From assembly GCA_045105515.1 (NCBI GenBank), contig JBGCDR010000178.1, positions 1 to 64,000 of the forward strand: a stretch of 64,000 nt of DNA, written 5' to 3'. Source of the DNA: Oligoflexales bacterium. Lineage in GTDB: Bacteria; Bdellovibrionota_B; Oligoflexia; Oligoflexales; Bog-1112. The translations under genes and the position numbers were made by a program. The notes below the pieces were generated by a model. The model worked only from the letters and a program-made list of their open reading frames with translations. It had not been told where the DNA came from and did not search any database. Below, piece by piece: positions 1 through 64,000 of the stretch; position 1 is the stretch's first letter, and each line of letters begins with the position of its first letter.

Positions 1-186
1 ATTTATAAAGCATCAAGTTGGCCTTGATAGGACAAAAATAAATTAGTACGAAATAGTTGAATTAACTGATGTGTCGGAAAATTTAAACAAGTAGTTATAC
101 TGACTCAATTAAGAAATAAAAGCATTTCGGTCAATGCTCCAATGTAACTAGGCTAGGGTAGTCTTAGTCTACATTAGCCTGAACGT

Positions 187-1215
187 CTATTTTGCGTTTG
201 AGATGAAATCTTCTATCTGGTTTGCGACGATTTCGGCTTGTTCACGCCAAATAGCTCCGGCACTTTCGGGGATGACTTTGTAAGTAATCTCGGAGTTGAT
301 TTTCCTGAAAACATCAACGGTTTCGGGTTTTTGAAATGCTGGAATAAACTTTGCTGGTCTAAAGACCTTAACACTGTCTCCAACTAGAGCTTGGGTGGGA
401 GTTTTATTGATGTCTAATTTTTTTGTTGCCTTGGCATATGATCGATAAATTAATCCAGAAACGAAAGCATAGGTAATCCATCTTTGACCCAAATTAAGTT
501 GCTGAATTTGCGACTCTTCAACAAGCTTGTCGTCTACCAAAGATACGTCTTTGTATGCGAAAGAGCTATAAAACTTAATGTTTTTTGGAGTGAGAAGTTT
601 GAGATAGGGCTCTACTTCTCCATTTTTGTAACGTTTTTCGAACCTGGTAAATATTCTCTGGAAGAAACTAGGAGCTTTGTTTAATCCTGTGGCCCCAACG
701 GGGGCTAGTGCCGTTAAGCTAGCAAATAGCTCCGGATTTTTACTTGCCACATATAATGCACTGGTTGTTATGGTGCTTGCCGCAACTACATGAGCCGGTT
801 CTTTTATTACTTTTTTAAGGAAGCTTTGAATAAATTTATCTATGACCTTAATATTGTATCTTCGCTTAGGCTTATAACTAGCCCCAACCCCAGGAAGGTC
901 CATGATATAGACTTGGTATCCCTTTGCATCTAACTTGGCAAGCAGTTCTTTATAGCTTCTATGAGAAACACCACCAAAAATTCCGTGAAACAAAACGACA
1001 ATTTCGCCATTATTTTCATCAAGTGGTTTTCGATAAGCAATCTTACCAAACTCGTCAAGGTTTATAGAACTGTCTAATTGACTTTTTAGTTCAGGGCTTT
1101 CTGATAGGGCTTCCTGAGAATTTAGACTAGGGTTATAAAACCTCAAGCTTTTATCTTCAGCAGAGGAATTCCCAGGAAATGAAAATAGTGCGAAAAATAA
1201 TAATATCTTATACAT
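187..1215 (-). CDS. Secreted alpha/beta-fold hydrolase
   Basis: Signal-like N-terminus (MYKILLFFALFSF), VVLFHGIFGG and YIMDLPGVGAS motifs; start moved to ATG 1215 (GAGGG SD upstream). Confidence 0.75.
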   Translation of the reverse strand: MYKILLFFALFSFPGNSSAEDKSLRFYNPSLNSQEALSESPELKSQLDSSINLDEFGKIAYRKPLDENNGEIVVLFHGIFGGVSHRSYKELLAKLDAKGYQVYIMDLPGVGASYKPKRRYNIKVIDKFIQSFLKKVIKEPAHVVAASTITTSALYVASKNPELFASLTALAPVGATGLNKAPSFFQRIFTRFEKRYKNGEVEPYLKLLTPKNIKFYSSFAYKDVSLVDDKLVEESQIQQLNLGQRWITYAFVSGLIYRSYAKATKKLDINKTPTQALVGDSVKVFRPAKFIPAFQKPETVDVFRKINSEITYKVIPESAGAIWREQAEIVANQIEDFISNAK

Positions 1216-1349
1216 ATAAAACCCTCTTACTTGATTTAACAAGCATATTTACGCTATTCATATTCTTATAGTTGGTAACAAAAATAAAAAAAATCTCAAT
1301 GAAGATAAGTTGTTTTTAGGAATAAGTTATGGTGATAGTTTAATAGTAA

Positions 1350-1724
1350 TTAATAATCCTGATCATCTTCGATAAGGGATGCATTGGAAAAATAGAAGTC
1401 TCGCGTTAGGCTTCCAAATAGAGAACACTTTGCAGTGATTGTTATCTTTGCGTTTTCAGGAATCTCAAATTCTTCAAGCGATAACGTTTCCGTTGGAGTA
1501 TTTCCATCTTGATTATCTTTGTTAAATTCGAGAGCTTCACCATTAATATTCACTTCATAACGAGAGATTCGATGGCTGTTACCATCAAAAGTTCGGTGTC
1601 TTAAACTTACAGTAATAGAATTATTATCTGTATCATAGGTAGCTGTCATATCTGCAGGTGGGTGTCCATATGCTTTGATGTTACATATGAAAAATAAAGC
1701 TAGAATTGACACAATCTTTTTCAT
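1350..1724 (-). CDS. Small exported hypothetical protein
   Basis: 124-aa ORF, signal peptide ending AYG-HPP, GAGGGG SD. Confidence 0.65.
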   Translation of the reverse strand: MKKIVSILALFFICNIKAYGHPPADMTATYDTDNNSITVSLRHRTFDGNSHRISRYEVNINGEALEFNKDNQDGNTPTETLSLEEFEIPENAKITITAKCSLFGSLTRDFYFSNASLIEDDQDY

Positions 1725-1846
1725 AATTTCCCCTCGATTTATTGATTATACCGATATGAAAGCTATTACATGAATTGATCTTAGAAAAAAAGTAGGACAA
1801 AAATATGAGTTATTAAGATTGTGATATCTTTGTAGGATATCCCTCT

Positions 1847-2010
1847 TGTCATCACCTCGAACAGAAAGTGAGGGTTTGGTGATCTCTGACGAAGTTTGCC
1901 TAACCACGGATCGTTGCACGACTTGCGTGGCAATGATAATGAGAATGGCAACGTAAGAGCTTGTTGGATATGAAATGGTGCATGTCACCCCGAAGCTTGT
2001 CGAGGGGTCT
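1847..2010. repeat. REP-like composite repeat, copy A
   Basis: 1847-1905 matches 2722-2780 at 48/59 nt (manual alignment); ends in palindromic unit GTCACCCCGAAGCTTGTCGAGGGGTCT (1984-2010). Confidence 0.75.
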
Positions 2011-2036
2011 TTACCAGGAAAGGAATTTTCAACCGT

Positions 2037-2645
2037 TTAATTAGCCTTTCTCAGGCTCAGCTTCATGTTCACTGGCTTATCTTTATTTTCCGGCATGCCT
2101 TCAACTTTTTCTGCACCCATTTTTTGGTAAAATGCCGTAGCAGCTGTGTTGCTTTCTTTAACACCAATTAAAATCCCAGAGATGTTCTTTTGGATTCCAT
2201 CGTTAATCACTTGTCTCATCAACTGGGTTCCTACAGATTTACCTCGGTGCTCAGGGTTCACCAAAAGGTGATGTAGGTTAAAAATATTAATGTTTTCATC
2301 CCACTTTTTAGGAGCCATGTTGTTCTTTATCTTAGATGTAGTTTCCTGTCCAAGTTGTGCATTCCACAAATCAGGCACATAAGCTCGGGTGATGAAGCCA
2401 AGGAGTTTTCCATTCTGAATGGCAATGTATGTCACTTTGCTGTGAGAGGTAACGCTTTGCATGATCTCTTCAATGTTTTCACCATCATGAGTGGCATAGT
2501 GCTCTTCCTCATCGGTTTTGATGAGGTCGATGAGTTGGTCTTTATAATCGGCCGCAAGTTGTTCGCCTAGTTTTTGAACAGATAATTCGCTTGCAAGTAC
2601 AGTGTGCATGTAAAAGCAGGTGATGATAGTTAGTAGGGTTTTCAT
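2037..2645 (-). CDS. GNAT-family N-acetyltransferase with apparent signal peptide
   Basis: LLVNPEHRGKSVGTQLM (motif A) and NTAATAFYQKMG (motif B); hydrophobic N-terminus ending VLA-S. Confidence 0.85.
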   Translation of the reverse strand: MKTLLTIITCFYMHTVLASELSVQKLGEQLAADYKDQLIDLIKTDEEEHYATHDGENIEEIMQSVTSHSKVTYIAIQNGKLLGFITRAYVPDLWNAQLGQETTSKIKNNMAPKKWDENINIFNLHHLLVNPEHRGKSVGTQLMRQVINDGIQKNISGILIGVKESNTAATAFYQKMGAEKVEGMPENKDKPVNMKLSLRKAN

Positions 2646-2677
2646 TTTTTTAATCCTTATTAATGGTTTGTTTTGGA

Positions 2678-2881
2678 GGAGATCCCTCCATGAGCTTTAC
2701 TTAGTCGGATGACAGATTACCTGTTATCACCCTGAACAGAATGTGAGGGTTAGGTGATCTTTGAGTGAGATTGCCTGACCGGGTGTCCATTGCTTATTAG
2801 TAGGAGACCCTTCGGCTTCGCTCAGGGTGACACTTGTTCTACTCAGGATAATAAGTCACCCCGACTGTAATGGAGGGGTCT
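2678..2881. repeat. REP-like composite repeat, copy B, with extra inverted units
   Basis: 2722-2780 direct repeat of copy A; GTCACCCCGACTGTAATGGAGGGGTCT at 2855-2881; inverted unit GTCACCCTGAGCGAAGCCGAAGGGTCT at 2805-2831 (- strand); a further TGTCATCC...GGGATCT unit near 2680-2714 (- strand). Confidence 0.75.
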
Positions 2882-2893
2882 ACCTCAAGATAC

Positions 2894-2922
2894 AAAAAAA
2901 GCCCGGTCGTTAAACCGAGCTT
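2894..2922 (-). terminator. Intrinsic terminator after tRNA-fMet
   Basis: Minus strand GCTCGGT-ttaacg-ACCGGGC hairpin followed by T7. Confidence 0.8.
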
Positions 2923-2936
2923 CTTAGTGCTATATT

Positions 2937-3013
2937 TGGTAGCGGGGGCAGGATTTGAACCTGCGATCTTCGGGTTATGAGCCCGACGAGATACCGTACT
3001 TCTCCACCCCGCG
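2937..3013 (-). tRNA. tRNA-fMet (initiator, CAT)
   Basis: CGCGGGG...GGGCTCATAACCC...GGTTCAAATCC...GCTACCA; C1:A72 mismatch, three consecutive G:C pairs in anticodon stem, encoded CCA. Confidence 0.97.
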
Positions 3014-3026
3014 TCAGGTAGTTACG

Positions 3027-3055
3027 GTTATAAGAGCACTGATTTGAAAAGTCAA
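3027..3055 (-). promoter_or_regulatory. sigma70-type promoter for tRNA-fMet
   Basis: TTGACT-N17-TATAAC on minus strand, 13 nt upstream of the tRNA. Confidence 0.7.
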
Positions 3056-3129
3056 GGTCAAAGCCAAATAAAATTATAGCGGCTCTGTTCTAAATGATTC
3101 GTTCCTTAATAGTACCTAGCATTTCAATA

Positions 3130-5394
3130 CTAGATCATATTTAAGGATGAACCAGCCTTAAACCATTCGATTTGCTCAGCATTGTAAGAGTGCATCGCTT
3201 CAATTTTCTCTTCGCTGCCATCAGGATGCTTGATTTTCAGAGTAAGGCTCTTTCCCGGGCTAAATGAATCGAGATTATGTACCGAGAGCTTATCAGTTTC
3301 TTGGATTTTTTCGTAATCGCTAGGGTTGGCAAAGGTTAGGGCAAGCACCCCTTGCTTTTTAAGGTTTGTTTCATGAATCCGCGCAAAGCTTTTAACAATA
3401 ACCGTGCTGGCCCCTAGATAGCGTGGCGACATCGCTGCATGTTCACGGCTCGATCCTTCGCCATAGTTGTCGTCGCCGACAATTACCCAGGGTTTTCCTG
3501 ATTCTTTGTACTTGCGAGCAATTGCAGAGAGACCCTCGCCTTTTTCCCCTGTGAGCTGGTTTAGTCCCTGCCCAGCCTCACCTCCGGCAAAGTTATTAGC
3601 GCCAAGAAGCATGTTGTCGCTAATATTGTTGAGGTGCCCTCTAAACCGAAGCCATTTTCCAGCTGGTGAAATATGATCTGTCGTACATTTACCCTTAACT
3701 TTTACTAGCAACAGATGATCTTGAAAGTCCTGGCCATTCCATTTTTTGAACGGAGCAAGTAACTCAAGCCTCTCACTAGATGGTTTGACTACCACTTCCA
3801 CGCCATCGCCGTTTTCTGCAGGCTCAAGGAAGCCAGAACGATCTTTAACAAAGCCATTTTCTGGAAGTTCAGGCGCATTCGGGGTGGTAAGCAACACTTG
3901 TTTACCGTCTGGTGTTTTTACCTGGTCCGTAGCAGGGTTAAAGCCTAGGTCTGCAGTAATTGCATATGCAACCACCATTTCTGGGCTACTGATAAAACCT
4001 AAGGTTTCTTTGTTAGCGTCGTTGCGCCCACGGAAATTCCGGTTAAATGAAGTTACAATCGAATTGCTTTCCCCATCCTTAATGTCATCACGTTTCCACT
4101 GGCCGATGCAGGGGCCGCAGGCATTGGCGAGAACTGTTCCGCCGAATTCTTCGAGAGTTTGGAGTAGGCCATCACGCTTAATTGTGGCAAAAATTTGCAT
4201 AGAGCCCGGTGAAATAAAGAAAGGAACTTTAGACTTAATACCGTGCTTCATCGCCTCTTTAGCCACCGATGCTGCCTTGTAAATATCTTCGTAGGAAGAG
4301 TTGGTGCAGCTTCCAATAAGACAGGCGCTGATATTTTGTGGGTATGATTTTTCTTTCGCCTCAGGCCCGAGTTTTGAAACTGGTCTAGCCAAGTCTGGGG
4401 AGTGAGGCCCCACTATGTATGGTTCAAGTTTATCTAGGTCAATTTCGATTACTTCATCATAGAACTTCTTAGGGTCGGCAAGCACTTCAGGGTCAGGACG
4501 AAGGCAATCATTGAATTGATTGGCTAGCTCTGCAATATCGGCGCGTTCAGTTTCTTTAAGATAAGCCGCCATCGCCTTATCGTAGGCAAAAACCGATGTG
4601 GTAGCACCCAACTCAGCTCCCATGTTGGTAATGGTGCCTTTACCAGTACAACTAATGCTTTCTGCTCCGTCGCCAATATACTCTACAATCTTATTGGTGC
4701 CGCCTTTTACGGTTAGGATTTCGAGTACTTTAAGAATGACATCCTTGGGAGCACTCCAGCCCTTTAGTTTGCCACTTAGTTTGACGGCAACTACCTTTGG
4801 ATTAAGAAGTTCCCAAGGCTTGCCTGCCATAACATCAACTGCATCCGCTCCACCTACACCGATGGCCAGCATTCCTAAGCCCCCAGCATTAGGGGTATGT
4901 GAGTCGGTGCCGATCATAAGTGCACCAGGATAGGCATAGTTTTCTAAAACCACTTGATGAATGATCCCTGAGCCAGGTCCCCAAAAACCTAGGCCGTATT
5001 TCTGCGATGAGCTGCGTAGAAATTCAAATACTTCTGCATTCTCATCATTGGCAACCTTCATATCTTTGTCTGAGCCCATGTGTGCCCTGATCAGATGGTC
5101 GCAGTGGACAGTGCTTGGCACAGCAACCTGTTTTTTGCCAGATTGGATAAATTGTAAAATTGCCATTTGTGCGGTTGCGTCCTGCATTGCAACACGGTCG
5201 GGGTGCAATAGTATAAAACTTTTACCACGTTCGAGACTCTTTAAGTCAGAATCCTCCCGAAGGTGGCTAAATAGGATTTTTTCTGCAAGGGTTAGAGGGC
5301 GTCCTAGTTGTTTGCGGTAGTGGGGAAGTTTTTCTTTTAATTGTTCATACTGTTTTTTGACGCTCTCTACTTGTGTCGCTACTCTCGATTTCAT
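3130..5394 (-). CDS. acnA: Aconitate hydratase (mitochondrial-type aconitase subfamily)
   Basis: [64 protein letters not shown] motifs; 754 aa. Confidence 0.95.
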
Positions 5395-5422
5395 AATTAC
5401 ACCTCGGAAGTAAGTTGGTGGT

Positions 5423-6025
5423 TTAGGGTGCGTGAAGCTTTTGAGCTAGCTGGTTAATTTTTACAGCTAAATCGGAATATAGATCACCTTCTGGCAGATT
5501 CAGCTCCTGCACCTTCTTTCCTTCTAATATATTGTCGATACTGTCTATGAGTTTTTGTTTTGAGTTATTGTCTCCTTGTTGAATCTGATTGGCATACTTC
5601 TTAGTTAGTAAATTTAGTTTACTTACCAGCTCTTGAAGTTGGTCTGATGATCGCAATTTTATAGAGGAAGGCTCCTTCCCCGCTAGGAGATCATCGAGAA
5701 AACGCAAAATTGAAACCATTGGACCATATATTTGATGCGTATATCTTGCAGACATAAACAGGGTTGTTGCAATAAAAAAAATGATAAGTATCAGCCCTAT
5801 AATGGCTGGTCTGCCAATTTTTGCTAATGTCATCACACTTTGATTTTTATCTAGCTGAAAATAGAAAGATAGTGACTCATAGATATCCCAGAGATAATAG
5901 CCAAAAATACCAAATAACAAAGTAGAAAAAACTAGATTAATTACGAGAAACATTAATCCGAATCGTAGTTGTTTGTATGGCTCTATTAAGATTACACCAC
6001 GTCGCGTTGCTTTTACCTTTACCAT
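5423..6025 (-). CDS. Two-TM membrane protein with HAMP-like segment
   Basis: Two hydrophobic helices then [11 protein letters not shown]...[10 protein letters not shown]; start ATG 6025 with AAGGG SD. Confidence 0.65.
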
Positions 6026-6072
6026 ACTTAAAACCCTTATCAAAGTTTTGATACGCAAATGCCTCATAGGCA

Positions 6073-6207
6073 TAGATGTCTTTGCTCACCCACCTTCTCT
6101 TTCTCTTGGAGGGAAGAGGAATAAATGCCTCTGCCCGAGGCTACGGTAGGTTTACTATCATAAATTGTAACACTACCGAGGGCTCTGATGAGTGAGCCAC
6201 AAATCTA
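6073..6207 (-). ncRNA. Candidate structured RNA, family not recognised
   Basis: 11-bp closing stem GCTCACTCATC/GGTGGGTGAGC enclosing hairpins CGGTAG/CTACCG and GCCTC/GAGGC plus a purine/pyrimidine hairpin. Confidence 0.35.
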
Positions 6208-6290
6208 CGATCTCTTTATTCATGGATCTATGGGGCTATGATAGTTTGCAATCTTTATAAGATAAGGGCAAGTTAACCAGGCTTTAAAGT

Positions 6291-7034
6291 CTAGTGTGTA
6301 TCAGGTTTAAGAGAGCGGCAACTAAGCAGGCTTGCTGCAGCAATTGTGGCGGTATATGCCCTGAGCACGTGAGACCCAAGCTTCTGGCAGCGCAGCTTGC
6401 GAGCACCTAAGAGAGCTAATTCCGCATGGGAAAATCCCTTTTCACCCCCGATGATTGCGCAGATTGATTTGCAAGTTCCAGGGTTTAAATGATTCAAAAA
6501 CGGTTCCGTTCCTGAAGCGTCTAGCACAATAGACTCTGAGTAGAGCTCATCTAGTTGGTCGACCATAGTTTTCATATTAGGCCAGGTCTTGATTTTAGGC
6601 AGATAGTTGCGTTTGCACTGTTTTACAGCAGTTAAAATGATCTTATGCCAACGTTTGACGGCCTTATCAGTGATACGGCTTTTTTCAGTCTGGTCGGTCA
6701 AGAAAACGTGAATAGAACTGATCCCAAGTTCTGTAAGGCTGGGTAAGAGTTCGTCGATAAATCCAGGCTTTAATGCACCGAGAGCAATGGCATTCTCATG
6801 CTCCTCTCTCTCATAGTGAAGGGGGCTTGCCATAACGACAGCCTTGCTACGGTCAAGGAAGCTAATTTTGCCACTTGCACTATGTCCTTTGCCATCAAAA
6901 ACTTCAACATTTGTATTTTCGGGAAGTTTTAAGACTTTTCTTAAATGATGGTGCTCGTCTCCGGCAATCTCCCATTCTTGGTTTTTGGAACTGGGGTGAT
7001 TGCAGCTTCCTAAAAAACGAAAAGTATGTTTCAT
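6291..7034 (-). CDS. rsmE: 16S rRNA m3U1498 methyltransferase
   Basis: HHLRKVLKL, ELGI, AVKQCKR, IIGGEKGFS, LGSHVLRAYTA; ATGA overlap with prmA stop. Confidence 0.9.
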   Translation of the reverse strand: MKHTFRFLGSCNHPSSKNQEWEIAGDEHHHLRKVLKLPENTNVEVFDGKGHSASGKISFLDRSKAVVMASPLHYEREEHENAIALGALKPGFIDELLPSLTELGISSIHVFLTDQTEKSRITDKAVKRWHKIILTAVKQCKRNYLPKIKTWPNMKTMVDQLDELYSESIVLDASGTEPFLNHLNPGTCKSICAIIGGEKGFSHAELALLGARKLRCQKLGSHVLRAYTATIAAASLLSCRSLKPDTH

Positions 7035-7987
7035 AGCTTTTCCAAACATAGACAGGACCAATCAGACTGCTCCCATTCTTGAACACAGCTAAGGCCATGT
7101 TCTCGAGCATGCTCAAGCATCTGAGCTTTTTGCTCAACTAGAAGACCTGAAAGAATGAGTTTACCTTTTGGAGCTAATTCAGCAGCAAGGTCCGCAATGA
7201 TTTTGCTCAAGACTACAAATAGTATATTTGCTACAACTAAATCGTATGCTCCAGTGCCTTCATCGGTTTTGAAATCTCTGCTGGGGATACTTCCTTTCCA
7301 GACTGAGAAAGGAACTTGATTTGCCTTAGCATTAGCTTTGCTTGCTAGGACAGAGTTTGGATCAATATCACAAGCATGTACGGTTGAAAATCCAATTTTT
7401 TTAGCAGCAATTGCCAATACTCCTGAGCCTGTGCCTACATCGAGAAGTCGTAAGTTTTTATTTGTGTTTGCATATGATTTAAAAGTTTCTAGAGCTTTCA
7501 AACACACCTGAGTAGTTGCGTGTTGCCCGGTACCAAATGCCATTCCAGGATCTATGATGAGAGGAATTAGAGAGCTTCCTGGCTGTGGCCCTTGTTCCCA
7601 TGGAGGGTATAAATAAAAACATTTAGTATGGATCGGTTTAAAACTTTGTTTCCAACCCTCGAGCCAAACACTGGTTTCCATGCTCTTCTCTTGGCTTTTT
7701 ATGCCTGTGGGAAAATTTTGCATAAGCCGTGCATGGAGGCTTTGGAGATGTTCGATATCATAACTGTAAACACTAATTGGGCTGAGGTCACCGCCTAGCT
7801 CTTGATAAAAATTGCGTTCACTATCAACAAATTCATGATCAATATCAAGGTCCTCTAGGGAGCCTTCTACAAAACTTTTCTCACCTTGAGCAAAGAGCCA
7901 TGATTTTACTTGTTCTTTGAGATGAATGCATTGATGTGGCTCTTTAGGGAAGGGAATATATAATTCGAAAGTATGCTTAGGGGCCAT
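7031..7987 (-). CDS. prmA: Ribosomal protein L11 methyltransferase
   Basis: IDPGMAFGTGQHATT, LDVGTGSGVLAI, DLVVANIL, LILSGLL; prmA-rsmE synteny. Confidence 0.95.
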   Translation of the reverse strand: MAPKHTFELYIPFPKEPHQCIHLKEQVKSWLFAQGEKSFVEGSLEDLDIDHEFVDSERNFYQELGGDLSPISVYSYDIEHLQSLHARLMQNFPTGIKSQEKSMETSVWLEGWKQSFKPIHTKCFYLYPPWEQGPQPGSSLIPLIIDPGMAFGTGQHATTQVCLKALETFKSYANTNKNLRLLDVGTGSGVLAIAAKKIGFSTVHACDIDPNSVLASKANAKANQVPFSVWKGSIPSRDFKTDEGTGAYDLVVANILFVVLSKIIADLAAELAPKGKLILSGLLVEQKAQMLEHAREHGLSCVQEWEQSDWSCLCLEKL

Positions 7988-8002
7988 GTTTTTTCCTTAG
8001 AA

Positions 8003-9823
8003 TCAGAATCCGTATCTAACTTGATGAAATACCATTGGATGTAAAGGTGCATCTTGATTCCAAAAGTAAAATCCAGTGTAATTTACCTTTTTTAGATCTG
8101 CTTTATCTTGGATTGTTCTAGCTTTTTTAACCTCCCCTAGTAGATAATAAGCTGATGCTTTCAATTCCAATACTTCTGGTTGCTCTTGCTGTTTTTCAAA
8201 ACGTTTCTTTATCATCCTAAGCAGTTCTTTTGGTTTTTTTGCTATGAGCAATAATTCTGCTTTTAGCATGTCTGCCCAAAAATTTTTCTCATTCATTTGC
8301 TGGACTCGAAGACGTTTGAGGGCTCTCAAAATCTTTTCAGCTTCTCGGTATTGCTTTAGCTGAATCGAGGCCTTTGCTTTACCATAGAGACTTTGCCAAT
8401 TCAATTGCTCCTTTGAACTCTTCTCAAAATAGCCTTTGGCTTGTTTTAATTGGACCATATTCTTAGAACCAAGTAGCAGGAGTGCAACCCCGTTTAAGTG
8501 CATGTAGACATGGCCTTGAATACTCGTTTCCCAAGATTCTTGCAGGTACTCAGATGCTTTTAAATGCTGTTCTGCTGCGATTAGGGTACGGGACTTAAGA
8601 ACCTGAAGCTCGTAAAGATATTTAGGGTCTGGTTTAAAGTCCTTGTACTTGCGCAAGGTCCAATCGATAATTGGTAATAACTTTTTTGCAGAGGAATAAC
8701 GAATGACTAAGGGGGTGAGCATTCGTATTACCCTGTAATCACTTAAGAATATAAGTTTTGAGTCTCTTGAGTTCAATAGTGTATTTAAGGTGGTGCTTTG
8801 TTGATTTACATTAGACAAACGCTTAAGTGCTGAGAGTTTATAATACCAATTGTACTCTTCTCCTACCGTAGTCTTCGCTGCTTGATCCACAAGTCCTGGA
8901 ATTGCATCAAATTGTCGATTGGCAAATAGAGCAAGGGTCCACTCATAAAATAATAGTTTTAAGAGGGCATGTCTATTTTTTTGCAGTGCATTCATTGCCG
9001 AATAAAAACGCTGATTTATCACCTCGATTTCGGATATACGTGAAGCTGCGATAGCTCCAGCAAAATGAATAAAAAAACCTAATTGCTGCTGTTTCTTCAC
9101 ATGTTTTTTTGAGCTAGTACTGTGCAATTTACTCAGGTAATTGTATGCCTCATCAGCTGCAACAGCCTTGCTTCCAGTAAAACTTAATAGGACGAGCTTT
9201 CCGACACAACTAGCAGAGTAATCCCACTCTTTGCAGTAGTTTTTCGTGATATTATGAGCCATTTTAAACTTTAGTTGGGCCACCAAGCTTAAAATCAGCG
9301 TAATAAATGCCTGTCCTTTTTCACCTCCTCCTTTCAACTCATTTAATTCAGCTTCAGAGTATTCACTGAGGCTTTCAAAAAAAGGGCTAAGCATTGAAAA
9401 TGATTGAAAGTACTGCCCAGTTAATAAAAAACACTCAGACATTTGAACACTTTGTGTCAAACTTAGTTTTTTAGTTACTTGCAAACCCTTCAAACCAATT
9501 TGGGTCAGATCTTTGCAGTCCCCAGCTTCTGCAGCTTGCCTGAGGTTTAGACTATTTTGTTTTTTTATGGCAGTGCTGTTGTATTGAGGGATAAGCAGCG
9601 TTACAAGCTCTTGGAAGGGAGCCTTTATTAATTCAGGTCTGGTAAGTGCGGTAAAAGAAATTGCAATGAAGCATGCAGCAACAGAAGTAAGAGTTAGCAA
9701 TTTGCGAAGAACATATCGATCTGATTTATTAAGGTGTTTTGACGATAGTTTCTTTCTATTTGAATTTCTATCACCTAATCCATTCATACAGCGCCACCCT
9801 CTATCTTCGTCTACATATTCCAT
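8003..9823 (-). CDS. Membrane-anchored helical-repeat (TPR-like) hypothetical protein
   Basis: 606 aa, one N-terminal TM helix, TPR-like A/L/Y periodicity in the C-terminal half. Confidence 0.55.
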   Translation of the reverse strand: MEYVDEDRGWRCMNGLGDRNSNRKKLSSKHLNKSDRYVLRKLLTLTSVAACFIAISFTALTRPELIKAPFQELVTLLIPQYNSTAIKKQNSLNLRQAAEAGDCKDLTQIGLKGLQVTKKLSLTQSVQMSECFLLTGQYFQSFSMLSPFFESLSEYSEAELNELKGGGEKGQAFITLILSLVAQLKFKMAHNITKNYCKEWDYSASCVGKLVLLSFTGSKAVAADEAYNYLSKLHSTSSKKHVKKQQQLGFFIHFAGAIAASRISEIEVINQRFYSAMNALQKNRHALLKLLFYEWTLALFANRQFDAIPGLVDQAAKTTVGEEYNWYYKLSALKRLSNVNQQSTTLNTLLNSRDSKLIFLSDYRVIRMLTPLVIRYSSAKKLLPIIDWTLRKYKDFKPDPKYLYELQVLKSRTLIAAEQHLKASEYLQESWETSIQGHVYMHLNGVALLLLGSKNMVQLKQAKGYFEKSSKEQLNWQSLYGKAKASIQLKQYREAEKILRALKRLRVQQMNEKNFWADMLKAELLLIAKKPKELLRMIKKRFEKQQEQPEVLELKASAYYLLGEVKKARTIQDKADLKKVNYTGFYFWNQDAPLHPMVFHQVRYGF

Positions 9824-9859
9824 TCGGAATTTGCTGGCGTTGTTGTAGGCCTTCGGTAA

Positions 9860-10366
9860 TTATTTGCCTTTGCGAGAAAATGTTACGTTGAAGTAACCTT
9901 TTAGAGGCAAGCCATTTAAAGTGGCATCAGCAGGGCTTTCTTCTATTCGCAGGATTTCCCTGCGGTAGGTGTCACGAACATGCGAATGTATTTCTTTTGC
10001 CAACACACCCCCTTCAGGGCCACTATGACGGCCTTTTCCAGTGATGATTTTACATGTGAAGATCCTTGCCCCTTCTTTCAGCAGGTTTTGAATATAGCAA
10101 TCAACCTGGTAGATAGCATCTGCCAAAGCATATCCATGCAAGTCAATTTGTAATTCTCGAGCTTTAGATTTGCTGTTTCTTGATGGTTTTGCCGGTTCAG
10201 ATTCTTCTGGTTTTGCTTCTTTTTCCGACAAAACTGCAAGTGGGTCCATCGCATCTAGGTAGGAGCTAAATAGTTCATCAGCATCCTCTTCCAGGTCAAA
10301 GTTGACTCCACGCTCGGTTGGACCAGATAATTCTCTGATATTTTTGTTTTTTCTTTTTTTTCCCAT
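9860..10366 (-). CDS. Smr/MutS2 domain endonuclease
   Basis: QIDLHGY and IITGKGRHS Smr motifs. Confidence 0.88.
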   Translation of the reverse strand: MGKKRKNKNIRELSGPTERGVNFDLEEDADELFSSYLDAMDPLAVLSEKEAKPEESEPAKPSRNSKSKARELQIDLHGYALADAIYQVDCYIQNLLKEGARIFTCKIITGKGRHSGPEGGVLAKEIHSHVRDTYRREILRIEESPADATLNGLPLKGYFNVTFSRKGK

Positions 10367-10501
10367 AGAAATTGTTCCACTGGTTCATCATCTGGTAAAT
10401 GCTGGAGGAAGCTTGGAAGATTCCTCGTACAGGTGTATACCTTATATGGTAGCCTTCAACGACTTATTCTTCTATTTCAAGACAACAAATTGGAGTGTAT
10501 T

Positions 10502-10990
10502 ATGGCAACGCTTGAGTTCGGTGCGACTTCTTATAAAGACCCCATTGAAATTGCCAACTTGCTAGCTGAAGAGGGAATTCTTTACGAAAGATGGGGCACA
10601 AAGCCGGATGCTTATCCTGATGATGCTGCAGTTCTCGATGCATATGCTCCAGAAGTGAAAAAGTTGAAAAAGAAGGGTCAGTATATACATGCTGATCTAG
10701 TGGCGCTAAAACCTGACACCCCTGATCTGGACCAAATTTGCACGAAATTTGTAAGGGAGCATCACCATGACGATGATGAAGTTCGGTTCGTCGTAGAAGG
10801 CAAAGGTGTTTTTGAAGTCATGTCCCAAAAAGATGGTTCGATGATAAAGATTTCTGCAGAACCTGGTGATCTTCTTGTAATTCCAGCCAAACGTCGGCAT
10901 CTCTTTTATTTGACCGAGGAAAAAGCGATCCGATGTATTCGGCTATTTAAAGATAGCAAAGGTTGGGAAGCGATCTATACTCAGGCTTGA
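10502..10990 (+). CDS. mtnD: Acireductone dioxygenase (cupin; methionine salvage)
   Basis: EHHHDDDEVRF...GDLLVIPA..RHLF, IRLF...GW; start ATG 10502 with GGAG SD. Confidence 0.85.
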   Translation: MATLEFGATSYKDPIEIANLLAEEGILYERWGTKPDAYPDDAAVLDAYAPEVKKLKKKGQYIHADLVALKPDTPDLDQICTKFVREHHHDDDEVRFVVEGKGVFEVMSQKDGSMIKISAEPGDLLVIPAKRRHLFYLTEEKAIRCIRLFKDSKGWEAIYTQA

Positions 10991-11238
10991 GCAACAGATT
11001 GAGAAATCCTAGACTTGAAATTATCCTTACCCTTAATAGTAGGTGTGCTTGCGCTCGCAACAGCTATGAACAATATTGGTTTTGATTAAATCATAATCAG
11101 CTGTATTGACAAACTTTGGTTTACAAACGACAATGATATTTCCTAATCTTACCTTTTGAGTTAGTAAGAGTTTTGTGGAGGCTTCTATATGCCTTAGATA
11201 GGCTTAGTTGTAGAGGTGGCTGGGGACAGTTGGAATAA

Positions 11239-11281
11239 GTTTTTCCACAGTTTTTCCACAGTTTTTCCACAGTTTTCAACA
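11239..11281 (+). promoter_or_regulatory. Tandem DnaA-box array
   Basis: GTTTTTCCACA x3 (boxes TTTTCCACA at 11241, 11252, 11263 fit TTWTNCACA) plus TTTTCAACA at 11273. Confidence 0.65.
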
Positions 11282-11309
11282 GTTGTAACTCTCTAGATAT
11301 GAGAATAAA

Positions 11310-11930
11310 ATGGAACATTCTAGTAAAGATACCGATAAATATTTGGAGAAATTAGGCACTCTCACAAAAACGAAAGCCTTTCTTGGGAAAGAATTCCTAA
11401 CTTGGCTGTGGTATCAAGCCGAGTTGCGCAAAGAAGCTTTTTTTCTAGAGAGGTCTAAGGACAAGGGCGACCTTAGTTTTCATTTCTGGATAGATGATCG
11501 AATTTTTCTACAGCCTTTTGATAAGCAGGGGCATGAGAATTTGTTGAGAGGTGGGGATCCTAGTCAAAGCGAAGAAGCTGCGACATCTCTGGCTAGTGGT
11601 ATGGTCATCAAAGAGTTTAAACTTGGTATGAATATTCGCGGGGTTGGTGATTTCACAGCCGTATTAAATGCAGATGACTTAAATCCTAAATCCTTGCAAG
11701 TGCCTGGAGATCAAGCTGGAGTGTGGGAGGACAGTGATGAGCTCGATCAATCTACGATAATATTGACTCGAATCCATCAAATGGAGTGCTTTACTGATGC
11801 TCTTGACTTTGTATTTGCTGAATTCCTCCATGATCGTACCAGTGGAGACTGGGATACCAAGACCTTAAGGTCTATCCGAAACTGGATTTCATCTCGTCGC
11901 ACTAGGTCGGCGCAGAAAGTGATTCACTGA
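11310..11930 (+). CDS. RdgC-like hypothetical protein (deltaproteobacterial type)
   Basis: FLGKEFLTWLW N-terminal motif, EAATSLASG, FAEFL..R...W C-terminus; recalled family resemblance. Confidence 0.55.
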   Translation: MEHSSKDTDKYLEKLGTLTKTKAFLGKEFLTWLWYQAELRKEAFFLERSKDKGDLSFHFWIDDRIFLQPFDKQGHENLLRGGDPSQSEEAATSLASGMVIKEFKLGMNIRGVGDFTAVLNADDLNPKSLQVPGDQAGVWEDSDELDQSTIILTRIHQMECFTDALDFVFAEFLHDRTSGDWDTKTLRSIRNWISSRRTRSAQKVIH

Positions 11931-12086
11931 CTTGCCTTTCCTAAGCATTAGCGATAATTCAGAGTCTTTCCGAGTAAAACCGAGGGATATCAGGTGCTTA
12001 TAAGGAGATCTCGCCATTGCCTACGAGGTGAGCAAGGAATTGTGGCTTCTCTCAAATAGAAGTAAGAAAGTCACCTGCAGAGGGTT

Positions 12087-13592
12087 TTAAGATAGCTTTG
12101 GAACCATGCTTTCAAGTGAGCGAGTCAACCTTCGTGTTTCACCGACAACTTGATCCTTTTCTTTTAAAGGGATACTTGCAACGAAAGAAGTACCCTCCCC
12201 TATTTTTGAACTAACCTCTATGTTTCCACCATGAAGTTTAACTAATGCAAGTGCTAGACTAAGGCCAATGCCTACACCGCCGCCAGCACGATTTCTAGCC
12301 GTGTCAGCGCGGAAAAAAGGGTCAAAAATATTGGGAAGTGACTCTTCGGGAATTCCTTCTCCCTCATCGACGATTTGAAAGTGAATAAATTCATCGCTAG
12401 AACTTGCTTTAAATGAAACTTGACTGGCTTTAGCTGAGTGCTTGGCCGCGTTTAGTAAAATATTCTTGAGTGCTAGTGCCAAGTAACCTTGAGAGCAATA
12501 AAAAATTTCAGGTCCTTTCTCCTGAAATACATTCAGTGATAAGCCTTTGTTTTTGTATATCGTGCTTACTTTATCCGCTAGTTCGGACATAAAGTCCTTA
12601 ACACCCACTTGGGTCCAGTTCATGGCTACCGACTTACTCTCTGCTCGAGCAAGAAGAAGGAGGTCTTCAATTATGCTAGTCATGTGAATTGCTTCTTTGG
12701 CAATAGTCTGAAGAGACTTACGGTATTGTTCTGGTTCACGCTCTCGCCGGAGGGTCAATTCCGCTTCTCCTCGAAGCACGGCGAGAGGAGTTCGTAACTC
12801 ATGAGAAACGTCACCAGTAAACCTCCTTAGTCTTTTGACAGCATCTTCTAAGCTATCAAACATCTTGTTGAAGGTTTTTGATAAGTCCTGAATTTCATCA
12901 TTTGCAGGTGGGATTGGAAGCCTTATGCTTAGATCATCTATGCACATTTGAGATGCGGCTTTAGAGATTGCCTTAACTGGATTAAGGGCTCTAGCAGTGA
13001 AAACGTATCCTAGTAGGATAGAAATTAAAAGCGTCAAAGGAAGTACAAACCAAAGAATGATTGCAGTCCCTTTCAATGTGTCTAGGGTGTGATTGAGAAA
13101 TACTCCTACTTGTACGATTTCGCCAGTAAACTTTGTATGAAGCATCACCGGTAAAGTAATTTGACGCAAAGGTGCTCGGTCTTTAAAAGAAAATGTTTCT
13201 ATAGTCGACAAGCCTTTTTCTGCTCTACCAATTGCTTTAGGCGTTACCGGAAGGGCCGCAATTACGTTTTCGGTTTTAGAGTGTACCTTCCCAGAAATGC
13301 TAATAATTCGTGCATATGGTTTTATAAAGCGTTCGCCCATTAATTGATTAACTTGCAATGGATCGCGAAAAAATTGTTCAATTAGAGAGTCTCTTTGGTA
13401 GCCTAAACCCCATGAAAAACGTGCATCCCTGATTGATTTGGCCGAAGAAATTAGTGCTGCATTGACAGAATCATTGAGATTATTCTCTACAACTTTGTAG
13501 AGACCAAAGCCAATAAAAATAAAGATCAATGCCATGCAAATAGCATGTACGATTGAAAGTCTGAATCGAACTGGAATCCGATCTAAAATCAT
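12087..13592 (-). CDS. Sensor histidine kinase (HAMP-HisKA-HATPase, CusS/QseC-like)
   Basis: Two TMs, DVSHELRTPL H-box, NILLNAAKH, DEGEGI, GGVGIGLSL. Confidence 0.93.
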   Translation of the reverse strand: MILDRIPVRFRLSIVHAICMALIFIFIGFGLYKVVENNLNDSVNAALISSAKSIRDARFSWGLGYQRDSLIEQFFRDPLQVNQLMGERFIKPYARIISISGKVHSKTENVIAALPVTPKAIGRAEKGLSTIETFSFKDRAPLRQITLPVMLHTKFTGEIVQVGVFLNHTLDTLKGTAIILWFVLPLTLLISILLGYVFTARALNPVKAISKAASQMCIDDLSIRLPIPPANDEIQDLSKTFNKMFDSLEDAVKRLRRFTGDVSHELRTPLAVLRGEAELTLRREREPEQYRKSLQTIAKEAIHMTSIIEDLLLLARAESKSVAMNWTQVGVKDFMSELADKVSTIYKNKGLSLNVFQEKGPEIFYCSQGYLALALKNILLNAAKHSAKASQVSFKASSSDEFIHFQIVDEGEGIPEESLPNIFDPFFRADTARNRAGGGVGIGLSLALALVKLHGGNIEVSSKIGEGTSFVASIPLKEKDQVVGETRRLTRSLESMVPKLS

Positions 13593-14329
13593 GGTCTCAT
13601 TTCACCGCTTAGTTCGCTTCCAGCATCGACAACTTGGCCTATCGTGTCCGGATGACTTTGATTAACGTCTAACATATACCCATGTCCCCTTACGGTCTTG
13701 ATGAGCGAATGGCCTATTGCTTTGGTAATCTTTGTTCTTAAATAGCCTACGTAAACATCAACCACATTAGATGTGGGTTCAAAATTAATATCCCATACAT
13801 GTTCTGACAGCTGAGTACGAGTCAGAACCGTACCTACATTTCTTGCAAAATACTCGAGTAAGCCATATTCTTTAGCAGTAAACTCGACAATTTTATCATT
13901 GATTACTACCTCTTTTCGTGCAGGATCTATTTTTAAAGGCCCAAGCTCTATTACAGCAGGTGAGAAGGTGTCTTTGCGACGCAGAAGTGCTCTTACTCTG
14001 GCCATCACTTCATCTAGGCTAAATGGCTTTGTTAAGTAGTCGTCTGCTCCAGAGTCTAGTCCTTTGACCAAGTCATCAGTAGCATCCCGAGCTGTAAGAA
14101 ACAAAACAGGAGTTGTGACTCCGCCTTTGCGCAGGGAATCCAATACTTCCATACCATCTTTACGAGGTAGCATGATATCTAGAATAATGAGGTCATATGG
14201 ATTTTCGAAAGCCATCCATTCAGCTTCTTGTCCGTCAGCAGCATGATCTACTGCGTACGACTCTTCCCTTAAACACCTTACAATAATGTCCGCTAATGGG
14301 GCATCATCTTCTACAACCAAAATACGCAC
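13589..14329 (-). CDS. OmpR-family response regulator
   Basis: ILVVEDD, LIILDIMLP, GADDYLTKPF, NVVDVYVGYLR, KTVRGHGY; GTG start with GGGAG SD. Confidence 0.95.
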   Translation of the reverse strand: MRILVVEDDAPLADIIVRCLREESYAVDHAADGQEAEWMAFENPYDLIILDIMLPRKDGMEVLDSLRKGGVTTPVLFLTARDATDDLVKGLDSGADDYLTKPFSLDEVMARVRALLRRKDTFSPAVIELGPLKIDPARKEVVINDKIVEFTAKEYGLLEYFARNVGTVLTRTQLSEHVWDINFEPTSNVVDVYVGYLRTKITKAIGHSLIKTVRGHGYMLDVNQSHPDTIGQVVDAGSELSGEMRP

Positions 14330-14673
14330 TCTTTAACTCCCTTATCTCATTGCAAAGCACTTCCAAGGAATGCTTTATTCTCACTTACCAGTCCTTACTG
14401 GCTATTGTTGAGAGTATAAGAATGTACAAATGAGAAGCACTTAAGGCAAGTGGTAAAGGTTCAAGGTTCTGTAAATAAAATGTAAATATTTATGGGCATG
14501 ATAGATGACGATAGAAAGTGAAATAGGACCCTTAGACTATTTACTAAGCAACTGTAATCACGTTATATTCATCCAGATCGTATTTCTTTATTTGGCTTGT
14601 AATTTGAATGGATTCTTGTAGATTGCAGATATCTTTAGAAATAATAATACTTTGGGTTTTATTAGGATGGGCC

Positions 14674-15210
14674 TTAAGCAACCTGACTAATTTCGTCCAA
14701 TAATGCTTTTGCTTCATCCTGCTGGTCTTTTTTGATGACTTTTTCTAACTTCACTGTCCCTTTAAGTAGGTTACGCAGTTGTTTCTTGTCTGAAACTAAG
14801 GTGGCTAACTGCTTCATTTTTTCTCTTCTTAGTAGCCCATTATTAATAAAATCATGCAATTGGTCGACATTAAAAGGTTTTCGCAAATATCCATCAGCTT
14901 CATTGAGCAATTCCTCTTCGTCTTGATTTAAAAGGGCTCCACTGATCAGAAGAACTGGAATGGAAGTATCATGTTTCCTAACCCGCTTCATCAATTGGAA
15001 ACCATCCATTCTTGGCATATTGATATCTGAAATAACGAGATCAATAGTTTTTTCTCGTAAAGACTCTATGGCTTCTTTTGCATTTTTGACTACGATCACT
15101 TTTGAAAAAAACTTATTTAGGTGAATCTTGAAAAACTTCAGTAGAGTGTTGTCGTCATCAACTACAAGAATAAAGCTTGTGCGATCATACTTTTGTTGAC
15201 TTTGTGACAT
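14674..15210 (-). CDS. Response regulator receiver protein with short helical tail
   Basis: ILVVDDD, VISDINMPRMDG, LISG, YLRKPF. Confidence 0.9.
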   Translation of the reverse strand: MSQSQQKYDRTSFILVVDDDNTLLKFFKIHLNKFFSKVIVVKNAKEAIESLREKTIDLVISDINMPRMDGFQLMKRVRKHDTSIPVLLISGALLNQDEEELLNEADGYLRKPFNVDQLHDFINNGLLRREKMKQLATLVSDKKQLRNLLKGTVKLEKVIKKDQQDEAKALLDEISQVA

Positions 15211-15284
15211 AATTCATCCTTGCACTTAAATACGTTAGTGTAGGCTTAACTACTATTAACCGGTAATCAGTCCTTCTTCACATC

Positions 15285-15311
15285 CTATCGGATTCATATT
15301 TAATTAGTTTA
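15285..15311 (-). promoter_or_regulatory. sigma28 (FliA)-like promoter
   Basis: TAAA-N15-TCCGATAG on minus strand upstream of the receiver gene. Confidence 0.55.
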
Positions 15312-16493
15312 ATTACTCTCTTTATGCTTTTTGTTATTGGCATGTTTGATGTCTTCTATGTATGATCTCGCTAACTCTTTTAAATCACTGCTGCTTTCTA
15401 TTGAACTTTGTAAGACTTCATAAAAAAGGCGCATAGCTTGGTATGGGTGGTCAAAGGAATGAAGTGTAAGCAATGCTAAATTATAACGAGAATTTGAATT
15501 TTGTGGGTCAATTTCCAGGACTTTTTCCAAAAGAATTTTCGCATCGTTATATTTGCCGGTTCGCATGTAAACTAGCCCAAGAGCAGTATGGGCTTCAATG
15601 TGATTTCCCTGCAATGATAAGGCTTTTTTAAGGGAAATTTCCGCACTTTCATAGTCATATTTTCGTAGTGACAGAATACCCTTGTTTACTAAAGCTGGGA
15701 CAAAAGTAGGAGAAATTGAAAGCGCTTTTGCATACCATGTTTCAGATTTTTCTAAGTTTCCAATTTTCTCGGTTATCACTCCAAGTAGATTATATAATGA
15801 GGGATCTTCTTTGCCTCTATCCAAGCCACGTAAAACGATAAATTCGGCGACTTCCAACTTGTCCTTGTTTAGGTAGGATGAGGCTAATGCAGCGTAACCT
15901 GGGGTGAATGTTTTATCCAAGGCGATCAGGTCGCTTAATATTTCATGACTTTTTCGAGTATCATCGATTAACTCATATGCAAGTGCTAGGGTGTATCTGT
16001 ATTGAAATAAAAAACTATTAGGGATAGTTTCCATTTTAGTCAAATTTTGTTTAATTTCTTCTAAGAGGTTAAAGGCGTGATCGGTATCAGTTTTTCGGAT
16101 ATATATCATAGCTAATTCTAGCAATCCTTGGAGATTGTCAGAATCTATCCTCAGAAGGTTGTGATAGGTATGTTCAGCTTTATCTAAATGTCCCAATGCT
16201 AAGAAAGATCGTGCTTTTTTCAATAGGTCTTCTGGATTTTGATTATCTCCTGATGAGATAAACTTCTGTTGGAGGATACCTCTTTGTTTTTGATTTGGGG
16301 GTGGTTTGAAAAAATCTCTCCAGCTCATTGATCTATTTTTGTTTTTTTGAGCCAAGGGATTAGTGGTACCGTTTTGTTCTGGTACAGGACCCATTTCTAC
16401 ATCAAGTTCATTATTTTCTTTTTCCGCTGATCCAAAGGGAGAACAGGCCAAAAGAGCAAAAGAAAAAGCCGATAATAATAATAAATGCTGCAT
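15309..16493 (-). CDS. TPR lipoprotein (GltE/AglT-like architecture)
   Basis: Lipobox LLAC, multiple clear TPRs (LYNLLGVI, ALVNKGIL, AHTALGLVY, SRYNLALL); TAATG coupling with upstream gene. Confidence 0.75.
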   Translation of the reverse strand: MQHLLLLSAFSFALLACSPFGSAEKENNELDVEMGPVPEQNGTTNPLAQKNKNRSMSWRDFFKPPPNQKQRGILQQKFISSGDNQNPEDLLKKARSFLALGHLDKAEHTYHNLLRIDSDNLQGLLELAMIYIRKTDTDHAFNLLEEIKQNLTKMETIPNSFLFQYRYTLALAYELIDDTRKSHEILSDLIALDKTFTPGYAALASSYLNKDKLEVAEFIVLRGLDRGKEDPSLYNLLGVITEKIGNLEKSETWYAKALSISPTFVPALVNKGILSLRKYDYESAEISLKKALSLQGNHIEAHTALGLVYMRTGKYNDAKILLEKVLEIDPQNSNSRYNLALLTLHSFDHPYQAMRLFYEVLQSSIESSSDLKELARSYIEDIKHANNKKHKESN

Positions 16494-19400
16494 TAAAGGC
16501 TCCATTGGTAAGGAAGATCAAGGTGCACTGCATGAGGAATTACCGACTCCTCAAATGGTTTTTTAGGTGCTATTGTTGTTCCTCTTATTCTCCACTTTGA
16601 TTTATTTACCCAGCTGTTGCTAGCATAATTTTGTTTACTACTAAGAAGTACGTTTTGGCTAAATAGTTTATTTGCAAAAAATCGAAGGTCTGAAGCTTCG
16701 TTAATTAGTGTTGCTGATGGTCTTTGGCCCGACTGTTCGAGTTTAAACAGTGAAGAAGATAATTCTATAGAGAATGACTCACTGATGTCACCTAGTTTGT
16801 AGCGCCCCATAGCGCTCCATTCCAGGTGATTACTGCGTATAGCTGCAAGATAAATATTTTTTAGTCTTTGATAGGACTTCTTCTTGATACTTAGAAGATA
16901 ATTGAATCTTTTTAAATTGTTCCACAGCTCTACTGTTTTGAACTCTTTAGAAATTTCATTTGCTAAAATTATATTGGCTTCACCATAAATGCTTGCCCAG
17001 GGTTCTGCTCCAATCTTTGATTTAGAGTTTTTACTGGATTGAATTACACCCTTAATAATGTTTATTCCCTTGCTGATGTCATAACCTGATAAGTAAGTTT
17101 TTGCGAGCAAGATCTTAGTTTCAAATTTTTCTAACAAATCTTTGCTGAGTTTTAGTCTCAATTTCGCTACCTTAATTGCTTTGCGATATTTTTTTGCTTT
17201 TAAAAAGTGCGAAACCGATCTCTTGTAACAGGACATTTTTTTTTGATGAGATTTTTCATACTTACCTAGTAATTCAGAGGCATTTCCAGCTAACTCAAAT
17301 AAGTCATCAGCCTCTGCAAGTTTTTCTGATCTAAGCAGACTAGTTGGGGTTTTTTTGTGCCTCGGAAAGCCAGAAGCTAGCTGCCAATAATAGTCTGATG
17401 CAAGCATAAATTTAAGCTGATATTCATAGCTGCGTGCAAGAAGATAAAGCATATCAGCTTTTTCTTTCTTTAAGCCCCAACTTAGATAGTTTAATCCTGC
17501 TTCTTGGGCCTTTAGCCAGTTTCCGGCAATAGCTAAATAATAGGCTCCGTCACGCATAATCCGAGATCTTTGCGGAAGGCCATGAAATTCGCTAGCAATA
17601 CTTACTAATAGCTGCCCAGCTTCAGTAATAGCACCATTATCATGGAGTCGAAGACCTTCATCGAGGCTAGCTTGTCCTAAAAGACTTAGAAACTCTCGCT
17701 GCATAGTAGAACCAAGAGCCTTCCAATCTTCAAGCCTAAGAAACTTGCGCAAAGCAACTATTAGGTTCCCTGTCGAGCGATGTTTTAAAGTCGCAAATAC
17801 TATTCCTCTTAGAGCTTTACTGCGTTGACCAATAGTAGAACCTAGATTTAGAACCTTGTTCCAAAAAGTGATTGCCAGTTGATAACGGCCCTGGTCCTTA
17901 TTCGCAGTAGCTGCTACTAACAGTAGATCAATAGCCTTGGAAGAGCTGGGGAAATTACTTACATAGCTGTTTACAGCTTTTTCCAGTTGAACTAGGTATC
18001 CAATTGTTTTCTCATCATTGGTTACTTGCATTCCAGATTCTAAAGCTTCTCTAAAACTTCTTCTCCACATTTTTTCATAAGAGATTGCAAGTTGGTAGGA
18101 GCTTATTTGAAGAAGTTCTTTGTCTAGTTTAATATCGCTAAGCAACTGGGAATATTGCATGGCAGCTTCTTCAAAGTTTTCCGAATAAAAATAGCAGTGA
18201 GCCTTTGATAGTCGCCACCTACTAGCATCTTTGTGATAGGGTGAAAAATCGAGAACAATGGAGAAAAAAGATGCTGCAGACATGTAGTGTTTGCTCAGAC
18301 CTGAGCTAACGCCTGTGTTGAAATGCCACTTAGCCAAAAGCAGAGCTGCTTGAAAAGCTAGTTTTTCCATTCTTTTCATGGTCGAAAGGTCCCCAGAATG
18401 TTTAGAGCGCCATAAACTCTTTTCCGGAAGAAGAAGTGCTAGCTGTTCTAGGTTTTTTATATGGAGTTTTGTTTGATTGTTAGTTTTATATGCAGCTGCC
18501 AGCATGGAAAGTTGGTGAGGTAGCTCAGAAGAGAGAGGAAACATTTTTAGTATGTGATTTAGAGTTGCTTCAAGTCTGAAAAATTGCCTCGAATTCAAAT
18601 AGCGCTCGGCAAGGTAGCTCCCAACTTTAGGAGCATGGTTTCCAAAAGATTTATAATTTAGGTATTTCTCAATTTTTTCAGTTTCACCGATTTCGAAGAG
18701 CACATCCCCAAGTAGCTCTACGATATCATTATTCAGCTTATTTTGCTCGTTTAACCTACCAAGGTGCCGATTTGGTGAAAGGATATTGATTCCTGTATTA
18801 ATCACTTTGTATAAGGAGCCTGATCGGTACGCAGCCCATGCTAAGCGGTACTCGAGCATAAGAATTTTTTGATTTTGTTCGGAAATTTTTAAGTGTCTTA
18901 AAAGAGCCAAAGCTTTTTCATAATTGATTACGGCTCTATGTGGGTTTTCTTGATAGAAATAGTGATCTCCAATAGCGGTATGAGCATATACATGATATAT
19001 AGATTGATGAGTCTTTGATGCAAGAATTTTCCACGATCTGAAAGATTTTTGCTTTTGACCTAATGTGCTATAAATATTTGCCTGTAAAAAAAGTGCATAG
19101 TCCCATTTTAAAAAAAGTGGAAAATTATCTCTTATTTCATTTAGCAAATTGATAGCCTCTTCTTGGTACCCTGTTAAAGTACTATTGTTTTCCTCTTGAT
19201 TAATATTTTCAGAAAGCAAATAGAGAACTTGGGCTAGATTAAGAAGTACATAGGGCCTATTTTCAGCATTCTCTGAAGTGTGTAGTTGGTCCCGGTAGTC
19301 CGAGGCGGACTCTTTTAGTTTATCGATGATTTCTTGGTTTATATCAAATTTTTGTTTGAAGTGATCTTGGGATAGATTGTTCCATGAAGACTCATACTTT

Positions 19401-19573
19401 TTTTGTCCATCTCTGATAAGTTCTTTTTGTCTCTTCTCAAAAGTTTGCCAAAACGAGTGATAAACCTCCATCGCAGTTGGGTCAGCTAGGTCGGACTTGG
19501 ATTTGCTTAACGCTCTCCCAGGTATAGCTAAAAACAAAAAGGAAATAAGTATAAATATTTGATATTTTACCAT
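16493..19573 (-). CDS. Large exported TPR protein (GltD/AgmU-like architecture)
   Basis: 1026 aa, signal peptide, TPR-like repeats (YRLAWAAY, MLYLLARSY, WSAMGRYKLG). Confidence 0.65.
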   Translation of the reverse strand: MVKYQIFILISFLFLAIPGRALSKSKSDLADPTAMEVYHSFWQTFEKRQKELIRDGQKKYESSWNNLSQDHFKQKFDINQEIIDKLKESASDYRDQLHTSENAENRPYVLLNLAQVLYLLSENINQEENNSTLTGYQEEAINLLNEIRDNFPLFLKWDYALFLQANIYSTLGQKQKSFRSWKILASKTHQSIYHVYAHTAIGDHYFYQENPHRAVINYEKALALLRHLKISEQNQKILMLEYRLAWAAYRSGSLYKVINTGINILSPNRHLGRLNEQNKLNNDIVELLGDVLFEIGETEKIEKYLNYKSFGNHAPKVGSYLAERYLNSRQFFRLEATLNHILKMFPLSSELPHQLSMLAAAYKTNNQTKLHIKNLEQLALLLPEKSLWRSKHSGDLSTMKRMEKLAFQAALLLAKWHFNTGVSSGLSKHYMSAASFFSIVLDFSPYHKDASRWRLSKAHCYFYSENFEEAAMQYSQLLSDIKLDKELLQISSYQLAISYEKMWRRSFREALESGMQVTNDEKTIGYLVQLEKAVNSYVSNFPSSSKAIDLLLVAATANKDQGRYQLAITFWNKVLNLGSTIGQRSKALRGIVFATLKHRSTGNLIVALRKFLRLEDWKALGSTMQREFLSLLGQASLDEGLRLHDNGAITEAGQLLVSIASEFHGLPQRSRIMRDGAYYLAIAGNWLKAQEAGLNYLSWGLKKEKADMLYLLARSYEYQLKFMLASDYYWQLASGFPRHKKTPTSLLRSEKLAEADDLFELAGNASELLGKYEKSHQKKMSCYKRSVSHFLKAKKYRKAIKVAKLRLKLSKDLLEKFETKILLAKTYLSGYDISKGINIIKGVIQSSKNSKSKIGAEPWASIYGEANIILANEISKEFKTVELWNNLKRFNYLLSIKKKSYQRLKNIYLAAIRSNHLEWSAMGRYKLGDISESFSIELSSSLFKLEQSGQRPSATLINEASDLRFFANKLFSQNVLLSSKQNYASNSWVNKSKWRIRGTTIAPKKPFEESVIPHAVHLDLPYQWSL

Positions 19574-21855
19574 GTTTCTAAGATTCCATGCTTAATGTCA
19601 AAGAGTGAATTTTCAAATTCTTTTTTTTCAGCTTCAAAGCTTGCAATTGCTTCGTTCTCAGATGTTTTGATAATTTCATATTGATTCCACTTGATGTCTG
19701 CAATCCACTTCTTATATTTTGCTTTTAATTGCCTGATTTGAAAAAGATAGTGACTTGCAATGAGGGAAATACTGTTCGCAGCTATACTTTCAAAACGGTT
19801 TGAGCTTCTTTTAATATATGATCTTTGAGAATTTAGGTCGGATTGTAAGTTGCTTAGACTCGCTATGGCCCCATCGATGTTTTCTTTGATTCGTTGTTCG
19901 ACATACCTTAAATTTTCTGCAAGATTCTTGGAAAGACTCTTCCAAATCTGCCAAATCGCGGTTAGTTTTTCTGCGCGAATACGGCCGCTTGCAGTTTTGA
20001 AATTTGAACGGAATCGCAGGTAAAGATTGCTTTCAGCCTTTAGAGAATCACTATATCTAGTGAAAAAGACTTTTTGTGGCATATTTGCAAAGACATTTGC
20101 TTGATTTACGAAGCGCTTCTCCCGAAGAACATTTATTATGTTTGTAACTTGGGTATTGAGTTGCGAACTTAAACTGTCTAAGTACTCCAAAGACTCTGCT
20201 AATGCTTGCTTTTTTTCAGTTTCTTCTAGGTTTAGCATATGGTTGCTTGCTGTCATCATGGCATTTATTTTTTGCATTCTTTTCCAGAGCTTACCAACTT
20301 TTGCATTTTTCTGTAGAAATACACTTTCTTTCCTCAAAGGGCCTGTGTCTCGATGGTATCTGTATTTTTCAGTCATCATTTTTTCACGGCGGTTCCAAAG
20401 AGCTAATATCTGATTGTCTTCTGATCTAGAAAGTTTATCTTTATAGATAGATTTTTCTGCAGAAACTAGCATGTGACCGATCTTTAAGATATCATTGCCG
20501 AAGGCTAGTAACTGTAGGTAGTGGTGGTGTAGGTCGGGATTATAGCTGGTTATTTCTGCGTTACTAATCGACTTTAAACTATACTGGAGATTCCCCTCGA
20601 GAGAGTTTGCTTGCTCATTCAAGTTGACTAAATTATTCTCTATTGTTTTAAGTTTTTTGCTTAGTGGTGGGATACTTACAAGTCTGTTAATTGAAGCTTC
20701 AAGCTCTTTAAATGAACCATAAGAATCAAAATATCTGCTGCGACTAAATGACCCAAGTTCGGTAACCAAATTCTTAATAGTTTCTAAACGAACATTCAGA
20801 TTTGATTTAGCTTGATCGAAATGACCAGCTTGCATATCAAAAAAAGGCATAAGTCTTCGAACCATATTCGTGCGCCTACTATCTAAATTTGCACCAAGAT
20901 ATAGATTAGCTTGTGTTTTTGCCTCTTCCCAATTTCTTACAGATGCATAGAGAAAACATAGCTCGAAAACACTATCGAAATAAACAGGTGATTCTGAAGA
21001 GATAGATTTGTAATTTTGTTCTGCTAGCATAGGTTTGTTTAGAACGAAATTCAGTCGACCTAAAAATAGTTTGTAGAAAGGTAGCAATTCACTATTTTCA
21101 GAAATTTGATCCATTGCTAAGGTTAAAATATGATGCGCTCGTTCATACTTATTGAGTTGTATTGCGATTATTGCCTGAAAAATTTTTGTGCGAGCAAACA
21201 TTTTCATGTCGCTACTAAATGCACTTGCATTTGCAAGCCATTGACTAGCAACTTTGTATAGACCTCCTTGGTTAGCAATCTTAGCGATGAGGTACATCAT
21301 TTGGTATCGCCTAGGTTGGGGGAAATCAATCGCCGAAAATCCAGAAATGAATGAATAAAGATCATTTTTCTTAATCGTACTGTATTTTAAATCGAAATAT
21401 AGTTGGTTTAGTATTTCCTCTAGATCAGAGAAATTTTGATCTTGTGCAGTAAGGAATGATGCGGTGTATTTTTTTGCTGACTGAAAAGAATTTTGATACT
21501 GACGAGTTTGTGAGTAAATAGAAAAAAGATTTTTTTGAATATGTAGGTAAGTTGGGGCAGGAGGTACTTGAATTAAGTTTAAGTATTTTGAGTACCAATA
21601 GAGAGAAGCATACGGAATTTTCTGATCATAGAAAAGATCTGCTTTCTCCAAAAAAGCCGTAGCTTCTTCATTGTTTATGTGAAAGCCTTTGCTTCTTCTT
21701 ATTGTTTTGATCGCATTGAATTGCATATCTAGATTTTGCAGCATTTGAGACGCATTTAGAATTAGGTCTTCTGGAGATTCTGCTTTGAAAGCAAAACTAT
21801 TCACAGCTGGTATAAACACCAGCATAAGAAGATAGCAGTTAAAGTAAAGACTCAT
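19567..21855 (-). CDS. Exported TPR + coiled-coil protein
   Basis: 762 aa, signal peptide, N-terminal TPR-like region (LFLGRLNF...YKSISSESPVYFDSVFE), long C-terminal coiled coil. Confidence 0.6.
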   Translation of the reverse strand: MSLYFNCYLLMLVFIPAVNSFAFKAESPEDLILNASQMLQNLDMQFNAIKTIRRSKGFHINNEEATAFLEKADLFYDQKIPYASLYWYSKYLNLIQVPPAPTYLHIQKNLFSIYSQTRQYQNSFQSAKKYTASFLTAQDQNFSDLEEILNQLYFDLKYSTIKKNDLYSFISGFSAIDFPQPRRYQMMYLIAKIANQGGLYKVASQWLANASAFSSDMKMFARTKIFQAIIAIQLNKYERAHHILTLAMDQISENSELLPFYKLFLGRLNFVLNKPMLAEQNYKSISSESPVYFDSVFELCFLYASVRNWEEAKTQANLYLGANLDSRRTNMVRRLMPFFDMQAGHFDQAKSNLNVRLETIKNLVTELGSFSRSRYFDSYGSFKELEASINRLVSIPPLSKKLKTIENNLVNLNEQANSLEGNLQYSLKSISNAEITSYNPDLHHHYLQLLAFGNDILKIGHMLVSAEKSIYKDKLSRSEDNQILALWNRREKMMTEKYRYHRDTGPLRKESVFLQKNAKVGKLWKRMQKINAMMTASNHMLNLEETEKKQALAESLEYLDSLSSQLNTQVTNIINVLREKRFVNQANVFANMPQKVFFTRYSDSLKAESNLYLRFRSNFKTASGRIRAEKLTAIWQIWKSLSKNLAENLRYVEQRIKENIDGAIASLSNLQSDLNSQRSYIKRSSNRFESIAANSISLIASHYLFQIRQLKAKYKKWIADIKWNQYEIIKTSENEAIASFEAEKKEFENSLFDIKHGILETW

Positions 21856-22604
21856 GAATTTAAATTGCCCTCAAACATTTTCGCTTTTACAGGTTCATTA
21901 ATATTTTTGGGAGGGTAAATAGTAAATACCCATTTCTTTTTAAATGAACCTACCGGAATGGATACCTGAAAACTCTGATTGATCATTCTGTATAAGCTAT
22001 CATTTAGCGGTATGTCCGACGGGTTTAGAAGAACAATACGTGAAACAATATCTATGCGATGATTACCAGGACTAAGTGAGCCATAATAGACTTGAAGAGA
22101 ATCTTTTGGTATCCATAGACTAGAAAAGTTGTCCGAATGTATTGGAGTACCATCGATTTTAATTTCAATATGCTGAATGTTCGCAATTTCGCTTTTTGCA
22201 AGCGTAACCTCAAGGACAATGAGATTATTTATATTCATTTCATGCATGATCTCTTGTTGCTTTTGTTTGACTTTTGCAGTGAGTATTTTTAAATTTGAAT
22301 TTAGTTTGCTAATCTCCTTGTCTAGTTGATTTAAGTCATTCATTGGGCTTAACCCACCTGATATTCGTGTTCTCCATTTTTTGGAGAAGGTAGAATTATT
22401 ATTATTTGATTTTTTTGATTTTCCTGTCGTTTTATCGGTATAAAGTGCCTGTGATCCACGTTCTTTCTCTAAGAGTTTAGAATCTAACTGGTCGCTGATC
22501 GAACTATCTGCTAAAGCCTTCGTTGTAAGGATTGAAATAGAAAGGCTTAAGCTAATAAAGTATTTGCTGTTAAATTTACTTATTTTTTGCATAGCGTTTT
22601 TCAC
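21852..22604 (-). CDS. Exported protein, coiled coil + beta-sandwich-like domain
   Basis: Signal-like segment, heptad stretch, then IEIKIDG...VYYGSLSPGNHRIDI. Confidence 0.55.
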   Translation of the reverse strand: MKNAMQKISKFNSKYFISLSLSISILTTKALADSSISDQLDSKLLEKERGSQALYTDKTTGKSKKSNNNNSTFSKKWRTRISGGLSPMNDLNQLDKEISKLNSNLKILTAKVKQKQQEIMHEMNINNLIVLEVTLAKSEIANIQHIEIKIDGTPIHSDNFSSLWIPKDSLQVYYGSLSPGNHRIDIVSRIVLLNPSDIPLNDSLYRMINQSFQVSIPVGSFKKKWVFTIYPPKNINEPVKAKMFEGNLNS

Positions 22605-23880
22605 TTATGGAAGCTAGGTGAATTTGAAACTTTTGAGCGAAGCTCTTTGGCAAAAATAGTTCAAAGTACTTTGGTAATTTATGATGTCTATATCTTGTAA
22701 AGCTACTTGCTCTCAAGCCTCGGTTAAACTCAGCCAAAATATTTTTTTTTAGTGGAGTTTTTTTTAGAATTTGAGCAATTGAAAGAGGTTTTTTCAGAGT
22801 TAAAGAAGTTAAGCTAAGGGATTTTTGCTTAGTATCTACTTTGTTTTCATTCAGAAGACGATTATATGTGTTTACAGCAGCGCGGAACTCTGCATAAAAG
22901 TTTTTGCTGGCATAGCGGAAAGATTTGGAATGATAACGATCAATGATTCTGCCTAGATCCCGAGAACCAACCTGTTTGATAGCCCTTTTCATCCCTCCTT
23001 GCCCATGATTATATGCAGTAATCGCAAGTGGCCAAGCTTTCAGAACTTGGTGGTTCCTAGCCATTAACTTCGCTGCTCCACGAGTAGCTTTAAAAGGAGA
23101 GTTTCGTTCGTCAACGAGGCGGTTGATTCGCATATATTTCTTAGCTGTTTGGGGCATGAATTGCCATATACCTGATGCTCCGACCCGAGATCTTGCTTTT
23201 AAGTTGAACATGGATTCAACGAAAGCAAGACGAGTGATGATTGGGGGAATTCCCTCATCTTTGAAGGTTTTCTCCATGAATGGTAGATATTTCTGAGCTC
23301 TGTTCGCTGCTACGATAAACTCATTCGCTAATCCGGCTTGACTGCGAATATCTACCTCACCTCGATATAGGAGGTAAAGCCCACTTTTGGTACGATTATA
23401 AACGCTAAAAATTCTGCGCTCTATTGCTCCAAATTTTAGGGCAGTTTTTCCTAGTCGACGAAAGCGTTTAATTGCTAATCGATATCGATTCAAGTATGAA
23501 CGGGTGATGCGATCTCGTAATCTTTTCGCAGGAAGGTTTTTCCTAGAGTTTTGATTGGCCCATAATTTGAAGTCAATTATGTCGATAATATGACCTGGGC
23601 GTTTCGTATCATGTATTACTGTTGTGTGAGTAGGATAATTGTAGAAAATTTTTTCCCAAAACTGGATCTGTTTTTCAACTACCGATGGAGTTGGAAATAG
23701 CTTAGGATCAAGTTCAATAGCAGTAAGGCACTTTCCTTTCGTCAAAGCTATGATAGCCATGACAATGGCACACAGAAAAGCTTTATTCTTTATAAGATGA
23801 GGCTTAGTTTTGTTCAAAGCTACTGACATTTGGTGATCTTTGATTGTTGGCGATAGTTTGATGCTCTTATATTTTAACAA
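22576..23880 (-). CDS. Lytic transglycosylase (SLT domain, MltD-like)
   Basis: LAFVESMF catalytic Glu, GASGIWQFMP, AITAYNHG motifs. Confidence 0.9.
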   Translation of the reverse strand: MLKYKSIKLSPTIKDHQMSVALNKTKPHLIKNKAFLCAIVMAIIALTKGKCLTAIELDPKLFPTPSVVEKQIQFWEKIFYNYPTHTTVIHDTKRPGHIIDIIDFKLWANQNSRKNLPAKRLRDRITRSYLNRYRLAIKRFRRLGKTALKFGAIERRIFSVYNRTKSGLYLLYRGEVDIRSQAGLANEFIVAANRAQKYLPFMEKTFKDEGIPPIITRLAFVESMFNLKARSRVGASGIWQFMPQTAKKYMRINRLVDERNSPFKATRGAAKLMARNHQVLKAWPLAITAYNHGQGGMKRAIKQVGSRDLGRIIDRYHSKSFRYASKNFYAEFRAAVNTYNRLLNENKVDTKQKSLSLTSLTLKKPLSIAQILKKTPLKKNILAEFNRGLRASSFTRYRHHKLPKYFELFLPKSFAQKFQIHLASISEKRYAKNK

Positions 23881-23921
23881 TGGCTTGATTTCGATTACAA
23901 TGGGCAGAATTTTACTTTCTA

Positions 23922-23950
23922 TTGACGAGCCTTGAGAGCTGTGTTATGAA
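23922..23950 (+). promoter_or_regulatory. sigma70-type promoter for tRNA-Pro
   Basis: TTGACG-N17-TATGAA with extended -10 TG. Confidence 0.45.
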
Positions 23951-23983
23951 TTGCGTCTCCTACCGTGTGTAGGGCTAATGTGT

Positions 23984-24060
23984 CGGGGCGTAGCGCAGTC
24001 TGGTAGCGCGTACGTCTGGGGGACGTGAGGTCGCTGGTTCGATCCCAGTCGCCCCGACCA
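23984..24060 (+). tRNA. tRNA-Pro (GGG)
   Basis: CGGGGCG acceptor stem, TACGT-CTGGGGG-ACGTG anticodon arm, GGTTCGATCC T-arm, CCA end. Confidence 0.97.
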
Positions 24061-24155
24061 TTTTAAATAGCTAAAATGAACTCCTATTACAGACTGTTCA
24101 AGAGATCGCCTGACCTTACTGCGTATCAATGTATGAGGGTGATGACAGATATTTC

Positions 24156-25844
24156 TTAAATTTCTTGTTTAGATAAACCTAAGTAATTGACGATGTCTTC
24201 GGGAGTAATGAGCCCCAGTAGCTCCTTATCATTGAGTCGGCTGACAACGGGTAGACGGCCTATTTCGAATCGTTTCATCTTGTCTAAAGCCACCAGCAAG
24301 CTTTGATCTGGGTAAATGGATATAACAGAGTATTTTGCTGCATTTCTGAGTTTGCACTGAGGGTCTGATTCGGATTTATCTTTTAGTTCCCCGCGGTTGA
24401 CTATGCCTATGAGTCGATTGTTATTCCGGATAACGGGAAAGCCACTGTAATTATTTTTTTCAATGATAGGTATAGATTCATTTACAGTCGCATCAGCTCT
24501 GAGGCAAACGACTGACCTAATCATACATTCTTCGACAATCATCTCATTGAGGCACTCTTTGTCAGAGTGAGTGGGCAAATGTACCCCTTCATATTCTGCT
24601 ACCGACTCATAAACCGACTCATTGTTAATAAGAGTAGAAATCCAATATGCAGCTGCACTTGATATCATAAGCGGTAGAATGAGAGCATAGCTTCGTGTCA
24701 TTTCAAATAACATAACAAATGCAGTAAAAGGGGCTCTAATAACTGCCACAAGTAAAGAAGTCATACCCAAAAGGGCAAAAACTCCTATCTCGATTGGTGC
24801 GATTCCTAATTCTTTTAGAACTAATCCAATAAGACTTCCACTAACAGCCCCTAAAAAAAGGACTGGCATGAACAGGCCTCCACTCAAACCTGTACTGTAT
24901 GAAGTGGCTATTAGCAGCATCTTTATTAAAAAAAAGAGAAACATTGAGGAGATCAGATTGCTGCCTTCGCCTTTAAGTAGCTGGTTAATAGTCGCAATCC
25001 CATCACCAAGGATTGCTGGTGAATAATGTGAAAAACCAGCAGCCAAAACCACTGCAAAAACCACAAATAAATAATCATTTGAGTGAAAGTACTTTTTCTT
25101 TAGACTTTTGAAAATTAGAATTCCTTTGACTAGCAGCATACCGATAAGTGACATAGTACAACCCAAGCCCAGATATAAGAATAGATGCCAATCTGAATCA
25201 AAGTGGTAGTTAACAGGTACAAAAGTCGATTTATTTCCTAGAAGTTTGAATGATGTTACGGAAGCAACGACGGAGGTCATCATGATCGTTCCTAGGTATT
25301 TGGTGTTGAGTTCCCCAAGGATTTCTTCGATGGTAAATACCACTGCTGCAATAGGTGTATTAAATGCAGCAGCCAAGCCAGCAGTGCCTCCTGAGGTAAC
25401 CAAGACCTTTGTTATTTGATGATTAAATCGCAGCGTATGAGCAACAAGGTGGCCCCAAGCTGCTGATATTGTGACCATAGGACCTTCTTTTCCAAAAGAT
25501 AATCCAGAACAAAGTGTCAAACAAGTGGTTATGAATTTTCCAAACGGCATTCTTCTGGGCATTTTCCCCTTGTAGGCAACTAAACTCAATTTGACCTGCG
25601 GAATACCAGAGCCATGTGTATCTTTGAAGACCATTTTACTCAAGAAAAATGATACCAGGGCAAAACCAAGTGAAAGTAGAGTGGTACTGAATTCAAAGGC
25701 TTCTGAAGTCCCGATGAGCTTTGATATGATATGAACTATTTTGTGCAATAAATATGAGAATATTCCTGAGCCGATCCCTATGCAAAGTATTGCAACTGCA
25801 ACTTTATAGTGATTTGATTTGATCACTTTGGAGAGTTTTATCAT
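24156..25844 (-). CDS. ClC Cl-/H+ antiporter with CBS domains
   Basis: GSGIP, GKEGP, FTIEEI, GGLFMP motifs; C-terminal CBS pair. Confidence 0.93.
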   Translation of the reverse strand: MIKLSKVIKSNHYKVAVAILCIGIGSGIFSYLLHKIVHIISKLIGTSEAFEFSTTLLSLGFALVSFFLSKMVFKDTHGSGIPQVKLSLVAYKGKMPRRMPFGKFITTCLTLCSGLSFGKEGPMVTISAAWGHLVAHTLRFNHQITKVLVTSGGTAGLAAAFNTPIAAVVFTIEEILGELNTKYLGTIMMTSVVASVTSFKLLGNKSTFVPVNYHFDSDWHLFLYLGLGCTMSLIGMLLVKGILIFKSLKKKYFHSNDYLFVVFAVVLAAGFSHYSPAILGDGIATINQLLKGEGSNLISSMFLFFLIKMLLIATSYSTGLSGGLFMPVLFLGAVSGSLIGLVLKELGIAPIEIGVFALLGMTSLLVAVIRAPFTAFVMLFEMTRSYALILPLMISSAAAYWISTLINNESVYESVAEYEGVHLPTHSDKECLNEMIVEECMIRSVVCLRADATVNESIPIIEKNNYSGFPVIRNNNRLIGIVNRGELKDKSESDPQCKLRNAAKYSVISIYPDQSLLVALDKMKRFEIGRLPVVSRLNDKELLGLITPEDIVNYLGLSKQEI

Positions 25845-26169
25845 ACCTTTTTTTAATCTCCTTCAGTTTATCGAATACTTCAGTAAATGAGCTGAAAAAC
25901 AGATCAAATTTGGAGGCTCTTGAGTCAACTTCAAGAGTTGTTACAGCAAGTACAATTATTTTTCCAAGAGCTTTATTGGCTAGTTTTGAGGCGATTGTAA
26001 ATCCTTGATCGCGCAGAGAGTCAATATCAATAATAATGATGGAGTTTGCTAGATCTATGGCATCGATATTTGATGGTCCATTAAATTTGTCAGCGTGAAT
26101 TTTTTGCTTGGATAGGTTTTCTATGAAAATATCTGGGTTTGTATTGTTTGAGAAAACGATAATTTTCAT
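25804..26169 (-). CDS. Small receiver-like hypothetical protein
   Basis: 121 aa beta/alpha pattern with IIIIDID...GFTIA; acidic pocket and conserved Lys not evident; GGAGG SD. Confidence 0.5.
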   Translation of the reverse strand: MKIIVFSNNTNPDIFIENLSKQKIHADKFNGPSNIDAIDLANSIIIIDIDSLRDQGFTIASKLANKALGKIIVLAVTTLEVDSRASKFDLFFSSFTEVFDKLKEIKKRYDKTLQSDQIKSL

Positions 26170-26381
26170 GGCAATCCTCCGGCAGTGAGTGTACTCAACT
26201 CTTCAGGGAATTTAAAGATGAGTTTCTCTAATTGTTTCATATTTGATCTAAGGGTGATGTTTCCATCATATTAGAAAATAGCGTAAAGCAAAAAAAGAAA
26301 GGTATGGCTGTAGACTTGAAGCCAAGATTTAGGTTAGGCGAATTTCTGCAAGGTAGTCAAAATGTTGATTTGATTCTTGGA

Positions 26382-26678
26382 TTACATGGTAAGTTCCTGG
26401 CAGGTAAATGCTTGTGCTTTTTCCAAATTTTCTTTTATTTTTAGAGCGCCACTCTCACAATAAGAAGGATCATTTTTCGCGTTAAATTTTTCCTGTGGAG
26501 TTTGGTTTGGAAGAGTATAATGGACCTTGCAAGGGACTTTTTGTCCAGTTATTTCTTCAATAACTTCAATTTTTCTAACTTCATCACTCGTGTTGCTTTT
26601 ACAGCTATAAGATTTTGCACCCAATGCCATGGATGAAGCCAATATACATGCAGTAGCGATTAATGTGCGCATTACCAT
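26382..26678 (-). CDS. Small secreted Cys-containing hypothetical protein
   Basis: Signal peptide, four Cys in mature part, GGAGG SD. Confidence 0.65.
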   Translation of the reverse strand: MVMRTLIATACILASSMALGAKSYSCKSNTSDEVRKIEVIEEITGQKVPCKVHYTLPNQTPQEKFNAKNDPSYCESGALKIKENLEKAQAFTCQELTM

Positions 26679-26871
26679 AATACCTCCATTTATATTCGAA
26701 AATATCTTAAGAGCAAAATATCTTCTCTATCTTAGCATTGTCTGCGATGAAGTAAACTGGGTACCTATATACTTCCAGAAAGGTGCTAAAATTCGGAAAG
26801 TTGGCAAAATGAAGCGGCGTTTCACTTGATACTGTGGTCATTGCTTGGAATTTGATGGCGCAGAAGATTCT

Positions 26872-27615
26872 TTAGTTATCCTTTTCACCTAGGAAAGAGC
26901 CAAGTTTAGAGCGAATAATTTTGGGGTTTTCTCCAGCGAGTAAAGCATCTACACCTACCTTAATGATTTCTAAGTTTTGCACCTCTGCCTTTGAGTTGAA
27001 TTCAAGCTTTGATGTAAGCGGTATGAAATACATATTAGAAAGCAAGGATCCATATAAGGTTGTCACAAGTGCTACTGCCAATCCAGGGCCAATTTTAGAG
27101 GGGTCACTTAAATTTGCCATAATTACAATCAATCCAATAACCGTCCCGATCATACCAAAAGCTGGGCATGATTCACCCATATAATTGAAAATATCATTAC
27201 CGATTTTATGCCTTTTCTTCAAATTTAGAATTTCTAGGTCAAGCAAGGATCTAATGAGTTCAGGGTCGTAGCCATCAACCATGCACCTGACTGCTTTGGC
27301 AAAATAGTGATTTTTAACAGGGAATTTTTCCAATGCGAGAATTGATTCTTTGCGAGCTATCTGTGCACACTCAATGATTTCTTCAATCAATTCTGCGTCA
27401 TCTTGTAGGTTATTATGAATAGCCTTTAAGCCTGCACTGAGGCCTTTGATAAAAGTAGGTAAGCTAAACCGAGCCATTGTAGCAAAAAAAGCACCCCCTA
27501 GAACGATAATGATACTGGTTAAATCCCAATATAAAAGGATTCCCCCAGTAAACTGCATGATTCCTACAAGCAGAAGGGTTCCAACAACTAATCCGACAAG
27601 ACTTGCTATATCCAC
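26872..27615 (-). CDS. motA: MotA/PomA-family stator subunit
   Basis: ARKESILALE, PAFGMIGTVIGL, IGPGLAVALVTTLYG, GENP motifs; 4 TM pattern. Confidence 0.92.
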   Translation of the reverse strand: MDIASLVGLVVGTLLLVGIMQFTGGILLYWDLTSIIIVLGGAFFATMARFSLPTFIKGLSAGLKAIHNNLQDDAELIEEIIECAQIARKESILALEKFPVKNHYFAKAVRCMVDGYDPELIRSLLDLEILNLKKRHKIGNDIFNYMGESCPAFGMIGTVIGLIVIMANLSDPSKIGPGLAVALVTTLYGSLLSNMYFIPLTSKLEFNSKAEVQNLEIIKVGVDALLAGENPKIIRSKLGSFLGEKDN

Positions 27616-27633
27616 TTAAGTCCATACCTAGTA

Positions 27634-27972
27634 TTAAGGTTTACACTCTTTAAATGAAACGATCTTTCTGGGCATTTTCGTAGAGTCAATCTCTATATCT
27701 CGATAAATAAAAGTTTTTCCTAAAACTTCGTTGATTCGTGACTTTTCAATTTCAACGAAACATTTTTGTCTATTGATATTATAATTCTTTATACACATAC
27801 TCACAAAACCATCACTAGCCATATCCATATTTTTTTTGTCTACCTCAAGATGCCACTCACACTTGCTTGTATTCTGGCAATCACAGCTTTGTATAAATAT
27901 GAATAGCAACATTAGAGCCAAGATACCTTGAGAACTACTCGTAAACGATTTTAAGATCGACTCTATTTCCAA
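27634..27972 (-). CDS. Small Cys-rich putative lipoprotein inside the stator operon
   Basis: Hydrophobic stretch ending IQSC, six Cys; overlaps motB2 end and lies 18 nt from motA. Confidence 0.6.
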   Translation of the reverse strand: MEIESILKSFTSSSQGILALMLLFIFIQSCDCQNTSKCEWHLEVDKKNMDMASDGFVSMCIKNYNINRQKCFVEIEKSRINEVLGKTFIYRDIEIDSTKMPRKIVSFKECKP

Positions 27973-28711
27973 GGTTAAGATTTTCTCCTAAATTTATACT
28001 GCTATCATTATAAGGTAATTCATAGCCATATGGAATCAATCTGCGAATTGGAACTTCGTAATTCCTGCTTAAATATCTCAACATGAAGGTAGCTCTAAGT
28101 GAAGCTAGGGCTAAGCCTTCAGGAGAACTCCCTTTTTTTTCTGCGTATGCTTGAATAATGATATTTTTATCGAGGCTTGCTAAGTATATGGCTAAGGGCT
28201 GCAAATTTTTTATCTGGGCACGTTTTAACCGATAAGAATTTTCTTCATAGAGCATACTGGCTCCAATACTTACGACGATATTCTTTCCTTCTCGATATAC
28301 TGAAACAGTTGGTTTTTCTTTTCTAAAATAGCGTTTGATTTTTTGGGCAGGCTCTGGCTCTATTAACTTTCTTACCTTTTCTAATTCTTCATCAATCACG
28401 TTCACATTGTTACGGTTGCGATTGAAGCGTTTGATTAGTTGTTCTCGTCTATAATCGAGCTTCCAGTTTTTGAAGATATTAATCCCTTTATTAGTAGGCC
28501 CAACATCAGGGTCATCAATTTGATCAGGAATTTCGATGAAGGCTTCGCGAATAGATGAAACGACACCTCTTATTTCCTTTGTTTCTCCTTCGGATTTAAG
28601 TCCATAAAGGACCACAAATGTAGCAAAAAGAAGGGTCATGAGGTCTGCATAGCTGATAATCCATAAGCCACCTTCTTGTTCGGGTTCTTTTTCTGCTTTT
28701 GGAGTTTCTAT
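27935..28711 (-). CDS. motB: MotB-family stator subunit 2 (probable ATA start)
   Basis: In-frame extension upstream of ATG 28639 reads ETPKAEKEPEQEGGLWIISYADL; no NTG codon between the upstream stop and this motif; ATA at 28711 preceded by AGGA; degenerate OmpA-like C-terminus ending NRVDL. Confidence 0.8.
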   Translation of the reverse strand: METPKAEKEPEQEGGLWIISYADLMTLLFATFVVLYGLKSEGETKEIRGVVSSIREAFIEIPDQIDDPDVGPTNKGINIFKNWKLDYRREQLIKRFNRNRNNVNVIDEELEKVRKLIEPEPAQKIKRYFRKEKPTVSVYREGKNIVVSIGASMLYEENSYRLKRAQIKNLQPLAIYLASLDKNIIIQAYAEKKGSSPEGLALASLRATFMLRYLSRNYEVPIRRLIPYGYELPYNDSSINLGENLNLGNRVDLKIVYE

Positions 28712-28726
28712 AGTTAGATTTCCTAA

Positions 28727-29512
28727 TTAAAGGTTGAAATCTACCTTGATCTCAACACGATCATCGATTGCATTAGACTCACGGTTGCCGCTGTTTGTTA
28801 CCGGAATCTCACTTCCAAATCCTGCTGCAGTTACCTGTGATCTTGAGTAGCGATATTTAGAAACAATATAGCTTGCTAAAGAAGACGCTCTTTTTGCAGA
28901 TAGTTCCCAGTCAGTTATATCTTTTTGTTCTCTATTTCTTGATGCGTGCCCCAATAGACTGATGGGCTTACCAAGTTCCATGACAGTTGAAAGCATTGGT
29001 TCTATCATTTTAAGAGCACTGCGATTTAGTCGACTGGACCCTTTTTTATAAAATGCTGAGCCTAAAAGAGTAACGGTTAGTTCGTTGTTCGATGCTGAAA
29101 AAGAAAATGCTTCTATGTTTTTAGTGCTTGAAGATTTGGGAATGATCTTTTTGCTTTGCATCGTTAGTGTATTGATTATTCGCTCAAAATCTTTATTCAC
29201 CATCCGTAAAGGGTATTCGGTGTCATCTTTGAGTACTACAACTCTAGGAGCTACTGCGCTTCCCTTTTTCTTGCGAAACCGGCTTTTCCCTAGGATGATT
29301 TCCCCACGCTCTACTTTTATTGGTATATCATCTGGAACATCTTTAAATGCTTCTCTTATTGAAGATTTAGCCCCTTTGAATGCCTTAGTCTCACCATCAG
29401 GTTTAAGTCCGTAAAGAACAACAAAGGTTGCAAATAGTAAAGTCATTAAGTCAGCATAACCTACAATCCAGGCTGGAACGGAACTTTCAGCCTTTTCGTC
29501 ATCATCTTCCAT
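28727..29512 (-). CDS. motB: MotB-family stator subunit 1
   Basis: WIVGYADLMTLLFATFVVLY TM with conserved Asp; OmpA-like GHAS...WELSAKRA...AAGFG...DRVEI. Confidence 0.9.
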   Translation of the reverse strand: MEDDDEKAESSVPAWIVGYADLMTLLFATFVVLYGLKPDGETKAFKGAKSSIREAFKDVPDDIPIKVERGEIILGKSRFRKKKGSAVAPRVVVLKDDTEYPLRMVNKDFERIINTLTMQSKKIIPKSSSTKNIEAFSFSASNNELTVTLLGSAFYKKGSSRLNRSALKMIEPMLSTVMELGKPISLLGHASRNREQKDITDWELSAKRASSLASYIVSKYRYSRSQVTAAGFGSEIPVTNSGNRESNAIDDRVEIKVDFNL

Positions 29513-29704
29513 AAACTTTTTTTCATATGTTAAGTTGTTTATGACTATTTAATTATAGTAGAATTATGCATTGAATCTTGGGAAATATTTTCCTATCAAA
29601 GCATTTTAGAAAGCTTCGTTGCTGATTTGATATTGCTTAAAATGAAGCGTTTCTCTAAGATCCTTTTTCAGATCTCAATAAATTTAAGAATTAAAAGGGT
29701 AGAT

Positions 29705-30271
29705 ATGCAAAATTATAATACCATAAAAAAAATTATCTATAGTTTTCTTTTATTACTCTGCTTGAATGGGAATTCCGCTGCGGAGTCTGATATCATAAGC
29801 GACTACGAAGCAAATATTAATCAATCTCTTGTAAGAAACTTTGATCCTAGTGTGGATAAAAAGCCAGCAAATATTACCATATCCGCAAAGCTTAAACTGA
29901 GAAACAAACGATATTCCATTGATTTTGCAAAGATGCTGCTTGGGTATAGAGGAGACAAATTTGTAGCTTGGGAACAGTACTTAGATCTCTATTATGATAA
30001 AGACTATCTTTACCTGTATACCAAAGAACTTGTTGTCGATCAAGTCCAAATGCCTGAATATCTCGTCTTGGCAAAAGTTGATCCATACGGCTTTCTTCAG
30101 TGGTCGCCAGAATTTGAAGCTGAATTTTCATTGAGGACATATCGGTACAAATGGTCAAATAGACTAATTGCTTTAATCTGGGGGGTATGGGTGAATAATG
30201 CGGACTATCCAAAGTTTCAACTGAATGCTCGTAAAAGTTCACTCATTATGACTGATCTGGCTTCTGAGTGA
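29705..30271 (+). CDS. Exported hypothetical protein
   Basis: Signal-like N-terminus after ATG 29705; no recognised motif. Confidence 0.55.
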   Translation: MQNYNTIKKIIYSFLLLLCLNGNSAAESDIISDYEANINQSLVRNFDPSVDKKPANITISAKLKLRNKRYSIDFAKMLLGYRGDKFVAWEQYLDLYYDKDYLYLYTKELVVDQVQMPEYLVLAKVDPYGFLQWSPEFEAEFSLRTYRYKWSNRLIALIWGVWVNNADYPKFQLNARKSSLIMTDLASE

Positions 30272-31271
30272 TTTTGTTGAGTACATCTTCTTCAAAGCTA
30301 TTTTTCGCTCCTTTTGTTGTAAAATCATAGCAGAAATTCCATGGAGTATAATGATTATTGTTCGTCTTAGCGATTAACTTTTCGTTTCCATTTTTATGAT
30401 CTAGTATCATGGTCCGCTTTTCACATCTGAACCAATCAGGATTTTTCAAGTATGCAACCGGAGCACTATCCCATGGGTGGAAGCCATCTTCTCTAAATAT
30501 ACTTTTCCAATGAGTTATAAAGTCAAAGCTAGATTTTCTGAAGTAGTCAATTAATGGGTCTTTACTTTTCATCTGCACTATTCTATTGCGATTAATAAGA
30601 ACTTTTTTTGTAAGCTCAAAAGGAAAAAAAGACATTGGGACCTTAGATTTTAAAATTGTATTGACAGCACTCATGTCACTTTCAAAATTCAAATCCTGAA
30701 CACTAATATTGTTTATAGAAAATGTCGTATCAATGCTCTGTCCCATTACAACTAAAATTTCCTTTATTTTAGGTTTAACTTCGCGATGAGTTGCGAGTAA
30801 ACAAGCAATATTTGTTAAGGGACCAATAGCCAACAAATGGGCTGGAGAATCTTTCAACTTTCGTGCAATAAAATCTGCAGCCCTACTAGCTCCAAAGTGA
30901 CATGGTTCTTTTTCTTTTCCTGCTTTTGCTGCGCCAGGCATCCAAGGTATCTCACCATTATGGCTGAGCTTTAGAATTGTTTGCACCGATTGATTTGCTG
31001 AATCTAATTGCGTGTTCCCAAAAACAGTGGTGATTCCAGCGACATGAAGCTCCGATGAGCGCAGGGCGTTTACTATAGCATAGGCATCATCTATATCCGC
31101 CGGGATTTCCTTTTCCAACTTGTAAAGTTTACCCAAACCGATATCAGTATCAATCAGGACTCGCAGGTTGTTTGATGAAGCTTTGAGTGAGGGAAAGATA
31201 AGAGCTAGTGTTAAACAAGCGATAAAAGATAGGGAATATAAGCGTAGCAATTCGTGCCTCCTATTGAACAC
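30246..31271 (-). CDS. Nucleoside hydrolase (IUNH family) with N-terminal hydrophobic segment
   Basis: IDTDIG...DIDD, ITTVFGN, AIGPLTNIA, DLNFESD, HPWD motifs. Confidence 0.9.
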   Translation of the reverse strand: MFNRRHELLRLYSLSFIACLTLALIFPSLKASSNNLRVLIDTDIGLGKLYKLEKEIPADIDDAYAIVNALRSSELHVAGITTVFGNTQLDSANQSVQTILKLSHNGEIPWMPGAAKAGKEKEPCHFGASRAADFIARKLKDSPAHLLAIGPLTNIACLLATHREVKPKIKEILVVMGQSIDTTFSINNISVQDLNFESDMSAVNTILKSKVPMSFFPFELTKKVLINRNRIVQMKSKDPLIDYFRKSSFDFITHWKSIFREDGFHPWDSAPVAYLKNPDWFRCEKRTMILDHKNGNEKLIAKTNNNHYTPWNFCYDFTTKGAKNSFEEDVLNKITQKPDQS

Positions 31272-32373
31272 AGTACTTTCGCCCTAAGTTTAACATAGCT
31301 TCATATCGGCTTAATGGCCAATTAATTGGTAGTTGTGCGGCACCTAGAATCCTCCTTAGGATTTCAACGCCACAAAATTTTAGACATAATTCCCGATCAA
31401 TTAAAGTTGCCGATCCAGAAAGTTGTTTATATCGGTCAATGAAGCAATCTACTTTATTCATAGATGATCCAATGATGAGGTTATGGGCTAACAGCACCCC
31501 CAGATCAAATTCAGCCGGACCTAGGAAGCAGAATTCGGGGTCAATGATGAATAGCTTTTCACCTTTTATTAACCAACTTCCTGGATAAAAATCTCCGTGC
31601 AAAACCATAGGTCCTTGAGCATGCAAATATCTAGTTCCTGCCACAGAACATGCTTTCTTCAGCTCAAGATCCCGCTGAAATTTATGGCCTAGCTGAGCTA
31701 AACCTGGACAGAATTGATTTAAATCGATGCCGTTTGCAGGGTCGAAAGGAAATTCAAACATATGTAGATGGTTTAGGTTTCTCAATCCTTGATTGGACCA
31801 ATCAATTGAATCACAAGGATTTTCAGAATGGAGTGCTGTTAAATAAGAAATTGCCTGTTCAAAGAGATTTTCGGGGATGCCTCGAAGATGTTTATTGCAG
31901 TAAAAATTCATCCCTGAGGAAGCATGTTCAATGTACTCTAAGGCCAGTATATTTTCTCTGGCTTCAAAACCAAGGTATTCAGGCATTAAATTTTTTAGCT
32001 TTGGATTTTTTCCGAATACTTTGTAGAAATTTGCTTCTTGTTTTGTTCGCGATACTGGGGCGGGGATGCTGGGATATTTTCTTACCCATGGATCAGCATG
32101 CTTAATAAGCCAATAATGGCCATCTATGCTAATCCGAAGGACGAGGTTCATGTTACTATCCTCGATAGCCTCACAAGTGTACGAAGAGTTAAGCTTTCCC
32201 TGCTTATTTCTGTAGTGGATAAAAATTTTCGTTAGCTCAGCTAAGGTCTTTTGTTTTTTAGCTTCAGAATTAAACAGGATAGAGTTTTCTCGAGGGCTTG
32301 CCTCATGTGGATCTAAATTTGGCAAATTTACTCCAAAATCTTGCAGTTTTAATCTGAATTGATTGATTAACAT
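31261..32373 (-). CDS. 5-methylthioribose kinase-like phosphotransferase
   Basis: NMNLVLR, IKHADPWV, LHGDFYPGS, IIDPEFCFLGPAEFDLG, EILRRILG motifs typical of MtnK. Confidence 0.8.
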   Translation of the reverse strand: MLINQFRLKLQDFGVNLPNLDPHEASPRENSILFNSEAKKQKTLAELTKIFIHYRNKQGKLNSSYTCEAIEDSNMNLVLRISIDGHYWLIKHADPWVRKYPSIPAPVSRTKQEANFYKVFGKNPKLKNLMPEYLGFEARENILALEYIEHASSGMNFYCNKHLRGIPENLFEQAISYLTALHSENPCDSIDWSNQGLRNLNHLHMFEFPFDPANGIDLNQFCPGLAQLGHKFQRDLELKKACSVAGTRYLHAQGPMVLHGDFYPGSWLIKGEKLFIIDPEFCFLGPAEFDLGVLLAHNLIIGSSMNKVDCFIDRYKQLSGSATLIDRELCLKFCGVEILRRILGAAQLPINWPLSRYEAMLNLGRKYCVQ

Positions 32374-32427
32374 GTTAGTACAGCTATGTAAATAGTTTGG
32401 CAGTACTTGTCGATGGGATTATGGTAT

Positions 32428-33696
32428 TCATGTTTGAGGATTACTACTTATTGTGTCAGTTTCATCTTCTATAAAAGCGACTAAGTCTTTATAGTCATTT
32501 TCACCTTTTTCGTCGAAGTGAACGTCGCTAAGTAATTGAAAGAAAATTTTCATATTATGTGCTGTGTAGGGGGCTTTTTTTGGGAATTCGTGGGCTATCA
32601 CAGAGCCGAAATGATCATCTAGTTTAAATAATGATACTAGGTCATCATTATGCCTATAGTTAACAAAGCTAACAGATTTTTTAACTTGAGGAATAAAGTT
32701 CTTGCAGTGATACAAAACATCACTCACACCCGGGGCGTTAAAGGTAGCTCCTGGCAACCCAAACATCATAGATGCGAGCTGTGCATATAGTCCACCCAAA
32801 GAATGGCCTGTTAGGTAAACTTCATAGCCTAAATTATTGAAGTGTTTAATTTGCTTTAGGGTGTAATTGGTTACGTAGCCAACCCGTTTATTAAGAGTCT
32901 TTTCCGCTATTCCAGGAGAAGAAAGATGTTTATTGCGGTAGTTTTGCCATCGCCTTGTCAGTTCTTCTAGATAGGCTTTATGAGCTTTTTTAACTTTGTG
33001 ACTATGAGCATCATTAATTGCTGATGTTGCTCTATTTCCAATTCCTGTTATCGATTCAAGAAAGCTATCTTGAATATTTGCAAATCTTGAAAATAATTTG
33101 GCAAAGGAACTCATTACCCCTTCCTGACCGTACAGTAAGGCAAGATCAAATGCAGCGTCTTTAGTATTCTGGGTTCCACGAAAGGCTAAGATAGCGATTT
33201 TATTTTTGTGATTGCAAAAAGTAGCTGCTCTAAAACCATCGAAATCTAGATAGTTACATAGTTTGTAGTTTTCATTTTTAAGAGTGTGTTCAGGGTCATA
33301 AGTTGCAAGAGCAGCCTTCGCAAGCGTGGGAATGCTCATAGTCGACAAAAAACCTCTATGAATTGGTAGTGTAAGAGATTTATTGCAGAGTGATTTTCCC
33401 AATTCTCGTCTAGTTTTTGGAGGCTTTTTACATAAGGTTTTTTTAGTGCATGATTGCTGAGTGCATGATGTAGACACTAAATCGTTTGCACAAGGACTAC
33501 AATTTAATACTTCAGTACCAACTGTGAGGCCGTATTGTTTAGGTTTGATTTTGTTAAGGGGAAGTATACTAAATGCCGAAACTAAGTTTGAATTTTCTAC
33601 TTTTGACTCATAAGGTAAACCAGATGAAGTAAGGACCAATCCAAAAACAATGAAAAAATTTTGAAAAACCAATGCCATCATTTTTTCCTTCGTCAT
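32428..33696 (-). CDS. Secreted class-3-like lipase
   Basis: ILAFRGT, LTGHSLGGLYAQ, TFNAPG, DLVS, AHNM; Cys-rich N-terminal segment. Confidence 0.85.
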   Translation of the reverse strand: MTKEKMMALVFQNFFIVFGLVLTSSGLPYESKVENSNLVSAFSILPLNKIKPKQYGLTVGTEVLNCSPCANDLVSTSCTQQSCTKKTLCKKPPKTRRELGKSLCNKSLTLPIHRGFLSTMSIPTLAKAALATYDPEHTLKNENYKLCNYLDFDGFRAATFCNHKNKIAILAFRGTQNTKDAAFDLALLYGQEGVMSSFAKLFSRFANIQDSFLESITGIGNRATSAINDAHSHKVKKAHKAYLEELTRRWQNYRNKHLSSPGIAEKTLNKRVGYVTNYTLKQIKHFNNLGYEVYLTGHSLGGLYAQLASMMFGLPGATFNAPGVSDVLYHCKNFIPQVKKSVSFVNYRHNDDLVSLFKLDDHFGSVIAHEFPKKAPYTAHNMKIFFQLLSDVHFDEKGENDYKDLVAFIEDETDTISSNPQT

Positions 33697-34183
33697 AGAT
33701 TTTTAAAGATAGTGACTCATTAAATACTAATTTTTGAGAGGTATTCAAACTCGAGTTTTGTCTGTATATCAGCAAAAGTTGGAAAAAGCAAGTATTGCAA
33801 GTATTTAAAGTTGTTTAAAAAACTTATTTTTATTGTCACATCCGAAAGAATAAATCTCTTGTTAGAAAAACCAAAACATCCAAGTATCTTGAATGTTAAA
33901 GAGCCTAAATATCAGTAAAGTCCCCTTCATTAGTCTTTGATTAGAGAAATAGGTTTACTATTTTTAGCCACAGGTAATAAGGGCGTCTAATACCAAAATC
34001 TTCGCAACTTATTTGTGACTTCGAATAAGTATCAAGATCTTGTAATTATTGCTTATCTAAGTGTCCTTAGAGTAGTTTGTTTAAGAAATTATAAGAAAGT
34101 AACCGATGCAACTTAATAAGTTCACAATGGAACGTTTTTTTTAAATTTTCTCATTTCTTTGTCTGAAGCAGTAGGAATTTCCC

Positions 34184-35212
34184 ATGAATTACAAAGATTA
34201 TAGTAGTGTGCATGTGGAAAAATTTATTAAAGACTATACTCAAGTCAATTTTGATAGTCTGTTGGAGTCCAACAGTTTTAAGCTCATTTTTGAGAAACAA
34301 CAAGCAGCCAGTATCATGCGTAAAAATAGTGAAGTTTTGCAAGGTTTTCTTTTTCAAAGGGCTAATAAGTTCAAATTTTATACTTTATCAAATGTGGTGA
34401 CTTCACTAAAACGAGATGAGCTCATGATAATGATATTTGGGTTTGGAGGGAAAAAGATTCATTGTCAAATGAAATTTGAGTCAGTCCGGCTATACAAACC
34501 TGGTAGAGGTTATGAAGTAAGTTTTCTTCCTGTCAGACAGGTTAGTATGCATCAGCGGGTAGAAATGAGTGCAGCAGCTATCGTAAATCTAGTTCCCCAT
34601 AAATTTCAAGAGCAAGTTCTGTTTGGCACTCATCATATTAGAAGAATATCTGGCAGATTAAATAAACGTAGTGATGATTACCTTTTATGCGAAGACTGCG
34701 TTTATGATCGGAAAATATTGCGTGCTAAGCCTCTATTTTATCGAGAAATACCTCTATTTTCAGCGAGAATGATTGACATCTCACAAGGTGGTTGCCGACT
34801 AGCTCTCACTGGTTTATCCACACGATTAATTAATGAGGCTTCTTCGCATTCACTTCTCTATATCCAGACCAGTTTAAATTGGGGCAAACTTGAAACGGCA
34901 ATTAGAGTATTGGCTCAAATTAGAGGATTTAGACAGTTTCAACACAAACTGATATTACATTGTGCCTTCGTAGATGAATTACCAAGAATCCCTGAGAAAA
35001 TTAAATACAACCATTATAAATATACCTTTAAACTTCGGAAGCCGGCCCACCTTAGAATCAACAATAGGGATTTTTTTGAGGCGAAAGAAATGGTGGCTGT
35101 AAAACTTCCCCTTGGAATTCACGATATCAAAATACGTTGGCAAGGTGGTGGAATAAGTGACCATCGTATTGACCTAAGGCAAAAGCCTGGTCAAGTAATT
35201 ACTCTATCTTAA
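34184..35212 (+). CDS. PilZ-like domain protein
   Basis: ARMIDISQGGCRL (D/NxSxxG motif); RxxxR motif not clearly intact. Confidence 0.55.
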   Translation: MNYKDYSSVHVEKFIKDYTQVNFDSLLESNSFKLIFEKQQAASIMRKNSEVLQGFLFQRANKFKFYTLSNVVTSLKRDELMIMIFGFGGKKIHCQMKFESVRLYKPGRGYEVSFLPVRQVSMHQRVEMSAAAIVNLVPHKFQEQVLFGTHHIRRISGRLNKRSDDYLLCEDCVYDRKILRAKPLFYREIPLFSARMIDISQGGCRLALTGLSTRLINEASSHSLLYIQTSLNWGKLETAIRVLAQIRGFRQFQHKLILHCAFVDELPRIPEKIKYNHYKYTFKLRKPAHLRINNRDFFEAKEMVAVKLPLGIHDIKIRWQGGGISDHRIDLRQKPGQVITLS

Positions 35213-35262
35213 TAGCACCAGAGTGACAATAAACTATGGAATTTCTCCATAATTGATTTTTT

Positions 35263-36159
35263 TTACGCTGAGATTCTTAGGTAAAAAGCGCCATCAAAAT
35301 CTATTTTAAACAACTTTTTGAAATAGTCGTTGGTAGAAGGTGAATCTGAGCGTACAAGCTCAACTCTAAAACCTTTGGATTCTAAGTCAACTATGATGTC
35401 ATCCACTAATTTATGATCACCACCCATGATGTTGGTAATTGGAAAGACGAGAAGTGAGCCTCCAGGTGCGAGAAGATTAGTCAATTGTTCGTAAGCTTTT
35501 AGATGAAAATCGTCACTTAAAACATGATTGTACAAATGTAGTAAATTGGCACTAATAATTAGGTCATATTGATTAATAGTTACTTCTTTTGGAAGGTCGC
35601 TAATATCACAGTGAACCATCCAATCAGGATGATTTCTGTAATCTTCAATGAATGCACGGTTATTTTCTTTTAAAGCATTCATATGGTTGATGTAGTTTTC
35701 TCTTCTTTCTTTAAGATCTCTGACACCAAAAATATTTGCTGCACCGTCAATGATGTCCCAATTTACATTATTTGCTATACCATATAAATATTTAAAACGT
35801 TCTTCAGCGGAAAAAATATTTTCTTCGAGTTTCCTAGCATTTGACTCTAAGTCTCCTCCTTTAGGATATTCGATGTCACATGTCACAATGTTTTCTTCAG
35901 GTACGTCAAAATTTCTTACTAGCTCTCCTTTGACACTTGATGGCCCTCCAGGTACGAAGAGTATTTTTTTTCCCGCATAAAACGCCTTAGTGTTTTCCAA
36001 GTCTTTGGGAAACATTTCAACATGAAGGTCGAGGTTGCGACCAAGAAAACCGATATCCGAAAAAAGGTTGGGGACCATATTCTTCGGGTTTGCATGGCTA
36101 GAATTGATGCCGATAAATTGGGTGCATCCTACTACAAGTAGTGCTGAAATGAACTTCAT
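35263..36159 (-). CDS. Class I SAM-dependent methyltransferase-like protein with apparent signal peptide
   Basis: KKILFVPGGPSS, VTCDIEY, YDLIISANLLHLY, LLAPGGSLLVFP; N-terminus MKFISALLVVGC...SHA. Confidence 0.7.
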   Translation of the reverse strand: MKFISALLVVGCTQFIGINSSHANPKNMVPNLFSDIGFLGRNLDLHVEMFPKDLENTKAFYAGKKILFVPGGPSSVKGELVRNFDVPEENIVTCDIEYPKGGDLESNARKLEENIFSAEERFKYLYGIANNVNWDIIDGAANIFGVRDLKERRENYINHMNALKENNRAFIEDYRNHPDWMVHCDISDLPKEVTINQYDLIISANLLHLYNHVLSDDFHLKAYEQLTNLLAPGGSLLVFPITNIMGGDHKLVDDIIVDLESKGFRVELVRSDSPSTNDYFKKLFKIDFDGAFYLRISA

Positions 36160-36354
36160 GATCGCCCCTTCTGTTTGAAAATTTAGATAAAAAAATGATT
36201 ATTTATTGCTTAAGTATCTACCTGATGAAAATGCAAATCACAACCTTTAAAAAAGCTTTGCTTGTCGGATACATTTGCATATGTTATTGAAATATCGCAA
36301 ATCATATAAATTACATCACCTATTAATTAGAATTTTTGTCATTAAGGGCGCAGA

Positions 36355-37734
36355 ATGGAAAATGCAAAAATCGGACTTCCATCCGCAATTTTTATGGTGC
36401 TTGCAAGCATGATTGGTACTGGTATTTTTGGCGTTTCAGGGATCTTACAGGCAAGTTTGCTAGACCCAAAGGTCATTCTAATTTGCTGGCTTATTGGTGG
36501 ATGTATTGCTGTTGCTGGAGCGTTGTGTTATTCCGAAATTGCAGCTAATTACCCATTGGTAGGTGGTGAGTATGCTTATTTAAAATGTTTATATGGTGAT
36601 TTACCAGCATTTCTTACTGGATGGATCTCAATCTTTGTGGGTTTCTCAGCTCCTATTGCTGCGACCTCCTATCTCTTTGCTGAATACTTTCAAAAAGCTG
36701 TAGACTCTATGGGTTATTATAGTATGGCCTTGCTGGTTGAACAGTATCAGGCGTTTATAGGTAGTTTACTAGTTATTTTCCTAAGTTTAATCCATATTAT
36801 TGGAGTAAAGAAGGGGCTCATTTTTCAAAATATGATAACTTTTTTGAAGGTGTCCATTATATTGATTCTTTTAGGTTTCGGCTTTCGGTATGCATTTGCT
36901 AATCAGTTTGAAACCTTAAGAGTAAATATGACAGGTGTCAATACCGTCCGGTATGATAAGCTAGCTGCAGCATTTCTTATGGTTTCTTTTTCGTTTAGTG
37001 GATGGAATGCTGCTATTTACTTGGGATCTGAAATTAGGGATGCGAGAAGGAATATACCAAAAGCGATGCTTTGGGGAACTAGTTTAACTATGATTCTTTA
37101 CCTGCTTGTGCATCTTATGCTTTATGCGACGTTGGGAGTAGATGTTATTGCTGGAGAAAATGCTTTGCTAGCAGTGGTAGCGGGAAAAGTTTTGACCAAA
37201 TTTGGATCTCTTGATGTAGCCTTAAATGTCTGTCTTTGTCTTGTGTTATTGTCTAGTGTTTCAGTAAACATACTCTTGGGTTCAAGAGTATGTTTTGCAA
37301 TGGGTAATAACATACCTTCATTGAATTTATTGGCTAAAACTAGTAGAAAATATCAAACTCCAGCATTAGCAATATTGGTGCAGGCAGGAATTGCAATAGC
37401 TTACCTGCTTACTGGGTCATTCACTGGAATCATAATTTATATGGGTTTTTCATTGTCAATATTCCCTATGTTGACTGTTGGTGGAATGTGGATTTTGCGT
37501 CGCCGACTTAAAGGCAAAGCCATGACATATAGTTCACCATTCTTTCCAATGCTACCAATATTTTTTATTGGATCATCACTCTTAGTAAGTAGTTTTAATC
37601 TATTTCAAAATACAATAGAATCATTGGTTTCTATTAGTGTTATTGGGGTTGGAGTAGCAGTCTATCTACTTGCAGATTCTAAGAAAAAGAAGCTTGGAGT
37701 TAATCAAGTCACTAAACCTCAACCATCTACATAG
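36355..37734 (+). CDS. APC-family amino acid permease
   Basis: MIGTGIF, YSEIAANYPLVGGEYAYL, FSFSGWN, EIRDARRNIPKA; about 12 TMs. Confidence 0.92.
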   Translation: MENAKIGLPSAIFMVLASMIGTGIFGVSGILQASLLDPKVILICWLIGGCIAVAGALCYSEIAANYPLVGGEYAYLKCLYGDLPAFLTGWISIFVGFSAPIAATSYLFAEYFQKAVDSMGYYSMALLVEQYQAFIGSLLVIFLSLIHIIGVKKGLIFQNMITFLKVSIILILLGFGFRYAFANQFETLRVNMTGVNTVRYDKLAAAFLMVSFSFSGWNAAIYLGSEIRDARRNIPKAMLWGTSLTMILYLLVHLMLYATLGVDVIAGENALLAVVAGKVLTKFGSLDVALNVCLCLVLLSSVSVNILLGSRVCFAMGNNIPSLNLLAKTSRKYQTPALAILVQAGIAIAYLLTGSFTGIIIYMGFSLSIFPMLTVGGMWILRRRLKGKAMTYSSPFFPMLPIFFIGSSLLVSSFNLFQNTIESLVSISVIGVGVAVYLLADSKKKKLGVNQVTKPQPST

Positions 37735-37774
37735 TATTCTATCATGCAATATTGGGAAGGTGGTTTTAGAATCA

Positions 37775-38566
37775 TTACTTACTTCCTTTTATCATTTTCA
37801 TAGCCTCTTTTATTTCGGATGAAGGAAGTACAGCTGAATTCCATGTTGCTACATAGTTTAGTGAGTTATCAATTGAATGATCTCTTGAATAGTTGAGGAT
37901 ATGTTTTGTTCCTCGAATTGCTAAAGGAGGATGAGATGCAATTAATTTGGCTGTTTTTAAGGCTTCAACTTGCATCGAAGTCTGCTCAGAAAAGATATCA
38001 TTTAGTAAGCCTTTTTGTTTAGCTTCTAACGCAGAAATTTTTTTGCATGTGTAGGCCCATTCTCTTGTTGTGCCTTGGCCAACTATAAGAGGTAGCCGTT
38101 GTAATGTACCAAGGTCTGCAGTAATTCCAAGAGCTGCTTCTTTAACAGAAAAGTAGCTAGATTCTGTTGCATATCTAAAATCACAAGCTGTGATCAGGTC
38201 TACCCCCCCCCCAATACATGCGCCTTGAACGGTCGCAATGACAGGCTTCGAACATGCTTCAATTTGACTTATTGATTTTTGTAGTTTGAGTATATTTGAT
38301 CTTAATCTTTCTTTTGTTCTTCCTTCGCATTCTGATGTGTTATTTAGCAGGTTTTCGAGCATGCTAAGTTCAATCCCCGAACAAAAGTTTTTGCCTTCTG
38401 CACTCAAGATGATTACTCTAACATCCTTATTACTCGATAAATCTATGAATAGATCGCTAAGATTCTCCCACATATCCTCATTGATCGCATTGGCCTTTTC
38501 TGAACGAGAAAGACAGACATTTGCAATTTTGTCTTCATAGCTAATTTTTATGTATTTAGACCCCAT
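37775..38566 (-). CDS. Crotonase-family enzyme (delta3,5-delta2,4-dienoyl-CoA isomerase-like)
   Basis: FCSGIEL, KPVIATVQGACIGGGVDL, KEAALGITADLGTLQRLP; start ATG 38566 with AAGGAG SD. Confidence 0.88.
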   Translation of the reverse strand: MGSKYIKISYEDKIANVCLSRSEKANAINEDMWENLSDLFIDLSSNKDVRVIILSAEGKNFCSGIELSMLENLLNNTSECEGRTKERLRSNILKLQKSISQIEACSKPVIATVQGACIGGGVDLITACDFRYATESSYFSVKEAALGITADLGTLQRLPLIVGQGTTREWAYTCKKISALEAKQKGLLNDIFSEQTSMQVEALKTAKLIASHPPLAIRGTKHILNYSRDHSIDNSLNYVATWNSAVLPSSEIKEAMKMIKGSK

Positions 38567-38752
38567 TTTTTCTCCTTTAGTTGCCGATCTGAACTTTGAC
38601 GCATTAGGCAATGACAATAGACATTTGGATTATATGTTTTAGCTCAGTAATATGTCTAATGTTTTTACATGCATTTAAACTATGATATTTGGGATAGATA
38701 AAGGGTGAGATATTAATCCAAATAAATTGGTAGGTAAGAGGGATCTGAAAGT

Positions 38753-38768
38753 TGGGCCTGTTTTTGCA
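38753..38768 (+). promoter_or_regulatory. Possible sigma54 (-24/-12) promoter
   Basis: TGGGCCTGTTTTTGCA fits GG-N10-GC, 60 nt upstream of the lipoprotein start. Confidence 0.35.
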
Positions 38769-38827
38769 AATTTGTAGGTTGAGAGTTTTTTATTGCTTTG
38801 ATTATTGCATATAGAGGATCACAAAAT

Positions 38828-39751
38828 ATGAAAGCATTCATCATATTAATAGGGCTAAATTTTATCGCTTGTTCAAAAGCAGGTTTCTTTAGCGAAGAGA
38901 AAAAGAAAAAAGTTCAAAATGAAAATACAGATTCTCCAGGTGAGACTACAGGGATAGATGGTGGAAACGAAGACGGTAGCACTACAGATAATGGTACTGT
39001 GGACGGAGGCACTGCAGACGGAGGTGCTGTAGACGGAGGTGCTGTAGACGGAGGCACTTCAGACGGTGGAACGGATGGAGGGCACCAGTGTGAGTCGGAG
39101 GAAGAAATTATCGATTTATGCGCAAACAGCAATTTAATAGTTCACCAGCAAAGGCTTTTTTATGAAGAGAGGAAAGAATGTAGTTTTGCTAAGGGTAGTC
39201 AATTAGCATTGACTACTCATTATGAGGATACTTGTAACTACTCTGGAAAAGGGAACCTGTGTGCTAAACAAGCTCATCTGCAAGCTCAGGCTATTCAAAG
39301 TAAATCAATTGAACTGCCAAAAAATGCTGTTTTATGCTCTCTAGAGGTGGAGTCAAGTTCACAAAAAATTCAATATGATGACTTTTTGATTTTTACACTT
39401 GATGATTATTTATTGATGCTAAGCAATGATGAATTGCTAAGAAAAATGCCTAAAAAAGATGGTTTGTACATTTGGAGCTTTGAGAAAATTAAAGGTAAGA
39501 GATATGGGTTTGAAGGAAATCGCCACTGTTTAGGAGATGATTCAAGTTGCATGTTGCCTGGTCATGATCAACCTGGTCCAGTAAATTTTTCTGTGGATAC
39601 AGAATCGTTGGCTAAACTTTCTCAGAAAATGCAGGGCAAAGAAGCTTATCGTTTTGACGTTATTGCTACAGGTGATAATGATTGGGGAGATTGTTGGCAT
39701 ACTGATCTAAATTTAAAAGTGAAAATTAAATATGCCATCAAACCAGAATGA
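38828..39751 (+). CDS. Lipoprotein with DGG-repeat linker and Cys-containing C-terminal domain
   Basis: Lipobox FIAC, (T/V/A)DGG pentapeptide repeats, GDNDWGDCWH tail. Confidence 0.75.
   Translation: MKAFIILIGLNFIACSKAGFFSEEKKKKVQNENTDSPGETTGIDGGNEDGSTTDNGTVDGGTADGGAVDGGAVDGGTSDGGTDGGHQCESEEEIIDLCANSNLIVHQQRLFYEERKECSFAKGSQLALTTHYEDTCNYSGKGNLCAKQAHLQAQAIQSKSIELPKNAVLCSLEVESSSQKIQYDDFLIFTLDDYLLMLSNDELLRKMPKKDGLYIWSFEKIKGKRYGFEGNRHCLGDDSSCMLPGHDQPGPVNFSVDTESLAKLSQKMQGKEAYRFDVIATGDNDWGDCWHTDLNLKVKIKYAIKPE
38957..39082 (+). repeat. 15-bp coding tandem repeat (about 8 units)
   Basis: GACGGAGG(C/T)(A/G)CT... units at 39002, 39017, 39032, 39047 with degenerate flanking units. Confidence 0.85.
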
Positions 39752-39882
39752 TCATGTTGGCTAAGCGAAATGAACAAATACTTCCCTTCCTTTCTTTCAA
39801 GTAGCTAAGCCTTGACAAAGCTAAAGATAGCTGTGAGGCTATGTTTAAGTGAAGTACTTTAAAAGCTAAAAAAGGAGGAATC

Positions 39883-40701
39883 ATGGAAATCGCTGGTGAA
39901 TTTGACTCATCTCATTTGGATATTCGTTCAATCCTCCATCAAAGAGGGAAAGTCGTAACTTCTATTGGGGCTCCTTCTCAAACATTTTTGAAGTACTGGA
40001 ATAGAAAATCAGCCCCTAAATTTGATCTTTACGACTATTTCAATGATAAAAAAAACCGAGAAGCGATTAGAAGACAAATTCTTTCAGAATTAGATGTGGT
40101 CTTCAATAGTAAATTCACTATTCCATTTGAACAGGCCAATATGAATATTTACTCCCAGACTTTCGAATGGTATGTATCAGAAATTCTTAAACGAGAATTC
40201 TCATTTCTCAGTTCTGGCTTTGGTATCAAACTTGAACATTCTCCTGACGGTGGTGACTTTGATGTAGTAGGGATGTCGCACTTTGACTTTGTTTATATCG
40301 AGTGTAAGTCTGGTAAACCAAAAAATATTGATGAAAATGATATAGCTAGTTTTATTGAGAGGGCTAAATTTTTAAATGCAACCGTTTCGATTTTTTATGT
40401 AGATTATAAAGGATTGCAGAAAGAATTTAAGTTCAATATTGAGCGTTTTAGATATGTAAATAAGGCTAATCCTCCAGAAAATATCTGGCTATTTAGGAAT
40501 ACAAAGCGTTGTTCAAAAGTATTAAGAACATCTCACCATCCAATATACATCATTGATTCCAATACAGCTGAAGAGACTGTGAACGATAATATCCGATCAG
40601 TTCTAGATATTCATCACTCTATACAAGCTATAAGGGGTAGTAGAATAAGCACTGAGTTCAAGCTGGTGGAATCACGTGGATATCATGTCGAGAAACTATG
40701 A
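39883..40701 (+). CDS. Stand-alone PD-(D/E)XK nuclease-fold protein
   Basis: FEWYV...GGDFDVV...YIECKSG catalytic motif; AGGAGG SD. Confidence 0.75.
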   Translation: MEIAGEFDSSHLDIRSILHQRGKVVTSIGAPSQTFLKYWNRKSAPKFDLYDYFNDKKNREAIRRQILSELDVVFNSKFTIPFEQANMNIYSQTFEWYVSEILKREFSFLSSGFGIKLEHSPDGGDFDVVGMSHFDFVYIECKSGKPKNIDENDIASFIERAKFLNATVSIFYVDYKGLQKEFKFNIERFRYVNKANPPENIWLFRNTKRCSKVLRTSHHPIYIIDSNTAEETVNDNIRSVLDIHHSIQAIRGSRISTEFKLVESRGYHVEKL

Positions 40702-40715
40702 CTGAACATTTGACT

Positions 40716-41768
40716 TTAGGTACGACGAGTAAATACTTGGTTGCGGTACCACTCTTTTTTATTTTCTTCCATCCGTTGGTCTGCAGTTTTAAGGATATCG
40801 GTAGCAGCGATACCTTCACTGGTTGAGGCTGTTCCTACACTCATATGAACCAGTACATCTTCCATAACACCCTTACTGTTATCAAACTTCATGACCTCAT
40901 TTGCCATCAGTGATTCCATTCGATTGATAACATGAGTAGTATCTTCTTTTGTGCATTTTGGCAAAAGGATAACCAGTTCATCTCCTCCTACACGAAAGCA
41001 AAAGTCTGAGAATCTGCAAGACTGTTTGATAATATTTGCAGCGGTCTGTATATATGCGTCACCAGCATCGTGACCGTAGGTATCATTAACGAATTTGAGC
41101 CGATTGATATCAGCGAAAATAATTGAAAAATATCCCTCTTTTTTAAATTTTTCTTCAAATTTTGCTAGTATTTCTAAGAAATATTTTTTATTAAACAAGC
41201 CAGTATCATCAAGTTTGGAGTCTTGTTTCAACCTTTCATGCTCAACATTTAGGTCTTGCTCCATCAAATCAAGGGACATCCTTGCTTCAATCTCTTTACC
41301 ATCTTCAGTTATTAGGTCGATTTCGTAAATGCGGGTAGACGGATAAACCAAAGTACCTTCAATTAATCTTGGGCTCATCATGGTTACAGAACCAAAAGTT
41401 TCTTTAATCGGAACAATTGCTTCTCCTCCGGCTGTATTGATGATTTCTTGGAGGCTTGAATACAATAGCTCCTGCATTTCGGAGGCATTTTCATCTATGC
41501 CACTAATTTGAGATAAGTAAGGGAGCCAGTCATTTTTATTTACGCAGATAAAAAGTTCCCCAGTTATGCTTCCTGAAAGTGGGACCGAAGCTATAGTAGT
41601 GTATTTAGTAGTAAATTTTTTTTTGAGAACAAGCTTTTCTGAGTTCTTTAATTTTACATCTACAGCAATAATACTTTGAAGTGCCTTGGTTAAGCCAAGA
41701 ATAAAAGCTTCAATGGAATTATCAATATTGTCCGAAGCTCGATTAAAGCCAGGTAACGGTCGAATCAC
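40716..41768 (-). CDS. CheX-like domain fused to GGDEF diguanylate cyclase
   Basis: LSGSITGELFI...QEIINTAGG (CheX/CheC E-x2-N); DINRLKFVNDTYGHDAGD, RFSD I-site, RVGGDEL; GTG start at 41768 with AGGAG SD. Confidence 0.85.
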   Translation of the reverse strand: MIRPLPGFNRASDNIDNSIEAFILGLTKALQSIIAVDVKLKNSEKLVLKKKFTTKYTTIASVPLSGSITGELFICVNKNDWLPYLSQISGIDENASEMQELLYSSLQEIINTAGGEAIVPIKETFGSVTMMSPRLIEGTLVYPSTRIYEIDLITEDGKEIEARMSLDLMEQDLNVEHERLKQDSKLDDTGLFNKKYFLEILAKFEEKFKKEGYFSIIFADINRLKFVNDTYGHDAGDAYIQTAANIIKQSCRFSDFCFRVGGDELVILLPKCTKEDTTHVINRMESLMANEVMKFDNSKGVMEDVLVHMSVGTASTSEGIAATDILKTADQRMEENKKEWYRNQVFTRRT

Positions 41769-41797
41769 TTTCCAACTCCTATCGCCGGTCACAAATA

Positions 41798-41824
41798 CCA
41801 TCGGAGGAATTCGCTAAATAGTTA
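41798..41824 (-). promoter_or_regulatory. sigma28 (FliA)-like promoter
   Basis: TAAC-N15-TCCGATGG about 30 nt upstream of the GTG start of CheX-GGDEF. Confidence 0.5.
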
Positions 41825-41878
41825 AGTGGGCGAAATATAAATGATTAAAAATAATAATAAAAAAAATTACTTGCTTCG

Positions 41879-42433
41879 TTAGTCATCTAATTGGCTGTCC
41901 CAATATAAAAAGTCGCTCCAGCTTTTGTGGAGGTAGTTAGGGGGGTATTTTTTCCCAATTTTCTGCAAATCGCGAATAGAGGGCTCTTTTGGATTTTTAA
42001 CAAGATTTAGATCAATTTCTTCTAGGCTATGATGTCCTTTCTTAAAATTGCATGTAGAGCAAGCTGTTACAACGTTTTCCCAGTTGGTCTTGCCATTCCT
42101 ATATTTAGGGATAACATGGTCGAAGGTGAGATCTTTTACCGGGAATTTTTGTAAACAATATTGACATGAAAAATCGTCGCGAAGAAAGACATTAAACCTA
42201 TTGAATGTTGGTCCAGAATGAAAGGTTACATATTCCTTAAGTGAAATAACACTGGGTATCTTCATTGTAAATTTAGGGGACCTTACCTCTATGTCATATT
42301 CAGAAACAATATTGACGCGACCCAAGAATACCGCTTTAACGGCATTCTGCCAGCTTACCAGTGACAAAGGAAAATAAGATATAGGTCTGAAATTGGCATT
42401 CAACAATAATGCTGGGTTTCCAAAAGCAGTCAT
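41879..42433 (-). CDS. HNH endonuclease
   Basis: RDDFSCQYC, LTFDHVIP, WENVVTACSTCNFKKG. Confidence 0.92.
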   Translation of the reverse strand: MTAFGNPALLLNANFRPISYFPLSLVSWQNAVKAVFLGRVNIVSEYDIEVRSPKFTMKIPSVISLKEYVTFHSGPTFNRFNVFLRDDFSCQYCLQKFPVKDLTFDHVIPKYRNGKTNWENVVTACSTCNFKKGHHSLEEIDLNLVKNPKEPSIRDLQKIGKKYPPNYLHKSWSDFLYWDSQLDD

Positions 42434-42711
42434 AAATCCTCATAAATCTGTTTTTAGCTTCATTTTAAACTAATTCTGCCAAGAATGTAATAATTTTTGG
42501 CAGTTGATTTTATTGCCTATACTTGGTTTGTAGTTTCACATAATTCTTTTAAGATTTTTCAAACTTTACAATATTAATCAGTAATTCGTTTCATAGATGA
42601 ACTTTTAGCCGAATGAATCACCTTGTATTCATCTCTAATTTTCGATAATCCTTGGAGGAAAATCCAAATTTTACGGTTGAGTGATACGAAAGTATTATAG
42701 GGAGCCAATTT

Positions 42712-44262
42712 ATGTTCAAATTTATCTCAGCGCTTATACTGGTATTTAATTCTTTAGGGGTAAGCCATTTATCAAGAGCGGATTCTCTTCAAAGGATTGA
42801 TCTACCTACTGATGAGAATGGTGATGAAAACTGCTTGGATCGTATTGGTCCAGAAGGTGAAGAGTACATTTTAGAACCGAAAAAAAAATCAGTTAACTTA
42901 GAAGAGAAAGTCTTGATAATTCTTCCAGGAGGTTTGGTACCTAATCACCATTACCTTGCTCTTGCAGAAAAAGTCCAAGAACAAACTTCTTCAAAGTTAT
43001 GGGTGGGCATTGTCTCTTGCAAGTGGACAGCAAATCTTTGTAATCCTCTCGATCAAGGCCCATTAGGTGTTCGCCAAATGGTGACTAGACTCATCAAGAA
43101 AATATCCAAGAAGGCTGGTAAAGAATTCAATAATTCTGATGTTTTCTTAGGTGGGCATTCATTGGGAGGACAGGGTGCATTCGCCTTTGCTAATGATTAT
43201 CCTGGAATAGGTGGTGTTTTGCTATGGGCATCATATGTAAACAAAGATCTAACAAATTTTGATTATCCTATTTTGACTCTAGGTGCTGAATTAAATGGTG
43301 GTCAAACAAAGCTTGCAAGAATTGCATTGTACTATTCTGAGTACGAGGAAATTGCTAAAAAACAGGGTGAGGCATATGCCATAAAACGAAAACCAGTGGT
43401 CATAATACCCGGAATAAATCATAGCGATTTTTGCCCAGGTTTTTCGGTCAAGGGCGATCTGGAATCTGAAGTAGATCCTGATTTTGCTATAGAAAAGATT
43501 GCTGAAGTTTCAGCATCATTTCTTGATATTCATACATCTTCAGACATAAGCAATGTAGATTCTGGACTCCAGATGATTAAAGGTGCGCTCCAAGATACCA
43601 AGAGTCTCAGCGAGCCATTTTTAAAAGCTCGTTCTCTTGAACAGAGTGGAAATTGGTGCCAGAAAGCTCAACTTCAAATAGCTGGACCAGAGTTTGATTC
43701 GAGGCTTGCGATCTCCCCAATCATTGCTGATTCAGCTTTGAGTTTTATGAGCGGTCATACTAATACTGAGTTGGATACTTCAGGAGTTCTTAAACTTGAT
43801 GTTGTAAGCTATGCTAAATATCCTCAAGATATTTTACGTTTGGGTAAGCTCATTTCAGCCGATGAAATTGCATGTAAGATGGTTTCGAAGGAAAAAATTG
43901 CTACTGATTTTTTCTTAAATATTTCTGCGGGCAAGGCAAGTTGCAAGCAGCTTAATGAGATGGCTCTCAAATATGCTAGCAATTTAGTGTCTCCGCGTGT
44001 TTGGCAACGGTATGTTACTAAGGGAAAGAAGATTGAGTTCGAAGATGATATGACTGCTGCAATAGGGCCACAGTTTGTTTTTCTATCTAGCCTAAAATAT
44101 CAGGAAGAAGAAACGAGCTTGAAGGTCACATCTCCAATTTTATTTACTGGAATCGATAGTCGAATCTACCCCGGAAACCATTATTGTAAAGTACTGTCCC
44201 CAGCCCGTGCTGTAGAGTGGATCAGTACTGATAGTTTGCCTTTACTAAGCACGGAAGACTAA
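42712..44262 (+). CDS. Secreted alpha/beta hydrolase
   Basis: Signal peptide, GGHSLGG elbow, GINHSDF, Cys-rich C-terminal extension. Confidence 0.8.
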   Translation: MFKFISALILVFNSLGVSHLSRADSLQRIDLPTDENGDENCLDRIGPEGEEYILEPKKKSVNLEEKVLIILPGGLVPNHHYLALAEKVQEQTSSKLWVGIVSCKWTANLCNPLDQGPLGVRQMVTRLIKKISKKAGKEFNNSDVFLGGHSLGGQGAFAFANDYPGIGGVLLWASYVNKDLTNFDYPILTLGAELNGGQTKLARIALYYSEYEEIAKKQGEAYAIKRKPVVIIPGINHSDFCPGFSVKGDLESEVDPDFAIEKIAEVSASFLDIHTSSDISNVDSGLQMIKGALQDTKSLSEPFLKARSLEQSGNWCQKAQLQIAGPEFDSRLAISPIIADSALSFMSGHTNTELDTSGVLKLDVVSYAKYPQDILRLGKLISADEIACKMVSKEKIATDFFLNISAGKASCKQLNEMALKYASNLVSPRVWQRYVTKGKKIEFEDDMTAAIGPQFVFLSSLKYQEEETSLKVTSPILFTGIDSRIYPGNHYCKVLSPARAVEWISTDSLPLLSTED

Positions 44263-44286
44263 GGACAGTTGGAAATGAAGTGTATT

Positions 44287-45396
44287 CTATTGAGAAGCTT
44301 GATTGGCCAGTTCCAGCTCCACTTGCCTTAGGCGCTCTTCAAACTCATCGGTATCTTCTGAGATACTAATAGAGTCTTCTTCTTGCGCGGGATCCACTTT
44401 ACCTGATTGTCCCTCTTGTGTTTCCTCTTGCTGAGGAGCAGGTTCAACCTTTCCTGATTCAGCTTCTTGGTCTTGTTCTTGTGAAGGTGCAGGTTCAACC
44501 TTTCCAGGTTCGGCTTCTTGGCCTTGTTCTTGTTGAGGGGCAGGTTCAACCTTTCCAGGTTCAGCTTCTTGGTTTTGTTCTTGTGAAGGGGCAGATTCAA
44601 CCTTTCCAGGTTCAGTTTCTTGGTTTTGTTCTTGTAAAGGTGCAGGTTCAACTTTCCCTGGTTCAACTTCTTGGCCTTGTTCTTGGTTTTGCTCTTGGTC
44701 AGGTGCAGGATCCAGCTCTGCTTCGAGTTCATCCTCATTTTGACCCACATGATCAGCCATTTTTTCATGCTCTAGGGAAATTTCTTCCTCAAGCATGCTG
44801 ATATTCTCTTTATATAGGCTAACAGTTCTGATTTTGAATCTTAGATTATGTCCGTTGAAATTTCCATGGCCTGCTTCTGGTTTTCCACAGGCTGGAGGAA
44901 TGGTTTTGTTGGCATCATTTAAAAGTAAAGCAAGATCTTCAGTTGTCATATCTCTAACTTTGTCATCGAGCGCTTTTTGAGACTCCATTCTTTCCACAAT
45001 TCCATTTTTACTTGCTGCGGCTTCTCTTGACTCTTTCTGTAATTTCAGTAAAGCGTGATGAACTCTATTATAGGCTTTTTGATATTTTTTATTGTCTTGG
45101 TCTTTGTCATTTTCGATAGTATCAGCAATAATTTGTGAGGATTTATATAATCTATACATCTTATTTGCTTTGTTATACTTCTTCCATCCATTGGTCCCAG
45201 AAATTACATTGTTTAATACAAATGGAATAGGCAATGGCCATACAGTTCGACGCCACGCTCGTTTATAGTGGATGCCTTTTTCATGCTTCAAGAGTGCTAA
45301 GTTGTTTGGATAGTCTTCCGTTGGTTTCGAAAAAGCAATGCCTGATAGTAGGCCCGAAACAATTACGGAAGAAGTTAATAATGCTTTGATCTTCAT
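44287..45396 (-). CDS. Secreted protein with 17-aa Glu/Gln/Pro tandem repeats
   Basis: Signal peptide ending AFS-K; EPGKVEPAPxQEQxQEA repeats. Confidence 0.8.
   Translation of the reverse strand: MKIKALLTSSVIVSGLLSGIAFSKPTEDYPNNLALLKHEKGIHYKRAWRRTVWPLPIPFVLNNVISGTNGWKKYNKANKMYRLYKSSQIIADTIENDKDQDNKKYQKAYNRVHHALLKLQKESREAAASKNGIVERMESQKALDDKVRDMTTEDLALLLNDANKTIPPACGKPEAGHGNFNGHNLRFKIRTVSLYKENISMLEEEISLEHEKMADHVGQNEDELEAELDPAPDQEQNQEQGQEVEPGKVEPAPLQEQNQETEPGKVESAPSQEQNQEAEPGKVEPAPQQEQGQEAEPGKVEPAPSQEQDQEAESGKVEPAPQQEETQEGQSGKVDPAQEEDSISISEDTDEFEERLRQVELELANQASQ
44387..44712 (-). repeat. 51-bp coding tandem repeat (5 clear units plus degenerate ends)
   Basis: GCAG(G/A)TTCAAC recurs at 44438, 44489, 44540, 44591, 44642. 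Confidence 0.92.
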
Positions 45397-45566
45397 TTAC
45401 ATACACTCCGCTTGCTTTGTTGAGATTTGCAAGGGGCCAGCTTGACCCCTTGCTAGCCGCAAGGAGTTCATTACCGCTATAATTTAATATTTGGAAGGAA
45501 AAAATGAGTATTTTTAATAAAAAGAAGCTTTGGTTTTAAGATTCTAAAATTTATTATGGACTTTTA

Positions 45567-46820
45567 TTATTTAAGATAGTGTAATACCCCTGCCCCAGTC
45601 TGAAGTATTACTGACAGTTTAATGGTTGCTGTCCCGAAATTTCCGACGCTCCCTGATTCGTCAGCATATGAGATATTTTCAATAACTAGCTTGCCATAGT
45701 AGTTACTTTCATTGTGTATAATTTTAAAATCTAGAACATCATGTCCATAAATGGGGTTTACTATTCCATCCGCAGAGCTTATATCGTTCGGCATTGCATT
45801 GGGAACCCTTGCTGTAACCGCGCTGGGGTCGGTGCCACCAGGGTCGCTTACTTTTGAATCTTTAGCGCTTAAATATAGGCTACTACTACTGTCTTGACTA
45901 TCTGAAACTAGAATACGTTGGGTATAGGACGTTCCCGAGGAAGCTCGTCCGATCCAAATAGTGGGAACTGTTGACTCTTGACTATTGGCTTTAGCGATAG
46001 TGCAAACATTTCCTGTGCAAGTACTTGGGCTGCTGTCTACAGTTGCGGTAAGTGCAGTCATATCAAAACTTATTTTTTTAAATTCTCCAGTATTTAATGT
46101 AATTTCTTGGGAGTTAACCGCTGTACTTGATGCCGCACCAGCAATGATATTTGATGTCCAGCTAATGCTATCAAAGTCGCTACCCATGACTGAAACTGCA
46201 AAGAAAGTATACTCACTTCCTCCTTCGATTGCGACCTGTGCAGGTGTATCTAAGCTAGGGTCCCATACTTTATTTACTAAGCATTTTTGCAGGGCTCCAG
46301 GTTTATAATCATCCCCTTTAAGTATAGATAGATCTAAGGCAGTTTCAGGGTTAGAGCATTGTAAGATTAGGTTTTTAAACTCGTTTGCAGAGTTTTCATC
46401 TGAATCTTCATCTTCACCGTCGACTGACTTACTTACTCCTGAACCTTCGCATGCAACTCCAGAAGCTCCCATGCCAAATTTTGCAAAAAAGGCATCATTG
46501 TCGGTACATCGGGGGATTCCGACGCTTTGGTACCAAGCACGAGCATTGCCTTCCTGATCGGTCCCGGCATTACTGGGGAATTTGATCAGTGGTTGGAGGT
46601 CTGACCAAGGTGTTTTAGTGCCGAAAACATAGTATCCTTGAAAATCCGACTCGGTGTTGCTGCCGTTAAATCGTAGCTCAATACTATCTTCAAGATTTAA
46701 GCTATTAAGGTTGGTGGGAGGGTTAAGATCAGATTTACTTTCTGTTAAGGGGTTGCTATCTGAATCTCCACAGCTCAAGCAGATCAATCCGCTACTAATA
46801 AATAAGATTTTTTTTAACAT
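45567..46820 (-). CDS. Lipoprotein with N-terminal FN3-like segment
   Basis: Lipobox CLSC; LNPPTNL...IELRFNGSNTESDFQGYYVFG; paralogous to next gene. Confidence 0.7.
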   Translation of the reverse strand: MLKKILFISSGLICLSCGDSDSNPLTESKSDLNPPTNLNSLNLEDSIELRFNGSNTESDFQGYYVFGTKTPWSDLQPLIKFPSNAGTDQEGNARAWYQSVGIPRCTDNDAFFAKFGMGASGVACEGSGVSKSVDGEDEDSDENSANEFKNLILQCSNPETALDLSILKGDDYKPGALQKCLVNKVWDPSLDTPAQVAIEGGSEYTFFAVSVMGSDFDSISWTSNIIAGAASSTAVNSQEITLNTGEFKKISFDMTALTATVDSSPSTCTGNVCTIAKANSQESTVPTIWIGRASSGTSYTQRILVSDSQDSSSSLYLSAKDSKVSDPGGTDPSAVTARVPNAMPNDISSADGIVNPIYGHDVLDFKIIHNESNYYGKLVIENISYADESGSVGNFGTATIKLSVILQTGAGVLHYLK

Positions 46821-46861
46821 TATATCAAATTCCTTATGATGAATATCTTGATAAATTAGCC

Positions 46862-48070
46862 TTAATCGATTTCTGTACTGGGGGTGTCGACTGCATTGGA
46901 AAGGAGATAGTTAATTGTTATCGCTCCTGTGTCATGATCAATGCTAGCAATATGAACAAAATCGTAAAAGAAGCTTGTAGGTGATGCAGACGAAATATCG
47001 GAGGCTGTAGCTATGGCATAAACATAGCCAGACTGTACTGGCAAAGATTGACCAGGTGCCACATAGCCATTATCCACTTTGGTAGATTTGAATGCAGAGA
47101 TGGCCTTTGTTGTTAAAAGCGTTTTCTCGGCAAAACCCTCAGCAAAACTTCCTATCCGTTTAATTGCAGCACCTTTTCCTGGTGTGAAATAGGTTCTCTT
47201 TGGGTTTGTGCCAAAATTTTCAATGCAAAAAGATGTCTCCGTATCCGTGCCGCATTGAGTGTTGCTGATAAGATCAGTTGTTGTCACATCAGAACTGCAA
47301 TCATCCTTACCGGAGCAGGTGCTTCGCCAGTCTGAAAAATTTATTTTGTAAGACTTACTGCTACCGACATCACTTAGCTCTAGCCCTCCCTTATGTTTAG
47401 GGATCACACACTTTAGCTCAGTTGAAATAGCCGACACGTTGGTTCCAGCGTCCATTGATGATAGCACTAAAAAGCAGTATTCTGTTCCTACTGACAACCC
47501 AGTGATCCCATAATGAGTCATACCACCAAAACCTCTTTCAACATGGGTTTCCTCGGTTGCGGCAAGGGCTATACAATTGCTATCACCCTCTTTTTCTGGT
47601 CTGCAGCTAGGAAATGCTTCAGCAGTAGTTTGAATCGGAAGCGCGCTGAATTCTTTTTCCTCATCCGTGGAGGCAGTGCCCTCGGCTTCGAATGGAGTAT
47701 CTATGCTATATGACATTGCGCCAAGCAGGTCCTTTGATGCAGTTACGACTTCTCCGTCTGAGTCCAGCAGCTGTAGTGCAGATGACTTGGCAATAGCTCC
47801 AGTAATGTGGTCTTTAATAGTTTCGTGTTTTGCTCCGTAGATATTGTAGCCGTCGAAATTTTTCTCGTAGTTGTTGCCCTTCCAGTATAAAGTAATGCTT
47901 CCGGCCCCATGGTCGACGATGAACAGACCAGAAGGGGATTTTAACTCGTCTTCGGTTACCACAGCAGGATCGGAGCCTGAATCACTACAAGCCGCTATAG
48001 CAGCTACTAAACATGCTCCTAAAAGAATGCGAGTCATGCAAGCGTGCCCAAGGAGAAGAATTCGTTTCAT
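46862..48070 (-). CDS. Lipoprotein with N-terminal FN3-like segment
   Basis: Lipobox IAAC; LKSPSGL...ITLYWKGNNYEKNFDGYNIYG; GLSVGTEYCF. Confidence 0.7.
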   Translation of the reverse strand: MKRILLLGHACMTRILLGACLVAAIAACSDSGSDPAVVTEDELKSPSGLFIVDHGAGSITLYWKGNNYEKNFDGYNIYGAKHETIKDHITGAIAKSSALQLLDSDGEVVTASKDLLGAMSYSIDTPFEAEGTASTDEEKEFSALPIQTTAEAFPSCRPEKEGDSNCIALAATEETHVERGFGGMTHYGITGLSVGTEYCFLVLSSMDAGTNVSAISTELKCVIPKHKGGLELSDVGSSKSYKINFSDWRSTCSGKDDCSSDVTTTDLISNTQCGTDTETSFCIENFGTNPKRTYFTPGKGAAIKRIGSFAEGFAEKTLLTTKAISAFKSTKVDNGYVAPGQSLPVQSGYVYAIATASDISSASPTSFFYDFVHIASIDHDTGAITINYLLSNAVDTPSTEID

Positions 48071-48188
48071 AAAGCTGCCTCTTTATATTGAATGAATGGG
48101 GTAAAATTGCTCTACAATACTAACATCAATTATTTAATTCACTTAGGTTGAAAAAGCCATAAAAACGATTTTCGGTAGGGAGCGGCGC

Positions 48189-49472
48189 ATGCTAAATCAA
48201 CAGTCCAAGGCGTATCTGATATGGATGGCTTGGCGTCATATTGTTTCGAGGAAAGGTAAAAGCCTTTCTTTCATGACGGTGGTTTCTATTCTTGGCGTCA
48301 CGATCGGAGTCGCTGCCTTAGTAATCGTTTTGTCAGTAATGGGTGGATTTGAACAAGACTTGAAACTTAAAATGTTTCGAGGTCTTCCTCATATGGAGAT
48401 CATGCATGAGAATGCGATTGCAGGATTTAGCCTAAAAGAAGTAACACTGGCCAAATTAGCTAAAATTTTTCCAGATGCTGTTGGTCTTGAGGCCTTCACC
48501 AAAGCTGACGTGGTTCTTAAAAGGCGCAAGCATCTGGCCTCAGTTTCTCTGTTTGGGATTGACCCTAAAAAAGGTGGTCGCTTATGGGGATTTTCTGATG
48601 GGATGATTCAAGGAGAAATAGACCAGCTTGCCAAGTCAGAAAAAGAGGAGCAGGTTGATCCCATGCCTAGAACTGTTTTGGGAGAAACCCTTGCAATTCA
48701 GTTGGGAGCTGATGTGGGAGATGAAGTAGATATATTGAATCCTCAATCAAACATTTCTGATACTCTTGGCGGTCGTAAACTGTCTGCGCGTTTTAAGGTA
48801 ATTGGCATATTTATGACAGACTTGCCTCATTACGATTCACGGTATGCTGTGGTCTCTTTAGAATCTGGGAGAAAATTCATGCCAGATTATGACCCTTCTC
48901 TTGATACCGAGGAATATGTGACAGGAGTTGCTATCAACATGAAGCGCCCTGAGCAAGTTGATATATTTGTTGATCGTATTGGAAATTTTAAGAATTTAAA
49001 GTCGGTCACTTGGAAAAATGTCAATAAATCCCTCTTAGTTGCTCTTAAACTTGAAAAGTTTACTATGGGAGCCATATTGTTGCTTATTGTTTTAGTTGCG
49101 GCGTTTTCTATAAGTGGGACTATGATGATCACGGTTTATCACAAACGTAGCCAAGTAGCTTTGATGCGCTCTCTTGGTATGGAGCAGAAAGACATCGCTA
49201 AGCTTTTTATAAATCAGGGTTGTGCCATTGGAACTATAGGAGTTTTTCTTGGGCTGTGCATCGGGGTAGGGGCTTGTCTGCTAATTTATTACTTTCAATT
49301 CATAGAGTTACCGAACGGAGTCTATTATCAAAAAAAATTACCGGTAAGGTTTTTACCTTTCGAATATATTATCATTAGCATTTGTGCTTGGGTATTAAGC
49401 TTGTTAGCTGCAGTTTATCCTGCTGCTGTAGCGGCAAAACAGGACCCTGGAGCAGGTTTGAGGTGTCTGTGA
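48189..49472 (+). CDS. lolE: Lipoprotein-releasing ABC permease (LolC/E type)
   Basis: GVAALVIVLSVMGGF, LIVLVAAFSI, MRSLG, AVYPAAVAAKQDP. Confidence 0.9.
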   Translation: MLNQQSKAYLIWMAWRHIVSRKGKSLSFMTVVSILGVTIGVAALVIVLSVMGGFEQDLKLKMFRGLPHMEIMHENAIAGFSLKEVTLAKLAKIFPDAVGLEAFTKADVVLKRRKHLASVSLFGIDPKKGGRLWGFSDGMIQGEIDQLAKSEKEEQVDPMPRTVLGETLAIQLGADVGDEVDILNPQSNISDTLGGRKLSARFKVIGIFMTDLPHYDSRYAVVSLESGRKFMPDYDPSLDTEEYVTGVAINMKRPEQVDIFVDRIGNFKNLKSVTWKNVNKSLLVALKLEKFTMGAILLLIVLVAAFSISGTMMITVYHKRSQVALMRSLGMEQKDIAKLFINQGCAIGTIGVFLGLCIGVGACLLIYYFQFIELPNGVYYQKKLPVRFLPFEYIIISICAWVLSLLAAVYPAAVAAKQDPGAGLRCL

Positions 49473-50173
49473 GTCAGTTAAAGAACCCTACATTGGGAAT
49501 AGTCCTTCAAAACGTTCATAAGGTTTATCGGATTGCTTCCCATAAAGTTGAAGCTCTCTGTGGAGTGGATTTAACCATTACTCAAGGGTGTGTTGCGGCC
49601 TTGATAGGTAAGTCAGGCGCTGGAAAAAGCACGCTTTTGCATATTGTTGGCACTCTGGACACTCCAAGCCAAGGAAAGGTTCTACTTAATGGTACCGATG
49701 TATCTGCGCTTTCAGACCATGCGGCTTCAGCCTTTCGCAATTGCACCATTGGTTTTGTTTTTCAAATGAATAATCTGTTGCCTGAATTTTCAGCAATAGA
49801 GAATGTGATGCTCCCTGGTTTAATTTCTGGTACCAATAAGGGAGTTGTCAAGGAGCGGGCCGCCGAGGTACTTAAGTCGGTAGGGCTCTCTCACCGTGAA
49901 AGTCACAGACCTGGAGAGCTTTCTGGTGGTGAACAACAGCGCGTAGCAATAGCAAGGGCTTTGCTAATGTCTCCCCCTCTTCTCCTTGCAGACGAGCCTA
50001 CAGGAAACTTGGATCGGAAAACAAGTTTAGCTATTCAAGATTTACTGCTGCAATTATGTCACGACCATAATATGACTATGTTACTAGTGACCCATGACCT
50101 CGAGTTGGCGAAACGGCTGCCTGAGCAAATAGTTATGGAAGATGGACGTATTGTAAGTAGGGGAAGTCTTTGA
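49469..50173 (+). CDS. lolD: Lipoprotein-releasing ABC ATPase
   Basis: [38 protein letters not shown] overlap start at 49469. Confidence 0.9.
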
Positions 50174-52515
50174 AATCGTTAGTTTTTCTTGTTTTTATAG
50201 GTGTTTTGTGGGCCGTTCAGTCGGGTTTTGCGCAATCGGCTCCTCCTTCCAGCGTTGTCAAAAAGATTGAAATCGAGGGCAATGCAAAGGTTGAATCGGA
50301 TGCCGTTTTGAACCTATTGCAGACGAAGGAGGGAGAGCCCCTGTCTCAAGGAAAGGTTCGAGAAGATATCCGCGCACTCTATGATTTAGGGTTTTTTTCA
50401 GATATTCGGGTGTTTAAAGAGCCATTTGCAGCTGGTTTAAAACTTGTCATTGCTGTGAAAGAGAAGCCTGCGGTGACCACAATAGACTTCAAAGGCCTTG
50501 AGGAAGTCAAGGAAGATGATATTCGCAAAGCAATGGAAACCACCCTTTACACCATTGTGGATGAAGGGACGATTCATGCAGATATGCGTTTAATTGAGAA
50601 AAAATATGCTGAAAAAGGCTTTTACCTGGCCAAGGTCAGCTATACATTGGAGCCAAAAGGTAAGAATGAAGTTGGTTTGACCTTTCATGTGGATGAGAGA
50701 GGCAAAGTTTTAGTTGGAGAAGTAAATATACTTGGCAATGAATATTTTAGTGATGGTGAGTTAATTGAAAAAATGCTCTCGCGCCCTTACACGCGCTGGA
50801 GTGCAACATTAGGTGCTCCCTCTATGTTTCAAGATGAATTTCTCAAGCGAGACTTGGAGTTCCTCTCATTTTTCTATAAAGACTATGGTTTTGCAGAAGT
50901 GAAAGTTGGAAACCCGGTCACGATCTTAGATGCAGATAAGCAGTTTGTAAGGATTACGATCGAATTGGAGGAAGGCCTGCAATTTAATTTGGGATCGGTG
51001 AACGTTTCAGGTGACGTTGGTACTGAAGAATTGTACTCGAAAGATGAACTCATCGAGCTTATGCAGCTTAAGAAAGGTGATTTATTTCGATATTCTAGAT
51101 TTTCTAAAGATATAGAGATGTTAGTTGATAAATATGGTGACCTTGGTTATGCCTACGTCGATGTAAATCCTAAGACTAAATTTAATCGCGAACAAAGAAA
51201 CGTAGATGTAGACTACGAGATTACTAAAGGTCAAAAAGTCTATTTTGGTGAGATCAATATCATTGGAAATACCAAAACTCGTGACAATGTAGTTAGGCGT
51301 GAATTAGATGTTCATGATAGTGAGTTATACAGTGGTACCCGGCTAAGTAAATCTAAAAAGAACATAAATCGATTAGGCTTTTTTGAAGAAGTTCAAGTTC
51401 TGAAACAACGCGATGAACAAGTTGATAATCTCTTAAATCTTAAGTTTAAGGTGAAAGAAAAGCCAACAGGCCAGCTGCAGGCTGCCTTGGGTTTTTCACC
51501 AGGAGTAACTACGAATGCCCGCTGGTTTGGCCAGGGGCGATATGATGAAAAAAACCAGTCTGGAAAAGGTTGGAATACAAATCTCACTGGAAAATATGGC
51601 GGTAAAAAGAACTGGGAACTCGATTTGGGTTTTTACGATCCACGCATCAACGATAGCAAGTGGTCTCTTGGCTTTAATATTGGATATAAATGGCAAGAGG
51701 TAAAGTATGCAACAGGTGTTGATGCTCTTGAAAACCATCAAAGTATCAGTGCAAAAGTAGGAAGGGATCTGTTTGAACTGGTGCGGGGCCTCATTACGGT
51801 AAAACATACTGAAATTTATCAAGATGGAGAGCGTTCAGACTCTTACCTTTTAGATGGGGCTAGAGCAGTAGGAGTTAAAAATAGCATAGATTTTGGCCTT
51901 TCAAGGAGAGACCTCAACAACTACCTTGATCCTAGTGAAGGGCTCGATTTAGGGCTTAACCATCGATTTATCGGAGGCTTGCTTGGCGGGCACTATGAAT
52001 ATTGGGAATCTACTGCTGATGCAGAATGGTATATACCCCTTAAGTTTACTGATACCTATGGGACCTATTTCAAACTCCATGGTCATATTGGTAAGCTTTG
52101 GACAGTAAATGATAAGAGTCTGCCTGCCTCTGAGCGATATCGTCTGGGATATTATGACCTTAGAGGTTTCTCCTATGGCTCAATCGGTCCGAAAGACCGC
52201 CGTACTTTGGGGCCCCAAGGCTCTGCTTTTGATTACAATGTTGGGGGCGAGCGTAAGCTTTATTTTCAATTTGAGTATTTTATACCCCTGATACCCCAGG
52301 CAGGTATAAAAGCTTTAGTCTTTTCAGATGTGGGACAGGTTTATAGAGAAGGTGAAGATTTCAGTTTCGATATTAAGTCTTACCATAAAGATGTAGGTTT
52401 TGGCTTTAGATGGTTGACTCCAATTGCTCCTTTCAGGTTCGAATGGGCCTACCCTTATGATGAAGAAACAAAATCATTTGGAGATATGAATTTCATATTT
52501 AATATCGGGTTTTAA
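50170..52515 (+). CDS. bamA: Outer membrane protein assembly factor BamA
   Basis: POTRA repeats (GNTKTRDNVVRRE), LRGF loop motif, C-terminal FNIGF. Confidence 0.95.
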   Translation: MKSLVFLVFIGVLWAVQSGFAQSAPPSSVVKKIEIEGNAKVESDAVLNLLQTKEGEPLSQGKVREDIRALYDLGFFSDIRVFKEPFAAGLKLVIAVKEKPAVTTIDFKGLEEVKEDDIRKAMETTLYTIVDEGTIHADMRLIEKKYAEKGFYLAKVSYTLEPKGKNEVGLTFHVDERGKVLVGEVNILGNEYFSDGELIEKMLSRPYTRWSATLGAPSMFQDEFLKRDLEFLSFFYKDYGFAEVKVGNPVTILDADKQFVRITIELEEGLQFNLGSVNVSGDVGTEELYSKDELIELMQLKKGDLFRYSRFSKDIEMLVDKYGDLGYAYVDVNPKTKFNREQRNVDVDYEITKGQKVYFGEINIIGNTKTRDNVVRRELDVHDSELYSGTRLSKSKKNINRLGFFEEVQVLKQRDEQVDNLLNLKFKVKEKPTGQLQAALGFSPGVTTNARWFGQGRYDEKNQSGKGWNTNLTGKYGGKKNWELDLGFYDPRINDSKWSLGFNIGYKWQEVKYATGVDALENHQSISAKVGRDLFELVRGLITVKHTEIYQDGERSDSYLLDGARAVGVKNSIDFGLSRRDLNNYLDPSEGLDLGLNHRFIGGLLGGHYEYWESTADAEWYIPLKFTDTYGTYFKLHGHIGKLWTVNDKSLPASERYRLGYYDLRGFSYGSIGPKDRRTLGPQGSAFDYNVGGERKLYFQFEYFIPLIPQAGIKALVFSDVGQVYREGEDFSFDIKSYHKDVGFGFRWLTPIAPFRFEWAYPYDEETKSFGDMNFIFNIGF

Positions 52516-52637
52516 TGCGGTGGGTTGACACTTTAATTGGCAGCTTTACTTGTTAAAATTTTTTCGATGGCTTTCTGCGGCATTTTGCTCGGAGGGTCAT
52601 TTTAAGTTCAAATTAATTTGATAAAGGATCTAAAGCA

Positions 52638-53174
52638 ATGGCAAGACATTTGATATTTTTTGTATTTTCCGGAATGCTTACCCTAGCAACTCGCGGTGAA
52701 GCTATCGCCTCTAGCGGGGTTGGGGTCATTGATATGCAACAAGTCATCCTCAATGTGGAAGAAGGCAAGCAGGCCCGTTCTGAGCTTGAAAAAGTTATCA
52801 AATCTAAGGAAGCAGAATTTTTGAAACAGAAGCAAGAGCTTGATCGGATGAACAAAGAGTGGCAGGATCAGTCAGCTTTACTCAGCGAGGAAGCTAGAAT
52901 GAGCAAGCAGCGTGAGTTTCAAGAAAAATTTATGCAAATGAGAAATGCAGAGATGGCATTTCAAAATCAAATCAAGCAAAAAGAACAGAAAGCAACTCAA
53001 GAAATCGCTGTGAAAGCTTCTAAAATTGTCCAAGGGATTGCTGAAAAGAAAAAGCTTCAGATGGTGTTTGAAACTCATTCAGCTGGTCTGGTTTATGTAT
53101 CAAAGCCCGTGGACTTGACTACAGAGGTGATTGCTGTTTACGGCAAGCAAGGGAAGACAATATCTAAAAAATAG
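52638..53174 (+). CDS. skp: Skp/OmpH periplasmic chaperone
   Basis: VGVIDMQQV, coiled coil, DLTTEVI; follows bamA. Confidence 0.9.
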   Translation: MARHLIFFVFSGMLTLATRGEAIASSGVGVIDMQQVILNVEEGKQARSELEKVIKSKEAEFLKQKQELDRMNKEWQDQSALLSEEARMSKQREFQEKFMQMRNAEMAFQNQIKQKEQKATQEIAVKASKIVQGIAEKKKLQMVFETHSAGLVYVSKPVDLTTEVIAVYGKQGKTISKK

Positions 53175-53187
53175 AGGGATGTGCGCT

Positions 53188-53634
53188 ATGGATGGCCTGG
53201 AAATTACATTACCCATTGAGATCAATGACATTAAGAAATGTCTTCCTCACCGTCACCCTTTTCTACTTATCGATCGAGTGTTAGAGTTGGTGCCTTCTGA
53301 AATGGTCGTGGCTACTAAAAATATATCAATTTCCGACCCCATTTTGCAGGGGCACTTTCCTGACAATCCGGTTTACCCCGGTGTTTTAATAGTAGAATCG
53401 ATGGCGCAAGCTTCTGCTGTTTTAGGACATTTTAGCCTAAAGAAAGGCTACAATTCGGTCCTGTTAACTGAGATAGCTCAGGCTCGATTTAGGAAGCAGG
53501 TCATCCCCGGTGATATTCTGACCCTAAAAATTACAGTTGAGCGTACGAGGGTTCCATTTTTTTGGTTTAAGAGCGAAGCGTTTGTTGAAGGCAATTTGGT
53601 TGCGAAAGCACAGATTTCTGCTGCTATGAAATAG
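53188..53634 (+). CDS. fabZ: 3-hydroxyacyl-ACP dehydratase
   Basis: LPHRHPFLLIDRV, GHFPDNPVYPGVLIVESMAQ. Confidence 0.95.
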   Translation: MDGLEITLPIEINDIKKCLPHRHPFLLIDRVLELVPSEMVVATKNISISDPILQGHFPDNPVYPGVLIVESMAQASAVLGHFSLKKGYNSVLLTEIAQARFRKQVIPGDILTLKITVERTRVPFFWFKSEAFVEGNLVAKAQISAAMK

Positions 53635-53665
53635 TGTAAGACAAGAGTGAAAGAAAGGGTCAGAA

Positions 53666-54451
53666 TTGACTGAAGGCACGAATATTCACCCCACTGCAAT
53701 TGTTGATAAAGCTGCTGAGTTAGGGCTTGGTGTCAAAGTAGGCCCCTACTCGATAATTGGTCCAAAGGTGGTGCTGGGGGATGAGGTCCAGATCGATTCC
53801 CACGTAGTGGTTGATGGGCGCACCTGGATTGGAGCGCGTACTCATATTTTTCCCTTTGCTTCAGTAGGTACCGAGCCTCAGGATTTGAAGTATGAGGGAG
53901 AAGATAGCGAGCTAATCTGTGGAGAAAATAATGTCATAAGAGAGTATTCAAATCTTTCTATTGGAACTGTAGGTGGTGGTGGCAAAACGGTCGTAGGTTC
54001 AGGCAATCTTTTTATGGTTAATACTCATGTTGCCCATGATTGCATTGTTGGAGATCATTGTATTTTCGCAAACGGTGTCTCTTTGGGAGGGCATATTGAA
54101 GTAGGTGACCGTGCTGTGATCGGTGGTCATTCTGCTCTGCATCAGTTTGTCAAAATTGGCCACTTGGCAATGTTGGCAGGAGGTTCTATTGTAGTTCAAG
54201 ATGTTCCTCCTTTTTGCACTGTGGCAGGTAACCATGCCTCTCCCTCTGGCTTAAATTCAATAGGTTTAAGAAGAGCCGGTTTGGAAAGGGAGCACGTAAA
54301 AGCAATCAAATCGATGTATAAAATTCTTTTTCAGATGAGCCTTTCTTTGGAAGATGCAATCGCTATGATGGATGCAGAGATTCCTACTTCAGACCATAAA
54401 AATATTTTCCTAAATTTTTTAAGGGCCAGCAAAAGAGGCATCTGTAGATGA
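53666..54451 (+). CDS. lpxA: UDP-GlcNAc O-acyltransferase
   Basis: IHPTAIV, hexapeptide repeats, PQDLKY, HVAHDC, HQF, GLNSIGLRR. Confidence 0.96.
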   Translation: MTEGTNIHPTAIVDKAAELGLGVKVGPYSIIGPKVVLGDEVQIDSHVVVDGRTWIGARTHIFPFASVGTEPQDLKYEGEDSELICGENNVIREYSNLSIGTVGGGGKTVVGSGNLFMVNTHVAHDCIVGDHCIFANGVSLGGHIEVGDRAVIGGHSALHQFVKIGHLAMLAGGSIVVQDVPPFCTVAGNHASPSGLNSIGLRRAGLEREHVKAIKSMYKILFQMSLSLEDAIAMMDAEIPTSDHKNIFLNFLRASKRGICR

Positions 54452-55584
54452 GCAATAAGGCACAGATTGAGTGCTTTATCAGTGTTGGCGAATTTTCAGG
54501 CGATCTTCTTGCAGCTCAGTTAGTAAATGAGCTGCAATCACAAATTCCAAATATTCACTTTTCAGGTATCGTTGGTAAGGAGCTGCTCAAGGTTGGTGTA
54601 AGCCAGTGGATAAACATGGATGTACTAAACGTGATGGGCCTTTTCGATGTTCTGAAGAAGGCTGCAGAAATAAAAATGATTGAAAAGCGGGTCTTAGCTC
54701 ACATAGACCGTCTAGAACCTAAGCTAGCTATTTTGGTGGACTATCCAGGCTTTCATTTTCGCCTTGCCGAACAACTTAGGATGCGAGGTATCAAGGTAGT
54801 GCAATATATTGCACCTAAGTTATGGGCTTGGGGAGCTTCGCGAGTTTTTCGGCTAAGAAGAGATTTCGATTTAATTATGGGAATATTTCCCTTTGAAGCG
54901 GAATTTTTTCGTAGCCGAGGCGTATCTTTTGAATTTGTAGGCTGCCCCCATTTGCAGCGTCTGGCAAAAGTTAAGTGCATTCCTGAAGAATTGGGTTTTA
55001 CAGGTACTCATCCAATAGTAGCCATGCTTCCTGGAAGTCGAGAATCTGAGGTAAGACGCATACTTCCTATCATGATGATAATTAAGCAAAATTTAGCTGA
55101 AACCAATCCAAATATTCAGTTTTGTGTACCAGTTGCTGCTAATTTAAACTATGACAATATTCTTAGTGCAATCCCTAAGGAGCAAAGGGAAGGAGTCGTT
55201 TTTGTAAGGGAGCGCAGCTTAGAAATAATGAAGGCTTCACACCTTGCTATAGTTGCTTCAGGCACTGCTACCTTGGAATGCGCTCTGCTTGAAACTCCAA
55301 TGGTAGTTTTATACAAGCTGGATTCAATAAGTTACTTTCTTGCGAAGCGCAAAGTAAAAATCAAGTGGGTGAGCCTCGTCAATATCATTATGAATCGTGA
55401 AGTGGTACCCGAGTATTTGCAAAACATTGATATAGATAATGTCGTCAGAGTTCTAGAGGAGCTTCTGGATAAGAATAGTGAGCGTCATTTGCTAATGAAA
55501 AAAAATTTTAAGCTCCTCAAAGACGAGCTGTCTGATCCTAACAAAATGACAACCGCCAGTGCCTGCATTAAAAGCATATTATAA
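54448..55584 (+). CDS. lpxB: Lipid A disaccharide synthase
   Basis: GEFSGD, VDYPGF, PKLWAW, LPGSRESE, ASGTATLE. Confidence 0.95.
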   Translation: MSNKAQIECFISVGEFSGDLLAAQLVNELQSQIPNIHFSGIVGKELLKVGVSQWINMDVLNVMGLFDVLKKAAEIKMIEKRVLAHIDRLEPKLAILVDYPGFHFRLAEQLRMRGIKVVQYIAPKLWAWGASRVFRLRRDFDLIMGIFPFEAEFFRSRGVSFEFVGCPHLQRLAKVKCIPEELGFTGTHPIVAMLPGSRESEVRRILPIMMIIKQNLAETNPNIQFCVPVAANLNYDNILSAIPKEQREGVVFVRERSLEIMKASHLAIVASGTATLECALLETPMVVLYKLDSISYFLAKRKVKIKWVSLVNIIMNREVVPEYLQNIDIDNVVRVLEELLDKNSERHLLMKKNFKLLKDELSDPNKMTTASACIKSIL

Positions 55585-55613
55585 TTTTTCAATTAAATCG
55601 GAAAGAACTTCTC

Positions 55614-57446
55614 GTGCAAAATAGCCATTCAATTTCACTAACAATGCTTAATAAGTTTTTTATTAAACCTCTTGTGGCTCAAAAATTTCGGATTGTAATG
55701 GTCATCATTTCCTTAAGCTTACTATCTCTATCTCAGAGTGTGTTATTGCTATTGCTTGGCCCATTTATGAAAACTATGCTTGGGCTTACTCCTGGGCAAA
55801 TGCTAATTAGCATGGAGCAATTGCTACCAGCTCGTACTTTTAACTTTTTGCCCCACCTTAAAACCATGAGCTTGAGCAAAGATTCTTTAGTATTAGGAGT
55901 TCCTTGTTTCTTGCTAGCTGCTGCTTGGCTTAGAAATATTGCGATGTTTTTTTATCAGCTGAACACGGCAGCAATCGCTCTTTTTGTTGCTAAAGACTAT
56001 CGTGATCGATTGTTTGTATCTTTAATGCGTAAGCCATTTTTATATATATCTAAGAAATCTCCTGCTCAATGGATGTCATATCTTATGAATGATGTTCTAT
56101 ACTTGCAAACTCGATTTTCAGATATTTTGAATAGTTTCTTGCGAGATGGGTGTGTGATCTTAGCTGCATATACTGTCTTGCTGTTTATTCACTTACCTAC
56201 TGGAGTTTTCTTACTTTTGATCAGCCCTATTATCGCTATTGGCATGGGTAAAACTGGGAAAAAAATAGCTTATTTTGCTGAGGTCTTTCAAAAAGAACTA
56301 GCAAATATGGCTGATCTGATTTTGGAAATTCGCAGGAGGTTTGAATTTATTAGAGCACAAGGTGGAGAGGAAAGAGATTTTAGCCGATTTTCGCTGGCTA
56401 ATGAAAACTACTTTAAGTTTATTAAGAAATCGTTATTTGTACGCGCAATTTTTGCTCCGATTATGGAATTTATTGGGTTCTTTTTGTTCTCATTGATATT
56501 GTATGGCTATGGGAGAGGCGTTATAGCAAAGGAATTTTCTGCTGAGAATTTGCTGGTTTTTTTTGGGGCTTTGGGTCTGGTTTTTAAGCCACTGCGCAAC
56601 CTTGGTGAGCAAATAGCGAAATTCCAGGAAACAAAAGGCTCCCTAACTCGAAGCTTTGAGGTCTTCCTGGATGAAAAAAATGAGCAACAACTTTCTTTAC
56701 CATCAGTAGATACTCTTACTAAGATGCCAGAAAAAATATCTATCAAATCAATCAAAGTTGCTTATGATGACTCTGACGGTGGATTTTTTGCAGATAACTT
56801 AAGTTTGGAGAGAGCAAAGACTGTAGCTATAGTTGGTCCAAGTGGAAGTGGGAAATCAACTTTGATAAAAGCTTTTGCTGGATTGTTGTTACCAGAAAGA
56901 TGGGAAGCTAATATTAGTTGGAATAGCTTTCGAAAAAATGTAAGCATGGTCTCGCAAGCACCATTTCTCTTTCAAGAGACTCTCAAGGCAAATCTGTTAT
57001 ATGGGAATACTTGCAATGAAAATATAAGTGATCAGGATATATGGCATGCACTTGATGTGGTTTGTGCAAAAGGAGAAGTGCAAAAGCTAGCTGGGGAGCT
57101 TTCATACCAAGTAAGTGCAGTTACCAAAAATCTCTCGGGGGGTCAGCTGCAGCGACTCGTAATTGCTAGGGCACTTCTTCGTAATCAAGAAATCTGGGTA
57201 TTTGATGAAGCCACTTCTGCCTTAGATAGCCAAATGGAACAAAAGCTGCTGACTCAGCTAATTGAGCAAAGTCAGCTTAGTAACAAATTCTTTATTGCAG
57301 TTACTCATCGCTTACAATTTATTCATCTTTTTAATGAGGTTTGGTTTGTTGAAAAAGGTAGGTTGATTGCAAGGGGGCAGCATAAAAATTTAATGGAAAA
57401 TTCAAGATATAGGTTGTTTTATGGAGCTGCAAAAACAGATTTATAA
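55614..57446 (+). CDS. msbA: MsbA-like ABC exporter (lipid A flippase)
   Basis: TMD + NBD (GPSGSGKST, LSGGQLQR, DEATSALD); between lpxB and lpxK. Confidence 0.75.
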   Translation: MQNSHSISLTMLNKFFIKPLVAQKFRIVMVIISLSLLSLSQSVLLLLLGPFMKTMLGLTPGQMLISMEQLLPARTFNFLPHLKTMSLSKDSLVLGVPCFLLAAAWLRNIAMFFYQLNTAAIALFVAKDYRDRLFVSLMRKPFLYISKKSPAQWMSYLMNDVLYLQTRFSDILNSFLRDGCVILAAYTVLLFIHLPTGVFLLLISPIIAIGMGKTGKKIAYFAEVFQKELANMADLILEIRRRFEFIRAQGGEERDFSRFSLANENYFKFIKKSLFVRAIFAPIMEFIGFFLFSLILYGYGRGVIAKEFSAENLLVFFGALGLVFKPLRNLGEQIAKFQETKGSLTRSFEVFLDEKNEQQLSLPSVDTLTKMPEKISIKSIKVAYDDSDGGFFADNLSLERAKTVAIVGPSGSGKSTLIKAFAGLLLPERWEANISWNSFRKNVSMVSQAPFLFQETLKANLLYGNTCNENISDQDIWHALDVVCAKGEVQKLAGELSYQVSAVTKNLSGGQLQRLVIARALLRNQEIWVFDEATSALDSQMEQKLLTQLIEQSQLSNKFFIAVTHRLQFIHLFNEVWFVEKGRLIARGQHKNLMENSRYRLFYGAAKTDL

Positions 57447-58518
57447 GAGCCAGGCAGACCAAAATATTTTTTTTAAAATACTTGCTTTTTTACCCAGCAA
57501 AATAATTTCTACCTTAGCAAATTTGCGGGCCTTGCTATTCCAGTGGAAAATCTTACCAATCAAAAAGCTTCCTGGGAAGTGCATTTCCATTGGTAATATA
57601 AGCTTAGGTGGCACCGGGAAAACTCCTCTGGTGATTGAAGTTGCTAGATTCCTGGGGGAAAACAAAAAAAAAGTTATCATTCTTACACGCGGATATAAAA
57701 GTGGTTTAAAAAGTTCTGAGTATATAGTTTTGAACAACGGAAAAGTATGTTTAGGAAATAGAAAAGAAGGACAAATTTATGCTGATGAGGCTATGCTGCA
57801 ATCAAAGTTATTACCCAATGCATATATTGTCGTTGCTGCTAAGCGCTTTAAAGCGGCACAAATTTTTTTAAGTGATACCACGATTAATGAAGACGATTTA
57901 GTGTTTATTCTTGATGATGGATACCAACATCAACAAATTTATAGAGATCTTAATGTGCTCTTGTTAGATGCTGAAAAGCCAATAGGAAATGGGTGTATTT
58001 TACCTTTAGGATCATTAAGGGAGTCTTTTCATGCAGTTGAGAGATGCGATATGGTCATTTGGACGCGCACCAATTTAGTAAGCAATTTAGATCCTTGGGT
58101 TACCATTATTAAACAACTTACAGAAAACAAGGTTTCCGTAGATGCTGACTTTGTTGAAGGAAATGTTTATAAAGTGGAACAAGGTGAAATATTAAGGATC
58201 AACAGAGATGAACTTATGAACAGACCTTTATTTGCTGTTACTGCTATTGCGCATCCCAGTAGATTTTTTACTTCGTTAGAAAACGTCGGGCTTATCGTGG
58301 AGGAGCAAATAGTCTTTTCAGATCATCAAAGATTTAACATGAAGCTTTTAGAAGAAAAATTTTCCTACTTTGAAGGTCTGATTACAACTGCGAAAGATTA
58401 TTGGAGAGAACCTAGTTTATTTGATGGTTTGCCAATTTCAATTTATTTTATCGACCTGGAAGTTAATATCCGATCCACGCAGTTTCAAAAAACTCTCCTT
58501 AGTGTGATAACTCATTAA
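57421..58518 (+). CDS. lpxK: Tetraacyldisaccharide 4'-kinase
   Basis: IGNISLGGTGKTP, TRGYK, LDDGYQH, LPLGSLRE, FSDH. Confidence 0.95.
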   Translation: MELQKQIYKSQADQNIFFKILAFLPSKIISTLANLRALLFQWKILPIKKLPGKCISIGNISLGGTGKTPLVIEVARFLGENKKKVIILTRGYKSGLKSSEYIVLNNGKVCLGNRKEGQIYADEAMLQSKLLPNAYIVVAAKRFKAAQIFLSDTTINEDDLVFILDDGYQHQQIYRDLNVLLLDAEKPIGNGCILPLGSLRESFHAVERCDMVIWTRTNLVSNLDPWVTIIKQLTENKVSVDADFVEGNVYKVEQGEILRINRDELMNRPLFAVTAIAHPSRFFTSLENVGLIVEEQIVFSDHQRFNMKLLEEKFSYFEGLITTAKDYWREPSLFDGLPISIYFIDLEVNIRSTQFQKTLLSVITH

Positions 58519-58677
58519 TTTGCCTTTGTTTTTGCTTTTCAATTATATGTGATGACTGCAAATTTAGGTTAGATCTTTCGAGGATCCTTTTGCTCCAACT
58601 TGAATGAGTCTTGTAGCATCGAATAGGCAGGACTATAATAGAAGTTGCTTAGATAAAATTATACAAACTTTCAATAC

Positions 58678-58704
58678 TAAAGTTATTTGCAATGGTGCCG
58701 ACCA
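58678..58704 (+). promoter_or_regulatory. sigma28 (FliA)-like promoter
   Basis: TAAA-N15-GCCGACCA upstream of the acidic membrane protein. Confidence 0.6.
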
Positions 58705-58788
58705 CTCTATCAAAGGATTATTTTGTAGCCTGACTGAGGGCTTAGCTTATTGTTAGGGTGCTGTTGGTCACCTTCTTGGAGACGGTTT

Positions 58789-59826
58789 ATGAGTCAGGGG
58801 AACGATTTTCAAGACAACTCAAATGTTTCACAAGATGGTGGAAGTCCTTTTTCAGCAGACTTGAAGGGAGATTTTACCAGTAACTTTGGTACAAACACCA
58901 ATGCTGTGTCTCAAATCTTCAAAGAAGGTGGTTTTGTCGGGGAAAACAAAAGTAAGCTGATCGGTGTGGTAGCTCTTGTTGTTGCTGTTCTATTAGGTGG
59001 GTATGTTTTTCTTGGCTCTGATGAGGACTACGGAGATGACGACTTTGTTGTCGCAGAAGATGATGAAGATATAGATGATATAGAAGATATCGAGGATTTG
59101 GATGATGCTGACGAAGATATTATTGATTCTGATCCTCTAGATGAAGATATTGATGATTCCAGCTTAAGTGATAATGAAATTGAGTCCGATCCTGAACCTA
59201 TTTTAGAAGAAGCTCTACCAGACCCGACTGATGAAGTTGAATACGTTGAGTCTGAGTCAACAGAATATTTACCAGAAGCTACTGTCGCTCCCTCCATTGT
59301 TTCTCCTGCAGATGGTTTTGCAAGGGTATATGATGAAACCATGGTTCCTCCAGAGTTTATTTGGGAAGGAAGCCCTGGTGGTTGGTTAGTAGTATCTCAA
59401 AATTCTTCAATGAATCCCGTTTCTATAAGACGTAGGGTAAGTGAAAACTCCTATCGGCTTAGAAAGTTATTACCAGGCACATGGTTCTGGCAAGTTAGGA
59501 ACGGAGCGGGAAAAAGCGGCGTGAGGTCAGTTGTTATAACTGATGCTCCAACAAGGGTCTTAAGTCTTTCAGAACCCACTGAAGGAGGATCTCTCACTGG
59601 CAGTGGCGGAGTAGTCACTTGGACAGGAGACAACAAAGTGGCATTTTATCGTGTTGAGATCAGTAGCAATGGATGGGCAAGTCCCATGTATCGATTTGCA
59701 ACAAGCGGTACTCAGCTTCGAGTCCAAGATGTTGCTCCTGGTCAGTATCAGCTAAGAGTCGGAGGATTCTCAGAAGTATCCGGGCGATGGGAGTACTCTG
59801 AGCCGGTGAATATTTCTGTTCAATAA
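58789..59826 (+). CDS. Single-TM protein with very acidic linker and two beta-sandwich-like domains
   Basis: TM LIGVVALVVAVLLGGYVFL, D/E-rich linker, LPGTWFWQVR and VAPGQYQLRV strands; ATG 58789 with GGAG SD. Confidence 0.7.
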   Translation: MSQGNDFQDNSNVSQDGGSPFSADLKGDFTSNFGTNTNAVSQIFKEGGFVGENKSKLIGVVALVVAVLLGGYVFLGSDEDYGDDDFVVAEDDEDIDDIEDIEDLDDADEDIIDSDPLDEDIDDSSLSDNEIESDPEPILEEALPDPTDEVEYVESESTEYLPEATVAPSIVSPADGFARVYDETMVPPEFIWEGSPGGWLVVSQNSSMNPVSIRRRVSENSYRLRKLLPGTWFWQVRNGAGKSGVRSVVITDAPTRVLSLSEPTEGGSLTGSGGVVTWTGDNKVAFYRVEISSNGWASPMYRFATSGTQLRVQDVAPGQYQLRVGGFSEVSGRWEYSEPVNISVQ

Positions 59827-59861
59827 ACTTGTTCTATTGCCCTATTCTGGCAAATAAACTC

Positions 59862-60023
59862 TGATTTTCCAATTATGATCTGCTAACCTATTTATTGTCC
59901 GGTCAATTAGGATTCTGGCTCACGAATTGACCCCATTTCAAAATGGGTTAATTTTGTGCCTGATCATCTTGTATATTTCTTTTCATTTTGAATGACGATT
60001 GTGAGGTAGCATTCCATGAATCA
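59862..60023 (+). ncRNA. Candidate 6S RNA
   Basis: Rod fold: closing stem TGCTA.CCT..ATTGTC / GACGAT..AGG.TAGCA, central bubble, long apical stem; directly upstream of 5-formyl-THF cyclo-ligase (known ssrS-ygfA synteny); ends approximate. Confidence 0.5.
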
Positions 60024-60600
60024 AATGCTTTCTAAAAAAATTTTAAGGAAAGATTACTTAGATCATAGGAAAAATATTACTTCTAGCTTTACCGAAAGAT
60101 CTCATAAAGAAATTTGTAGGCATATCGTAAACTGGCTTGATGGAAAAAAAATAAGCCAGATTTTTATTTATTTTCCCCTTGAAGGTGAACCTGATATGCG
60201 TTTTTTATGCAAGGAACTTAAACACAAAGTAAGCTATGGATTACCGGTGATACAGAACAATAAACGCATGTTTTTTTATTCTTGGTACCCAGGTGATGAG
60301 TTGAAACTCAACTCTCTAGGCATACCCGAACCGGTTTTAGCTACACAAGTACCCTTACAGCCCACAGAGGATACATTAATTTTGGTGCCCTCTGTGGCTA
60401 TGGATTTTCGAGGATATAGGCTAGGATACGGTGGGGGGTTTTATGATCGATTTCTAGTGAATGTTGAAACTCAGCATGTTATGGGTGTCCTTTGGGAAGA
60501 CTTTATGAGCGATCAGTCTTTACCTGATAACGATTGGGATATTCCTTTAAAGTTTGCTGCCACTGAAGCTGGAATTCTGCCCATGAAAATATCTGATTAA
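60016..60600 (+). CDS. ygfA: 5-formyltetrahydrofolate cyclo-ligase
   Basis: GIPEP, LVPSVAMD..GYRLGYGGGFYDR, WDIPL...TE. Confidence 0.93.
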   Translation: MNQMLSKKILRKDYLDHRKNITSSFTERSHKEICRHIVNWLDGKKISQIFIYFPLEGEPDMRFLCKELKHKVSYGLPVIQNNKRMFFYSWYPGDELKLNSLGIPEPVLATQVPLQPTEDTLILVPSVAMDFRGYRLGYGGGFYDRFLVNVETQHVMGVLWEDFMSDQSLPDNDWDIPLKFAATEAGILPMKISD

Positions 60601-60671
60601 AAATCAGATTATTCATAAATTAGAATATGCTAAAATCAAGCATGATAATAGGCACTTGAAAGGACCTCGAG

Positions 60672-62972
60672 TTGGAATCAAAAAGCGGTAGCAATCCTGA
60701 AATCCTAAGCAATGTTGAAAAGAAATCTGGTTTTGGAGTTTTTAAGGGAGTCTTTACTCCGAGTATCTTGACAATTCTTGGGGTCATAATGTTTCTTAGG
60801 ATGGGTTGGGTCTTAGGTCATGCAGGGATTCTTGGAACTATTGTGATTGTAAGTCTGGCAAGTGGAATCACCTTCTTGACTGCCCTATCTATTGCCTCCA
60901 CAGCTACCAATATGAAGATAGGAGGTGGTGGGGCTTACTTCATGATTTCTCGTTCTTTGGGGGTGGAGGCAGGAGCAGCGGTGGGGATACCACTTTACTT
61001 TGCTCAGTCCCTAGGTATCTCTTTTTATTTAGCGGGTTTTGCAGAGTCTTTGAACTCGGTCTTTCCAATGTTGTCTCCAGTTGTTCTGTGCATCGGTAGC
61101 TTATTTATACTCACAGCTCTAGCATATTTTTCCGCTAATTTTGCTCTCAACATACAATTCATAATTCTTGCTCTCATTATTTTTTCCTTGATTTCTTTTT
61201 TTATGGGAGGTGAATCTTCCGCAATTGCTAAGCCAAATTCCTTTAGTGAAGAAAATGTTGGTTTTTGGAGTGTTTTTGCTGTTTTTTTTCCTGCAGTAAC
61301 TGGTATTGAGGCTGGCCTTTCTATGTCAGGTGATCTCGCAAATCCATCGAAGTCACTCCCCTGGGGAACCCTTGCAGCAGTTTTAGTAGGTTATATAGTC
61401 TATTTGGCAATTCCTATTTTTTTATACACTAAAGTAAATCTGGAGATTCTAAAGATAGATCTTCTTATCATGGAGAAGCTAGCAAAGTGGAGTGAACTGA
61501 TCATGTTAGGAGTCTGGGGCGCGAGTCTCTCAAGTGCCTTGGGAGCGATTTTGGGTGCTCCGAGAACTATGCAAGCTCTTGCTCGAGACCGTGTAATTCC
61601 AGCCCTATTTGGAATGGGTAGAGGTGAGCGTGACACCCCCCAGATTGCTAGTATTGTTACTTTTTTTGTGGCTTTGTTGGCAGTGTTACTTGGGGACCTT
61701 AATTCAATTGCCCCCGTTCTCTCGATGTTTTTTTTAACCTCGTACGGAATGTTGAATTTTTCAGCCGGTATGGAAGGGCTTATCGCGAACCCTTCATGGA
61801 GGCCAGATTTTGATAGCCCTTGGTATTTATCTATTTTAGGTGCATTTGCCTGCTTTGCAGTGATGTTTATGATAGATGCTGGTGCTACTATTGTTTCGCT
61901 GGTTCTTACCTTTGGTGTGTATTATTTCATGCAAAAAAGAAAAATGAACGCTTACTGGGGTGACATGCGTCGTGGGATACTCACCTATCTAGCCAAGTTT
62001 TCTATGGAAAGACTTAACTATTTGCCGGCAAATACCAAGTCCTGGCGTCCCAATGTGCTCGTTTTTTCAGGTGCTCCAGCTAGAAGATGGTATTTAATAG
62101 AATTGGGGCATGCATTTTCTAGCCATGCAGGGTTTTTGAGTGTAGCTACAATTCTCCCATCTGGTAGTAAAGCAGAAAACCGCTTAGTGGAGTCGCAAAA
62201 AAGAATTGAACAATACCTGAAAAATCGCAAAGTCCCAGCATTTGTTCGCTTGTCAGTTGCCGACGACATTGCAAAAGGGATAGTCTCTTTAGTACGAGAT
62301 TATGGACTTGGTCCCATTATTCCAAATACGATTCTTTTAGGAGAAACCGAACAAGAAGATAATTTTGAACAATTTGCTAAGATGGTAATTCGGATTTATC
62401 AAGCGGAACGTAATTGCGTTATTGTAAGAGTTCCAGATACATACCTACAGACTGGTAAAGATGAAGCAACTCCAGAAGAACTGAAGAACTTAAACTTCTA
62501 CTTTACACATAATAAAAATAAAAAAATTGATGTTTGGTGGGGAAGGCAAAGAAACAATGCAGGTTTGAGTTTAGCACTAGGGTTTTTATTACAAACTAGT
62601 AAATCCTGGGATGGAGCAGGTTTATGTTTAAAGTCAGTAGTAAATAAAAAATCCGAGTTGCAGTCTAGCGAGGAGCTGCTGCAGTCGCTTATAAATGAAA
62701 GTAGATTAGATGCTGAATGGAAAATCTATATTGAAGAAGGCCAGAAAAAAGATATTTTTCAGCGAATAAGAGAGGAGTCGAAAGATGCCGGCTTTGTTTT
62801 TATGGGAATGTTAGCTCCTGATATGGAGAAATTTCGAGAAGACCCCGAAACAACAATTAAAGAATATGCACTATATTATCGGAGTTTGTTAGAAGCAACC
62901 AAGGATTTTCCTCCCTTAGCAATCGTTCTCGCTGCTGAAAACCTAGACTTTCATAAGATATTTATTCCTTAG
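60672..62972 (+). CDS. Cation-chloride cotransporter (SLC12/CCC-like)
   Basis: GVFTPSILTILGVIMFLR, GGGAYFMISRSLG, FFPAVTGIEAG, WRPNVLV, IDVWW. Confidence 0.9.
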   Translation: MESKSGSNPEILSNVEKKSGFGVFKGVFTPSILTILGVIMFLRMGWVLGHAGILGTIVIVSLASGITFLTALSIASTATNMKIGGGGAYFMISRSLGVEAGAAVGIPLYFAQSLGISFYLAGFAESLNSVFPMLSPVVLCIGSLFILTALAYFSANFALNIQFIILALIIFSLISFFMGGESSAIAKPNSFSEENVGFWSVFAVFFPAVTGIEAGLSMSGDLANPSKSLPWGTLAAVLVGYIVYLAIPIFLYTKVNLEILKIDLLIMEKLAKWSELIMLGVWGASLSSALGAILGAPRTMQALARDRVIPALFGMGRGERDTPQIASIVTFFVALLAVLLGDLNSIAPVLSMFFLTSYGMLNFSAGMEGLIANPSWRPDFDSPWYLSILGAFACFAVMFMIDAGATIVSLVLTFGVYYFMQKRKMNAYWGDMRRGILTYLAKFSMERLNYLPANTKSWRPNVLVFSGAPARRWYLIELGHAFSSHAGFLSVATILPSGSKAENRLVESQKRIEQYLKNRKVPAFVRLSVADDIAKGIVSLVRDYGLGPIIPNTILLGETEQEDNFEQFAKMVIRIYQAERNCVIVRVPDTYLQTGKDEATPEELKNLNFYFTHNKNKKIDVWWGRQRNNAGLSLALGFLLQTSKSWDGAGLCLKSVVNKKSELQSSEELLQSLINESRLDAEWKIYIEEGQKKDIFQRIREESKDAGFVFMGMLAPDMEKFREDPETTIKEYALYYRSLLEATKDFPPLAIVLAAENLDFHKIFIP

Positions 62973-62999
62973 TCACCAAATTGGTGTTTATTACAGATT

Positions 63000-63462
63000 G
63001 TTGGTGGATTAACTAAAAGCTTGGATCTTGGTAGGGAATTAGCATCGATGCCTATAGGACCTCGGATATCTAGTGAATTGAGAATAAATTGAAATACCTG
63101 CCATTTTAAACTTCTTTCTTGCTCAATTAAAATGTTTGGCCGCTTTAATGATCGAATAAACTATTACTTACAATGCCATGGTTTTCAGCATAGGCCTGTA
63201 CTGATACTTAGATGATAGGGAGAGGTTTTAGAGAGGAAAACAGGCCTTAGAGATTTAGCACCCTAAGCTCCCTGGTAAAAAAGCCAACTCAAAAAAGGGG
63301 GGGAATACTTTTGGTATAGTTAAATCGGTATCCGCCTACAGAAACCATTAAAATATATGGCTTTTTATCTTGGTCGCCTGAGGCTGACTTGCTTGCAATT
63401 CACGAAGCTAATAGTATGAAAAGGAAGGTGAGGCTAAATGGTATCTGAAAAGAGCTTCGCAT
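63000..63462 (-). pseudogene. Degraded nucleotide pyrophosphatase/phosphodiesterase (alkaline phosphatase superfamily)
   Basis: Minus-strand fragments in different frames: KPYILMVSVGGYRFNY / LRPVFLSKTSPYHLSISTGL / AENHGIVSNSLFD, separated by stops and frameshifts; ATG 63462 with AAGGA SD and signal-like segment. Confidence 0.75.
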
Positions 63463-63651
63463 AGAAATTCCTTTAGAAAATTTCGGTGAATCAAGCCAAA
63501 CAAATTTAGAAATTAGTGTGGTTCTTGTTAATGGATTGTATTTTTCAATTGATTTAAAACTATAACGTCGTCCTTTTTGTTTTACAAATTGATTATTGAG
63601 CAGTATAGGGATATGGTTTTCTCGTTTTACCATCTATAAGCTGGAGGCATC

Positions 63652-64000
63652 ATGGTTCAAAAAAGTCGCTCTCATTCTTTATTTGTTGCAGCAAAAAAAC
63701 ATATGCCTGGGGGTGTGAGCTCACCGGTGCGAGCTTTTGGTGCTGTAGGAGGAGAGCCACTTTTTCTATCGAAAGCTAAAGGTTCTTATATTTGGGATGT
63801 GGATGACAATAGGTACATAGATTTTGTGGGAAGTTGGGGTCCTGCTATTCTAGGGCATGCTCATGATGACGTGGTCGAAGAAATAATAAAGGTTGCAAGA
63901 GAGGGGTTAAGTTTTGGAGCTCCAACAGAGGCTGAAACGCTCCTGGCTCAAGAGATAAGCAAAGCTATGCCCCAATTGGAAAAAGTCCGCTTTGTTTCAT
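63652..64000 (+). CDS. hemL: Glutamate-1-semialdehyde aminotransferase, N-terminal part (runs off window)
   Basis: MPGGVSSPVRAF, DVDDNRYIDFVGSWGPAILGHAH, GLSFGAPT; GGAGG SD. Confidence 0.95.
   Translation, partial: MVQKSRSHSLFVAAKKHMPGGVSSPVRAFGAVGGEPLFLSKAKGSYIWDVDDNRYIDFVGSWGPAILGHAHDDVVEEIIKVAREGLSFGAPTEAETLLAQEISKAMPQLEKVRFVS

Follow-up and report, generated by a model that had tools for sequence, protein, structure and literature searches.

Stator recruitment, anchoring and un-plugging are an open question of flagellar motor research, and the accessory proteins known so far differ by lineage. In Vibrio, the PomAB stator comes with an extra periplasmic protein, MotX and MotY forming the T-ring of the polar motor, and in Myxococcus and Bdellovibrio the AglRQS complex comprises one A-type and two B-type subunits, with AglQ and AglS being TolR-like and devoid of an OmpA-like domain. 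One MotA with two MotB proteins is already known from Aquifex aeolicus, whose operon motA/motB1/motB2 is described as encoding a Na+-type stator, MotB1 and MotB2 being given there as 97% identical over the transmembrane segment and N-terminus and as 23% identical in the periplasmic part (PMC4525482). Periplasmic accessories of the stator, MotK and MotE, are also described for the Fla2 system of Cereibacter sphaeroides (PMC10954123), and AglRS has been placed among the non-flagellar homologues in the account given of it (PMC12505986).

The locus described here, from an uncultured bacterium of the Oligoflexales (class Oligoflexia), lies on the minus strand of a 64-kb window (the whole stretch of DNA that was analysed) and consists, as the initial annotation had described, of four tightly coupled genes in the order motB1-motB2-lip-motA, with a conserved region upstream of them:

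motB1: 28727-29512, minus strand; 261 aa with an ATG start; an acidic N-terminus precedes a transmembrane helix that bears Asp21, and plug and OmpA-like domains follow.
motB2: 27935-28711, with the open frame reaching up to 28726, minus strand; 258 aa if the ATA at 28709-28711 is the start.
lip: 27634-27972, minus strand; lipoprotein whose precursor has 112 aa if a TTG is the start, or 92 aa if it is the ATG at 27912.
motA: 26872-27615, minus strand; PomA-like, 247 aa with a GTG start.
Upstream region of motB1: 29549-29595, minus strand; candidate promoter or operator, proposed from its conservation.

The proposed motB2 start is found 15 nt beyond the motB1 TAA, the TTG start of lip lies inside the end of motB2 with an overlap of 38 nt (this end is separated from the alternative ATG by 22 nt), and the lip stop is separated from the motA GTG by 18 nt. 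An assembly error at the motB1/motB2 junction was rejected, as Logan contigs from three runs, all of one study that is possibly the source of this DNA, span positions 26800-29600 with 0 differences. The operon shares with that of Aquifex the single A gene, the two B genes, the near-identical transmembrane segments and the divergent periplasmic parts; however, the published description of the Aquifex operon gives the order A-B1-B2 and mentions no lipoprotein, whereas the genes here run B1-B2-Lip-A and the two B genes stem from a separate, lineage-specific duplication. In comparison with Vibrio PomAB, the locus differs in having Lip inside the operon, two B genes, a reversed gene order and a lost peptidoglycan-contact Asp. 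We consider it reasonably probable that the operon encodes an auxiliary flagellar stator, probably of the Na+ type, together with a lineage-specific lipoprotein accessory.

MotA resembles its Vibrio counterpart; it matches MotA_ExbB (PF01618) with 90.9 bits (cut-off 22.9) and aligns without gaps to residues 1-244 of V. alginolyticus PomA (E 1.3e-54). Its best NCBIfam model is likewise that of PomA (NF006527), reached with 238.5 bits under a cut-off of 341, which marks a diverged member, and every NCBIfam stator match in the operon scores below its curated cut-off. MotA retains R88, K89 and E96, with which PomA contacts the rotor protein FliG, as well as P151, T158, T185, T186 and P199, and RKEK occupies positions 88, 89, 96 and 97 in all 31 of the 31 stator A proteins of the order examined. 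R90 and E98 of E. coli MotA are described as the FliG-contact charges (PMC4525482), and T158, T185 and T186 of PomA are reported to be essential for Na+ conduction (PMC6677748). By analogy with Vibrio PomA, the three threonines suggest that the stator is probably coupled to Na+. The initial annotation had considered a flagellar role possible because the rotor-contact charges (ARK...E) are kept, and this view has gained ground with the presence of R88, K89 and E96 and of flagellins, FliM and FliL in the genome.

The flagellar equipment of this genome includes eight flagellin_N matches, FliM, FliL, which is encoded apart from the stator operon on contig C108, and a FliG-like gene. A separate canonical motA-motB pair, whose existence the initial annotation had left as a question, lies on C82, and its A protein is devoid of two of the three Na+-pathway threonines. 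As to fliG, about which the initial annotation had also asked, the best FliG_C match reaches only 108 bits and lies by itself on C181; a FliG of ~140 bits, as seen in most relatives, did not turn up in the assembly, which is 91% complete. When genome contigs were searched with MotA, only a sister MAG (L085) was matched. An assignment to Zorya (ZorAB) was rejected, as MotA has 247 aa and no PADLOC match and the ZorB matches are weak (18.8-37.7 bits).

Both B proteins contain MotB_plug (PF13677; 37.3 bits in B1 and 46.8 bits in B2, cut-off 24) and OmpA (PF00691; 38.5 and 27.7 bits, cut-off 27.2), and the fold of these domains matches that of PomB-C and MotS. The channel Asp lies within YADLMTLL in both, its inclusion in B2 requiring a non-canonical start. 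The OmpA-like domain of B2 is modelled with a pLDDT of 82-93, and the model resembles the periplasmic domains of MotS, PomB and MotB (TMt up to 0.81, E 2e-9). OmpA-like domains contact peptidoglycan through two residues, the Asp in GHTD and the Arg in LSxxRA. GHTD is replaced by GHAS in B1 and by AYAE in B2, the altered peptidoglycan-binding motifs being as initially annotated, NRRVEI is replaced by DDRVEI and GNRVDL, respectively, and the Arg is retained (LSAKRA in B1, LASLRA in B2). Relatives outside this genus retain GHTD and NRRVEI, and the loss of the GHTD Asp is specific to the genus.

The segment YADLMTLLFATFVVLYGLK and SSIREAF are common to B1 and B2, as had been noticed from the start, and the transmembrane segment is identical at 19 of 19 residues in proteins that are about 28-29% identical as a whole. 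The interpretation of this identity as a sign of tandem duplication does not hold, however, since YADLMTLLFATFVVLYGLK is invariant across all 20 aligned family members and 12 of its 57 nt differ synonymously between B1 and B2, so that the segment reflects family-wide conservation and is no mark of a recent event; the duplication is old. In the tree, families f15 and f1 each have a clade of their own for their tandem motBs (support 100/98 and 95/99), and the tandem arrangement has thus arisen at least twice independently. Such repeated doubling of MotB beside one MotA represents a natural experiment on the periplasmic half of MotB, as does the genus in which the Asp was lost in both MotBs and purifying selection nevertheless persists. 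A scan of metagenome contigs with MotB2 yielded 160 pattern matches, of which 0 were confirmed.

Two MotBs have been retained beside one MotA in 8 loci, and this co-retention after independent duplications would fit an obligate MotA5:MotB1:MotB2 heterodimer, an idea that goes back to the initial annotation and in which two different periplasmic domains and Lip form an asymmetric anchor; the Asp and plug retained in both proteins, the 15-nt spacing, which suggests coupled translation, and the identity of the transmembrane segments within a genome point in the same direction. We nevertheless regard the obligate heterodimer as doubtful, because the transmembrane segments should be just as identical if each B paired alone with MotA, because the weak ATA start of motB2 (discussed below) is more in keeping with a minor subunit than with a 1:1 partner, and because a single B is present in 29 of the 37 Lip-linked loci of resolved gene order, which means that two Bs are needed by neither Lip nor MotA. 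Furthermore, either Aquifex MotB chimera alone, together with MotA, is described as driving rotation in E. coli (PMC4525482). In the auxiliary stator favoured here, B1 and B2 would both insert into one and the same MotA pentamer, so that their transmembrane and plug segments would stay identical while the periplasmic parts diverge, to about 29% identity, as in Aquifex MotB1 and MotB2, and mixed or alternative B dimers (B1-B1, B2-B2 and B1-B2) appear more likely than an obligate pairing.

The lipoprotein, Lip, belongs to a small new family without a Pfam model that is confined to one order and travels with stator genes. It is present in 80 of the 131 genomes of the phylum, all 80 within this bacterial order, and has 74 representatives among 1.84 billion proteins. 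Close linkage (less than 500 bp from a motB match) was found for 46 of the 98 genomic Lip matches, in 37 genomes and in at least seven gene orders (B-B-Lip-A, B-Lip-A-B, B-Lip-A, A-Lip-B-B, A<>B-Lip, Lip-B<>A and A-B-Lip); Lip lies downstream of a canonical motA-motB in 21 loci and accompanies the window-type (TTT) MotA in 13 of 13. The dedicated lipoprotein partner initially proposed is thus supported by the 46 loci beside motA/motB, the two-B, Lip and motA arrangement is not unique to this genome, and the linkage between Lip and stator extends across the order. The family was undescribed before, and its genetic linkage to both stator clades of an entire order makes it a concrete candidate for a lineage-specific stator accessory. 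No other conserved neighbour was found in a scan of 100 flanking ORFs of related loci. The unlinked branch (52 of the 98 matches) adjoins or is fused to another unknown domain and occurs also in G010 and G043, two genomes without a FliG_C match, from which it follows that the Lip fold is not exclusively a stator part. Among the 74 representatives there is no Rosetta-stone fusion of Lip with MotB, the long P0036 and P0058 carrying other sequence, and full-text term searches of the literature brought up no paper on a small, Cys-rich lipoprotein whose gene accompanies motAB in Oligoflexia.

The lipobox of Lip is IQSC with an Asp at +2, and the TTG start of the gene is conserved in the sister species G012. 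In all 13 of the 13 stator-linked members that were aligned, [LIVTM]x[GAS]C is preceded by a hydrophobic leader, with the Cys and the next Asp invariant; the invariant residues are C10, D11, C18-E19-W20, C40, N43, Q49, C51, P81 and C90, and thus include four further Cys besides the lipid Cys. The mature protein of ~80 residues is predicted to be a small beta-barrel (pLDDT 87.8). No family in Pfam or NCBIfam matched the 112-aa ORF, Foldseek with the model returned nothing at E <= 1e-3, and the best score in the ESM Atlas was 0.85, under the 0.9 line. The VIA-align search with the model retrieved only OB-like barrels, including PriB/SSB and the B subunits of AB5 toxins (best PDB Z 5.2), and we take these matches as a common small-barrel arrangement. 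Both the Vibrio stator and the one described here come with an extra periplasmic protein, but with no Pfam family or convincing solved fold for Lip nothing so far links it to MotX/MotY, and none of these searches pointed to another known stator accessory (FliL, FlgT, PflA/B) either; a MotY_N search of the genome gave no match, but the control was silent too. The conceptually closest role is that of FliL and MotK/MotE, lineage-specific periplasmic proteins which, in the descriptions available, have MotB as their target and are required for the motor to turn, although no sequence or fold relation to them was found and Lip is a lipoprotein of a new, order-confined family.

In E. coli, an Asp at +2 retains lipoproteins in the inner membrane through avoidance of the Lol pathway, a rule which may not hold in Oligoflexia. 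Hardly any linker separates the lipid Cys of Lip from the fold, and the Asp at +2 is invariant in the family. Lip would most likely be located next to the stator on the periplasmic side of the inner membrane, and would help to assemble, anchor or un-plug the stator. As both MotBs in this genus lack the peptidoglycan-contact Asp, anchoring may lean more on protein partners. A complex prediction with B1 (37-261), B2 (39-258) and Lip (10-92), omitting MotA and the transmembrane parts, received a score of 0.00, which speaks neither for nor against binding. A more far-reaching and in our opinion unlikely version makes Lip a true third stator subunit, an inner-membrane beta-barrel on the plug or linker of MotB or on the periplasmic loops of MotA that partly replaces peptidoglycan anchoring or activation, combined with an asymmetric MotB1:MotB2 dimer without peptidoglycan binding in this genus; if true, this would provide the first example of a flagellar stator built from three or four kinds of subunit.

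Several observations count against the auxiliary stator itself. The operon lies far from any flagellar gene, and chemotaxis or flagellin genes occur near only 2 of the 13 related loci; to these may be added the Asp loss in both MotBs, the weak FliG_C, the NCBIfam scores below cut-off and the unlinked branch of Lip.

Some of these features would suit a non-flagellar ion-driven motor, which would energise gliding, secretion or envelope maintenance via Lip in a manner comparable to TolQR-Pal or the AglRQS-gliding complex. As initially annotated, the surroundings contain no flagellar genes (0 flagellar families in a Pfam scan of the 50 other ORFs of the 64 kb), the gene order is unusual and variable, the peptidoglycan-contact Asp is lost, and SLT transglycosylase genes are situated near the operon both in this genome and in G072. 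Furthermore, three further MotA/MotB-like pairs of the genome are without the rotor-contact charges, so that non-flagellar stator-like motors probably exist in it. Such a motor is nonetheless rather improbable for this operon, since its MotA is gapless against PomA, since R88, K89 and E96 are found in it and in 31 of 31 relatives, since the B subunits have the full MotB architecture and are not of the TolR/ExbD type, and since the Lip family occurs downstream of canonical motA-motB in the 21 loci mentioned above. Two of the related loci argue in the same sense, with flagellin and cheA within a few kb of the G017 locus and cheR next door to that of G016. The Myxococcus-like non-canonical motor considered in the initial annotation is likewise contradicted by the gapless alignment: AglRQS shares the combination of one A-type and two B-type subunits, but the operon described here has a PomA-like MotA and two full MotBs.

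A peculiarity of the operon is the start of motB2, whose open frame abuts the motB1 TAA in the same frame. Neither of the two motB2 copies in the genome has an ATG, GTG or TTG upstream of the essential Asp. An ATA with an upstream AGGA or AGGTGA, resembling a Shine-Dalgarno site, is conserved in 4 of 4 motB2 copies at the position where relatives have ATG, and the 14 N-terminal codons that precede a later ATG/TTG/TTA codon display a pN/pS of 0.10-0.21, indicative of purifying selection; in another genus (G017), motB2 likewise has a non-canonical start, ATC. Judged from the sequence, the conserved ATA with its Shine-Dalgarno-like site is the likely start, although an ATT or ATC that precedes the Asp motif by two or three codons may serve instead. 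In model bacteria, translation starts only very weakly at ATA, and in E. coli infC the near-cognate start AUU keeps expression low. The motB2 start is similar to infC-type starts in its conserved AUH codon and Shine-Dalgarno-like site, but it differs from them in that the codon is ATA and lies 15 nt past the stop of the preceding paralogue, which leaves re-initiation coupling as an alternative. In an auxiliary stator, such a weak start just past the motB1 stop would keep the level of MotB2 low or coupled to motB1. Fusion of MotB1 and MotB2 by stop-codon read-through is excluded, as motB1' stops in a different frame from motB2' in the paralogous pair; its topology would also place the second OmpA-like domain in the cytoplasm. 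The start matters for annotation, because gene callers shorten relatives to a form without the essential Asp.

Purifying selection acts on all four genes of the operon. Compared with the sister species G012, dN/dS is 0.043 for motB1 and 0.093 for lip, and dN is 0.072 for motB2 and 0.050 for motA, dS being saturated for both; motB2 and its G012 orthologue share 89% identity, and dN/dS of the paralogue B2' is 0.10. That motB2 is instead a decaying duplicate, a pseudogene without a start whose degenerate OmpA motifs reflect relaxed selection and no special function, is very improbable, for although the missing canonical start, AYAE and GNRVDL in place of the canonical motifs, the very long g1 stem branches of B1 and B2 in the tree (1.18 and 1.57) and the paralogous motB1'-motB2' pair on C311, which lacks both lip and motA and is succeeded by the remnant of a transposase, might be expected of decay, these values and the selection on the stretch before the Asp contradict it, as do the lack of internal stops, the confidently modelled OmpA-like fold and the non-canonical start in another genus.

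With regard to expression of the operon, a consensus promoter scan gave nothing above shuffles or chance. A sigma-28-like reading of the upstream motif was dropped, since the pattern fits one copy only and the motif was not found before flagellin genes. In the alignment, the upstream region is kept ahead of each of the four motB1-motB2 units, from two species and two paralogous loci, and consists of TAGGAA-N-TTTCCCAAGAT followed by an invariant TATAATTAA ~40 nt before the motB1 ATG.

The operon consists of four closely packed genes on the minus strand:

28727-29512, minus: motB1, 261 aa, with MotB_plug and OmpA (Pfam)
27935-28726, minus: motB2 open frame, with MotB_plug and OmpA (Pfam)
27634-27972, minus: lip, a small Cys-rich open reading frame matching no Pfam family
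26872-27615, minus: motA, 247 aa, with MotA_ExbB (Pfam)

These coordinates, together with a Pfam search of the window's 50 remaining ORFs of at least 90 aa, which returned no flagellar or chemotaxis family, confirm the stator operon with two MotB proteins and no flagellar gene in the window described in the initial annotation. The top NCBIfam rows are MotD for both B proteins and PomA for the A protein (238.5 bits), all stator rows for these proteins scoring under the curated cut-offs. The stator itself and its two-B layout are of kinds already known, and the main novelty of the operon is the lipoprotein, Lip.

The dedicated lipoprotein partner that had been proposed is supported by gene neighbourhoods across the order: 46 of 98 genomic Lip matches, in 37 genomes, lie less than 500 bp from a motB match. 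The gene orders that were resolved are listed below.

Gene orders at stator loci with Lip
B-B-Lip-A: 3 loci (G000, the window's genome; G012; G017)
B-Lip-A-B: 1 locus (G013)
B-Lip-A: 1 locus (G016)
A-Lip-B-B: 4 loci (G053, G054, G055, G072)
divergent A<>B-Lip: 5 loci (G019, G053, G054, G055, G072)
Lip-B<>A: 2 loci (G049, G057)
collinear A-B-Lip: 21 loci (genera g40 and g44)

The arrangement seen in the window is thus not unique to its genome, and the chief argument for Lip working with the stator is that the two have stayed linked despite so much rearrangement. The 100 flanking ORFs scanned at 13 loci showed no further recurring family, and the conserved module is MotA, one or two MotBs and Lip. 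When stators are typed by the residues at PomA positions 158, 185 and 186, Lip is present at all 13 TTT-type loci and at 11 of 18 AAT-type loci.

The Lip precursor carries a hydrophobic leader, and its lipobox reads IQSC. The lipid Cys, an Asp at +2, a CEW motif, three further Cys and N43, Q49 and P81 are invariant in 13 aligned stator-linked homologues. AlphaFold2 confidently models a small beta-barrel (pLDDT 87.8), for which Foldseek returned nothing at E <= 1e-3, the weak fold matches being OB-like (best Z 5.2). Searching 1.84 billion representative proteins with a Lip profile gave only 74 members. Of 131 genomes from the phylum, 80 carry the family, every one of them in the window's order (G000 and 79 of 94 others); it is absent from the 36 genomes outside the order. 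Ten stretches of P0058 (2108 aa, 19 PKD-like repeats) also matched the profile, probably as an artefact of its repeats or Cys pattern. Full-text literature searching found no description of a stator-linked lipoprotein family or of a conserved ATA start; as far as this searching shows, the Lip family, its occurrence in both stator clades of a single order and the ATA start considered below are undescribed.

The remaining 52 Lip matches have no adjacent motB and make up a separate clade, whose sister group is the Lips 3' of canonical motA-motB in genus g44; G000 carries one such gene (C156:19222-19548). At the loci examined, unlinked Lips adjoin or are fused with a domain of about 170-200 aa without Pfam family (C156:17473-19548, L081:1469-2292, L083, L084 and protein P0036), often, as judged by eye, beside a putative succinylglutamate desuccinylase/aspartoacylase-type gene. 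Two genomes, G010 (93% complete) and G043 (86% complete), have an unlinked-type Lip and lack a FliG_C match. The Lip fold is therefore not confined to stators, and the unlinked branch may represent a second, non-stator use of it.

The window MotA aligns without gaps to residues 1-244 of Vibrio alginolyticus PomA (E 1.3e-54) and retains R88, K89, E96, P151, P199, T158, T185 and T186, the three threonines having been reported as essential for Na+ conduction in Vibrio PomA (PMC6677748). On these sequence criteria it is a flagellar stator subunit of the PomA type. In a tree built from 31 of the order's stator A proteins and one outgroup, the 18 AAT proteins, including the MotA of G000's own contig C82, form a clade on a long separating branch (3.64, support 100); the 13 TTT proteins, including the window MotA, are not resolved as a single clade. 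RKEK at positions 88, 89, 96 and 97 is kept in all 31.

The initial annotation asked whether the genome has fliG and a separate canonical motAB. The G000 assembly (6.29 Mb, 461 contigs, 91% complete), whose window contig is C178, contains eight MotB_plug and ten MotA_ExbB matches, with canonical motA-motB pairs on C82, C74, C300 and C96, as well as eight flagellin_N matches, FliM and FliL. A FliG-like gene is found at C181:52843-53877 (345 aa, FliG_C 108 bits), stand-alone and outside any fliF-fliG-fliH cluster. Relatives mostly have one FliG of about 140 bits and a paralogue like the C181 gene; the main, 140-bit type was not found in the G000 assembly and is probably unassembled. G000 can be read as a dual-stator genome, in which, by analogy with Vibrio, the C82 motAB is probably of the H+ type and the window unit probably of the Na+ type. 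The closest public proteins to those of the window are labelled Oligoflexales bacterium MAG, and positions 26800-29600 of the window are reproduced exactly in contigs of three runs from one study, which is possibly the source of the window DNA.

Both MotBs share YADLMTLLFATFVVLYGLK and SSIREAF, as had been noted, while their overall identity is only about 28-29%. The identical segment had been taken to point to tandem duplication, a reading that did not hold: the TM and plug segments are identical in protein and differ at 12 of 57 nucleotides, all synonymously, and their residues are invariant in 20 of 20 aligned family members, so the identity stems from constraint rather than recent duplication or gene conversion. 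In the MotB tree, the paired Bs of family f15, from the A-Lip-B-B loci, cluster together (100/98) and every B of family f1 falls in another clade (95/99), which indicates that motB was tandemly duplicated at least twice. In genus g1 the entire B1-B2 unit was duplicated again, with copies on C311 of G000 (482-2048, L003) and C425 of G012 (L042). This motB1'-motB2' pair, 54% and 60% identical to the window pair, has neither lip nor motA and likewise lacks a canonical start; on C311, non-coding DNA containing a transposase-like remnant lies 3' of the pair. Between G000 and G012 the pair has a dS of 0.33-0.50, far below that of the saturated main operon, a hint that it was transferred later or has had a separate history.

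The departures from GHTD noted in the OmpA-like domains (GHAS in B1, AYAE in B2) were also confirmed. GHTD, LSxLRA and NRRVEI are retained in relatives, among them G017 and G013 with their tandem Bs. In G000 and G012 each of the four Bs per genome has lost the GHTD Asp and NRR and kept the LSxxRA Arg; B1-type proteins read GHAS or GHTS, and B2-type proteins AYAE, AYAK, AYVE or AYVET. The weakening of the peptidoglycan motifs is genus-specific, and the stem branches of the g1 Bs are long (1.18 and 1.57). Decay of one motB, which would have spoken against the proposed unit, was not seen.

Divergence between G000 and G012
B1: dN/dS 0.043
Lip: dN/dS 0.093
B1': dN/dS 0.20
B2': dN/dS 0.10
B2: dN/dS not computable (dN 0.072, dS saturated)
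A: dN/dS not computable (dN 0.050, dS saturated)

Despite the motif loss, the motB, lip and motA genes are not decaying, and the confidently modelled OmpA-like fold of B2 matches MotS, PomB and MotB domains. One A protein with two Bs of identical TM segments and divergent periplasmic parts has a likeness in Aquifex aeolicus, where each B, as a chimera, was reported to work alone with MotA (PMC4525482). Because of this, alternative or mixed B dimers are rated above an obligate B1:B2 heterodimer.

No ATG, GTG or TTG lies between the motB1 TAA and the essential channel Asp of motB2, in the window or in its C311 paralogue. The four motB2 copies, from two loci in each of two species, all have an ATA after AGGA or AGGTGA, at the position of B1's ATG ahead of the acidic stretch. 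The 14 codons 3' of it have a pN/pS of 0.10-0.21 in five of six pairwise comparisons (0.50 in the sixth, between two paralogous copies), and this low ratio argues that the stretch is translated. Five codons ahead of the Asp stands ATG or TTG in G012 and TTA in G000; gene callers give products of 243 or 234 aa, the latter without the Asp. Read-through of the motB1 stop is excluded, as motB1' of the paralogous pair ends in a different frame from motB2'. In G017 (L043, C10, 6718-8318), the codon that is ATG in relatives is ATC in both tandem motBs, with GGAG-type sites ahead of it; flagellin and cheA genes are located a few kb away at most.

From the gene content, conserved residues, synteny and purifying selection observed, we infer the steps of a mechanism. 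The window unit would be an auxiliary flagellar stator, probably Na+-coupled, in which B1 and B2 both use one kind of MotA pentamer, that of the window MotA, motB2 being translated from a weak start in coupling with motB1. The few residues between the lipid anchor and the fold of Lip, with the invariant +2 Asp, would place it next to the stator on the periplasmic side of the inner membrane, where it may aid assembly, anchoring or plug release; in the window's genus, anchoring may lean less on direct peptidoglycan contact.

A 9-bp stem-loop (28733-28756, minus) at the extreme end of motB1, just ahead of the stop and the proposed motB2 ribosome-binding site, could affect coupled translation of the two genes; terminator-like matches in the operon region were not above chance. 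Upstream, at 29549-29595 (minus), the motif TAGGAA-N-TTTCCCAA(G/T)AT followed by the invariant TATAATTAA is kept in all four motB1 upstream regions (window, L041, L003 and L042) despite saturated synonymous sites, and a similar string, TTAGGAAAATTTTACCGAACAT, precedes one flagellin gene (C65:25660). An out-of-frame ATG-GAC-TTA at 27616-27625, 10 nt 5' of the motA GTG start, opens a 53-codon overlapping frame and encodes M-D-L, resembling the first residues of PomA. Elsewhere in the window, a gene run at 15312-23880 (minus) encodes a TPR protein, three large proteins without Pfam family (1026, 762 and 250 aa) and an SLT lytic transglycosylase, and the stator module of G072 (L046) is likewise flanked by SLT genes.
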